From contig JAPETS010000036.1 in the NCBI GenBank assembly GCA_026023565.1, positions 248,001 to 312,000 of the forward strand: DNA of 64,000 nucleotides, read 5' to 3'. The stretch is from Cirrosporium novae-zelandiae (Eukaryota). Shown in pieces: positions 1 through 64,000 of the stretch; the stretch's first letter is position 1; each line of letters begins with the position of its first letter. Under the pieces are notes generated by a model. That model was not told where the DNA came from. It did not search any database and saw nothing but the letters and a program-made list of their open reading frames with translations. The position numbers and the translations under genes are program-made.

Positions 1-1945
1 GTCTCATCTAAGGTTTTTGGCAGTGATTTGAGAGTTTTGCTGAGGTCAGCCTTGGAGGCGCATTTTTTGATCTCGTCCATCTGGCATACAACCCAGCGGA
101 ACCTGGTAATGCATGAATCAGTCTGTGAACAACAAAAAACCTCAGAATGGCCCTATCTTAGGATCCTCCAGAAACATAGTCAATTGATAAGCATTCCAAC
201 CAAACTACAAAACGACCCATTCTTCCTTCTGTAAAGGAAAAAGGCTTCGAGGGGACAAAATCATACATTCCTTGTGCACCACTCGTCAGAGCATCTTCAA
301 TCTCCACTTACGTGCTGCGGGACCACCTTTTCAATTTGCCATCGCATAAAATATTTTCATGGACGAAATATCGGATATCGCTATCAACAACAGCCTCTTC
401 AAGGCATACTATACTCATAGTAATATGGTCTAGACTCTCTTCGATATCGGTTTCTCTCCTGCTTGTTGCTAATATATGAAGACTTTCAATATTTTTTTCT
501 CTTATATCAGCAATAATTTTCAGCATTTTTTCTCTTTCTCCACACTCATCAAGAGAGTCAATGACTACGTAGGTGCATCTTAAAAGGGAGGCGATATTTA
601 AGAGCTCTGCGGTAAGATCGCTATTTGACGGTTTCATAGTCCCCGAGTTGCATTGTGAATATAGGCGAGTGAGAGAATCCGGAACGTCTCCATATTTATA
701 ACAGAGTTGTTGGACTAGCGACCGTAGCATCCCTTCACATGTTTTTTTTGCCTACGACTGGAAGTCAAAGTAAAAGTACACGACTGCTTTTCCGACTGTC
801 TGGTCATAATTGTCATGGAGATTCTGTATGATTGTTGAGCTAGAATTGGTCAGTAATTGCCTAAGGTATTTGATAGAGGATGAGAACGAGAAAGATATTC
901 TGGTCGTGAATTAAAGAATGAAGTGGATGTTTCTGTTGCGTATGATCTCACTGACCTTAATATTGTCTTTCCGGCGCCAGCTGTGGCTCGTAAGTAGTCA
1001 ATCTCTATAATAGACGCATAGCTTTACCTTTCCCGTTCAGCCACAAGAATGAACAAGGATCACGTTGCCATTCTCTATATGTTTCCCCAACAAGAAACCA
1101 ATCTCCTGTTTTGTCCTGATGGCGGTCACAAGCAGCATTGAAGTTCGTCGAAGGATCAAGTTCTTGAGGAGCTAGCCAGGCTAGCACTGCTCGTTTGTGG
1201 TTATCTTCAATCTTCTATCAGCACATCACATTCACATTTGAGAACATGAATACTAAATTTGAACGGCTTCATATTTTCTTGCGCAGTTGATATGAAACAG
1301 AATAATGGTCCTTGAAGCCCGAAATACCGAGAGACAGGCCTTCGGAAAATCGCATATTCAATATGGAACCCTCCAACTCTTCATGAATAAACATTAAATA
1401 AAGACAATAGGATTATTTGCAGTGCAACAAATTCTGATAATTGAAGAGAATGGGTGTACTATACCTATCTTCATAGACTTCAGGTCATCCTGAATATCTA
1501 ATGCCACCGATGCGATGTCTGTTTCAATGGCCACTGCCATGATTCTATATCTTCCAATGTTTTCGACGTATTGCTCAACATCATCTTTCTTAAGCGGCCA
1601 TTTTAATGAATGTTTCACAACTTTCCATCGTCGTAAAGGCTTTGGATAACCCTTCCAACGAAGCCTCTCCCCTAGTGCTTGGACTTCGGCTTCGCAATCT
1701 CCAAGGGTTCCACCAGGTGAGGTAAATTTTTGCAAAGTTGGTAGGCGAGAGTTCTTCTTGTCCTTTTCTGCTTTTAAAGCTAGTTCCTTAATATTCCCTA
1801 GAACAACATTTAGTTCTTCAAGTGCTTTGATAGTCCTATTGATATCCTCAATAGCATGATGAGCATCCTTCGCGTATTGTCGGCACGTGGTTATCACCGA
1901 GGTGGTGATTTGAACGATTGCAATTACACTTGCCGCAACCTCCAT
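1..1945 (-). pseudogene. Fungal NLR/STAND gene (HeLo-like N-terminal domain + NACHT) with two in-frame stops; runs off the left edge
   Basis: N-terminus MEVAASVIAIVQIT...SLKWPLKKDDV is typical of fungal STAND N-terminal domains. Spliced NACHT motifs: LWLNGK/AGAGKTIL (Walker A), YFYFDF, YVVIDSLDEC (Walker B), ILATSR, AQGM/FRWVVCQ...LPKTLDET. In-frame TAG at 752-754 and TAA at 308-310, with the homologous frame continuing on both sides. Confidence 0.85.
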
Positions 1946-2463
1946 AATCCAAGATTGGATCAGGCTGAGATGGAGAGTCTCGGTTTAGGAATAATTCTGT
2001 TGAAGCTGAGTCAACGGTTTGTAATGGATTAACACCGCTGAAGCAAAAGATTAGGAGGAGATAGGATATAAATAAATAAAACGAAGAAAAGGACTGGTGA
2101 GGATAACAGAGAGAAGAGGAGAGTAAAAAGTAAATGTTGAGAGAAGGACTCATATGAGGGAAGAGGCTGAGGGGTTGAGAGATAGATAAGGCGCCAGTGA
2201 AAGCCAGCTTTATGTACAGTACCTAGGTACCTAGGTAGTTAGATAATTCTGGTGGTATATTTCCAATGAGAAGTGAGATTGAAAATTACCAATTACAATA
2301 TACCCTTACTAGTGTGGACCATTGGGGGCTAATTAGTGTAAGGGATTGTGTTCATAGAAATCACGTGCGTGCAAGGGTATAAACGTTGAAGTAGATCACT
2401 TAGATACCTAGGTATCTAGCATTACACCTAACCTACCCTCAAGTTAGAATACAACTTCTAACT

Positions 2464-3653
2464 ATGCGCCCGAGAAAGTCACACACCAAGTCTCGGAGAG
2501 GATGTCTCGAGTGTAAGAGAAGACATATTAAAGTCAGCACCCTGTTTTCTTACTATCTCTGCCTTTCTAACTATATGGATAGTGCGATGAAAAGCGTCCG
2601 CAATGTTCCAATTGCAAGCGACTGGCTATGAAATGCATGTGGTCATCATTACCAGCTAGACCTAATATCTCCTCAAAACCTCTAGCTGCGAAGACACTAG
2701 GCATCGTCCACAGTTTCAATAGCATTTCTACGAGCCTCAAAGACGATAGCACTGTATTAGGCCAGCTTGCAATCAGGGACCTAAAGCTCTTGCATCACTT
2801 TTCTATAGCTACGTACGCCACATTGGATACTGTAGTGGCTCAGCAGCGAATATGGCAAGAAGATGTTATTCAAATGGGTTTCCAGTATCCCTTCGTCCTC
2901 CGTGGAATCTTAGCCATTTCCGCCTTACACCTTGCAACTCTCAGCTCCACCCTCAGCACCGACCTCCTCATCCAGGCCTCCACTCAGCACAATCGCGCCC
3001 TAGGCGATTTCCGCACTACTCTAATTAACATCAATGAGAGTAACTGTACTCCCCTATTTGCCATCTCATGCCTAACCGTCGTACATGCTTTTGCTGTAGC
3101 GCAGATACAAACCACTCAAGATCCCGTGGCGGATATTTTAAATTGCCTCCACCTAATCCGAGGGGTGAATTCCGTGTTGCAGCCGTATTGGCCCAAGCTG
3201 ATGGCTTCTGAATTATCCCCTCGGTTAGATAACGGCTGGAGACGGGGAGTGGCGGGTGAGGTGCCGGAAATCTTACGGCTCAAGGTCCTCGTCAATTCTT
3301 TACCGAACCTGGATAATGGCATAACAAACACCGCATATATGCAAGCAATCGAACAACTACATGTAGTATTTCTTGAAGTCATGACCAGTGACGAGAATCG
3401 GTCGGACTTAGCGCTTCTGTTCACCTGGCCGATCACCTTGTCGGAAAAATTCCTGACATTATTGTCGTCCAGGCAGCCAGTTGCAATGATCATTTTGGCG
3501 CATTTTGTAGCGTTTCTCCACTACAAGAAAAGCTACTGCTGGTGGCTTTCGCAGTCGAATAAACACATCATCAATGCTATTAATGTTTCCCTTGGTTTCA
3601 ATTATAGGGAGTGGCTTTCGTGGCCGAAGCAAATATGCAAGATTGTGATGTAG
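2464..3653 (+). CDS. Zn(II)2Cys6 transcription factor, Upc2/Ecm22-like
   Basis: ATG 2464, intron 2533-2582. Spliced cluster RKSHTKSRRGCLECKRRHIK/CDEKRPQCSNCKRLAMKC, then DLKLLHHF...ILAISALHLA...WP...PVAMIILAHF...WLSWP typical of Upc2-like C-termini. Confidence 0.9.
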
Positions 3654-4674
3654 AATTGATGTCCAACTGAGGGTTAGACCTCCAGCCCCAATCCATGCAT
3701 AGCATTTAAATTTGCCTCGCATCGACTCCTAGCGAGATTCCCGCGTATGGATCAATCTGATCGAGAGGATTTGAAGTTATTACCCACAAAATCTACATCT
3801 TCCTAAGATAAGCCACCTGTTCGTGAATTCCATTTTCTTTCTATATTTGTATTAGTCTTGATGTCTATAGAAGTTACCCTCAGTGATAACATCGATGACT
3901 CCTTGTGCAACGCCGTTTACGACAAGACCGAACAAGACTTGCTTTTCTTAATTTATCTAAAGCCAAACCATTGAAGCTGGCCCCAGTCCCCTTCTATTCC
4001 ATGGTCAAAACCATACCGGATTATAAGGCCTCTTGGCCTGTCAGCTTGGACCTTCTTTGTAGCATAAGTTATGTGCTTGTCTACCTTTGGCAAAGCCCTT
4101 TGCAAAAGCCATTACCTTACCCCGCCTACATGATGTATCACTACCAAGCCATGCTTAAAGAGTCATTCTGAACTGAAATTAGCATGGTGACAGATACAGG
4201 CGTGAAGGGCCTTGGAAAATGTACATTTTTTTCTCGCTAATACCTCCAGTCATGGCTGAACCTCTTTGCTGACTTCGAAGGCGAAGAATGGAAACCATAT
4301 AGGGGATTTGGCATGTACTACAATGAACGATGCTAATGCCGTCATTACTAAATCTGAAAAGGTTAGGAAAAGTGACAAATTGTCAAAGCCTGCTTCTTTG
4401 TGAGTACGATTGATGATGTCAGGTTAGGGAAGCTTACGCTCGATTTATTCATGATATTATTGGTCTTAAAAACCCCTTTTGAAGCAGAGTTTTTCCCTTA
4501 TACACGTAAATAGTGTTATCATCGTGATATACAATATCCTATGCCTATCATCTACCGTTACCTTGATGTTTGATTGTTCGTCATTGCAGTAGTTCATATG
4601 GCAAGGCAATGTGCATTTAAACTTTTGCGGACCGTCCTCGCTTACTGGGGGGACCTTTGATTGCCTGGCTACGC

Positions 4675-4728
4675 GAATACGCTCAATACGTTGAATACGC
4701 TCGATACGTTGAATACGTTGAATACGTT
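4675..4728. repeat. 9-bp tandem repeat x6 (consensus GAATACGTT) upstream of the RTA1-like gene
   Basis: Units gaatacgct, caatacgtt, gaatacgct, cgatacgtt, gaatacgtt, gaatacgtt read directly. Confidence 0.9.
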
Positions 4729-5275
4729 CGCACCGTTAGGTCCTCTAGCATGCTTGATGTACAATCATATGCTCTGAAATGGAATCCTTCTAGAGAGGGC
4801 CACGCTCCAAGTCTCGATCATGTTCCTTTTAATGCGACGACGGATACAATTGATACGGTGAAGCTATCCAAATACTTTAAATGTCTGCAACTTGGCCGAA
4901 TAGACCAAGTTTACTAGGTCTGTCCTGCTCGATGGCTGTATCAATCTCAAATCCCACCAGAAAGTTAGAGGATCCGGCAGAATTGGGGGCACGACAGATC
5001 TCACCAGCTACCGTCGATTTGCGAAGTGCAAGTTGTATACTTCCAATGCCCCTTTCGCCAAGTGCTCCTTTATAAGACTTGGGCCATCGCCCTCGTCCAC
5101 AGAGATTATTAACAGCGCGGTTTATAAACTACTTGAGTCTTCGTTCACTTGATTCGCTTCATATTACGAGTGTCCTATCGTTATAAATCCATCTTTTCAA
5201 CGCCCACAACGATAAAAATTGCAAACAATTCATACCCATACTTAAGAAATCGTGATCAAGAGTACCATATCAACC

Positions 5276-6229
5276 ATGCTACGTATCCGTGAAGATGATA
5301 TTTTCGCGCTCTACCGCTATACGCCTACCCTCATTCCTCCGATAGTTACAGTAACACTGTTTTTCAGTGGTGCTATTTTTCACGCATTCCTAGTTCAAAG
5401 GCTGCGTGCGAAATACTTTATTCCATTTGTTGTGGGATGTAGCAGTAAATCAATACTCTCCTATTCCTACTGTAACAATGCGTAACAATTTTTTATAGTG
5501 GAAGGCTTGGGTTACACTGGCCGAATATGGTCACACTACGATAAGGAAGGCTTGCCCGGTTATATAATCCAGTCACTACTCATTCTCATCGCACCAGCTC
5601 TCTTCGCGGCCTCAATTTACATGGTTCTAGGCCGCATCATCGGCCTTGTCGATGGTCAGCAACATTCCATTATCCCCCTTAAATGGCTCACCAAAGTCTT
5701 CGTCACTGGTGACAGCATTTCCTTTCTCGCTCAAGCCCTGGGGGGTGGTATACAATCTGCTGGAACCCTTGAGCTACTTCACGCAGGGGAAAAGATCATC
5801 GTTGCTGGGTTATTCGTCCAGATCTTTTTCTTCGGGGTCTTCGTCATTTTGGCTGTCATGTTCCATGTCCGGATTTACATGTCTCCGACAAGGCTATCAT
5901 GTAGCCCATCGATTCCATGGCGGCGCCATTTCTGGGCGCTCTACCTGACTAGTGGTATCATTCTTGTCCGTAGCATTTTTCGTATCATCGAATATATGAT
6001 GGGCAATTCCGGATGGATTTTGGAGCATGAGTTCATGCTCTATGTTTTTGATACTACTTTGATGCTTGTGGTTGTCGTGGTTTTTTTGGTTCAGCATCCA
6101 GGGAAGCTATTCTTGGATGCCAAGAGAACTGCTTCAGAAATCAATCTTAGTACAATGGGTGCTAATCCGGATGTGCATGGGACATATGAGGAATTACTGC
6201 CCGGCTGTGGGCACGCTTTAGCGGGTTAA
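5276..6229 (+). CDS. RTA1-like (lipid-translocating exporter family) membrane protein
   Basis: ATG 5276, intron 5445-5498. Motifs YRYTP, LIAPALFAASIYMVLGR, FVTGDSISFLAQALGGG, GLFVQ, RSIFRIIEY, HEFMLYVFD. Confidence 0.92.
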
Positions 6230-6930
6230 CAAAGAGGCTTATCCCTTTTATGTCCAAAATCTTAGATATAGAGTTAGCAACGGAAGCTCAAGGAACCGAA
6301 ACTACACTACATGTACTTGATAAGGCCTCGGACTCGTTACCACTACTGTTCTTGGTCATGTATAAATATAACCAGCATTATCCATTGACGATCTTGAGAT
6401 TATGTGCAAGCAACAAACATCCAAGAATAGCCACCATCTATGCTTTTACCCAAGACATTTTCTCTACAATCCTATCTCAAAGACGGCAAAACGTATGAAA
6501 ACAATATGCAAATGCTCTATACATTTGTTGACGGTTGTCCTTCATATTATCCGTTTTCTATAACAGCGTGTTCGGGAACGGTCCATTAGTGTGCTACGTG
6601 GTGGGATTCATGCCAAAGCTTGAGGTCGTATTCCAATCAATGGGAGAGTTATGAATACGATCGAAACGGGTAAAGATGACGAATGGGTTATAGCCGAACT
6701 TGGTGCAAAAAAATATCATCGTGGGTAGCAAATAATCTACCAATGAAGACTGAACAACGAATATGAGAGCAATCGGATGACCCAGAATCTGCATCATTCC
6801 CTACAAAAATATAGCTCGGATGGAGAACAATCCGGGAGATTGTTATGGGTACCAGTTATATATAGTTGGGAGTGTCCGGCCCTGCTGAACTTATCCTACG
6901 TAGTGCGAGAATAGCTACTTGCAACTCAAA

Positions 6931-9900
6931 ATGCTCAATTCCGTACTCGTTTTGCTTTTGTCTCTGGCGATATGTCAAACTGCCTGGTCATGGAAATTCC
7001 TCCCAGGTTTTAGTTCTCCACTCACAGAATATCGACCAAAGTTTCGTTATTGGTAATGCCATCTCTTTGATCCCTGACTGCTATCGCTAAAGACTTTCGG
7101 GGACTGACTTTTTCGAAGGCTCCCTGACGCTAGCGCCTCTGCAGATGTTGTCCGCCAGGACATTTCTAGCCTCGCTGACGTAGGTGCTGGAGGGTTGGAG
7201 TTCTTACCATTCTATCTTTACGGACTACCTACCTCAGGAGCGGTACCACCAACAGACTGGAACAAATATGGGTTTGGTACACAGGCGTTCAGAGATATTT
7301 TTAAAGTCGCATTGACCGAAACCAAAACCAAAAGTCTCGTTATGGACTTCGCAATCGGCGCAAATCAAGGGCAAGGTGTTCCATCCATCTGGGAACGCCA
7401 GGTCTAGCAGTCGAGCTCGTCTTTGGCAATGCCTCTGTAGCCGCTGGCCAAACATTTAATGGCCCGCCTCCGACACCAAACATCAATTTCTGGGTCGACG
7501 AGGGCTTCATGGCTGATCCAGAGAAGTTTGGCCCAAATATCTTGAAAGCCGTCATCGCTGGTCGCGTTGTTTCAAGTACGTTGGGAAATATTGGTCCATT
7601 GATGTTATTTACATTGATATATTATATATAGGTAACGGTGGTCTAGATTCAAACCATCCGGTTCAACAAACAGTTTTGGGCGAATCATCAATAGTGGATC
7701 TTACATCCCTTTCCGAAAATTGGACTTTGAATTGGACTGCACCCACTAGCAATGGCACTCACAGGGTCATCGCGTTCTATGAAAAGTATACTAATCAAAG
7801 AGCTTGCAAAGGAGGAGTAAATGCCACGAATTATATTGGCAATGGCTCCTGGATAGTTGATCATTTCAGTGCGGATGGAGCTGCTAGAACAACGGATTTC
7901 CTCGACCAACACCTTATTAATGGGGATGTAAAAAAGCTAGTGTCGCAGGTTGGAAATTACTGTGCGTATATTCTGTCAAAATGTGTTCTGGTACTCATTA
8001 TGTTGAATCGAATATTCGTCAGCTTGGGAGGATAGCATGGAACAGCAGGCCTCGCTCTTCTGGACGCCAGATTTTCTCGATAACTTTGCCGCAAGGCGAG
8101 GCTACAGCGCGATCAAATATCTACCTCTATTTTTCAGCACCAAAAATCAATGGGGTCAAGTTTATCCTCCTTACAACGAAACCTTCATATACGGCCAGTA
8201 TGACTCCAATGGAGAGAGCGTCCACATAACAGATTACCGGTTGACATTGAATGAGGGGTATCAAGACTATATCAATCATCTCAACCTATGGAGCCGATCT
8301 ATCGGCATAAACTACTCTTGTCAACCTGCGTATAACTTACCCTTGGAAATGGTATGTAATGCTTTCTAATTACAGCCCTGATGTTTCTTCTAGCTTCACC
8401 AACAACTCTAACGATGTTGATAATTAGCTTGCCGACACTCCTACTGTTGCTGTTCCAGAGCTTGAATCCTTGGGTCTCAAAAATATCGCGAGATATCGAC
8501 AATTTAACGGTCCGGCTCATCTGAACCAAATGAAAATTATTTCCACTGAAGTGGGAGGCGAAAGCACAGGAGCATATGAGCAGACAGTACCCCAGCTTCT
8601 GGCACTATTTAGGAATTCCTTTGCTGCTGGTGTGAATATGATGGTTGTTCATGGTTCTCCGTATTCTGGCGACTACGCTGAAACAACCTGGCCCGGGTAC
8701 ACTCCGTTCTATTACACAACTACAGATATGTGGAATAGGAAACAGCCTGCTTGGAAGCATTTCAAGGATATCATGGACTTCACAGCACGGAACCAGCTGG
8801 TGCTGCAAACTGGCACTGCACGGACAGATTTGGCGTTTTATCTATACGAAGCCCCATGGACGGGAACTAACTCGTACCAACCAGACAACCTTCGCGCTCA
8901 AGGTAGGAGTCATAATCTAGTCTCCATGTGTTACTAAGAAGGACTTTAGGTTACACATATGAATATCTTGGGCCAGAGAACCTACTTTCCGCTCACGCGG
9001 TTGTCAACTCATCTATCTTGGCCCCTGACGGACCAGCATACAAAGCGCTGATTTTCTCCAATGCAACTCAAATATCCTTTTCTGTAATAGACCGCATCAA
9101 CCACTTTGCCGCTTTCAATCTTCCGGTTATCTTTATCGGCAGACTTCCAACGGATTCCATCGGTTACACCGCAAATGGCGGGCTAGCTGTGTCGCAATTG
9201 CTAAATACCACCCTCTCACAGCACAAGTCCGTACGCCAGATTTCAGATAGCAGCGAGTTATCCGCGGCCCTTGAAGCAGCTGGAATATCGCCCAGGGCGT
9301 CATTCACCTCCCCGTCGAGCTCATGGTATTCATTTTGGCGCTCAGATACAAAGAACAAACAAAAGCTAGTGTATCTTTTTAATGGCGGGGACGCAAAAAC
9401 CGTAGACATCAACTTCACGGTTGCAAGCAACGCCGTCCCATTCATACTAGACACGTGGACTGGTGACCAATTACCCCTTCTACAATATAATCGAACCAAG
9501 TCCGGTATCTCAGCTCCAATCCACCTTCGCACAAATCAAAGCTTTGTTATTGCTTTTACACAAAACCTCGAAGCCGCCGCACCTTCAGTCCACGTGGAGT
9601 CGACGTCCGGTGGTGTCGTAGACTTGCTGTACTCTCAGGAAGCTGGGATTGAAGTCCGCACAACAAGCCTTGCTACCGTCACTCTTCAAGACGGGAAGTC
9701 GTTCAATCTGAATGGCCAAGCTCCTGCACCACTCAACCTAACCCGCTGAGATCTCACCGTCGAGGATCGGCACGGACCCGCCGATAACAACAGCAGCAGC
9801 ACCACGACAGTAATCACGCAGCGTCACGTCGGCATCGTATTGCTACAACCATGGACCCAGATTCCCGGCCTAGAAGACGTAAGCGGAATCGGCTCCTACC

Positions 9901-10271
9901 ACACAACCTTCCAATATCCATGCAACAACACAAACACATCCAACATCGCAGCATACATCACCTTCGGCCCGGTGCTCCATACCATTCGGGCGTGGATCAA
10001 CGAGCAGCAACTGCCCCCCCTCGACGACACCGACGCAAGGGCAGACATGACCCCGTTCCTAATAAAAAACGGCACAAACGCCATCCGCGTCGAGGTCACC
10101 AGTACATTATTCAACCGCGTTAGGTCTGTAGCCGCCAACCCGACCATGGTGGGTGCGTCGGTCGAGCTGACCAACCCGACTTATGCAACCAGGCCGCGGA
10201 TGGAATTTGGGTTGGTAGGCCCGGTGGTGGTCACGTTTGCGTTGAGGCATCGCTTGGGAATGGGAGGATAA
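6931..10271 (+). pseudogene. Secreted GH106 / alpha-L-rhamnosidase-like glycoside hydrolase, disrupted
   Basis: Signal peptide MLNSVLVLLLSLAICQTAWS, then RPKFRYW/LPDAS, GAGGLEFLPFY, DFAIGANQGQGVP, GSWIVDHFS, WEDSME, QPAYNLP, PELESLG, ISTEVG, GVNMMVVHG, TWPGYTPF. Frameshift at ~7388-7392 (GVPSI then GTPGLAVELVFG in another frame); TGA at 9747-9749 where Trp is expected (LTR*DLTVED), with the frame continuing to 10271. Confidence 0.82.
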
Positions 10272-11790
10272 GGCGTTGTATTTTGGGTGGATGGGTGGAC
10301 TTGCTTGTTGTACGCTTTTGTTTTGTTTTTTGTTTTCGGGTCGGGGACGAGCTTTTATGGAGGGGGGGAGGGATTGGAAGGTTATCTATAGCTATAGCTA
10401 TGGACAGACAAGAAAAAAGCCCCCCCCCCCCCACCCTCGCCGTTACTTTTAGGAGATACAAAAGTACCACGACGTTTGTTAGACGAAAATCAAAGTCATT
10501 ACCACCCACCCACTACATCTTTCCTTAGACTATCGCCCCCGCGTTTTTTTTGTCGAGTTATCAAAGGTAGCGAATTATACAGTACATATTTACGATCGAA
10601 TCAATATACTTACTATAGCCTGAAAATGAATTAAATAAATGAATGAATGAATGAAACGAATAACCAATATGTATGTATGTATAATTCCGCAACCTCATCC
10701 CCCTCATTAACAACCCCAATTCCTAAAAAACCCCAAACCCTCTACTATTCATTCATTCCATCCCTATCAAACCATAGTCCCAGGAATCGAATCCAAATAA
10801 TTGACATGCCGAAAAGAAAAAAGGGATTTAGGAGATTTTAGGATTATGGGGTTATGGGGTTATGGGCGTAGAAGGAGGGAGGGTGGGTATTGAGAGGGAT
10901 TGAGAGGAGTGGAGGACTGTAGGAGTAGAATGGTGTGCTTAGGTATGGATGGTACGTAGGTACGTAGGTACGTAGGTACGTAGGTATGCATAGTATGGAT
11001 AAAGGAAGGATTCTTCCAAGGGGAACATTTCTCTGTTGTGTTCCGGTTACCGTAATGGAAATACTACCTACCAATCAATCATCAGCGGGAGCACTACTCG
11101 AGTAACTTAATTAACCCAGAAGTTCAATCCTTGAGTAACTCGACTCGATTCAACTTACATGGATACTTGCTCGCTCGCCCCAACCCAATCACACCCAAGT
11201 AACCCTTTAGCATGTATGTCCCCCTCGGTTCAGTGACACACTCATGGCTATCCGATCCGATCCCGTCTCTCGTCCCCCATGGCCCGTCCCCCATTGAATG
11301 GTGGGGGGCTGTGCACACGACGTACATGTACATCCTCCGGTCCCTCGTTGTCCCTAATGAAATTGTAGGGATAAGGAAATAGCGGGTTGCGGGTTGCGGG
11401 TTGCGGGTTGCGGGTTGCTGCATTTTGTTTCACGGATGATAAGTGGGGGGAGCGGGAAGAAACTTGGTAGGGGGGATTGCGGGGATAGAGTTTTTCATGT
11501 TTTAGGGGGGGCCCTGAGGATGGATGCTCTCAGGGAGTGTGTTGGTTACACGGATGGTCAAGGGTTGGGGATAGGATCTACCATGTAAAGTAAGACTATG
11601 GTGGGGGGGGGGTTTTTTATCATGTCTGGATTTAAATGCGAGGCTTTTTGATGGCCACATAATAATATAATTAGAGAGGGTGGAAAATATCCTAGCTATA
11701 ATTTGGCTGATATGATAGTAATTTAACTCCTTTCTTTCTTTTAAATTTGGCCCTCTTGATTCTTTTAAGAGAGGGCAACCATCCAATCCT
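10272..11790. repeat. Microsatellite/low-complexity island 1
   Basis: (GTACGTAG)n ~10951-10986, (GCGGGTT)5 11382-11416, (GGGGTTAT)n, (GAAT)n, poly-C/G runs. Confidence 0.8.
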
Positions 11791-11799
11791 GCGGTGAAT

Positions 11800-12445
11800 T
11801 TATTTCGGAGTCTCAGTTTCCCTCAACTCCTTCATCCCCTTGAACACCGAATCAAAGTCATATTCATTCCAGTTCACTCTGGGCTTCAACCCGGCAAACT
11901 TCCAGACACCATCGATCTTGCGGTAGTAGAGCTCGTTTGTGGCGTGGCCATGGCCCTTTACCCGGATTTTGGTCATGGAGGAGTCTTCATAGACCTGGTG
12001 GGCTGCGCGGAGTTGATGGTGTCCGATGACTTCGGTGTCGGAGAGCTTTTCCCACCATGTTCCTCCTATTAAGTGTTGGGTTTTGACTAGAGGGTCGCCA
12101 AGGAAACCTTCGTGGGAGACCATAGCCATGAATTCGTCCGCGCTCATGGAATCCCACTTTCGCATGCCAATCTGGGTATAATCAACGAGCATGGTGGGGG
12201 CGATGATCCCTCTGAGTCTTTTCCAGTCCTTTATTTCGCTATTAGCAATTGAGGGTTGGAAGAAGAACTTGCTGCTTTCCTTACCTTGGTGTCAAAGCTA
12301 TCGCCCCAGTCAAAGACGACCTTGTTGAGCTCAAGATAGTCTATAACTTGATCAGTATCAACTTGGTCGCACAAGCCAAGATCCTCTGCGTACCTTTGAA
12401 GCTGATGTCCAAGTTGGGGTTTTCGGCGTTGGTGATGAAAGCCAT
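11800..12445 (-). CDS. SCD1: Scytalone dehydratase (DHN-melanin pathway)
   Basis: Three exons: MAFITNAENPNLDISFK/DYLELNKVVFDWGDSFDTK/DWKRLRGIIAPTMLVDY...FLGDPLVKTQHLIG...HQLRAAHQVY...KGHGHA...WKFAGLKP. Confidence 0.95.
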
Positions 12446-14074
12446 GATTACTAGATGATGATTGCTGATATTAGGCAGTAAGTGGATTGGAGTAGAGAAG
12501 AGGCGATGAGATTAGATGCTTGTTGCTGGAGAAGGTTGACGGTTGATACCGCTGTTCAACATGGCTGGAAGGGCTTTCCTTTAAGAGGTTCGACATTGCT
12601 CGTAAAGCTTAAGGTGTGACGTATAAGCTGGGCGAAGTGTAACAGTTTGTCGGGGATAGGAATCTAGAAAAATATATCCGTAGAGCATAGGATTCAGATG
12701 TAAGTGATTATCATTGGTGATGACGGGCAATGCTGGTGGCTGATGGATTGGGTTATCGCCGATAGGGAACCCTTGTACCTGGCTAGAAGCCACTACTTGA
12801 AACTAAATGCCACCACTGCATGTTTAGTTGAAAATCTTGGAGGTCGTTGGCACTATTTCGGACACCGAGGGGCATGGAGAGGATGATGAAGCTTTGGTTC
12901 CGACAGAAGTCAAAAATAATTCTCAGAAACATCTTTTTGCTATTTATTCTTAGTATTTTCGTTCCATGAGATTCTTTGAATCCTTTTATTATTCCAAGGT
13001 CTAATTCTGGTTCCTGACAGCCCCAGACTATTAAGTCAGCACATAGTTAGGAAATAATTGCGGAAAGTATGGAAAAGGGAAGGATGTGAGAATCTTCCGA
13101 ATCATAATTAGCTGACTTAGCTGATGAAGGTTTGGATGGAATCTTACTCAAGGTTTCAGGTACTCATTCATGCTCGTACATATATAATAATATGCTTCAT
13201 GTTGTGTCACGAAGAAACTGTTCTGCATAACCATCAGACGTCAATATCAACTCCATTTCTTTTTTGATTCAATTATATGTTAGACAGAATGAAGAATGAT
13301 GGAACCGAAAAAGGAATTATTGAAGCTCAAGTTAAGATTTCTTAGTCATCGAGTCACATGTACGCTGGATGGTGGACGCTAAAACCCCACATCAAATGGG
13401 AGACTTTATTGAGTAGAAGCTGCGCCCATTAATGCACGCATCTGTCTTTACATAGCACAAGTAGTCTATTCATTACTGTGCATGGTTTCGGACTCTCGCT
13501 GTTATTCCAACTCTAAATGTTTATTTTCATTTTCAATCCATTTTCAATCCATTTCAGTCCTATCTCGGCGACCGAGACCGGCCTAGTAGCCTATCAGCCT
13601 ATCAACCTATCAACCTCCCAGCGCCTCAAACCTCCCCCCCCCCCATCTACACTTTCTAATTCTATTCAAAATGGATTCTCATCATTGGGGCAACGCTTTC
13701 AATCATTCCTTTAGCTGGCCCACTACCACAGCCCTCCCTAGTCAGCTCATCAGACTTGCCGTCCTTTTGGTACTCAACAACTCCGTTGCGGGCAGGCTGG
13801 GTCGTATCCCCTGTAGCAATTCATGACGCCATATAGGTTTAAGATAAACCTACGCCGTATCTCTCGGATGGAGTCGATGACCGAATCATCCCCTTGGCGA
13901 AGTCAAGCCCCCCCTAGTCCAAGACAACACTATCAGCTTGAGCCAGCCCAATCTTATCTAGATCCATTGGGGTGAATATAAAGAGGAGCTCATATGTCTA
14001 TATCTAACTCCATTCTCCAAAGCTTTGCATCCTTCCGACTTCGAATCATCCGCATATTACGAGCATTCTTCAAA

Positions 14075-15073
14075 ATGGGTAGTAGCTATAACCACGAGTA
14101 TAAGCCTCTCAAAGGCAAGGTTGCCTTGATCACTGGATCTGCCCGAGGCATTGGAAAAGGTATTGCGACCGAGCTTGCCAAGCAGGGTGCAGACATCGTC
14201 ATCAACTACGCAAACAGCTCATCTGCTGCGGAGAAGACAGTTGCAGAACTTAAGGAATTCGGTGTTGATGCCATCGCTATTAAGGCCAATGTTACAAAGT
14301 TAGCCGAAGTTAAGCAGTTGTTCGAGGATGCCGTAAAGCACTACGGCAAGTTGGATGTTGTGAGTTCTCCCAGGAGACCCGGTTGAAAGGATCATTAAAG
14401 CAAAGTTCTAACAAAGTTGTCTTTGATAGGTCTGCTCGAACAGCGGTACCGAATTATTCAAGCCAGAAGAAGAGGTGACAGAAGAGGACTTTGACAGAGT
14501 CTTCGGCCTCAACACCAAAGCCCAATTTTTCGTTGGTCAACAAGCCTATAAGCACCTTCCCAAGAATGTACGCATCACACCATTACCACCACTCAATTGC
14601 AAACATCTAATCATTCACAGGGTGGCGGCCGCCTTGTCCTAACCTCCTCCATCGCCGCCAGTGCAACTGGAATCCCGAACCACGCTCTCTACGCCGGTAG
14701 CAAAGCCGCAATTGGCGGATTCGTTCGTAGCTTCGCCAAGGATTTTGGACACCATGGCATTACCTGCAACGCCATCGCCCCCGGTGGTGTAAAGACTGAC
14801 ATGTTTGCGGCGAACGCTTGGCACTATGCCCCAGGCGGCTACAAGGATATGCCACTTGAGAATATTGAGAAGGGCATTGTGAGTATCACTGCTTTTTTTT
14901 ATATAGTTATATGAGCTTTTGCTGACGATATCGTTTCTCTACAGGCTAGCGCTTGCCCACTCGGCCGGTGCGCGGTACCACAAGATATTGCGAGAGTGGT
15001 CGCTTTCTTGGCTGGACCAGACAGCGAATGGATTAACGCTCAAGTCATCCCCGTTGACGGTGGTGGTGTCTAA
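14075..15073 (+). CDS. Hydroxynaphthalene reductase (SDR), most similar to 1,3,6,8-tetrahydroxynaphthalene reductase
   Basis: Four exons. TGSARGIG cofactor motif, VCSNSG, NTKAQFFV, LTSSIAA, NHALYAGSKAA (YxxxK), NAIAPGGVKTDMF, WHYAPGG; stop TAA 15071-15073. Divergent from SCD1. Confidence 0.93.
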
Positions 15074-15397
15074 GAACGTTGAGACGAAATACATGATAAT
15101 ATTATAGATCGTGTCCCATAATTGTGTGTTTGGAAACCTTGAGCGCGAATGGCTGATGATGATTACACGTTGTGGGGATGTAGGGTAGCATATTTCCCTG
15201 GCGTTACTTTAAAGTTCCAATGAGCGATAAAAAATGGAAGTTGAATCTAAAGATAGTTAGCTAATAAACTAATATCTGGAAACGAAACATGAAAATATTG
15301 AAGAGGATATTAATTCTAAGAATCTTTTTATCGATGGAATGGAATTTCAATTATTTTTGATTTCTTGAACCATGGACCCAATCTCACAACTTGTTAA

Positions 15398-16448
15398 TCA
15401 GGCAGCTACCGTCACGCCCGACCCGTCAACCTTCCGGTAGCATTGGCGAAAAACCTTCATCATTCTCTCCATTCTCTCAACGAAATTCCCCGCCATGCCC
15501 ATCCCCGCAGCCCCAATGCCCACTCCGGCTCCAGCAGCCCCCACCCCAGCAATTGTACTCGCAACAGCCCCTCCCATTGCGGCACTCTGACAAACAGCAA
15601 AGAGGCTTCCTGCCGAGACCGCCCCAATGGACGACTGCCAACCTGCTGCTACGCTGCCCGCGACAGGGCCGATGGCACTGAAGCCCACGGCTCCAAGTAT
15701 TGGAAGTGTAATGGCCGCTCCCACGCCGACGAGGAGACCCCCTACCGATAAGGCTGCCTTTAACGGCTCTTGTCGGGCAAAATGCCCCATGGCTGCGAAG
15801 ACGTTTCCGGGCGTGGCTTTCCAACCTATGAGAGAGGAAATTAGTTAGGCTGCCAGGATGGGAACATCAAAGATTAAATTGGGAGAAAGAAGACAAACCA
15901 CAGTTCTTGGGCCACTCGTTCATGAATTCCACACTCCAACCTGAAAGGATGATCGATGCCATTACGAGCCCCTGGTTAGACACATCGTCCGGGAATGTCC
16001 CAGCTCTAAACCGGTGTTGTACTTCCTCGCCGCTCAAGTCTGCAAATGGTTTCCGCCCTGTGGCGATTTCATAGCACAGACTTCCTATCGCGAAATGCTC
16101 CTTCCGTTTCACCTGCTCTTCAGGTGAAAACTCAGAGATGCTGTCGGGAGGGATACGGTAATGTGGTGGATATACATGGTATCCAAGGTCGTTTATTTTG
16201 GGCTCAACCTTTTCGGGGGCTGGAGTTTTAACGATCCCATCTATGCAGAGGATGGAATCGAAAGCTCGGGGCTGGTGATCGCCTGTTGCTTTTGTTGCTG
16301 GAAGATGCTCGAAGAAGATACTGTTGATCCATTTCTGTCGGATGTCCTGTGAAATTCCTGGATAATCATCGAGACTTGTTGAGTCAAGACCATCAGGCGT
16401 TTGAACTCTGACACGGCATGTAAGCTCGTGGCTTTGTTTGATCGTCAT
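15398..16448 (-). CDS. Pseudokinase C-lobe fused to an IFI6/IFI27 (ISG12)-like Gly/Ala-rich membrane domain
   Basis: ATG 16448; phase-1 intron 15826-15898 (GTTTGT...CTAAC...CATAG) joins the two ORFs. Exon 1: EHFAIGSLCYEIATGRKPFADLSGEEVQHRFRAGTFP (kinase subdomains IX-X). Exon 2: LGAVGFSAIGPVAGSVAAGWQSSIGAVSAGSLFAVCQSAAMGG (Ifi-6-16 signature). Confidence 0.75.
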
Positions 16449-17110
16449 GTTTGGAAAGCTATTGATGAGGTGTGTGAGGAATAGTGGGATAGGTGAGAGA
16501 GGAAGTAAGATGAGAAGAGCCAGGAGAGTGTTAAATACCCTGCGTTGACTATCGATACTGTGCCGTAAGTGATTTGCCGCTTTGTCTAAATAGAGTGTCC
16601 AATCGTAGAGCATACACTCTGCAGACAGCCTAGCCTTTCTAACACATTAATACATATCAATCCAGAGCTTTGATCTATCATTCCGCCCAGTTGAGCATTT
16701 GAGATGGCTAGAAATCACCATGGTGTTTTAACGTAAGTCCTGGCTCAAAATAACATTCTTAATACTTGCGAAGATAGACGTTCAGATGGGCCAAACCAGC
16801 AATCGACGTCAGCAAGCATGAAGTGTCCGACGTCCCGGCCGGGATCCTAATAAGAGCTAGGCTGCCTGCTCAAAGACCACCATTTAACTAATCAAGCAAA
16901 GATAGACTTATCCATAGCTGGAGAATAATCTATCATCGATAAAATAAATGGGCGAACCTTCTTAAAAGGAGGTCTTAGAACCGAATTACAGTATTCATAA
17001 TCGACTTGTTAATGCTGCCGAGCCAGTGATAGCCCGGGGGCTTCATAGGCTTCGCTATCTGAGTATCCATACCATTAGAGATCTAGATAGAGAACAACCA
17101 CTCCAGGCCT

Positions 17111-17903
17111 TTAGGAACTAGTTCCAATTGTTTGATTTCCCGAAGCAAACACATCTCTAACCCACTTCACCTTATCCATCGCAAGTCCTAGACTGGTTGT
17201 GCTAATTCCAAATATCCCTCCCGCCGCCTCAATTCCTGAAATCGCCCTCTCAGCAGGGCTTCCCATGCTGGTGCTCTGAAGGAATGAAAACAAGGAGCTC
17301 GTGACGGACCCTCCCATAGAAGCTTGCCAAGTTGCCACTAGGGTGCCGGCAACTGGTCCGATGGAACTGAGCCCAAAAGCACCTAGGAGAGGACCAACGA
17401 GGCCTGAACTCAAACCTAGGAAAACCCCACTTCCTCCAATCGCAGCGAGGATGGGGTGGGCGTCCTTGTATTTATCTAGAGCCGTGATGGCGGTAGACAA
17501 GGTTTGGTTGATATTTGAACTACTATCGGACCCTTTCTTGTTGTTAGACGATATGCCATGCGCTGCGGGGCATTGAAGATGAACATTAGGTGTACCTTTC
17601 AATTTCTGCAACTCTGTCATTGCTTTGTTAAGATTTTTGCTGGCAAATCCGCCGGCATCTTGGAAAAACCCACGAAGGTTTGAAGTGGGCTGTGACTCTA
17701 TTATGGGGGTCAGACGCTTCTGTGCAAAGGTAGGGAAGCGTAGGTGCAATACTTTGTATCTTTTGCATGCTGTCTTTGAGCCCATCCATGAATTCCAAGG
17801 GGTTTGGATCATGTGGTGCGGACTGGAGGTTTTGGAGGATCTGATTGGTCCAGGCATTTTTCAGAGTAGTGGGAATATCTCCCTTTGATTCTGGAGACGT
17901 CAT
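17111..17903 (-). CDS. Second IFI27/ISG12-like protein with an unrelated helical N-terminus
   Basis: ATG 17903; 55-nt phase-1 intron 17698-17752 (GTATTG...CTGAC...AATAG) joins two ORFs. C-terminal LGAFGLSSIGPVAGTLVATWQASMGGSVTSSLFSFLQSTSMG. Confidence 0.72.
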
Positions 17904-18894
17904 GATTTTTGTATTGGTTTAAGGATGCATAGAAGACCACAGACGGGCTGAGTTATTATTGGGCTGATGAGAAGAAAATAGTAGAAGCGTTAAGAGTCCT
18001 GCTATGCGTTAAGGCTGCTGGGATGAGTTGACCTTCATGATATTGCAAGTTAAGATAGAAGAATGTAGAAAGATATGAAAGCGAAGGAAACTTGAATGTG
18101 TATGTGCTGCTGCTATATGATTCTATTATCTTTCTAAGGATGCATTATCCAGGGCAGAACAGCTCATCTCAAAGAGGGCTCCAGTATTCTAACACCCAGA
18201 TATGGGAAGAGCAGGTTATGCGGACATAAAACAATGAATTATCATCATCATGGGAAAAGCAGATGTTTGGATCTATCATGGGAATTTTAAGAGTAGTGGG
18301 GGTGATTTAAATATTTTAGTATAATGCTGATTTGATACCCTCTCGGGTCTCCGTACTGTCGACGTACTGTGTTGTGTACTATTGCGGGGATGGTGAGTAC
18401 GTGGTGGGATACTTGAGGGAATGTGGTTTCTAGCACCATGCCAGCGAGGATATGACGACGGTCCGGAATATTCCGAGCCAAGATAAGATAAGAGATGGCA
18501 TATTTTTCATAATCAGATTTAATTCTAGAATGGACTAAGTTAACCTTAATTCAAGATAATTATCCGATATCCATAATTTTATTCCATCCCTGATCTAAAC
18601 CACTCAGGCCCACCCTAACGAATGCCTAAAATCCTTCACATTGAAACCCTTCCATTTTGAACCAACAAATTCTCAGATTCATGCCTAGCACCACAGTAGG
18701 CATTCTGATACAATAATGATACGAGGATGATCCTTCAACATCTTCCCCTGCCGAGACGGCTGCTCGGACTCACCGTTTCAACATTATTTCTTGGCTTTCT
18801 TCTTTGGGATTGACATGTAGTGCTGCCTCCACCTGAGGCTCTTTATTTACTCGTCTTCTGTTCCTTTCTTCCTACATCAATGATCCCCTAAATT

Positions 18895-20934
18895 ATGTTG
18901 GATAACAATCAAATCACCCCCCCTTGGGCTAATGAGGCAGGCACTGTGGAGGAGCAAGGTCTTTTGTTGGAGCCTGATGGGTATGTTTCTGACGATGGAG
19001 CCATACAAATAACCCAACCAAACAACAAGCCATTACCGAAGAGCCCAAAAAGATGGAGGTCCCGCTTGACTTTATGCTTGTGGGCAATTGCCCTCACATC
19101 CATAGTCATCTTCGGGGTTACGTTGGGCGGCCGACGTTCGCATAGGAGGAAGCACTTTGATTTTGAATCGATCCACAATAACGGTCAATCAAGATTGCCT
19201 ACATCTAAAAATTATCGCCTTAACTTTCCTGAACAATATCCTCCTCTGGATCCAAACCACTCAAGTAAGGAGTGTCGGGATGCTTGGGCAACACTCGACT
19301 CGATTACTTGCCACGAACAGATCTGGGCTCGAAACTGGGATAATGGCGGAATTCAATTGCTTGGGCCGAGTCTCTCTAGATTTCTGCCCATGATCTGCAA
19401 ACATTACTGCACGAATGAGCTAAGACAAGCTCAAGAGCTGCTCCATCAGTTTTGTGGCCAGGATGACAAATTCCTCTTGGATAATTACAAGGGGAGATTT
19501 AATACAACAATGCTAGAACCAAATCCAGCTGCAGTTCTGGACACCTTAAACGCTCGTCAAATCCAATCTTGCCGAACTAGTCCGATCGATGACGCTGAAC
19601 GAGGTTACTGCATGACTGATCTTCAAGAGAGATGGTATTTTATTGATGGGTTGGAGACTGACGGGCTTGGTGGGATTGATGATTTCCTCGATCGCTCCAA
19701 TGAACATAAGGTTGAGCCGGCCACGCGCAAATCTGGAGTTGAAGGTGGAAAGGACTGGTCAAATAGATATAATTACTTTCGCGAAGAGCGAAGATTTGGT
19801 CCGGGGAAAGGGGAGACCACATGCAGCTGGTGCACTTTTAACTGGTTAGAACGGAAGCTCAATAGCTGGAAAGTGGACAATACATTAGGCGAGAATGGTG
19901 AACCACTTGAGCTCGCTTCATTTTTGAGTAGGATCCAGAAGGCTGGACAGCGATGCGCTGGAGACAACTTTACGCGGACATGGGAAAAGACAGTTGCCAA
20001 CTACTATGAACAAGGGCTCCTCAATGACGATATAGGCACAAAACTTCCGTCAGGAGATGTGGTGTACCTTATTGGCCATGGTCCTTCTCCCGGGGATTAC
20101 CCCTTGCCCGCGGTTAAAGAATCCATCGATTCCTTGGCTATCCAGAAAACGTCAGAGAACCAAGCTGAAATTGAGAGATATACCAATTGCCTTAATTCTT
20201 TCTACGAAGAAGCTCAACCCCTGACCTGTTATCCCTTCCTGACTTTCTCCGATATTACACGCGATATTCTTATCGACCAGGCACGCACAAAGACCTTCTG
20301 TTCCTCTCATTGCAGCAGCTCAATCAACGATATGCGGCGCAGCATGATCACCGCTGGATGTAACACCAATATGAATTGGGAATCCATGAGTAAGATGCCC
20401 GAAAAGTACAACCTTCCCTTTAACCTCGATACCGTGTTTTCCGAATTAGGCACCGTCGAAACGCACAGCTTAGTATGCCAAACTGAACGCTCTTCCGGAA
20501 CCGTATGTGCTTATATCTGGAACACACTAGGCCACCCAGAGTGGACTCTACACGAACCCTCTATTAGCCAACTCTTGGATGTCATCGAAGAAGCCCTCGA
20601 CAATCTCCCCCCTATCCCCCAAAATGTTACAGAAGCTATTGGCGTTGAATGGAGACAATTGACCCGGGACCAGCGGCTACTCGTACAAGAATGGGACAAT
20701 CAAATGCGAGCTGGTGTATTCAGTAGCTGCGTGTGGAGGAAATTTGCTAGAGAGCGGACGTTCATGTGGGGTGGTGATGGCGACTTGATTGCGCAAGTGA
20801 AGGGGGTTGAGGACCCCGATGTTCTTGTGAGGTGGATCCAGACGGTGCATCGGTATTGGGATGCCTGCAAGAAACGGGACGTGAAGCACTCCGAGGAGGA
20901 GATGAAGTTGGTAGACAAAGACATTATTTCGTAA
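18895..20934 (+). CDS. Hypothetical type II membrane protein with two Cys-rich extracellular modules
   Basis: Intronless 679-aa ORF; one hydrophobic segment LTLCLWAIALTSIVIFGVTLG after a basic patch; two similarly spaced Cys arrays; several NxS/T sequons. Confidence 0.8.
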   Translation: MLDNNQITPPWANEAGTVEEQGLLLEPDGYVSDDGAIQITQPNNKPLPKSPKRWRSRLTLCLWAIALTSIVIFGVTLGGRRSHRRKHFDFESIHNNGQSRLPTSKNYRLNFPEQYPPLDPNHSSKECRDAWATLDSITCHEQIWARNWDNGGIQLLGPSLSRFLPMICKHYCTNELRQAQELLHQFCGQDDKFLLDNYKGRFNTTMLEPNPAAVLDTLNARQIQSCRTSPIDDAERGYCMTDLQERWYFIDGLETDGLGGIDDFLDRSNEHKVEPATRKSGVEGGKDWSNRYNYFREERRFGPGKGETTCSWCTFNWLERKLNSWKVDNTLGENGEPLELASFLSRIQKAGQRCAGDNFTRTWEKTVANYYEQGLLNDDIGTKLPSGDVVYLIGHGPSPGDYPLPAVKESIDSLAIQKTSENQAEIERYTNCLNSFYEEAQPLTCYPFLTFSDITRDILIDQARTKTFCSSHCSSSINDMRRSMITAGCNTNMNWESMSKMPEKYNLPFNLDTVFSELGTVETHSLVCQTERSSGTVCAYIWNTLGHPEWTLHEPSISQLLDVIEEALDNLPPIPQNVTEAIGVEWRQLTRDQRLLVQEWDNQMRAGVFSSCVWRKFARERTFMWGGDGDLIAQVKGVEDPDVLVRWIQTVHRYWDACKKRDVKHSEEEMKLVDKDIIS

Positions 20935-21514
20935 GTGTTGAGACTCCCTTGTTTTATTTGCCCCATGATAGTTCCTTGCTACATTTGCAATCAGTGAAGC
21001 AAGGCTTTCGTTTAGAATGACCATCTATATCGCTACGACCATGTCGCTAATGAAACCAACCATTTACTTCATAGGAGAATCGGCAATAATAGATTCGACG
21101 AAGCAATGAAGATCTACCGCTCTACCATTTCCACATCAACCAAGTCAAAAGACGATGGAGAAAGAGAGGAGCTCGCCTAAATAAGTATTCTATATGATAC
21201 TATTCGTAGCTCTTATAAGCATAGACGCACCCATGGAGGATACCAGAATATATGTTATAACTGGATTGATTTGTTAAAATAAAATAAATACCGCCTTGTT
21301 TGTCTGCATGGAAAGTCATAACGGCATCTAAACTAGACCAAATGAAGAACTTGGACATAGATATAATCACAGCTAAACAATTTCGATTTCGTATCTAACA
21401 CCTAGGATCTACCTTGGATTTGGGTATTGGGGCGTGAGAAATGGGTTTTCTGGAGTCGTTAATTCCTGAGATGTTATGAACCGAGCCGAAGCAATGCATC
21501 TAGCTCTGGGCATC

Positions 21515-22932
21515 CTACTTCTCGAATTTCAATCCTTGTTTGAGGATCGGACTTTCCATGAAAGTTTCCCAATTGTGGACCATGACTGTGTTCTGATGGC
21601 AGAGCCGGACCTCCTCTCCACCTCTATCGATCATCTCCCTTTCATATTCCGCGATGGCTACTTTTCTAGCCTCAAGACCGTTGTTGAAAAAACGAACGAC
21701 TGCTTTGGTTAAATTGGCTGCATCTGCGATAGAATGATTAAGGCCTTGCCCTCGCTCTATGTCAAAGTTAGCATGGCTCTCCGATAAAAGATGAGAGTCT
21801 AACGATATGTCATAGGATGTGCTGAGTCTCCCGCGAGGGTAATCCTGCCGCCGTGGTTATCCCATTGATGGTCAGATGCAGTAGGGTCCCATTGGGTCAT
21901 CCCATGGTACCAGATTAGCTGATTATTAGGTATCCATTCATATCCGCTTTTCCATGGATCACAGAAGTCCTTTGCTAGGCCCTTCAGCTGCTTCAATCTC
22001 ATTTCGTTCGTCCAATCCTTGGTGTTTTCTTGTTCCTCGATGCTGTATGGGAACGAGATATAGGTATAGAAAACCCAATTCTCTGGGTCCTCTTGGTTGG
22101 GGATATCATGAACACCCCACCAAGAGACAAGGCCCTTAGGGTGCACGGCAGCTATGTGTAGTGGATGCCATTGACGTAGGAAAAGAGCACGTTCTGGTGA
22201 ATAGGTTGACTGAACAAAGGCAGCCCCGAATGGAAGCCGAGCCAAGGCAGCCTTTTCGAAACCAAGGAGCAATTGACGAGTTTCTGATCGGGAGCCATCA
22301 GCACCGGCCAGAAAGATACCCTTCGTCTCTGTGCCATCAGCGAAATGTGCCGTTACAATCTTCCCGTCTTCTGAATATGTGACATTCTCAAGCTTCTTTC
22401 CATAGCGCACATCAATGCCCTGACGTAACAGCGATTGCAATTTACTTCGCTTCAGTCGATACCATTTACCAACGTCGACGTGTGTGATTTTTACTCCGGA
22501 TTCTCCATTATAAAAGTCCAAAACTGCATCCTCGGGCAGTGGTAGGCTCGAATCAACTTGACAGTCGCGTAGCTGAGCAAAGAGTTCAGGCGGCAGTAAG
22601 GTCTGAAGGATAGGGACAGACCAATGGATTCCAAAATTCCAGTCCCTTCCTTGGAATCTATCAGTCTTTCCTCCGAAGGCTTCGGCGTTTTGTTCGAAGA
22701 CGACACATGGTATGCTAGCCTGGATGGGGTGTCAGTGTATATATCTTTATTGGGTGAAGAGATAGGGTAAGCACTTTCTTGAGACCGTTTGCTAAACAAA
22801 GTCCGGTACATCCTAGATAATTGAGCAAGTAATCGACGGGGTTACTAGAGAGCAAAAAATACCAGCGCCAATGATAAGCACCAAGTTGGAAGCAGGTGCT
22901 TCATTGCTATAAGATTTGAAGTTATCAGACAT
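21515..22932 (-). CDS. FAD-dependent monooxygenase (aromatic hydroxylase type)
   Basis: Four exons: VLIIGAG/CTGLCLANGLKK/...GADGSRSETR...ITLAGDSAHPMTY/QRGQGLNHSIADA; stop TAG 21515-21517. Confidence 0.9.
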
Positions 22933-23487
22933 ATTTGTCAATTTAAATTCCAAGGGAAAAGGCCAATTGACCTACTTGAGTATCTATATACGTAATGGAT
23001 TCAATTCCTATCCAGTGTCGACAAGAGATATGAATTTGGTTGAATTTGTTGGTTGGACGACCCCCGCAGCTAAGCTTTTACTTTCGTTCCTTGCCTGTTG
23101 TTGGTTGCCTCGGCCCGGGCCTTAAAATGGTAGGTGGATATAGTTGTGGGTTCCATTTCAATGCCCGTGACGCTGTACCATGTGTATACCCAGTTACTAA
23201 CAAGTGTATTTAGTCATCCCTCCGAATTTATCACTCCAATGTCCAATTAGAAGCAACAAGAAAAAATATAAAATGCTCGCTAAAGAAGCTAATTGCGTTC
23301 TACTGACGTTTTCTATGCACAAGATCGAGATATGAACTTTGCTATGTACTGCCGATATGTAACGGTGTTGACCCAGTCTGTTCCCCGACCCCATTTGTAT
23401 TCCACCATGCGCACCATGCGCTGTGTTACAAGGGAATCCGGATCCCTTGAGACGTACCAACTCAATCTTTACTACTGATCAGAAGAA

Positions 23488-24772
23488 ATGCCTACAGGTA
23501 CAGAAGCACCCACATCGCCCACTGCGCCCACTGCGCCCACTGCGCCTGCTGCATCCGCTCGTCCAATTGCGCCAGCTGCTGGAGATATTAGTGACAATGA
23601 TTCCTCCTACAGCAGCGAAAATTCCTTACTCGATGAAGATACTGTTTCTCTGACCTCGAGTATCTACAAGTATCGGTTTGAGAACGGACGACGTTATCAC
23701 GCCTATCATGATGGCGCCTACTACGCTCCCAATGATGAGAAACAGAACGATCAATTAGACCTGACACATCATCTCTGGTCTCTAACGCTGGATAATAAAC
23801 TTCTTTTGGCTCCCATCAAAAATCCTCAAGTAAAACATGCTGTCGGAAGAGGGATTAATGATCCACTTTACTGACGCTCGAGATAGAAAATCCTAGATGT
23901 TGGGACAGGAACCGGAATTTGGGCCATGTAAATCTTCCTCGATCTCTTGTGAATAAACTCCCCTCATGACACTAAAGGACTAACATTAACTAGTGATGTA
24001 GCTGATCAATTCCCGAGCGCCCAGGTCATTGGAACCGATTTATCACCAATCCAACCTCAGTGGATCCCGCCCAATTGTTCGTTCGAAATAGACGATTGCA
24101 ACGAAGACTGGACATACCAAGAAGACTCGTTCGATTTTATACATGTGCGGGACATGATGGGAACTGTCCCGGACTGGGACGAATTTTTCCGTAAGGCATA
24201 CTTTCACACAAAGCCGGGTGGCTACATCGAGTGCTTGGAGCATTCGGTAAAGGGGGTTTCTGATGAGAAGCCTTTGGGTAAAGATCATACCATATCAAAA
24301 TGGGGAGACATTGCGCTTGATATGGGAGAGAAGATGGGCAAAAGTTTCGCCATCCACTCTAAGCTGAAAGAGATGATATCAAAGGCTGGATTCACCGACG
24401 TCGTAGAGGTAAAAAAGAAATGGCCGTTCAATGCATGGCCGGAAGACTCCAAATTGAAAGAAATTGGACGCTGGAATCAACTTCGTATCAGCCAAGGCAT
24501 CGAAGGATACGCGCTCAGAATGCTCACACAGGTTGGAGGTGTAAGTATCTCTCGTATCCTATACAGTATGTCATCTAATACAAAGAAGTGGTCCTACGGC
24601 GAGGTTCAGGCTGTCTTAGGCCAAATGAGAACAGCTACTAGAGACGAGAAGTCCAAAGCATATCTTGATGTGTAAGATCCACTCCTACTACTCGATGTCT
24701 CGTTCATGCTAACCTGGGTACAGAACGATTGTATATGCTCGGAAGCCGGACCCAGAGCCCGCCAATGATTGA
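23488..24772 (+). CDS. SAM-dependent methyltransferase (LaeA-like/TAM family)
   Basis: SLTSSIYKYRFENGRRYH, YYAPNDE, ILDVGTGTGIWA, VIGTDLSPIQP, FDFIHVR, KPGGYIE, VYARKP; multiple introns; stop TGA 24770-24772. Confidence 0.92.
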
Positions 24773-26473
24773 TTATCATGGCATCTGAGTTCAGAGTTTA
24801 CATCAGTCAAAAGGTAGTTTGGAAATATGTAGTCGATTCTAACATGCATCTTCAAAATTAACATCTTTCAATATGGTATCAATGCTCGCAAAGACATTAG
24901 CTAAAATTAATCGAGGTTCAAAGAAATGGGCGGTGCAAAAATTCTGACACACGCAAGGCGATGGGCAATAAACCAACCACATATTTGCTGACGAGGCGGA
25001 GCAGGGAGAAGATGCAGACTCTGAGGTCTCGGTTATGGAACGGGAGTCTTGGATTATCAAGCAAAACAGTGTTTGCTGCTCCAAACATCTTCAACGAGAC
25101 CGAGAGTTCATATCAACCTTGCCTTGAAGAATTTCGCCATGCCACATTTCCGCCCTGTTCTACCCCCGCCTATCTTAGCTACCTAGGTACAGTACATAGG
25201 CGTTGCTAGACCCGCAACAGGGGATAGATGCCAACTATCTATGTGGAGGCGGCGGGCAATTCGACTCACTACATCGCTCTCCATCTATCTACCTGCTGGC
25301 ATAATGCGGCGCTCGTTAAGTAACGGAATGGTAAGAATCGATATCATACGTAGACTAAAGGTTCGCTTAAGACTCGGTGTAAATGCCTTTGATACAACGT
25401 TCTAATTCCTCGGATACGCGAAATGCGTTAATTAGAAAAGGCATTAAGAGTCATGTTCCATAATAACCCTTCTTGCAAGGTTATTGTTTATATAATGCAT
25501 ATACAACAAGCATACATCCATTTAACAGGGATAAGGCACAGAGGTCGAAGCCAACAAGAGATGAATATGGACGTAGTAGCAACAGAGTTTGCCTGTACTA
25601 CTCTGCTGATGTTTGCTACAGCACTATCCATGAGTTTTCTCAGGCCTTGTAATGGCGTGCATGTGCCAACTACGCCCGACATATAGGTGACAACTCGGAT
25701 GGACTACCTTCTCTGGTATCCACCAAACATCTTTGAAGGCAGTTGCTTTAAAATATGCAAGTTCATCCAGGATCTGTGGAGAGGGTAAGTTTAATTCTGG
25801 TGAGACGATACTCTTGTTGATTGCTTGACAACTGATGTGCTTTTCTCCAGTAAATAGTACAGATGTCAACGGCTGTGCAAGTCCGATCCAGATATGCTAA
25901 CCATATCATGTACTTTTTACTCTTTTGAACTATATTATAATATTGAAGAATAACATATGTAGGCTGATTGCTAGGCTGCTATTGATATTCATGCCGCAAC
26001 ACATCAGAAATAATCCTAATACAGGCCTTATGATATTTCTTTCTGGGGACTAACCCTGGCTGGAATCAATTAATCATGATGAACGCAGTGGTGATCTTAC
26101 CCTATGCCTCCTAAGTCGCTACGATCCTTGGACATGGCCATTCTCCGGGATTATGACCAAGATAGCCATACCTTCAAAGGACTAAGAGAATGTAAAAGCA
26201 CACCAGACAACTTCAAGGCTAATATGAACTGTTTGAAGTGGAAAAAGCTACCACCGCCCGGATTAGGTGGCAGTGACACGCAAACAGTTCTCTATACCTA
26301 TGTATTGTCAATCACTTTAAAAAGACATCCTTTCCCCCTCTTCTAGCTGCCAAGGCCCTCTTTCACTTTCAAAGCGAAATGTTTCTCTTCTGCTTTCAAT
26401 TTGTGTCGAAAATATTGTGATAAAAGTATCAACCTGTTATACTGTTACGAATCTTCTAGCACAATTCTGCAGT

Positions 26474-27257
26474 ATGTCAACCAATCTTAGCCAAGTGACG
26501 GCATCACCGCCAAAAACGAACGGCAAACAAATCACCTGCCCGAACTGCCGAGTAGTTTATCAAAACAATAAGGATTTCCGTCGTCATAATAGACCTGATA
26601 TGCCATGTCCCAAAAAGGGTTGCCGTGGAAGATTTCGTCGAGACAAAACTAGTACTTTCAAGAGGCATATTGCCACAAGCCACCCTGAGCTTAATCCAAG
26701 CCAAGTTGAAGATTATTCGAAAAGTATGCTGTTTCTTTTGAATCCACTCTAAATATGGAACTAGGGGAGCACAGCGAGCCTTGCGTTTTCATTATCGCAG
26801 TTAAACATTCATCCCATTATTTCGTGAGATCTCTAAGAGCTAATCTTGAATAGAATGGCGTTCTATTTCATGGAATTATATAGACAATCTTTGTCAGCCC
26901 AATTCTACCTCGTTTAAATCCAGCTCCAGCGCTGAACAACATCAAACGAACACACCCCCGCCTCTGGAAGATCAAGAACAGGATGGGCCAATCGCGCAGC
27001 AATCTAGTTCCCTCTCATATGAGAATATCGGCCCTTTGGCTGTAGATAGTTCCTATGGGCAGCAGCACGGCGACGCCCACCTGGTGGCTAGTAGCCACGA
27101 GGCCAGGCCAGCATTTCAGCCTTTCAGCGATACTCCTTTTTCTGGTCATCCGAACCCCCAACAATGGGATGGCTCAGCTTTGCAGTCGGAACCTGCTCGA
27201 AATACATCAAACTATCCTCCCGGCAATGATTACCTGGGATTTGGTGAGGAACTATAA
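26474..27257 (+). CDS. Zinc-finger protein, paralogue 1 of a local family (possibly truncated; frame stays open to 27404)
   Basis: CPNC-x12-H...CPKKGC-x14-H-x4-HPEL; intron 26724-26853; exon 2 starts WRSISWNYIDNLCQP. Confidence 0.72.
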
Positions 27258-29512
27258 TCTTTTAGGTCTTCTGCCGAAGGCTTAACTGGCGCCCTGGAAA
27301 GCTTGCTCCAAGGCAATGTTAGGGAGGAAAGCAACGTATCTGAGGATAGCAAGGGCCCATCAATGGCTGGGAACGGGGGATGCCAGCTCCAAGATGAGTG
27401 GTAACCGATGGTGCCACGCTTCTGGCCGTTTCAAGTGGCTTTGATAGCCGCATTTTTAAGGATTGGGGGAAATGTGTGACTCAAATTGAGACTTGTGGTT
27501 GGATATTCACGAAGCAAGGCTATAGTGAAAATGATTGGATTATTGAAGATTATCTCTTTTTGTTTGGGCTATAGATCGAATGACTTTGTCTTCTTATGCT
27601 GCGGATCAATTAGCTCGGCTTAGTTTCATGCAAAATGTCACGCTGCTCTAAGTCCAAATGGAAAAAATGAATGGTTCTGTATTTCAGGCACCCAAAGAAC
27701 TGTAAAAGGCATTTTAATGATATTTCACGCAAGTCTTACGTCTTTTCGGTGGATAGCTGCGTAGAACATGCCCATGCTAGAGCTGGAAAACTTCCCACAA
27801 AGAGATAAAGATTAATGGCCTGGTGCGATAATCAACAAGTCAAAATCGCCTCGTCATCCGGAGATGCTCAACCAAGCTGTGAAAAAGGCAACCAGCAGCA
27901 TCAGACAGCTATGCTAACCTCTAACAGGTTAAACAATCTGAAGGCGATCAATCGGATCATAGATGAACTAACCACAAGTAAAGACATTTTAACTTTTTTC
28001 TTAAATTTTCAAATCATAACTAGGATCACTTCAACTCAAGTTAACAACGAGAAAAAGGGCTTAGGAGATTAGATTGCCGCCCTCTTCTTAGTAGTACAAA
28101 CGACCCCGGTACATTGGTATCGCAACGAGGCATCCTAGACTGTTTTTGGACGTCCAAAAACTTCTTACCAGGATCTTCAACACGATTTATACCAAATTAG
28201 GAACAGTCATTCGAGTTTCAAAGTGATGCTTCCAATACGTAAACAGCATAACTAGGGTAGAGCGGAATATGATGTTTTTTCACGGGCATTGTACTAATTC
28301 TGTGACAGTTTCTCTAACCTGGCCTTCGAAAAAAGGACGAATAGACTAGCTAGAAACGACTGCAAGCAATCTCTGTGTGTCATCCGCTTCACTTTTACAA
28401 GCCCTGCTAGGTTGGTCGTCAGCAGCTGATAAGGCAAGAATAGGTAACGCGGAAGGAAGAGCGGGGCAATCAAAATGTCGACTTAAAATACAGATTTCTG
28501 CCAGCAAAAAAGTATGGTGAGGTTACTGAACAGTGCTTTAATTAGTGTGGATTAAAACTTTAGGTTAGATAGGGAGTTAATGCCTAACCACTAGGCCAAA
28601 AGCTACGACATAGGTAGCATATTGCATCTATTTCCTAGCAAATTTCTTTCTTCGCTCTTCGTCTATGACCGGCGGAAACAAAGCGTCAATTATCATTTTT
28701 GCTCTGAAACGGTGTGCCAGCACCCAGCAGCACCGAGGCACTAAGCAGGTCTAAATTAAGATCACTTGGCAATGTTTAGCCAGCCCCCTAACTTATTCAC
28801 CGCGCACACCGTGGAAATTCTTTTTGTTTCGCATGGAAGACATGGAAGAACTCTTGAAGATGCGGCTGTCCGACTCAGCTTTCATGATAGTTCCTGTCCT
28901 AGCCGTATTTTCAAGGGAATTTTATTACCTCATGCATAGGGAAATGATTTTTTGAAACTAATTATGATCAAGTTCACAGTATTTTATGAGGAAACAATAT
29001 TGGGATATTAGTTAGTACAATACAGCGCTTGTCTGACAGTGGCCATGGCGTATATGCTTAGTGCTTAGCACACGGCCATTATGACAACCAAGCACGTGCC
29101 ATAAGACCCACTTCTTTAGAGCTGGTCTAACCTTAATTTAGTGACGGGAACTTTGATAATCTCGGATTAATCATTGACCGAGTAAGTTCTACCATGGTCT
29201 ATCACGCTCACTACTGTAACATGCAATCCAGAGAATGAAAATGATAAATAACATAGCCATGAAAACTTATCTAGCACTATGTAAGAGAAACGCGAATTAA
29301 TGATGACTTGAAGCCTAGACGAGTACTTATGCTAGGTGGTCCGAGGATCTATCTAATCGCTATCCCATGCTACCCCACTCTTCCCCTCTATCAGCCACTA
29401 TAAGTTATGGGTACCTACCACAGTGGCTATTTAGTAATAACCTACATCTATACATTTTATAATAATACTGTTGTCCTATAGAAACGTCGCTACCTAGAGT
29501 ATCAATCTTGCC

Positions 29513-30629
29513 ATGCCTGCCATTGAAGACCTTCTCGTATGTACAGCTTGCGGCACCCAATTCAGCGTCGACGCCTCCTCCAAGAAATCATCATGCCGCA
29601 TCTGCGATGACCCTAGGCAGTTTGTTCCACCCAGTGGACAGAAATTTACTACGCTGAGGGACATGAAAGGGATATATCAGAACAAATGGATGCAAGATGA
29701 GTTCGATGAAAGGATATGGAGTATTTGGACAGAGCCCAAGGCAAGTGTGATTCATTTCACCTGCTTAGTTATAGGGGAATGGACAATTGATTCGTAGATT
29801 CATCGAAGCCTTCAGTTTGCAATTGGCCAGCGATGTCTACTGCTTCGCACACCACATGGGAACATCTTATGGGACTTGATTACCTATCTTGATGAGCCAA
29901 CTATCAATTGGGTATGCTTGAAAGATTCCATGGATCTACAATTGTAAACTGAAGGGCAAAATCCGCAGATAAACTCCCTCGGTGGCCTAACTGCCATTCT
30001 GATCTCTCATCCTCACTATTACACCACCCATGCGTACTGGGCTTCAACATTTGGTTGTCCAGTATATACTCATTCCGAAGATTCCTTTTGGCTTGAACCT
30101 GTTACAAGGTTTCCGTCGCCTGTGGCCAACGCCGACTGTCGGTTAATTAAGGGGGCAACAGAGGAAATTGTCAGAGGAGTAACGGGTGTGCGATGCGGTG
30201 GTCACTTTGATGGTAGTCTGGTGTGCCATTGGCAGGATGCGAAATCTCTATTTATTGCGGATACTCTGGTTACAGCTCCGGTGAGTTTCTAGATGTTTAT
30301 CTTGGTTTTTCTTCCCTTCTAATGGACCTTCAAACATCTAGTCGGCACTTAACCCACACACGGAATCATCGACCCCGGCTCCAGGAACGGGCCGCAATTC
30401 TTACTCTTTTCTATGGAGTATTCCGAACATGATCCCCTTACCTCCAACAGCCATACAAAAGATCTGGGAAGCATTGCGGCCATTCGAATTCGAACAGACA
30501 TATGGGGCTTTTGTTGGGACAGATGTTCGGGATAAGCAGTGTAAGGAAAGGGTGTTGGAAAGCATGAAAATTGTAGTGAGAGGAATGGGATGGCATGATG
30601 TCCAGATACTCACAGAAAATATGCCATAA
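29513..30629 (+). CDS. Metallo-beta-lactamase-fold hydrolase with an N-terminal Cys4 motif
   Basis: CTACGTQF...CRICDDPRQFVP, TEPK/FAIGQR, GNILWD, ISHPHYYT, GGHFDGS, IADTL, SFLWSIPNMIPL, YGAF. First intron is GC-AG (29741-29815). Confidence 0.9.
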
Positions 30630-32881
30630 ACCTATAATTACTCGTGCTGCTGTAAAGTGGCTAGTTAGTACATTCAGGAGTAACAAAGTATCCCTACTAA
30701 ACTACTTTAAAGCATGTGATATTGGAGGGGAACCTGGTCATAGCATCTATCTATACCTAACTTTAAATCATCATCACCATCATCTACTTTGTCTTTTTCC
30801 CAATTGTTTTTTTTGTGGTTCATCCTCCGGTTCTTCTTCCATTTCCATATCCTTCCTGCCTTGCTCTTCATTAAGTCCCAGACGACTCCCGCGTTCCCCT
30901 GGTTTCGCCTCGATGCACAATGCCACGAATTCACCAACCACAACCCTCAATTTACTACTCAGACGATGCATTCTGTTAGTCGAGACACTCGATATTAATA
31001 TCTTTGATATTGGACAAATTCTGCTCAATAACGAAAAGGTTTGGAGTAAAATGTATAAAGTCAATCTGGCCGCAAAGTATGCCGTCGCCAGCCGATTCAA
31101 CGATATTATTTCGGTTTATGTATACACTTAGTTGGAGTGATCAATCGCCCTGGGATATGATGTTTTAGGAATTAAAGTCCGTATTATTGTGTGGGAACTA
31201 CCTACGAAAGGAATCTGGGTTATTTACAACGACCTGTTCCATCAGGTTACATGCTTCATGCATAGGAATTGCTCCTCGAAATGAAATAAAGCAAGATTGT
31301 GCCACTATGGAAAGCAAGAGTCTCAATCGACCTATGCTCGATGGCATGATTCCCTGAGAAAATGTTACCATCATCGATCCACTTTCAGATGAAAGGTATG
31401 CTGTGGGATCACTTTCAAGTTTCCAAAACAGCAGGGTGTACGAAGCGAAGGATAAAGATCATTAGTAAGATAAATCCGGAAAAGATCTCTCTACGTACAT
31501 GTACAACATATCGGATTCATTAGGAATTGCTGGAACAACCCAAGCTGTAGCCGTGCTGGTTCTCTCGGGTTATGGTAGAGAGAAAATTAACAAACCACCC
31601 GCTGTGGCGAAGCGTGACCATACAATCGCTATAGAGGGTTGATTTATCCAACACACGCTGTAAAACCATCCTTACCGTCACCGTCTGCGCATTATTCTCA
31701 AACAAAATATTCGTGTTATAGAGTCCCATCTAAACCACGCAGCTCAAATTCTGCGTTTTTCTCTCACAGTAATGCCGTCACTGAAGCTCGAACCGATAGA
31801 ATCCCTCGAATATCCAATTACCTTAATATGGAAATTGTGCAGCCTAGATCGTCCTGAGCGTTTCAGGCTCATCATTAATAGCCAAATAACTGGGAGGTAC
31901 CGTAGAGGTAGGGTTGTACGAATGCCGAAGGGAGAGGAAGTAGGGCATTATTAGTATTATGCCCTAAAACTAACTTCCAATGTCATGCGCTTGCAGGGGG
32001 GGTAATGCTGAAAGGCTTATCGGTCCAATGATAAGATCTTGAGGCTCAATGCTATTCATCAAAGAACTTGATGCCTGACTCTGCCTGAAAATGGTTATCT
32101 GACCTATTATAATCCTTACATGATACCCCTAGTTCATGGTTCATGGTTCGTGGTCTTTTAGGCTAGTGAAAGCCCAACTCAAGTAGTGTGCCCCAATGGT
32201 TCGAGCGACAGTGGCACGGAACGGGCCGGAAATTCTCCATGGCCTTACCAGCTGCATTAGCGGTCGGATTATGGATTTGAGGTTGCCGTGGTCACATGAT
32301 CTTTCTAGAACGCATTCTTATTTCGACTACATTATGTAATCGTAGCGAAGATTAAAATACCTTTGAAAACCGTAAAGTCATCTCTCTCTCTATCGATATT
32401 CATGTGTATCAGAAATATATTGCACGTGCGACCGAAGGGCTATGGCTCTTGCACATAGTTCGATATGATAGGCTTTGGTGACACAGGTTTCAACGTGGCT
32501 TGTGCGGCACAGTTAATCGCCGTACTAACCGCTGAATAGAGTCTGCCTTATTCGAGTCGCTTCAATGCAGGCCGTGCGGAATATCAAATGCGTATTGGGT
32601 GCTTAAATGGTTTGCATAACCTTTTCGTTTTCTTGAGGTCCTAACTTTCCCTACAGGTGTTGCCAGCTAACCCCGCTTTTGTCGAACACCTCAGTCCGTG
32701 CAGGTCCTCTTAAAACGGGGGACACCACTTCTGTAGGGATGGCAAGGCAGCCTCAGTCATTTTTAACTTCCTACATGTGGTCCTTTCTATATTTAAGGAT
32801 CTTGTAGCCCCCATCTTGTTTTCTTTCTATTGTTTTTTTCTACTAGCCTTACTCGCATTTATTTGTCCAAATACTTCGAAC

Positions 32882-33951
32882 ATGCATGAAACATCTAATC
32901 CATATAGCGCTCTCTTGCAACCCCCTCAAGATTATTATCAAGGAGATGTCTCTAAAAGGGATGTTCAGCCTGGCTATATTTTATTCATCAAGAAACGAGA
33001 ACGCATAGAGACTAGATATTTTGAGGAATCTGGGATAGATGAGGGCGGTCTTCGTCACCCATGTCTGGTCATCGCGAAGCCTAACAAAGATAACCGTGTT
33101 GCTATTCTTCCTGTACAGACGCATTCACCATTCACTACCTCTCTCTGAATTGTAAATAAGACTGATACAAAAAGCAGATGACAAGTTTTGGATCCCAGAC
33201 AGTCCAGGAGCGCTACCCACGAAAAAAGGACAAATGGAAGCTCCAAAATTTCATCCCCATTCATCCCCGCGGCCTACACGATCCATGGCATGTTGAACTC
33301 CGGACCAGAATCCCAAACGCCTTGAAGGTGGCTGGGTATGTAAATATTCAAAGGGTATACCAAGTTCATATCAGCATGCTCCGGTTATACGAGTGGGACA
33401 ACCCCGCTGGATACTATGCTCTGGATGAGCAATCCTTGCTTTTCGTGTTCAAGACCCTGAAGTGCCACCCCAGTACCAGGAAGCCTATCCAGGGACTCGG
33501 CACCATCCTTCTCGATCCGCCGACCACTACCACTTCTGTAGTGGCTGCAAAACTACCACCACGAACAACACACAACTACACAACATATACACCAGTAGTA
33601 TCACCAACAACACAAGAATACTATCATCATCCCCCAAGTGCAACAACGAGGGAACCACCACCACCATCTCAACCTCCATCCTATAACACGAACACGCCCT
33701 ACTACACCACCACCACCACCACAAACTATCACCAACCAAGAAGAAACCCAACCTCATTATGGAGTAGTAGCAGCAGGACTTTGGAGGAACAACAACAACA
33801 ATCCGCCACCACACGACCTCTTCTCGGACATTTGCATGGCGAAGAAGAAGACCAGACCTCATCTTCCCCTTCCGATTCTACTTCCTGCAATCCCTTTTTC
33901 CTTGTTTTAATCGTCGTGGTTGTGGTTGTGGTTGTATCTATGAATGTTTAG
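32882..33951 (+). CDS. Hypothetical protein: PemK/MazF-like N-terminal domain, T/P/Q-rich linker, C-terminal hydrophobic tail
   Basis: ATG 32882, intron 33113-33177. VQPGYILFI...RHPCLVI...VAILP/MTSF...FIPIHP...GYVNIQRVYQVHISML; ends FFLVLIVVVVVVVVSMNV. Confidence 0.7.
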
Positions 33952-36130
33952 GGGGGGCGGGGGGGCGTATATAAATAAAGTCTGCATCTTTTTAAACAAA
34001 TAGTCTATTATGTAAATATAAACCCTTAGGATATATATCATTGAAATTGAAAAATTTAAAATTTAAAATTTCCTTCCTGTTATTAATTTATTCTCTTAAC
34101 CCCCCCTGGGCCTCCCCTAATCTAATCCAATCTAAATCTAATCTAATCGTCTGATGATTGGAAAGAAAGAAAGAAAGAAAGAAAAGATGAACTCTCGAGG
34201 CCTTTCTTTCTTTATTAATTATCTACAGTAATTAGAACTACACCCACGATCACTCCTACTGTATTATTTATTTATTTATTTATTCCGAGGTCAGGTCAGG
34301 TCAGGTCAAGTCAGGTCACTAATAGCAATAATAACAAAAATCACTTCCTTCCGATTGGGCAATCGGCATTGGCATTGGCATTGGCATTGACATCGGCATC
34401 GGGTCCAAAACCCAAAACCCCAAACCCCAAACCCCAAACGGCTACGACTGTGTATACTCCTCATCCTCATCCTTATCCTCAGCCTTATCATTAACTCGAG
34501 TAAGTCAGTCAGGTCAATCCCGGGTCCATTATAACGACCCCAGAAATCACAATGGCCCCCCCTCCATTCATAATAATAATAATAAAAATAAAAAAAAAAA
34601 AAAAAAAAAAAAACAGTAATCCCTTAACGAAACGTTTTACTTTTAGATATTTACTCTGGTTTTTTTTTACCTTTTTTTTTTGTATTTTTTATTTTTTTAT
34701 TTTTTATTTTTGTTGTTGTGAAATATCAATTCCACTAAATGGTTCGTTCGGGGAAGAAAAGGGTGCGTCACAAGTAGTTGTATTTCCTTGAGGACTTACT
34801 AAAGGATTAGTAAGTCAGCCCTGGCCCTAGTCTAGGCGCCTGAGGCACACATGCGGCCTCTCTACGGTCGGCCTACTACTAAGTGGACCTCCTAGGATAT
34901 TATTTACAACAATTTTCTATTTAAAGCTAGCTTCTTCCCTTCTCTTCCCCTCCCTTTCTTTCTTTCTTTGGCACACACACCTTGGTTGTTTGTTGTATGG
35001 AGGAATAAATGGTAAATGGTGAATGGTGAATGGTAAAGGTAATAAATATTTTTTGGGAAGTTAGGGAGGGTTAGGAGGTATGGTGGTGTAGATGGTATAG
35101 ATGGTGTAGATGGTGTAGATGGTATAGATGGTGTGGTGTAGTGTAATTAGGGTTGGGTATATATTGTATGGTATCCTAAAACCGGGATAATCCGATCAAG
35201 TTAACGACTAGCGAGCGGATGGGTATATCCATCCCCAAAGTCCCTTTTGGGTTTAGTTAGGGTTAAGAGAGGAGTGTATTTTGTTTTATTTTGTCTTACC
35301 TTACCTTGCCCTGTCCTGTCCTATCCTATCCTATCCTATCCTATCTTCCTTTTAAAATTTGAACCAAACCCAATCCACTCCCCCCCTTCCCCTTCCCCTT
35401 CCCCAAAAAGGAAATATAAAGAAAAAAGGTTAAAATCTCGGCCCAGTCCAAAGTCACGCAAAGAAATGGTAGTCTAGCGAGCGAGAATATGAAGCGTTTG
35501 TTGTATTTGAGTATTTTTGCCAAAACATGCAAGTATTACAAGTATTACAAAGTACCAACCGGGGATTAAAAGCTAAAAAAGACCCCAGCGTGCTCGGCAT
35601 TTATGATTGATTAACCTGTCAAACACCTACAGGACTTACTCCTGGAAGTTACCGAACCCATTATTCATTAAGCAATGAGTCATTAGCCACAACAACCTCA
35701 TTCCCTCGCTTAGACCCATACCTGAACCTAACCTAACCCCCCCCCCCCCTCCTGCAAATATTACCATGTAGCTGAAACTAAGCAACCAACTAGCCATATG
35801 TTATAATAGCAGCCTCCCTTGAAGAAAAGAAATAGCATGAACTTAGTAACCCCCCCCTTATTATGGTGCAACGGGTAGGGAAATGCAAAACTGGGTTTAC
35901 ATTTTTCTATTCCCCGTGAAGGGGTTTTTTTTTCCCCTCTCCTTCATTTCTTATCATCATTACCACCACCGCCATTATTGTAGTGCAAACGAGAAAAAAA
36001 CCCGCAAAAAACAAAGGGTAGCAACCCTACAACCATCCCAGCCCCCCCCTCTGGCGTCAGTGCGAAAGTGGGTGGGGGTGTTCAGAAGCACGCCCTCATT
36101 GCATTTCAAGATTGTTTTTCCCTTCGCCCC
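33952..36130. repeat. Microsatellite/low-complexity island 2
   Basis: (GAAA)n, (TTTA)n, (GGTCA)n, (GGCATT)n, poly-A 34590-34613, (GATGGTRTA)n, (CCTAT)n, poly-C. Confidence 0.8.
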
Positions 36131-37854
36131 AAGTTGAAGGGGTGGCTGAGCATGCTATTTTTTTCTGCGTTGGCTAGCACTTACCCATTCACTGAGGTCA
36201 ACTTAGCTGTAAGTTTTGTATGCGGATAGCGTGATTAGCGTGATGGTGGTATTCCGGTTTAAGGTCCAATACTTATTTGCCTCACGGAGAGGGATAAGGG
36301 GGAGGGGTGGCTTTTGATATGAATTTGCCGGAAATAGTCAGTTGCAGGTAACTAAGAAGCAAATGGCGAGGATCCAGGGTCAATTGATGGGTTGGTGCGC
36401 TGATTATCAGCCAGGCCGTGCGCCTGACTATATTCTGACGGGGTGTATGTCATTGGTCTGCTCTTTTATGCTTGGTTATCGGCGAGCCGGCAACAGCTGA
36501 GAACAAACCTTGTTCCTTGTCACTTCGCTCTTCCCCTACCTTGCTCGTTTTCGGCATCCTTCCGAGCCGATATTTACCTGGGAGTAACCTTATTCACCGA
36601 CGTATAATTCCCTGAGGGAACAGGACATCGCCCTTAAGCATCGGATACCTTTGTACTTAGTTCCAATTCGAGGATAATTGGAATTGACAATTAAAAGGAA
36701 TCATTAAGCTGCTTAAACTGGAAAGGTTTAGGAATTGATACGATATGATGTGTCTAGTTTGATTCCTGCAGGGTGGTTCATGGATGAAAGATATGGCTGG
36801 ATGGAAGGTTGTAGACACGTTTTGGGGAAGAGGCACCGGAGAAGGCGTTGGGCTCTGCAGATTCCCAACTGTCTGATTAGCGACATTATAACAACCTCGA
36901 GCAATTACAGGAGGCTATTTGAGCCTTACTTGTGTAACGTCGTTTTATGACCGTATGTGGCTGCACATGTGGGCACATCCGCTCAGCTAAAGTGGTTTAA
37001 ATGTCAATTTTGTTAATATTGTCTGAGTGTCCAATATCCACAACTCAGGATTGGTTTTATTGGTGATCGTCTGGATTTCCACACCGCATGTCAGCACCGT
37101 GACATGGCATTTAGATCTTATGTCATTATCAGGTATTACTCTTCAAAGTCATAACCCCTCAAATCGCGAAAGCCACAATTCGGCTTAAGTTTACTGTAAA
37201 CTGTTCGCAATATAGATCACAGACTAATTAGTACCAATAAACAACCATTATAATAAAAGCCTGGGCGGATATAATGAGGTATTTGACTTAATATGCTGCA
37301 GCTCTTTGCACATCGACTTGTTTTAAATAGGGTGATAGTTATGACTATGGTATTATAAGTAACAATAATTGAGGTTTTTATATGATGCGGTTTCTAATAG
37401 TCAATAGCCCGAAAAGGAAGGACGGCTCGATGGACTTGGCTCGCAGGGGCATGCGTGTACGTGGCAAGTGCACTCGGAATTACGAACGGATAATATAGAA
37501 TTCGTGATATGAAATTGAATAGCTTTCTCAGATCAGGGGTTGATTCGGTTTCCAGAGGTCTTATAGTGTATGTCTAGAGGATGTCAAGAAAGCTTGAGGA
37601 GCAGCTTTACCAATGAAATGCGGAGCCCTCATGAGCGCGCTAAGAATTGGCGGCAAGGAATAAAAACCAAGCTGGGTTGTCCATGTGTTGTCGCTATTAT
37701 GTGATAAGATATTGTCTAGCACCTGTGAGTATTAACTTGTTTCTAACACGGAAGGTTCTTCATTCAGCTGTCGCATTTATCCACCAAGCCCCCCCCCCTC
37801 CCCATAGGAAAGAAATTACGTACTAAGTTACACATCTCTTTTTTCTTCTGAAGG

Positions 37855-38831
37855 ATGTCAAACAATTTTGAACAGACGACTTTGCCGTACACGGGCAGGT
37901 CTCATATCTTTTGCGAAAATTGCGGAGAAAGGTATATGAATCAAAAGAATTTCCTTCGTCATATACGTCCATATGTTTCGTGTCCCAAAAGGGGATGTCC
38001 CAAAGAATTCCGGAAAGACAAAGTCTCAACAATCCGGAAACATTTCAGAGACGAGCATCCAGAACTAGAAAAGGGCGACGTTGATAAATTCTTGGAAGGT
38101 ATACCTCCAGCTTTCTAGTGTGCTTCAGTCCAAGGCAAAAGTCAGAAAAGCATGTTAGATCGCGAAGATCCTTAATATCCCGCTGGGAACTTATCTTGCA
38201 TATCCTAAGATGGCTTATTTCATACGTCTGCATATAAATCAACGAAAACTAACATTATTCCATAGAGTGGACCTCCAGACCGTGGCCCGTTATCAAAAAT
38301 CTTTGTAAACCAAAAGACTATTCGACCAAACCCAACGACGTTCCTGTACCACCTGAGGAAAGCAGGCTTCCTCAAATTGCGTCTGGTTCTGAGACAAATT
38401 CCCAGTGGCCAGGTCCTCGGATTATCGAAAATTCCCAGTTGTTGGCTGGTGACAACCGAGAATATAATCAACAATTTTTTACAGAATTCGAAACTACCGC
38501 CCACACTGCTGAATCAGTATCGCTATCGAATTTTGGTAGCTTCAAGCCCAGTCTGGAACATCTCGTTGACAACCAAGAGTACAAGCAATCGCCACCTTCG
38601 GCACGAGCCAACAACTTATTCAGCTATAACCTCGGTAACAATGGCATGAATGCTAGTGAAATTGGCACAGGAAATGGTGGTGCAGACTCTGATGTTGATC
38701 TTGCTTCCTGGCTCTCTACTTTCCCAGCGACACAATTTGACCCGAGGTGTTTAAATAATGGAAATGTAGGCAATAGTCACCATGCATCGAGCAGTGACAA
38801 TGTTGGATACCAGCGTGGGTTCAGACAGTAG
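37855..38831 (+). CDS. Zinc-finger protein, paralogue 2
   Basis: CENC-x12-H...CPKRGC-x14-H-x4-HPEL; intron 38099-38265; exon 2 starts WTSRPWPVIKNLCKP and runs in frame into ORF 38439-38831. Confidence 0.75.
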
Positions 38832-39574
38832 GCTCAAGGGACATCGTTTGATAGCGCCTGTTATTATTGATATCGGTTGATGATTGTGATGATAACGAAA
38901 TTTGCTTCTTTGGAATATGCAGTCCAGTAAAACTTAAATGAGCATGTCGCATCGTTTGTAGGCTAACGGTGCCGTGAGTATTCGACAGCGACGGCAGCAA
39001 AAGCATCCAAAAGCTTCCAAGGTGCCTTGCCGCTTTAACGTGAAATAACCGAGGCTTTCCTGCTCCGATCACACAACTTCTTTAAAACCGTCTTCGGCAC
39101 TTCGACAGGTTTATGTTATCACCCAGCAAAGATTCCATGGTCGTGTCTGGTACCCTAGGTCTTTTTTATACCACGTGATCGAGAATTAATGCAGACGCCC
39201 GTCAGCTGCCGGCCTCCTGTAGCTAACGATAGTAGTGATGTGATGAACTTGCAGGACAATCAACCCCATGGAAGTGCCAGGCTGTCGGATCTTGCTATGC
39301 GATGACTGTGCTACGCGATGAAAACGTAATGGATCCTTCTCACGGGATGCTACTACAGCCCATGTCTATCATATAAAAAAATCAACGTTATAGAATGCCT
39401 AATCGTACTATGAAACTCTCTAGGTTGTATTTGCTGATCTTCAACTAAAACCCCTATCCATCAAAATGAAGTGACAATTCATTAAACACAGCCCAAAGAA
39501 CACATTGTCGCGAACTCCTAGCCCGGAATCCAATAGCTGGATTGTAAACACATAGACACTCCTCAGCAAAATAG

Positions 39575-40615
39575 CTAAAGCGGTTGCGAGCCACCAAACG
39601 AAAACTTCTCTAGGTTACGTCCCTGTCTAGGACGATATCCTCTATCTTCACGCGTTGATTGCTGATTGCCATTCATATTCTGTCTGGTTGCGCTGTTGAT
39701 CACATTTCGATGTGGAATTGGCACAAGATTCCTTAAGTTGGTAGCTGGAATCGAGAGAAACTGTAGAGAGTCACCAAAATTAGTACTGTTTCCTATATAG
39801 TTACCACAATGCTCATAGTTTGGTGTATTAGGGAAGAATTCCAATGTCATTCCCGAGCTACTTTCTTGGCTGAGGATCCGATGCGCGGCTGGACCATTAT
39901 GGGCAAGGAGTTGTGATTGCAACGTTGAATTAAGTGGCTCCAAATAATTCTGCTGCATTTCATCGAGACAACCGATGGCAATAAGTGCGGAAGTTTGGGT
40001 TGCTGTAGAATCCTGCCGCTGAAATACCAATCCATCATTTGGTATGGCTTCCATTTGTGAAGGCTCACTGGTGTCATGCTCTCCCGGACATGAATTATCG
40101 ACGGGTTCCCAGGAGGTAGCCAGCCATGCTATTTATTATGAGCCTTGATTCAATTTCATTGGAAGCGACACAAAATAAAATACCCGCAGCACATCCACCC
40201 ATAAGACTGGAGATCAGATGCAACAGAGACAGTCTCAAAGATAGATTCTGCGGTGATATTGAATGTGAATCAAAACGAACATAACCATACCTGTTAGATT
40301 ACGTTTGATTTGAACTTTGTTGAGCTGAGGGTGTTTGGTCTCAACATGTTTCCAATAAGCGGCCGTTTTATCACGACGGAACGTTGCAGAGCATCCTCTT
40401 TTGGGGCACGGTATGTGAGGCTTCAGGTGTCGGCGATAATCATTTGGATTCTGAAATTTGCCCTTGCAATTTGAGCATTCCACCGGATCGCTCTTCATTT
40501 TAGGTTGGGCTCCTTTCGAAGGTGACTGTGTGGAACTAAAGCCTCTGGAAGCTTCATATCTCGTTTGATCGTAGCTCCTATCTGGAAGAGGGATGGATCG
40601 GAAGGTGTCGGACAT
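39575..40615 (-). CDS. Zinc-finger protein, paralogue 3
   Basis: CSNC-x12-H-x3-H, CPKRGC-x14-H-x4-HPQL; intron 40129-40290; exon 2 starts WLATSWEPVDNSCPG and runs in frame into ORF 39575-40054. Confidence 0.75.
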
Positions 40616-41443
40616 TTTCCAAGACAGTTATAGTAAATATGGGACGCAATGAAGTTTCTCTGCTGCTGGGAGTGTAATGCAAGTTTGGAAGCTGGTTATG
40701 GAAGTTTTATAAATTTATAGGTAGTGAAAGGTACCAGACTGTACATGCTAGCATCATCTTTCACGCACTGCCACCTCATACAAGGGCGTGTCAAAGACCT
40801 TGAATACGCTCTTTTCACGGTTGTGTGTACTACTAGCCTTTCCCTAATGTATACATATCGACAGTATGTGGTGTTGAGGTAATTGGTGTCCTGCTGACAG
40901 TCGACATATCATCGTTTATTTGAAGGAGCAACATAGCCTCCTACTTAATTTACAGAATGACATTTTTCAGCAAGAAATGGCGATAGGACAAGGGGGAGCC
41001 ATGTCAAAGGACAAGAAATGGGGGGATGATTCTGGTTCGTAGAATATGCCTGTATGGTGTATGCTGTACCGGGGAATTTAGAGGCAGAAGGTATTCAGCA
41101 GGTCGGCGATCAGGGCATTAAGGGCTATCTCTTTTGTATAGAGTTGGGCCGCAACCATTCCCAATGGTTGCTCTGTTGTATGCTGTGTATTTGGGTATCA
41201 ATGTTGGGAGTTTGGGCATTGTGCGGTTATCGCGCGGCTCTCACTCGGCACTCGGTTAGGCCGTTCTTCGGGTCCTCAGGGACTTGAGGATGCTCGACCC
41301 TGAACCCCCCCCCCCCTCGTGCCCCTCGATTAGACTAAGAATTCTTTATCGATAAAAAAAATCTCTGCCATTGCCTCAGCTTTCTTAGTCGCCAACACTT
41401 TCTTCACCATTGAGAGTCAGGACCATTTATTATCCTATTCATC

Positions 41444-42686
41444 ATGGGGACCGAAAAGACTAACCATGCTTCAATCACACCCATTACAACCACTGATCTT
41501 TCGGCCTACTTCTCAAAGATAGCTCAAGGAAAGGTGGAGGGAAACCGCAATTCCTTATTAACTACAAAAAACTAATGGTATCTGGAGGTTCGAGATATCT
41601 ACGCAATTGATCACGACATTTTATTGTTCGTCGCGACAGACCGAGTTAGCGCATACGATGTTGTTCTAAAGAATGTAGGTTGAGCATAACACATGGTTTT
41701 TGACTTCTTGATTTCTAGCTTGGATTGCCTTTTGGCTTCATTTTCTTGCTATAAGTAGGCATAGCCAGCTCGCATCATTGATTGGTGCTGGTCGCAATAT
41801 ACTCGGTTGAACATCCTATCCTGACAGTACTAACAACGGAGACACAGGGTATTCCGAACAAAGGCGCGCTGCTTACCCTCCTCTCTCGGTATTTGCAATA
41901 TTCCGTTGCGATTATTTCCAAGCTAATTTCATCTTTAGATTCTGGTTCTCCCTCCTTCCTACATTAATACCTTCTCTAAAAACTCACTTCCTCACTCTCG
42001 ATCTCCCCTCCTCACTTCAAAATTCGGACCTTGCGCCATCCTTTCATAATCGAAGTATGCAGGTCCGGCGATACAAGAAGCTTTTCGCAATTGAGTCCAT
42101 TGTTAGAGGCTATATCACCGGTAGTGCATGGAGCGAGTATAAGAAAACTGGAACTGTGCACGGAATTGCTATGCCTACCGGCTTGCAAGAGAGTGCGAAG
42201 CTAGAGAAACCTCTATGGACACCTAGCACAAAGGCGGAACAAGGCCTGCATGATGAGAATATTAGTCCCGAGAAGGCCGCAGAGATTGTCGGCGCCGAAT
42301 ACGCCAAGAGGATCGAGGAGCTTAGTCTAGAGATCTATTGTAAAGCAAGGGATTATGCTGCTGAGCGCGGGATCATTATCGCAGATACCAAATTTGAGTT
42401 TGCGCTTGATACTTCTGCTTCGAATCCTGCTGATGCCGTCATATTGGTTGATGAAGTCCTTACGCCCGACAGCAGTCGATTCTGGCCAGCAGCAAAGTAT
42501 CAGGTTGGCAAAACACAGGAGAGTTTAGATAAACAATTTTTAAGAGACTGGCTCACGAAAGAGGGGTTGAAAGGTAAAGAAGGAGTCGAGATGCCCGAAG
42601 AGGTTGCGAAAAGGACGGCAGATGGCTATAGGGAAGCCTTCGAGAAGCTTGCTGGGAAAAGCTTCGAGGCTGCCTTAACAGAGTAG
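41444..42686 (+). CDS. ADE1: SAICAR synthase (phosphoribosylaminoimidazole-succinocarboxamide synthase)
   Basis: Four exons: IAQGK/VRDIY...ATDRVSAYD/GIPNKG.../ESIVRGYITGSAW, TPSTKA, HDENIS, IIADTKFEF, DEVLTPDSSRFW, DKQFLRDWL. Confidence 0.97.
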
Positions 42687-43647
42687 AATACCAATCAGAG
42701 CTAACAGGAGTAGGATAAATTTCAAAGCCTGATAACGTCAAGGAAGTTGGTTGTTGAAACATCTCAATTCTTGATACCTATCATCATCCTTGTTAATAAG
42801 TAATTCAAGCCATTGACATAGCTGGCTAAGCTGCGCCTTATGTGATCCACTTGAATATGCTATGATTTTGCCTAGCCTATCAACAACACTGATTCTAGAT
42901 CCTGCATCGTACATGTACACGCAGGATCGAGGTGCACAGAAAAATAAATACGAGTTTCAGAAACCGTTCTTAGTTCCGCTCTTCCAAAGTGTATGAGATG
43001 AACTTCAATGTCTCTTAGAAGAGATGAGAATGATCTGTCATTGAAAGTATGGCATCACAGCTGCAGCTCATAGCGGCCCCTGACATATAGATATAGACAG
43101 TACTATAGCAATCCGGCAAATGACTAATCATATCTCTCGTTATCGAGTGATAAGGCAGCTGAACCGTGCACGCATGGTTGTTCGCTAAACCATATACGGT
43201 ATAGCCACTTTATACTACTTTTCTACTTTTTTCGCATCTCTTCTCCATCTCCTTCACATCTTTTCCAATCTGGGACAATATTCTGTTCAGTTGCTGCTAT
43301 CACATTTGAAAATAAACCCACCAACTCTTTCAAGACTAAAAGCGAAATATAAAGTTACACATTATTTCAATACCTCTGAAATAGTCATGAGAGCAAGGCA
43401 CGTAGCCGATCATCTCCAACACTCCTCCCTTGGAGTAAAGCTTGCCGTTTCATGAATCAAGATGACTTTACTTTATTCAAGTAGAGCTATAAAAGCTCCT
43501 ATCTTACTCTCTCTCTATCCCATACATTAGAGAATCTTATCTCAACATCACTTTTATACCCTGGTTGATTTTTCTAAGATCAGATTACAAAATTATCACA
43601 CGTTATCTTGCTTTCATCATTCATTTGTGGTCTTATAATCTCAGAAA

Positions 43648-45460
43648 ATGCTTCACTCCTTTAATCTAGCAATATTTCTATACGTCTCTACGGCAATTGC
43701 TCAACAGAGTGTTTTGGGGCTATGTAAATTCCCTTTGGCATCCAGTTCTCGACCACAACCAACGCTAACCGCCTAGGTAACGGGGCTACTACATGTGTCT
43801 GTGGGGCGAGTTGCTCTTCAATAGCCTCAACCATATCTCTGTGCGTGCTGATCGACACAGCATCGGAGCAAACTTCCTATGGCCAATGTGGGGGAATGAC
43901 TTACACCGGACCAGCTATTTGTCCTTGCAATAATTACTGTTCCTCTGTGAATCCATATTATTCTCAGTGTGTCCCCAATACACAGGCGGCTACTACCACT
44001 TCTACGGCAAGAACTCCTACTACCCTAATAACGACGACCCCTAGTACTCTTAAAAAATCATTCATTCCTTCTTCAACAACCAGCAAGTCTCCTGCGGTAA
44101 CGACTAGTTCTTCCACAATACGATCGCCCTCGGTCACCAGTTCCAGTACCACTTCGAAATCCAAGACAAAGTCAAAATCAAAAAAGACGTCTAATTCAAA
44201 AACTACTTCATTGAAAACCTCATCAACGAAATCAAAAACAGCTAGTTCCAGCTCAACTAAAACTTCATCGACAGCTTCAGCTTCAACAATCACTTCCAGT
44301 TCATCTACGACTTCATCAACATTCTCGACCTCAAGTACGACCTCTAGTTTCATACCAACAGCAACCGCTGCTCAATACGTCGGCTCCAACATCGCCGGGT
44401 TTGAATTCTGCGGTGGCGACTGCACCCAAGGCTACATCTCAGCCTCCGCCGCCTACCCCCCTCTAACTCAGTACAATGGCCCCGATGGTGCAGGCCAAAT
44501 ATCACATTTCGTTGCCGACGACAACATGAATATATTTCGCCTTCCCGTAAGCTGGCAATACCTCGCGAATGACATATACGGCGGTCTTCCCGACTCCACT
44601 CAATTGACGAAATATAATGCTCTCGTTCAGGCATGCCTCGCCACCGGTGCAACATGCTTAATTGACATTCATAATTATGCTCGTTGGAACGGCGGTATCA
44701 TCGGACAATCAGGTGGACCCACCTCGGCCCAATTCGCGGCCTTTTGGGGAGCACTCGCGGCAAAATATAACAATACCGCAAATGTCGCATTTGGAATCAT
44801 GAACGAACCGCACGATCTCACACTCTCAACCTGGGCTTCTACCGTCCAAGCAGCCGTCACAGCAATCCGTCAAGCTGGCGCCACAACCCAGATTATCACC
44901 CTCCCAGGAACCGATTACCAGTCCGCAGGAAGTTTCGTCTCAGACGGAAGCCTAGATGCGCTAAAGACTATCAGCAACCTAGACGGAACAACCACCAATC
45001 TCGTATTCGATCTACACAAGTATCTAGACTCGGATGGTAGCGGGACCAGCTCCACATGCACAACCAACAATGCCGCGATCTTTTCGGGTCTGGCGACTAT
45101 GCTTAGAAACATTCGGAGACAGGCCATCGTGAGCGAGACTGGTGCCGGCAATAATGCTAATTGTGTCACTTTATTTAACCAGGAACTTGCTGTTCTTAAG
45201 TACGTCCCCTCCTCACCTCCCATTTCATTCCATCACAGCCCACGCATCTTATATATTCATCCCTATGAGCAAACTACACCAAACGCCCTATTAACGAATT
45301 CCCCTCACTTCACCATAGTCAAAACCCCGACGTCTACCTAGGCTACATTGGCTGGGCAGCCGGCTCCTTTGATTCCAACTATACACTATCGGAAACTCCA
45401 ACCCACAGTGGCAACACCTGGATCGACACCTTGATCGTTAGTTCATGCCTGAAGCGATGA
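43648..45460 (+). CDS. Secreted GH5 (subfamily 5, Cel5A/EGII-like) endoglucanase with CBM1 and S/T linker
   Basis: Signal peptide; introns 43724-43776 and 45200-45318; CBM1 YGQCGGMTYTGPAICPCNNYCSSVNPYYSQC; NIAGFEF, FRLPVSWQYL, IDIHNYARW, MNEPH (acid/base), FDLHKYLDSD, SETG (nucleophile), WAAGSF. Confidence 0.95.
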
Positions 45461-45799
45461 AGAATCCTCAGCAGCATTAAGCTATATGTCAGACCAGACT
45501 AGTCCAGTCCAGTTCGTTCCCTTCACTGAATCTATCCATCCCAACTCAACGCCCGTTCCCAAAATCGCCTACCCTCCTTTATATTATCCCCCTCTCACTA
45601 TACATCCAAGCAATAACCTCCAATCACAGGAGAAGATACAGCTGAAAATCTCGATATTATCCCATAGTATAGGTTTGTGGCTTGTGGGTATAATATTATC
45701 TATACTATACTATGGGATTGGAATAGGGGGGGATGGAAATATAGCGCTTAACCACTGGCTACCGAGACTATCGACAAAGACAAAGACACGATGAGTGAC

Positions 45800-46612
45800 T
45801 GTCTAGCAATGCAATGCAATGCAATAAGGAAGGAAATATTTCCACACCATACAAATCATAAGAAGAAAAAAAAAAGGAAAATGTACAATACAACAAGTAT
45901 AAGTTCAAGCCATCTTAATCCAATAATACCAAATATCTAAAACACGCAAATCTATTTCATTTCGATAAGTAAGCAGGTACCTGCCCTATCCTATCCTATC
46001 CTATCCTGTACCAGGCTTGGCCTGCATGCAGACCCAAAGTAAACCAAACTATCAAGCACCAATGTAAAGAGAAATTGTTTTTATAAATGGAGAATAGATG
46101 ACTGGGCCGTGAATTAGTTATGTGCAGTGTGCAGAATAATACTTACTTACTTACTTGCTGCCTGGGTCGGGGGGGGAGGATAGCGTTAGCGTACGAATAT
46201 GTATGTATATGTACAGATAAATAAATAGATAGATAGATAGAAACCGAGTCCCATGGCCCATAGGTCCATGAGTCCGGTCCTTGATTGAGCCAAAATACTC
46301 TCCCCCTACCTCTACCTCGATCTCTAAACTATAGTTTCCATGGATATGGATGTGGATACCCCCCCCCCCCCCCCATCATTCGTTCATTCGTCTTTTCGTC
46401 CACATTATTTTTTTGTTCGCCAAGGTTCTTGTAGTAGGCCTCCAATCGAAACCATATTGTGGGATTTAGGATTTAGGATTTAGGATAAAGATAGCGCTGG
46501 GACGGACGCCCCTCCCTCACTCAGCCATAGGAATTAGAAACTTGGAAATTAGATAAAAAATATACAAGCTTGGAATTAAAATTAGAGTTGGAGTGAATAT
46601 AAAGTTTTCTTT

Positions 46613-46648
<36 letters not shown>

Positions 46649-47660
46649 GGGGGGGTTGGTATTTGTATTGAGTAGTAGTAGTAGTAGGAGAAAGAGATAT
46701 AAGGCTACCTAAGTAGGTAAGGTACGTAAAATAATCACCAAAAACCAAACCAAACCAAACCAAAACAAAACAAATAGATAAAAAAGAGTACCCCGTACTA
46801 TATACTCGTAGTTGGTTGGTCGGTCGAGGAATTCCCCATATTTCTATTCTTTTGAAAGAAAAAGGAAAAAGGGGAAAGAATTGAGATTGTGAAAGTAAGG
46901 GCAAGGTAAATTGGGGGGGTTTTTTGACTGTTTTGAGGTTGAGCTTGAGATTTGGAATGAGTGAGGGGGTTAGTGGGTGAGTGGGTGGGTGTAGTAAGTA
47001 GTGGGTTCTCTCTGGGGACACATATACACATATATAGTTATAGTATGGTATGTATGAGGAGGGAGGGAATGAACCTAGAAGAGGGGTATATATAACTTTC
47101 CTAGCCCTTTCCTCCTCACCCAATTACACAAATAATAACCCCCACGTACTTACTTCTTCCCTTTCCACCCTTCCCCAACAACAATAACAACAACAACAAT
47201 ATAATCCAATTGATTACTATCATTACCATACAAAAAGGGGGTACATTATCTCCCTATCCTATCACGTTACTATAATATCCAGAAAATGTCCATAGGCCAT
47301 AGAGAATAGGATAGGGATAGGAGATATTCTTCCCATAAGGCCCTAGTAAGTAAAACAAACAAAATGAATAAAAATAAAAAAAGGGATGGACTAGTTAGTA
47401 GGAACTGGGGATTGAGTTTTTTTTTTGAGGGAAAAAAGAACGCAAGGTTGAGGGTTGAGGGTTAAGGTTGAAGGTTGAAGTGGATGCGGAGATCTAGATA
47501 CTAGATCTTAATGATGGATCTATTATAACCTGGCCCGGCCCACCCACAGACGGACAAATGGGCGGACGGACGGACGCATCACCACTCACTCACTCACTCA
47601 CTCACTCACTCACTCACTCACTCGCTCGCTCACGACCTATCTATTTATCGCTTCTTTTCC
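45800..47660. repeat. Microsatellite/low-complexity island 3
   Basis: (GCAAT)n, (CCTAT)n, (ACTT)n, (ATAG)n, (GGATTTA)3, poly-A ~46620-46646, (CAAAC)n, (CACT)10 47583-47622. Confidence 0.8.
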
Positions 47661-48237
47661 GAGAGCACGCTCCAGTTAAATTCAAAATAGAAGGTCGTAC
47701 TCTAGTCATGTAATTATACTATACCTAACCGTTGGCGCATATTATTTCGAAACCCAGCAAGCAGCGGCTAAATGGTGGCAGTAGGTCTCGAGATAGGAAA
47801 GGTGCGTGCATGGTTATGTTATCTAGGTGAGTGAGCGCTTATTAGGATGACGCCTGTACGCATAGAATCTGGTTGCTTCGAGGGGAGTGTGTAGGGTGCG
47901 TCGGTGCGTCGGTTCGAGGATGAGTTGATGGGGTTTCTGTGGTAGCTGAAAACGCACAGCGGTCGGGTGCCTTAGGGGGATCTATCTAGTTCAGGTAGTA
48001 TGGAGGGGGGGGGTCCTTCTCTTCGTCAGGTTTGGCGATTTCCACTTTTCAGCCATAGACGGGCGAAAAAAGCCTCGAATCTACTCTTTCACGTTTCACT
48101 CTTATCCTAGTTATCTTCATCGCCACGCTTCAATACCTATTCGTAACCTCTATCATCTCAACGCCTGTAGACCCTGGTACGTAGAAGAAATGTGGATATA
48201 GAAGGAAGAAACCAGATCCCAACTGATTTAGCCAATG

Positions 48238-49822
48238 TCATTTGGCAAGAGTTTTACAGGAACTTAAACTAAGCTGCGGGCTTTTTTGCTGGAGTTAGCC
48301 ATGGGTCTTCGATCAGCTCTCTAGCAGTCTTTCGGTCCTCGGGCAACCACCGAAGCATCTTAGCCACGAATTCAAGGAAGAGCCTTTTATCTTCTCCTTC
48401 GAAGGAAGTGACCGAGTCCGCTAGATTAAGGTCGCTTGGAATGAGATGTTTGTATATGAATTCCCCTAAAACTCTAGAGTTAATTTTGTAATTCTGTATA
48501 ATACAGTACGTCTAACGCTTCCAGGAAGCTCACCTTCGGGAGTGAAGAAAGGACCCCCATAAAACTCCCTGGCGCTGTTACAAAGCTTGCCTTCAGGGTT
48601 TTGAACTGCAGGTTTCCATCTCCATTTACGGCCTTCTCATTCTCGTTCCAGGAGCTCCTTTGGCGGATGCCCAAGTAATGCAATCATCTCCGCAAGATGT
48701 GCCTGACTATTATACTTCCCAGAACTGGATGGACCATTTTGAATAGATCTTTGTTCTCCACTAGATTCCAGGTCTATTTCACGATGCGTCAGAAAAGTCG
48801 CTGTGGATGAGCTGGAAGTAGAAGCATATACCAATAGACCAAAGTTCCAAATATCTGCGCTGTATGTCCAACCTGTACCAAAAATAACCTCCGGAGCACG
48901 ATAATGGTCGGGCTGAATAGGGTGTATCTGGGGTTGAGGACCATCTCCTTGTTGTGCCAAACCGAAGTCTGCTATCTTCGGTAGTATATAGAATGATCTG
49001 AGTGGTCCAAAGTCATTGTGTGATTGATATATTAATCGGCCGTCTCTAGTCTTCCGAGCCATAGGGTTCTTAACTTGGTTTTGAACGAAATCCTCGATTA
49101 CAGATCGGTCTTCGAATTCCATCAATATATTATCCAGTTTGAGATCTGTAATGAATGGGTAACCTTTTGTCTATCTGATATTGATCGTACATTCGAACTC
49201 ACCAGTATGAACGACATGACACTCCGAATGGAGATAATCGAGCCCCATTAAAAGAATTTTCAAGTATGCTTTGAGAAGTGGTAATGGGAATTTACGGTTC
49301 TCAAATCGCCGCCGAAAGAGCCATCAGGGCTCTCTCATTGGTTCATAAACTAAGCATATATGCGTGCCATCTGGCGTCACGGCTTCGAAGCTGTCGATAA
49401 TAGTCCTCACAAGTGGGAAGCCTTTGTGCAATGGGTTCGCCTTTGCAAGACGCAGAGAAATATTTAACTCGTGCTCTGCAGCCTCTTTATTCACAAAATC
49501 GCAATTATTAACTTTCACAACCACATATCGGTGGGGCTGCCACCTCCATCTATAAAACCGTCAGAGAAAGAAAGAAACAGCGAGAGCTTTGACGGATACC
49601 AGTGAAGATCTCGAGCTAGCCAAGCTTCACTATGGTCTCATATCTGTCGTGAAAGATATCCCCTGGATTTACCGGGTAGAAATGCTTGGGGTTGTAATTA
49701 GAGACCAATTCCTCTTCGATTAGGACACCGCACGGAAGGATTGTATGAGAACCACCTCTCATCAGTGAGCGTGAGAATCGAAGCGGTGCGAAGGCACGCC
49801 TTGCCAATGATGGTACACCCAT
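48238..49822 (-). pseudogene. SRPK-like (CMGC) protein kinase pseudogene
   Basis: FYPVNPGDIFHDRY, WLARD, HICLVYEPM, GLDYLHSECHVVHT/DLKLDNI, IADFGLA, IQPDHYRAPEV, ADIWNFG, HLAEMIALLG, MLRWLPEDR. Lesions: glycine-loop deletion with frameshift ~49620, TG|A across intron 1, TGA 49324-49326, frameshift ~48730, TGA 48637-48639. Confidence 0.9.
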
Positions 49823-50681
49823 GACAATCACGACTCTTGTCGGAATCCATAGGATATCTAAGTTCAAGATATTGATATTATGACGTTAGAGGCCTAAAAC
49901 AAGGTTAAGCAAGCTACGATTATTCAGATTAGATCAAACTCTGGAGAGTTCGCTAAAGCTCGGCGACCAGATCACCCGAAGCTAGGTACCGGGTAAGGCC
50001 TAACGACTATTTATTGGTGGGTAGCTAATGTGATCTATCATCTTTCTGCCATATAATTTAACTGCTATTGCCTGGAAACAATTTTCTCTCAGCTGCAAGG
50101 ACGTCAAGTGTGACAATTGGGCTATTGTGCAACATAACTAATACACATTTAGAATATGATCTTCCTGAGCCTCCCCCCCTCCCCTGAATGGGTATGGGAC
50201 GAAAATGCCAAGAGGTACAGATACTGGAGTGGGAGCAGCTGGGTCTGGCAGTAAATCTTTTTTGTTTTAGTGCAGAACAGGGTACTGAGTCGAGGAGGCC
50301 CAGCATAATATCTGAGGCAGAGCCTATCTCCGTCCCGCCGTCTCCAGTGGCCCCCAAAATTGACTAATACTGATCGATGGCTGTTCTTGTTGCATTTCTT
50401 CGGGTCCGTTTCTCAGAATATTTCTCACTTATTAATCCGCTGGAGCGGAATCAGAGCTCTGTAAAGCCATCAAAAATTTCAATTCTGTCCAATCTCACAT
50501 AGTCGTAAGGCAAGAAACGGCACGAGCTGAGTTTTATGCAATCGCCGGTATAACTTTTTGCCTAGATAATAATACATGATAGAACTCATAGTTTGTCGTG
50601 ATTCAAATCGCATAAAAACCAGATGTTCATTCTGCTCTTCATCAATATATCGACAAATCGTTACGGGAGATATCACGATGC

Positions 50682-52063
50682 CTAGGATATAGCTCTTATA
50701 AGGCTCAAACCTAGATATATGATTAGTATAGATATGCTGACGTAAGGTCTAGAGCCCAAGGAGCAAGCAAAGGGATCTATGTACAATGGGGGGACATGTG
50801 CGGGATAAACCAGAACCATACATATCCAGTGAAGGGAATGGACCAGACAGTCTATTTGGTCTGGTCCATTCCCTTCACTGTACATATCTACAGCTGGGCA
50901 TCCGTGGCACTTCATCCACAGAACTTCATCAAGGATACCCAGGCTATCCAGGCGGTCATGATCCCAGAAGACGTAACCCCGTTTTCTCATATCTTTCACT
51001 AGAGTTAGACCATATAATGGGCAAACCGAACTGCCTGTTGCAAATACCCAAGCCTCGTTCAGTTCCCATAGTACATCCTTGACAAAAGGTAGCGTTTCTC
51101 CATTATGCCATCCATAGCTCGCTTCATACAAGACTTCGAATAGAGATGCTTCAAGATTTTCCACTGTAAGCTGTCTCGCTACTTCATAGGAGAGGTGTTG
51201 GAGCCCATACAGAAAGGGAAGGCCCAACGAAATAAGGCCCTCTCTGAATTTTACTGTGATTAATTTAGCATTTATTAATCTCCGATGGGGATTTTTGTTG
51301 GATTATATACTTTCTTTAGGTGTTGGTTTGTCGCAATCGGTAGGAAATGTCGGCCATTCTGTAAGTTGTTTGGCAAATCGAGGTGATTCACGGCCAGCAT
51401 CAAGAACTAAGACCTGAAACCAATTTCTGTAATATTTTTTGACGTATTCGTATACACAACCCAGCTCCTCAACCTCCCATTGATGGAAATGGCACAGAAA
51501 ATATCTAGCTTTCTCCCCAGCAGAGAACCGATAAATTTTCTTATAATCAGCTCCATGGTGGCGGGATTCGAAGAGAGTTAGTCCTTTATGTAATTGCTCA
51601 TGGTATTCTGGATTATCTTTTGGAATGATGACCTCACTACCAAAGAGGGTACAGTGAAACTGGTAGCGATAGAATGACCGATAGATGCGCAGTTTTTCTG
51701 TTCGACTTAGCCGCAGTTGTTTCTCCCTAGTGATTGGATGCACCGTCAAAGTAGAGGTTAAAAAGTGCATTGAGAAATATTCAACCACCCCGTGCATGTA
51801 GGCCGTATTCACTAAACCTTTAAGGCCTATCCTTTTCGCAAATGGACCTAGACAATTTTTATCATTGATCAAAACGTCTAACCCTCCTTCTAACTCTGAG
51901 TCCCGACTCCAGGCATTTTTATAAAGCACGAAGAAACTCAAAACTTTCTCTTTGTAGTTTTCTCCATCTCTATTGATTTGCAAATCATCACTTTGACCTC
52001 TGGGAGTAGACCTTCCAAAGTTGTCACAAAGTTCATGGGACCAGTGGTCGTCAACATGGTCAT
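50682..52063 (-). pseudogene. F-box-like fungal protein, disrupted by a frameshift/deletion and a MITE insertion
   Basis: ATG 52063 gives the F-box-like start TLEGLLPEVKVMICKSI, which is out of frame with the body (SRTEKLRIYRSFYRYQ, WEVEELGCVYEY, MRKRGYVFWD). The 3' exon carries the 50827-50880 insertion. Confidence 0.65.
50827..50880. mobile_element. 54-bp hAT-like MITE: perfect 22-bp TIRs, 10-bp spacer, 8-bp TSD
   Basis: CAGTGAAGGGAATGGACCAGAC (50827-50848), AGTCTATTTG, GTCTGGTCCATTCCCTTCACTG (50859-50880); direct repeat TACATATC at 50819-50826 and 50881-50888. Confidence 0.85.
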
Positions 52064-52624
52064 TCTTTATTTTTTTTGGGTGCCAAAATGGGGTTTGTTG
52101 CAGCTTTGATCAAACTTGTGATAGAATCAGCTGAAGAAATAGAAAGTTGAGGAAAGGTAAAAAGTGTTGTAGTAAAAAATAAATGTCGAGAACAGCCGTG
52201 GTTTATAAATGAACCCCCAAAGTCTGATTCAGTGTAAGATAAATCCATTATATTCTTGTGAACATGTAGTATGGAGTAGGGTTTAGATTACAAGATCGGC
52301 GATAATGATATTTACAAAGCCAGAATAAGTGAAACACCTAAAAGGCACAGATAGGTAATGTATAGTACCCCTCCCCTAAAGCGATGTTATTTAAGGATTA
52401 TCATAGGTCAGATAACTATTTTCAGGCACAATCAGGTATCAACTTCTTTGCTGGATCATATTGAGCCTCAAGATCTTATCATTAGGCCAATTGACCCCCC
52501 AGTTTTACCCCTGCTAGCGGTAGCCATTGGAAGACGCTCTAGGGGCTAATTCTGTATTATTCAATCTCTTCGGGTAGTTAGAGCCGTGGAAATAAAATAT
52601 ATATTTATCCATGGGCTTTCTTCT

Positions 52625-54573
52625 TCATTCCACTTTTGCTTCTTGGTTCGAGGGGGGTATGTCTCCTTGAGTGGGATCATTATTATTTGCGAGGAGATTT
52701 TGGCCATCGCTATATATATGCATATGATTAGCTCGTTTTCTTAATCTAATTAGGACATTTAAGGGAAAGGGGATGATGTACTTTAAGCGTAGGTTTGGCA
52801 GGAACCATGCTAGGACTAACATTGGGACGGAGGAGACGAGAGCGGCGATGGTGATGTATCGCAGGACGTCTGAGTACTATATGTAGACAGGGGGTCAGAT
52901 TGGATTGGGTCTTTACATAATTGTAGTATAATGATCAAATGCGAATCTCACAGCATCGTTAATTGCAGTTCGTTTCTCTGTGCCCCATCCGGGTAATACT
53001 CCACTAATTGAGTTAAATACGGAATCGATTTGCGATTGAGATACCTCTCCTCCAAGATGCTTCCTCAATGCACCTTTGAAGGTGTTCGTGTAGACACCTC
53101 CGGCGATGCTTTCGCCAACAGCGCTACCCACAAAACTAGCCAGGAGAACAAGCGAGGATATCTGAGCTAATTCTGCATGCGGGACGACGATCTGGGCGGA
53201 GACGACAATGATGGTTTGAATTATACCGCTCCCAGCACCCTGGATGAGCTGGACGATGAAGAGTTCAGCTATGGAGTTATTCGCACCACGGAGCCGCATC
53301 ATGACGCCGTAGCCAACGAAGCGGATACAGACGCCGATGAAGACTTGCCATTTATAGTGGCGGGTTTTGTACATGAGCCAACCAGCGCCGATGCCAATGA
53401 AGCATTGGAAGACACCATTAGTGTAGAGGAGGAAAGCGGCGTCTCGGGCCGAGAAGTTGTGAGCGACCACGGACCAACTATAGAGGTACTGATGGGTAGC
53501 ACTAAAACCAAGATTGTCCACTGCACCAAGGAGGCAGGAGATGACGATAGAAAGGTTCTTTAAATAATGGACTGGGACTACAGGGTGCTTGGCGATATAG
53601 CTTTCGTAGGGAACCAGCGCAATTAGGAACACAGCGCCCAAAACAATTACAGCATCTACCCAAGGGGTTTGCCATTTGCTAGGTGTGGTTGCAGCTAAAG
53701 TGATGGGAAGGAGTAGCATTGCGAAGCCACCACTGAGAAAGATCATACCTCCTAAATCGATAAGTGAACAAAATTCGTAAACGGTTATTTTTTTTCTCGG
53801 TACAACACCGGCTTTCTTGGCTTTTCGTTGGAAGTATAGAAGCGTGATAATTATGAAACTGGAACAGAATGGCATAAGAATGGCGAACATGCCAATACCC
53901 CATCGCCAGCCAATCCCATCAACGACGCTGTCCACGATTAATGCGGCAACCCAAGGAGTAATTAAAAACGGGAAATAGGATAGCCCGATCGCAAATCCTC
54001 GCCATCGGGTACTAGAAATATCGGCAATGATGATTTGATCAAGGATTTGGGTTCCACTCTGGCCAATTGAATAGAACACTATACCTCCTGCATACACGTT
54101 GATGCTCTTAGAAGATGCACACAAAATATAAGATATCAGGTAACACAATATCGTGAAGATATAGGTTTCTCCACGACCAATCACATCCGAGATCTTTCCA
54201 ATCGGAGGTTTTATCACGGCACTAATGATAGTTTCTGCCGTACTCAATGCAGCAATCAAAGATAATTCACTAAAGGCCGAGGCAGCATAATTCTGGTATG
54301 TATAGATGGTGGAGTTGTCGAGTTCAAAGATAATCATCATCATCGCTAGACTGTTTACTACCAAGTTAGTCACTGTCTTTGAGAACCTATATAGTGAACA
54401 AGATACCCTGCCCAAAGAAAGTATTTTCCATTTTGTCCCCAGACGGCTTGAATTGCCTCAACCTTGACCACACCAGCCTGCTCAGGGGTATTTTCTAGCT
54501 GAGGTACAATATTCACGGTAGCCTTCACTTTGTCTGACCCCTTTTCAAGTGAACTTGGAGTTTGTGAATCCAT
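52625..54573 (-). CDS. MFS siderophore-iron transporter (ARN/Sit1/MirB family)
   Basis: GVVKVEAIQAVWG, FELDNSTIYTY, KPPIGKISDVIGRGE, IIADISSTRWRG, WRWGIGMFAI, DLGG, many TM segments, WGTEKRTAINDA/YSDVLR; four exons. Confidence 0.92.
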
Positions 54574-55725
54574 TTCAATGACTTTGCCGCCCGTAGAGGA
54601 AGAGGGACGAAGCTATGCCTTGATCGCGGTAATAAACCTGATTGTAAGTGATAAAGTAGGAAATATAGTTCGATCCGATCAAAGAGTTACCAGAAATCCT
54701 ATACGATTTATAGATTGACAAGGGAAGTTCATGCAGAGGCAGTCTATCTGGGCGTAGATAATAGGGTAGCACTGGTAGATGCCAACCTACGATACACGGT
54801 CTTAGGTTTCATCTGCAAGCGTACATAGAGCAAGAGATGCTTGAAGAATTAATGTTGGCAAAATTGAACTGATGATCTTTGCCTGTATCAGATAGCCTAC
54901 TTATCATTCATGCACTCACTATATGCATTCCATCTTATCATAGTCAACGATGGTAAATACTAGAGTAGGTCTCGGGTGGATGGCTATCAAAGCACCTAGT
55001 TTATCGGCAGTCAGATCGGATCCCACCGATTGACATATGGTTCGATGGTTCTTAAAAACAACCATATGTTAATTGAAGTCTCCGAGCAACCAGTGTAACG
55101 CGCATGCGTGTGGCCGTTGAACCAGAATCAGAACCCTGGCGACAGTTGGACTCTAAACCAGTACGAGAAGCTGGGAAGGATATGATATGTATCATGTGAA
55201 AACAAACCAGAAGTTTTCTGATTCCAAGGATATGATATGCTGGTTATCAATATGCAACAACATCGACTAGCTCGGAGCAGATGATATTTCTTCTGGTAAT
55301 CTGAATGTCAATTGACCATTTATCTTGAGCATCTTCCTACAGCTATTCAACTGTTTAAGTCAAATTCCGAGACAAATGTACTGATTTTGTTGTGGCTTTG
55401 GTCATTTCCAGCCTGATTAGGTTTTCGATGACAGAACCTTATGAAGGTGTTTCATTTCTATTCAAAAATCCTCAAAGTTCAAGTTGGATTCAAGGAGGTT
55501 GAATTTCGTTCGGATTAAGCGGACGTCCTCAGAGATAATTAGCTAATTGGTCCAATATCTTATCTCGTCCTATCTTCTCCCTCCCCCCGCCGTTTCCCTT
55601 GATCATTTCTACCATCAAATAGCATCATCAAGCCTTCACACCATTAAAAAATTGGTGGAAATTCCTACCTACTTTTGAATGATCCGAAAGGCCCAGCATG
55701 ACAAAACAGCCAGTTAAATGAGAAA

Positions 55726-56290
55726 TTAGAACAGAATAGCATACAACCCACATATCGTTGCAACCAAAGGTAAAGTCCCCCTTCCAAAGTTTAACCACTT
55801 CCATCTCTTCACCAAGATGCCAACCTCATCCTCTTTTGCCTTGGTAACCTCACCTTCCTGGCCTTCATCATGAAGCTCCTCGTCTAGGGCAAATATCCGT
55901 TTGTTTGTTTTGGCCATAAAAAGTCCCGTATAAGGCGCAATATCAAGGGCAAGAGCGGCAGCAGCCCAAAGGAAGCCCCTCGATGAAGAAGTGTGGGGCG
56001 ATTTGATCGCGAGATAGCAGTAGCAGAAAGCGGAGAGAACAGCTAATGGTGGCCCGATACGGACACCAAGATCATAGACATGGTGAAGCTGTTTGGCGCG
56101 GAGAGCCGGGGGTGCGTCAAAGATAGGTGATACGCCAATATGGGAAGTTGCAAGGAGTCCACCTAGAGGGGTTGGGTCAGTCACGATGCCTTTAGAGAAA
56201 GTGAGACTGGGTGCTACCGGTGGCTATGGCAGACGAGGTGAGACCTACGGCTCGCACAAGGGAGAGAACTAGAGAGGTTTCCGTAGCCAT
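55726..56290 (-). CDS. DUF1772 / anthrone oxygenase-like small membrane protein
   Basis: ATG 56290, intron ~56163-56217. TGGLLATSHIGVSP...QLHHVYDLG...IAPYTGLFMAKTNKRI...LVKRWKWLNFGRG matches the PxT...TN...W..LN..R pattern. Confidence 0.8.
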
Positions 56291-56865
56291 GATTGCTAAT
56301 AGGGAAGGAAGGTAGTCTATGATATTGTTTCTACAGTAAAGAATGAATATGGTTTTGAATCAGGGTTTAGCTAAGTGCTTGAAGGTATCGGAACCGGTAT
56401 ATCTAAAACTAACTGCCTGTCATCCGTCATCAATGACCCACCTAATTTCGAAGGTCAATTGATTTTTATCAAAGCATCACAATTTCCATTTTCTGTTTTT
56501 CATTGCCTCTCAAGGCCACAATGGTGATAAATAACTTGTGTAGGTCCAGTTGTCGGACCTCGGGACAAAGCAATCGCGTAGGATCGACGCAGGGACTGTT
56601 TTTGTTGCTTCAACACCAAGAAACCAACCACTGACTGACCCACTAACCCACTACTAACCTTCCTTCAACTACTGTACAGTAACCAACTTTCAATTACTCT
56701 CCTTGCTTCGTCTACTTCGCTTGTTATCATCATTCTTGCCAAGATTTCCTTGACCTTCATCACCAAAGTCCCAAGATTCCTTTCGCCATTCATTCTCACT
56801 TCCGCCATGTTATTATCCTCCATCAATCATTCTATGTTCTGCGATAGCTACGGCCACCATCCACC

Positions 56866-58611
56866 ATGGTTCAAACTCACTTCTCTCGACTTCCCACTGT
56901 CCCATCGAAACGTTCCGCTTCTGAGATAGACATTGGGGGGACTCCCCCCGATCCCCGCTCAATCAAGACGCTAAAACAAGCTAAACAAGACTACAAGAAG
57001 CGTGGGAATCGCATGACAGCTGAACAACGCCGACGGCAACAACATGAGTGGGAAGCCTATGACCGTGCGGAGAAACAGAGAGAGAAAGAGAAGAGGGCGC
57101 TGAAAGAGGCAAGGAAGAGGAAAGAGAAGAAAGAGAAAGAACAGGCAGAGATAAGAGAGAAATTGAAGAGGGGAGAGCCGGTTGGAAAGATCAGAGAGGG
57201 GCAGATGAGGATTACAGGCTGGTTTGCGAAGGGCCAAGCTGCAAAATGCAATGTTGATAAGACGGCCAACGGAGAAGTTTCAGTTTTACAGTCTGAATCA
57301 GCGGATCACGATGACTATACTGAGGATACAAACGATGATGATAATGCTACGGAGGCCGAAGAGTCTGGTGGTGACCAGGATCCCAAAGCAAATTTAAAGC
57401 TTGGGATTGAGATAGAGATAGCAGAACCTACAACCATTGTCCATGATGATAAATTAAAAGAGGAGGAACAAGAGGCAGATCAAGGTGTTACAAACAAACA
57501 AATGGATCCGGATATGCTTGTGGAATGTAGTCCTGCTACAATTGTAACGGATAATACCTCTCAGCACCCCAAAACTCCAGGATGTATAGTAGCTATCGAG
57601 AAGACGAATCCCGAGAGAGGTATCAAAGTTGAGGTCGGAATGGATCCAGAGTCTAAAGACAATGGCAATAGATCATCCAGAGGCCTTACAACCAAAATTA
57701 CCTCCAAAGATCCCCCGAAGGCCGAATTGCCAATCGAAAATATGGAAAATGCGAAAAACAATGTACCTCCAACATTATCAAAACAAGCATCTGATTTATC
57801 TGATGACTTCTTCGATGGACTCTTATCCCAAGATCTACATGATCTAATTCAGAGCCAACCAGAAAGTTATCATAAGGACCTAAAAAAGCTCAAGACCCCT
57901 ATGAGAAAATCTCCAAGCACTACACCTACACGGAACAACCCTCACAAAAAGCAGCATTCAAGCGATGTGACCCAGAAGAATATACCATTATGCAGCGAAA
58001 AAATCAAGAATGTCCCCAGAATTCCAGAAATGCCTTCAGGCAAGGTTAACTCGGCAGGCAATACAAGGTCAAAACAACGCTTGGAGTTACATGATGATCA
58101 GTCACTTCCTCCATCAACTCAATACCCTGGTTTTGATTTCAATTTTCAGGAGCTAGAAGAGCTGGAGATGTCCGCAGTCGAGTCTTGTAAAGAATCGAGA
58201 TTGAAAAGAAATGGGAATCCAGAGGCAGGCATCCTTTCACCAAGGATGAAAGAAAGATCAATCCGCCCCAAGATTTCAAGCCAATTTGGAGGTTTCCATG
58301 ACGAAAATATAAATCCAGCAAAAGGCATTATTCATATTGCATGCAACAAGCCTTCAAGTATGCCACAGATCCCGCAGAAGCCATATTGCAGGTCTCCTTT
58401 GCAGCCTCGCCAGGTCTCTGCGCATACACGAAGTACTATCCTTTCCACCCCCTGTACAGCTAACCGACTGTCCAACCCTGCTCGTCCCGCTTTAAATAAC
58501 ATCAATACAAACACTCAATCTGCTCCTTGTACCCGAGGGTCTACCCCTGTGATGTTTTCGTCACAGGACTTTGAACTCACCGCTGCAGATCTAGCAGAGC
58601 TAGAGGGGTGA
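56866..58611 (+). CDS. Hypothetical, mostly disordered protein with a charged coiled coil and a PIP-box-like motif
   Basis: Intronless 581-aa ORF; K/E/R-rich helix near the N-terminus followed by QMRITGWF; acidic-aromatic short motifs near the C-terminus. Confidence 0.8.
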   Translation: MVQTHFSRLPTVPSKRSASEIDIGGTPPDPRSIKTLKQAKQDYKKRGNRMTAEQRRRQQHEWEAYDRAEKQREKEKRALKEARKRKEKKEKEQAEIREKLKRGEPVGKIREGQMRITGWFAKGQAAKCNVDKTANGEVSVLQSESADHDDYTEDTNDDDNATEAEESGGDQDPKANLKLGIEIEIAEPTTIVHDDKLKEEEQEADQGVTNKQMDPDMLVECSPATIVTDNTSQHPKTPGCIVAIEKTNPERGIKVEVGMDPESKDNGNRSSRGLTTKITSKDPPKAELPIENMENAKNNVPPTLSKQASDLSDDFFDGLLSQDLHDLIQSQPESYHKDLKKLKTPMRKSPSTTPTRNNPHKKQHSSDVTQKNIPLCSEKIKNVPRIPEMPSGKVNSAGNTRSKQRLELHDDQSLPPSTQYPGFDFNFQELEELEMSAVESCKESRLKRNGNPEAGILSPRMKERSIRPKISSQFGGFHDENINPAKGIIHIACNKPSSMPQIPQKPYCRSPLQPRQVSAHTRSTILSTPCTANRLSNPARPALNNINTNTQSAPCTRGSTPVMFSSQDFELTAADLAELEG

Positions 58612-59213
58612 ATTGTGTATTTTCTCAACGCATTCTAGACATTTGGTTCGAGTTGGGTATCATAGAAGAAACATGGCGAGTTCTGGTTTAACGTGATGGC
58701 GATAATAATGGGGTAATTGCATCAGCATCAGGGTTTGGATGGATTATTATTACTATTATTATTCGATGATTGGATGGATGAATGTGCAATGATTTCCACC
58801 TCCCCACATGTAGTTTGGGATTTTGGACATAATTGTTTAGAATGGCTTTCAATGTATGATAGAATGTATCTAGGTAGAGTGCCATGAGTGCTCTCTCATC
58901 AAACAATGCAAACAGACTTTTGCCACCTTGACTCGGCACGTGTTCGGCCTCCGTTGATCGGCTCTAAGGCGAATAAGAATCGAATCATGCTCGGCACTCC
59001 AACTCCCTTAAGAGTCAAGCTTCGGCCTCAAGAGCTTCATCGGTCATCGCCATTTGGGAAGGTCAACCAGCATGGATCATATCTAAGGTGGAGACCCCAA
59101 GAGATACGAAGATAATTATAAAATATAATGCTAATCCCATTTGTCAGTTTCACTTCCTTTTCTTTTAATGTCGTATCCTCTCTATTTTGAGGAAGACACT
59201 AACTCTCACCAGC

Positions 59214-61766
59214 ATGTCCGAGACGTTGTCTGAGAAGCCCTTCATGGACTATCGCAACGAGCGTACCCCTCTTATTCAGAGGGTGCGAGTTGCTCCGCCG
59301 AGAGAGCGATATCCTCACTCGACACTGCGGCGCTTCTGCACCATCGTCCTCGGATGCTGTCTTTTCGTCGTCGTCACCACTTTCCTTGTTGTGGTCGTAT
59401 TCGATCCCCATCCAGTAGGCAGACATCATCACCACCGAGAGTACTATGGTCCAAGGCATCTTGATTTTATGCCATGGTCATCACCTTATCCACACAAGCA
59501 ATGGCCATCCAGTGAAGGAATCTCGTACACGGAACTTCAGGAGATATTATTATCGACACCCGACGAGGACATGGCAAGAGAATGGAGCTCCTATTACACT
59601 GCTGGCCCACATCTAGCAGGAAAGAATCTTTCACAGGCCATTTGGACAAAGGAAAGATGGCAAGAGTTTGGCATAGCTGATACAAGTATTGTCGCATATG
59701 ATACATATATCAATTACCCCCTGGGGCACCGCCTCGCCCTATTGGAGAAGACTAGCGATAAGACTGAGGAAGTAGAATCCCATAATCACATCGAAACGCA
59801 AAAGAAGGAGCCTGGGTATAAGATCAAATATGAATGCAGCCTGGAAGAGGATGTCCTTGAAGAAGACCCTACGTCGTCCCTTGCAGATCGCATTCCAACC
59901 TTCCATGGATATTCTGCAAGCGGCAATGTTACAGCTCAATATGTCTATGTGAACTTCGGTACCTACCAGGACTTTGAGGATCTTGTAAAGGCAAATGTTA
60001 GTCTGAAAGGCAAAATTGCACTTGCCAAGTACGGTGGCATATTTAGAGGCCTCAAAGTCAAACGCGCTCAAGACCTCGGAATGATTGGAGCAGTTTTATA
60101 TTCTGATCCTCAAGAAGACGGTGAAATAACCGAACTGAACGGATATGCCCCCTACCCTGATGGTCCTGCTAGAAATCCCAGCGCTGTCCAAAGAGGAAGT
60201 GTTGAGAATTTGAGTATGGGACCAGGAGACCCGACAACCCCAGGTTACCCATCCAAGCCAGGTGTACCTCGTCAATCTGGAAATCACAGTATACCACATA
60301 TTCCTTCCGTTCCTATCTCGTATCGAGATGCATTACCACTCCTTCTCGCTCTCAACGGTCATGGACCAAATGCTTCGTCCTTTAACAAGTATTGGCAAGG
60401 TGGTGGGCTTGTACATAAAGGCGTTCAGTACAATATCGGCCCCTCTCCTCCAAATTTAGTTCTCAACCTCGTCAACGAGCAAGAATACGTAACTACCCCT
60501 CTCTGGAATGTCATTGGTATCGTCAACGGCTCAATCCCTGATGAGGTCATCGTCCTTGGCAACCATCGTGATGCCTGGATTGCAGGGGGGGCTGGCGATC
60601 CTAATTCCGGCTCGGCCGCCTTCAACGAGGTCATCCGCGCTTTTGGTGCCGCTATCAAACTTGGCTGGAAGCCTGCTCGTACCATTGTTTTCGCCAGCTG
60701 GGATGGTGAGGAATATGGTCTCATTGGCTCTACCGAATGGGTGGAAGAATATATCCCCTGGCTCTCCAAAGCTGCAGTTGCATACCTCAACGTTGACGTT
60801 GGCTGCGCAGGCTCCCAGTTCAAAGGCTCAGCCTCCCCACTGCTGAATAAGGCGCTCAACGCCGCAACATCTCTTGTATCGTCCCCCAACCAAACCATCC
60901 CCGGCCAAACCGTCTACGACGTTTGGAATAAGAAAATAACAACCCTCGGCTCTGGCTCTGATTACACTGCTTTCTTAGACTTTGCTGGGATCCCCAGCGT
61001 GGATTTCGGCTTCAGCGGAAATGTCCACATTAACGAACACGATGCTGTGTACATGTACCACTCCAACTACGACAGCTTCTACTGGATGGACAAATATGCA
61101 GATCCTGGTTGGCACTACCACGCCACGATAGCGAAAATATGGGGACTCCTTGCAGCCAACCTCATCGAAACTCCCATTATCGCCTTCAACACAACCGACT
61201 ACGCCATCGGCATACAACAATATCTTTCCCGCGCCGAAGAAAAAGCAAAAACAAATGGTATTTCCGAATCTTCCTTCTCCTTCTCCCCGCTCGAAAAGGC
61301 CGCCCACAAACTCCACAAAACAACCCTCCATTTCAGCGCCTACACGGCACAGCTCGCCGATGCAATCAATGAGGGCACGCCCTGGTGGCGCTGGTGGGAG
61401 CGTGTCAAGCTCTTTTACCAGGTGCGCAAGGCCAACAGGCAGCTCAAAGAATTTGAACGCGTGTTTCTGTACCAGGACGGCTTAGACGGTCGCACTTGGT
61501 TCAAGCATACGGTTTTTGCCCCTGGGCTATGGACAGGATATGCGGGGGCCACGTTTCCTGGTTTGGTTGAGAGTTTCGAGACGGGAAATTTGACAAATGC
61601 GAAGGTAAGCCCTTTTTTCCTTTTTTTTCCTCTGGTCCAAATTGATTTTTTATAAATCCGATCAATGTGTGAATGTACTGGTTTGCTAACTTCGTTTTTC
61701 AACTTATAGCGCTGGGCCAAAATCATCGAGGGAAACATTGTCCATGCCACTAACCTACTGGGATAA
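59214..61766 (+). CDS. Glutamate carboxypeptidase II / transferrin-receptor-like M28B peptidase (Tre1/Tre2/Vps70-like)
   Basis: N-terminal TM segment, GPHLAG, PA domain (FRGLKVK, YSDP), GNHRDAW, GAGDPNSG, SWDGEEYGL, YLNVD, GSGSDY, YHSNYD, WFKHTVFAPG; intron 61605-61709. Confidence 0.95.
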
Positions 61767-61789
61767 AGGAAAGGCAAACACCACCACTG

Positions 61790-62920
61790 GCTGAATCCAT
61801 CTACCTACGAATCAACCCACGAGCCAACCAACGAACCAAATGAAACGACGAGAGTAAAAAGGAAGGATAATCATTTAAAGTCTATTCGCTATGACTATAA
61901 TAGCACCTTCGACGTGAAAAAAGTCGGCATCTTAGTTTATCTGCTCATTTTTCCTCTTGATATTATGAATCATCCATCAGGTATATATAATATTATCTAT
62001 CCAGGAAAGAAAAGAAGTTTGGGAACATTTTTACAAAATGGATGTAATTTAGGTGTAAGAAATGAAAATGAAATAAAAAATCGTCTTCGTGTGTTGTTTA
62101 TTTATTTATTTGAAATAGAGAGAAAGGGGGGAAGAAAATGTAATGTGTAATATGTAATCTAATATGAAAAACTCAGAATAGTAACTGGTAAGCAGAAAGT
62201 CCCGCCCCCTCCCTTCCCCTAGTAAATGATATATCATACATACATACATACATACATACACCAAATAAGTACCATCCCATCCCATACACACATGCACCAC
62301 AACCCACACCAAGTACCATATGCATATATAAAAACCAGTTCCAAGTTCCAAAACCCAACACATGAATTATCCATAATATATACCTAGATACAGTACAGTA
62401 CCTACTCAATAAAAAAAAGATTTACTTACTATATAATAATATAACAAACAATACCAGCCAAAAGAAAAAAAAAGAGAACTAATAAATTTAGTTTTTGGTT
62501 TCTCCCTTCGAGTCGAGCTCTTCCCCCCGCCCCTCAAACTTCAACTTTAACTGGTTGATTAACTAGGTACCTACCTACCTACCTACCTACCTACCTACCT
62601 AGATAAATAGATATCCGCATCTTGTATCCATATTTCTTTTTTTGTTTTGTTTTGTTTTGTTTTGTTTTGTTTTATTTTGTTTTCCCCCTCGCCTCAAATA
62701 AAAATAAAAAATAAAAATAGGGTTTTTTGCTGATGGTTAAGTTTAAGAGACCGACCGTTTTGCGCCAAAAAGAAATTGAAAAGCAAAAAAAAAAAACAAG
62801 AAAGGGAGATATAACCTTTAATAGATGGATAATTAGGGGATTTTTTTCTTTTTTTCCCAAGCCTTCCGCTCCTCTTGTTCATATCTCTCCCCCCACTTTA
62901 CACACACTGTCCTATTATCT
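61790..62920. repeat. Microsatellite/low-complexity island 4
   Basis: (ATAC)n ~62236-62258, (TACC)n ~62568-62600, (TTTTG)n ~62640-62670, poly-A runs. Confidence 0.8.
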
Positions 62921-62925
62921 CATTC

Positions 62926-64000: not shown

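Follow-up and report, generated by a model that had tools for sequence, protein, structure and literature searches.

A conserved fungal protein family pairing a kinase C-lobe-like domain with an Ifi-6-16 membrane domain

Animal proteins of the IFI6/IFI27 type are stand-alone, interferon-induced membrane proteins of around 100–130 residues, and Ifi-6-16 proteins in animals localize to the endoplasmic reticulum (ER) or mitochondria. How they act in animals is debated, and a fungal family would bring tractable hosts together with a built-in candidate regulator; to our knowledge, fungi have no interferon system. A second point of comparison is MLKL of mammals and plants, in which an N-terminal four-helix-bundle killer domain and brace helices are followed by a C-terminal pseudokinase that has both lobes and binds nucleotide. 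The third is the KIND domain, which is described in three papers as a kinase C-lobe that lacks both the N-lobe and catalysis and is used to bind proteins (PMC11231147, PMC2064798, PMC5928657). The concept has been set out for SPIRE-type proteins in Holozoa and Amoebozoa and, in the same source, SPIRE was not found in fungi (PMC11231147).

Here we analyse a 64-kb stretch of contig JAPETS010000036.1 of Cirrosporium novae-zelandiae (the window), in which the M1834_005932 locus on the minus strand is an intact two-exon gene encoding a member of a conserved, uncharacterized fungal protein family. Like IFI6, IFI27 and IFI27L1, the C-terminal half of its 325-residue product, P0004, is small, Gly/Ala-rich and hydrophobic and passes the Pfam model PF06140; unlike IFI6 and IFI27, the Ifi domain is here only one half of a longer protein, with a large N-terminal domain (cytosolic in our model) and an extra conserved C-terminal helix. 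P0004 differs from MLKL in that the kinase-like domain starts at around residue 8–12 with nothing before it and no four-helix bundle or brace, the domain order is reversed, only a C-lobe is present and the membrane part is a predicted integral Ifi-6-16 domain. In concept it resembles KIND, a kinase C-lobe without N-lobe or catalysis at the N terminus of its host protein, although this is a description and not a claim of descent, and the partner domains are WH2/FYVE, FERM/PDZ or RasGEF in KIND proteins versus Ifi-6-16 in the fungal family. A separate origin, from a kinase truncated independently, is no less likely than shared ancestry with KIND.

Both halves of P0004 are of known kinds, and their combination defines a conserved fungal family that we could not find described: a literature search returned no paper on a kinase C-lobe joined to Ifi-6-16, and none by locus tag, in keeping with a preliminary description of this DNA that knew of no characterized fungal example. 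The family sequences are already public as hypothetical proteins, three of them titled 'Protein kinase domain-containing' in UniRef, so the novelty lies in recognizing and interpreting the architecture and not in new sequence.

Gene structure at the M1834_005932 locus

Exon 1 (550 nt; 15899..16448, minus strand) begins with a start codon at 16448-16446, in agreement with the N termini of relatives in alignment A1, and encodes residues 1–183 plus base 1 of codon 184. The 73-nt intron that follows (15826..15898, minus strand) falls at the boundary of the two domains. It opens with GTTTGT, carries CTAAC at intron position 51 and ends in TAG, conforming to the GT..AG rule, and has a GC content of 0.40 compared with 0.49 and 0.61 in the exons. 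Exon 2 (428 nt; 15398..15825, minus strand), which includes the TAA stop at 15400-15398, encodes the linker, the Ifi-6-16 domain and the C-terminal helix. When the exons were joined by script and translated (16448-15899 plus 15825-15398), the product was exactly P0004 with a single terminal stop, identical to the NCBI entry 'MAG: hypothetical protein M1834_005932 [Cirrosporium novae-zelandiae]'; without splicing, read-through reaches a stop at codon 194.

The intron had been proposed in the preliminary description from the DNA letters, and the exact spliced frame, the fungal-type intron signals and the identity of the product with the NCBI model bear that proposal out. The motifs cited there are likewise all found in P0004: SLDDY at residues 25–29, IRQKWINSI at 36–44, EHFAIGSLCYEIATGRKPF at 117–135, GFSAIGPVAGSVAAGWQS at 231–248 and GSLFAVCQS at 256–264. 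Related loci are broken at the equivalent junction, by a change of frame in L006–L011 and L022 and by in-frame stops in L003 and L005. L003, matched by a single tblastn high-scoring segment pair, was considered as an intronless genomic copy and rejected, as that segment holds two in-frame stops, which points to an in-frame intron. Among sequencing runs, a search for 15300-16600 turned up one DNA run, which may be the source itself, and no RNA run. Taken across these loci, the comparative evidence indicates that the two exons are probably joined by splicing in C. novae-zelandiae.

Predicted domains of P0004

The N-terminal ~180 residues of P0004 are predicted to fold like a lone protein-kinase C-lobe, spanning roughly helix E to helix I (residues ~8–183; 15900..16427, minus strand). 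In an AlphaFold2 model built from a 69-sequence alignment, the pLDDT of residues 1–180 ranges from 71 to 98 per 10-residue block and is mostly at least 88; a single-sequence prediction (mean pLDDT 39) was unusable. A Foldseek search returned kinases exclusively among the matches listed, with a best E-value of 2.3e-3 and none at or below 1e-3, and in the ESM Atlas the domain falls with kinase clusters whether compared by features (0.90) or by structure (TM 0.55–0.66). The predicted kinase C-lobe fold is reached by three partly independent routes, one of them being the ESM Atlas features with the Atlas's own model. There is also a weak but consistent signal in sequence: a phmmer search of the PDB gave only Aurora kinases among the matches listed (best E 0.009).

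Kinase membership was also tested against Pfam PF00069 and PF07714 at the gathering score. The signal in P0004 is below the cut-off (PK_Tyr_Ser-Thr, E 0.29, 10.8 bits against a gathering score of 23.1), and sub-threshold Pkinase matches occur in 27 of 69 family members over a common region of the profile (best E 5.8e-4). The Pfam kinase models do not detect the domain. Its C-lobe identity, first proposed from the sequence, is supported at the level of fold, and the per-domain Foldseek comparison suggested with that proposal gave kinases among the matches listed. An exhaustive search of 1.84 billion representatives with the N-domain alone matched 211 proteins at E ≤ 1e-3 (103 of them at E ≤ 1e-10), and the domain is therefore not a chance sequence. 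These relatives surfaced only by exhaustive and profile searches, a word-index homology search with the N-domain having recovered P0004 itself and nothing else; the 64-kb window holds no second kinase-like copy. Tyr93, Pro94, Pro100, Arg115, Phe119, Ala120, Tyr126, Pro153 and Trp171 are strongly conserved across the family, and all family-invariant residues are intact in P0004. Within the C-lobe, conservation is highest in YPxxYRIPP, which belongs to the activation segment and P+1 stretch, and in the region of helices F and G.

The catalytic apparatus is missing. GxGxxG, VAIK and HRD are absent from residues 1–185 of P0004 (regular-expression search), the catalytic loop is shortened and only ~11 residues precede the kinase-aligned region, leaving no N-lobe. 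At the HRD site the family consensus is I-R-P (I-R-P-W-D), from which the degenerate loop of P0004 departs with P-R-A-F-D. Among 207 N-domain proteins, HRD occurs in one, HxDxxxxN in two and DFG in one; GxGxxG lies upstream of the domain in none of the 207, and at least 80 residues precede it in only 10. Five such long-headed members (P0006, P0025, P0035, P0107 and P0133) yielded no Pfam kinase match in the search for an N-lobe: P0107 and P0133 match Ifi-6-16 only, and the other three, which have no membrane domain, match no Pfam family. The preliminary description held that the glycine loop, VAIK, HRD and DFG were all lacking. The first three absences are upheld and the last is amended, in that phmmer places a 'DLG' at residues 87–89 of P0004 opposite the Aurora A DFG; this stretch is variable across the family, so we rejected it as a retained DFG. 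With the N-lobe absent and the catalytic loop degenerate, the domain, as judged from sequence, cannot bind ATP or phosphorylate as kinases do.

Among the structural matches listed, the MLKL pseudokinase is at the top, with WNK3, CSK, BTK and BRAF in effect level with it, less than 1 Z unit apart; the P0004 model aligns to MLKL chain residues 279–454 (6vbz_A) and 279–455 (4btf_A), which we read as its C-lobe half. No solved KIND structure is among the 50 matches listed in either VIA fold search, and the Pfam KIND model matched none of the 69 family members at E ≤ 0.5 and gave no match to the exon 1 product (P0001) at E ≤ 1.

The second half of P0004 contains an Ifi-6-16 (IFI6/IFI27/ISG12-type) Gly/Ala-rich membrane domain (residues 215–287; 15515..15733, minus strand). 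PF06140 matches it at E 1.5e-9 with 38.1 bits, above the curated gathering cut-off of 29.1, confirming the family named in the preliminary description, and the exon 2 product alone (P0002) scores 40.3 bits. The top match of the family profile is solved IFI27L1 (2loq_A), a weak one (E 0.011, 18 bits, ~80 residues), with which the fungal profile shares the patterns GF..G..A.S.AA and AGS...QS. Residues 206–298 are 25% Ala and 24% Gly, with numerous small-xxx-small repeats, and 19-residue Kyte–Doolittle windows reach at least 1.2 at centres 212–237 (maximum 2.16) and, more weakly, at 258–287. The membrane half of the AlphaFold2 model is of low confidence (pLDDT 39–53). It is followed by a predicted amphipathic C-terminal helix (residues ~289–312; 15440..15511, minus strand; block pLDDT 73/95/74), the consensus pattern of which is kept in alignment A1. 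A complex prediction between residues 1–185 and the C-terminal 40 residues, made with alignments unused, scored 0.00 without a verdict and speaks neither for nor against docking of the helix on the lobe.

Family distribution and possible roles

Of 263 collected proteins, 90 contain both domains, and in all 90 the N-domain comes first. The survey of the architecture across fungi, suggested when the locus was first described, thus recovers a conserved family. Its fused members include 17 named Ascomycota and one basidiomycete, and on three metagenome contigs the fusion is one uninterrupted open reading frame (L001, 317 aa; L002, 329 aa; L004, 297 aa). By taxonomy lookup, the named hosts belong to Xylobotryomycetes, Dothideomycetes, Eurotiomycetes, Orbiliomycetes and Agaricomycetes, and further hosts belong to Leotiomycetes and Lecanoromycetes. 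Cultured species with the family include Cenococcum geophilum and Endocarpon pusillum. A further 117 proteins have the N-domain only, and 88 of these end within 30 residues of the end of the domain, the pattern that gene callers halted by the junction intron would leave. Another 54 match only the Ifi profile, and so have the membrane domain of P0004 without its kinase-like N-domain; their named hosts include Aspergillus, Lactarius and Blastomyces, and one of the proteins, P0261, is IFI6-like and from an insect. Several are near-identical to fused members in the Ifi-domain tree, so some are probably exon-2-only calls and the true stand-alone count is below 54.

That tree, built by a quick method from 140 rows and 99 columns, leaves 69 of 137 forks open; 15 changes are needed to place the fused label on it, yet the starred branches force only one, and a single origin is not inferable. 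Among the candidates rejected along the way, P0084 and P0099 are repeat proteins, and P0165 (MFS plus family) and P0203 (bHLH plus family), considered as new architectures, look like merged gene models. No neighbouring gene is conserved across L003, L006, L007, L010 and L022 or shared with the window. An NLR-like gene (DUF7708, NPHP3_N/NACHT and TPR) adjoins L003 divergently, at one of these five related loci.

The balance of these observations tips slightly towards P0004 being a docking module made of a kinase C-lobe that lacks catalysis and is anchored in a membrane, an arrangement that recalls the animal KIND domain in concept. The Ifi-6-16 part would anchor the protein in an internal membrane, perhaps, by analogy with the animal proteins, that of the ER or mitochondria. 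A short linker joins the C-lobe-like domain to the predicted helical membrane domain, with the amphipathic C-terminal helix beyond it, and both ends of the protein would face the cytosol. On the cytosolic face, the dead C-lobe may serve as a docking or pseudosubstrate module, binding a partner such as a kinase or kinase client through the YPxxYRIPP stretch and the helix F/G region. Such an arrangement would carry the idea of a kinase module consisting of the C-lobe alone from Holozoa and Amoebozoa into fungi, and it makes the family a concrete candidate for studies of stress at fungal membranes or organelles, or of immunity.

Other readings draw on the same features. The well-conserved substrate-binding elements (the P+1 stretch and helices F and G) would also suit a split kinase, in which the C-lobe is completed by an N-lobe from another protein to give an active membrane-bound enzyme, but the catalytic-loop Asp/Asn and the DFG Asp that the C-lobe itself should supply are missing family-wide (1 HRD, 2 HxDxxxxN and 1 DFG in 207) and no member has an N-lobe or an upstream GxGxxG (0 of 207), making this highly improbable. 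We give equally little credence to an artefact or relic, that is, two unrelated open reading frames merged by an ab initio model or a truncated kinase pseudogene lying beside an Ifi-6-16 gene. Since the genome behind the NCBI model was assembled from a metagenome, the model is presumably computational, and 1.3 kb away there is an Ifi-6-16-like gene of its own with no kinase part; against this stand the exact spliced frame with canonical fungal intron signals, an intron site common to related genomic loci, 90 collinear fusions elsewhere (three as uninterrupted frames) and the intact family-invariant residues of P0004, so that, at the level of sequence, comparative data already contradict it.

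An MLKL-style executioner, in line with the preliminary description's regulated membrane effector with a pseudokinase sensor or decoy, deserves more weight, while remaining unlikely. The glycine-zipper helices of the Ifi-6-16 part would oligomerize and permeabilize a membrane, leading to regulated cell death or defence, and the dead lobe would restrain them until a signal arrived, such as a phosphate or a binding partner on the retained activation segment. The membrane part is indeed rich in small-xxx-small repeats, promotion of mitochondrial apoptosis has been reported for animal IFI27 and an NLR-like gene adjoins one of five related loci (L003). However, no neighbour is kept in the four other loci or the window; among the matches listed, WNK3, CSK, BTK, BRAF and others come within 1 Z unit of MLKL; and P0004 has the reverse domain order, half a pseudokinase and no four-helix bundle or brace. 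The family is also broadly conserved, as judged from few loci, a pattern that suits a role in housekeeping or stress better than that of a fast-evolving immune effector. Less probable again is a fungal death or defence executor that follows MLKL logic with other parts, a half-pseudokinase as sensor or latch and an IFI27-type glycine zipper that attacks the membrane. Were it true, the ISG12-family membrane module would be an ancient opisthokont immune effector older than interferon, and fungi would have recruited a kinase C-lobe as a non-catalytic switch independently of animal KIND. On a par with the executioner, and similarly doubtful, is an IFI6-like protective factor, in which Ifi-6-16 would keep membranes of the ER or mitochondria stable, or shape them, during stress or viral infection and the C-lobe would do no more than recruit or regulate it, with protection in place of killing as the outcome. 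Membership by the Pfam cut-off and wide conservation over fungal classes agree with it, as does the role of IFI6 at the ER against flaviviruses. A report of anti-apoptotic, mitochondria-dependent action of IFI6 (PMC4526556) counts in the same direction. The analogy nonetheless spans a huge evolutionary distance on a low-complexity domain of ~80 residues, for which the profile match to IFI27L1 has an E-value of 0.011.

A second Ifi-6-16-like gene in the window

A tblastn search of the window with the exon 2 product P0002 matched 17485-17147 (E 9.5e-19, 35% identity), within a second gene, P0003 (open reading frame 17111-17860), that lies on the same strand 1.3 kb from the P0004 gene and has no kinase-like part. 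Such a tandem Ifi paralogue is absent from every flank examined in the related loci. P0003 adjoins P0004 in the Ifi-domain tree with a branch length of 3.48 and a support of 83, a placement from which we infer no tandem duplication. Its Ifi-6-16-like domain (17159..17452, minus strand; residues 137–234) reaches only E 0.11 with Pfam and is matched by the family Ifi profile at E 1.1e-14.

Gene structure and the Ifi-6-16 half

The fused gene lies on the minus strand, where a stop-to-stop reading frame at 15867–16646 (Met at 16448; the domain ends ...SGWSVEFMNEWPKNC) is followed in a different frame by a Gly/Ala-rich, hydrophobic one at 15398–15844. Scripted excision of 15898–15826, followed by translation, gives a 978-nt coding sequence whose 325-residue product is identical at every letter to P0004, the protein catalogued by NCBI as 'MAG: hypothetical protein M1834_005932 [Cirrosporium novae-zelandiae]'; the single spliced fusion gene of the preliminary description is therefore confirmed. 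The 73-nt intron starts with GTTTGT, carries CTAAC 18 nt before its 3′ end, finishes in TAG and has a GC fraction of 0.40, compared with 0.49 and 0.61 in the exons, while the unspliced frame meets a stop at codon 194. Judging from comparison with related loci, the two exons are probably spliced in C. novae-zelandiae, an ascomycete of the class Xylobotryomycetes according to a taxonomy lookup.

Residues 215–287 of P0004 match Pfam Ifi-6-16 (PF06140) with an E value of 1.5e-9 and 38.1 bits, above the curated cut-off of 29.1, which strengthens the earlier domain call. Ala makes up 25% and Gly 24% of the region, which has one strong hydrophobic segment (window centres 212–237) and weaker ones to about residue 287; the best PDB match of the fungal-family profile, a weak one, is a solved IFI27L1 chain (2loq, E 0.011). 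An amphipathic helix at approximately 289–312, conserved in our family alignment A1, follows the domain and is predicted by AlphaFold with block pLDDT values of 73, 95 and 74, compared with less than 50 for the membrane helices.

A kinase C-lobe without catalytic residues

A Pfam scan of the N-terminal half returned nothing above cut-off (best kinase match, PK_Tyr_Ser-Thr, E 0.29). In a phmmer search of PDB sequences, Aurora kinases made up all of the best 60 of 85 matches (E ≤ 10; best E 0.009); the aligned stretch began at strand 8, took in the activation segment and ended with helices F and G. AlphaFold2, supplied with a 69-sequence alignment (A2) of proteins from the exhaustive search described below, gave a mean pLDDT of 75, with 10-residue blocks of 71–98, mostly at least 88, across residues 1–180. 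Foldseek matched this model to protein kinases only, among the PDB matches listed (best E 2.3e-3); the aligned ranges in all of these (for example, MLKL 279–454, BTK 481–658, PknB 99–286 and CDK3 83–288) correspond, by the kinase-domain boundaries, to the C-lobe. In the ESM Atlas, independently, the N-terminal segment adjoins fungal kinase clusters (0.90 by features; TM 0.55–0.66 with its own model). The fold proposed in the preliminary description, a kinase C-lobe only, is thus supported by partly independent evidence. As the aligned region of P0004 starts after only about 11 residues, the N-lobe is absent.

No GxGxxG, VAIK or HRD motif occurs in P0004 residues 1–185. Among the 207 proteins matching a hidden Markov model (HMM) of this N-domain, HRD is found in 1, HxDxxxxN in 2, DFG in 1 and an upstream glycine loop in 0. 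The family consensus at the HRD site is I-R-P-W-D (P-R-A-F-D in P0004) with the next strand immediately after; the loop is shortened and has neither the catalytic Asp nor the catalytic Asn. The sequence thus describes a domain that is catalytically dead by construction. A DLG at residues 87–89, paired by phmmer with the Aurora DFG, was rejected as a retained DFG because that stretch is variable and gapped across the family. Conserved instead are Y93, P94 and P100 within the motif YPxxYRIPP, which in the model would correspond to the activation-segment/P+1/APE region; R115, E117, F119, A120, G122 and Y126 of helix F; and P153, W171 and F175.

Conservation of the fusion in fungi

At E ≤ 1e-3, an exhaustive N-domain search of 1.84 billion representatives yielded 211 proteins, 103 of which reached E ≤ 1e-10. 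When N-domain and Ifi HMMs built from A1 were run on all 263 collected proteins, both domains were present in 90, with the N-domain first in every one of the 90. The N-domain stood alone in 117, of which 88 stop within 30 residues past it, as expected where intron-blind gene callers run into the junction intron; the Ifi domain stood alone in 54, and 2 were discarded as false positives (repeat proteins). Pfam itself reported Ifi-6-16 in 26 of 62 scanned relatives, 22 at or above cut-off. UniRef titles three members 'Protein kinase domain-containing protein' and the others 'hypothetical' or 'uncharacterized'.

Both parts occur in order in 12 of 34 metagenome loci. The domain junction holds in-frame stops in L003 and L005 and a frame change across 47–67 nt in L006–L011 and L022 (L007–L009 are near-copies of each other, as are L010 and L011, and are not independent), marking an intron site common to related loci. 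L001 (317 residues), L002 (329) and L004 (297) encode the fusion in a single uninterrupted frame and are assembled transcripts or else genes without an intron. These three are whole contigs of 1.1–1.5 kb and form a subfamily, like the Piloderma croceum protein, with an extra N-terminal DPFD..L..LGLYQ extension.

Two-domain hosts include Cenococcum (Dothideomycetes), Endocarpon (Eurotiomycetes), Arthrobotrys and Dactylella (Orbiliomycetes), Botrytis (two species), Sclerotinia, Monilinia (two species) and Cudoniella (all Leotiomycetes), the lichen-forming Peltula, Fulgogasparrea, Bacidia, Pseudocyphellaria, Pleopsidium and Cladonia, and the basidiomycete P. croceum. Two longer public models are probably merged gene models and were not accepted as architectures: P0165 (Bacidia gigantensis, 620 residues) has half of an MFS transporter attached to a family protein, and P0203 (Cudoniella acicularis, 632 residues) has a bHLH protein attached to one.

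Collectively, the data define a two-domain protein, a dead kinase C-lobe followed by an Ifi-6-16 membrane domain, that is under long-term conservation. Full-text searches for Ifi-6-16/PF06140 in fungi returned only a Thielaviopsis punctulata secretome survey and unrelated virology reviews; the architecture was not found in the literature searched on ISG12, IFI27/IFI6 or C-lobe pseudokinases in fungi, although other papers may exist, nor was a paper on it found there under six family-member locus tags. This combination of two known module types is real, conserved and apparently undescribed, and of moderate interest, more so should the membrane domain turn out to act as an effector.

Proposed working and genomic surroundings

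Animal IFI6 and IFI27 provide the background on localisation and apoptosis. For IFI6, an anti-apoptotic, mitochondria-dependent action has been reported (PMC4526556). We propose that the Ifi-6-16 helices would anchor the fungal protein in an internal membrane, with the C-lobe on the cytosolic side acting through binding; its best-conserved surface would be that with which kinases hold substrates and partners, and the C-terminal helix would come back to the cytosolic side as well. Among known concepts, the animal KIND domain comes closest to the N-domain; as the Pfam KIND model matched no family member scanned (0 of 69, E ≤ 0.5), we regard the N-domain as resembling KIND in concept but not as a KIND member. 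An MLKL-style executor, as the preliminary description had suggested, is possible but has no specific support: in structure the protein matches ordinary kinases as closely as it does MLKL, its domains stand in the opposite order to those of MLKL, half of the pseudokinase is absent and the membrane part is of a different kind.

The surroundings differ among related loci, with no conserved neighbour across the five compared, and thus offer no conserved context pointing to function. An NLR-like gene (DUF7708, NPHP3_N/NACHT, TPR) occurs in L003 only (1 of 5), at 1–3366 on the minus strand, divergent from and about 0.5 kb away from the family member at 3881–4861 (plus), and may be there by chance. 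In the window, the fused gene has a same-strand tandem neighbour 1.3 kb away, a second Ifi-6-16-like gene (17111–17860, minus), whose Ifi domain scores E 9.5e-19 in tblastn and E 1.1e-14 with the family HMM but only E 0.11 in Pfam. It is diverged and has no kinase-like part, Pfam matches nothing in its N-terminal ~130 residues, and the flanking sequence of related loci showed no such tandem copy.

Farther out are a 680-residue uninterrupted ORF (18892–20934, plus) that is Cys- and Trp-rich, has one hydrophobic segment near its N terminus and matches no Pfam family at E ≤ 1e-4; an ORF at 21799–22731 (minus), labelled monooxygenase-like by eye and with no Pfam match at 1e-4; a methyltransferase (23953–24675, plus; PF13489); and a fragmentary GH106 rhamnosidase-like ORF (8916–9749, plus). 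The region holding the last three may belong to a secondary-metabolite neighbourhood. Directly beside the fused gene, a scytalone dehydratase (11800–12291, minus; PF02982, E 2e-69) and an intron-split short-chain dehydrogenase/reductase (13982–15073, plus) are adjacent and look like a DHN-melanin-type gene pair.
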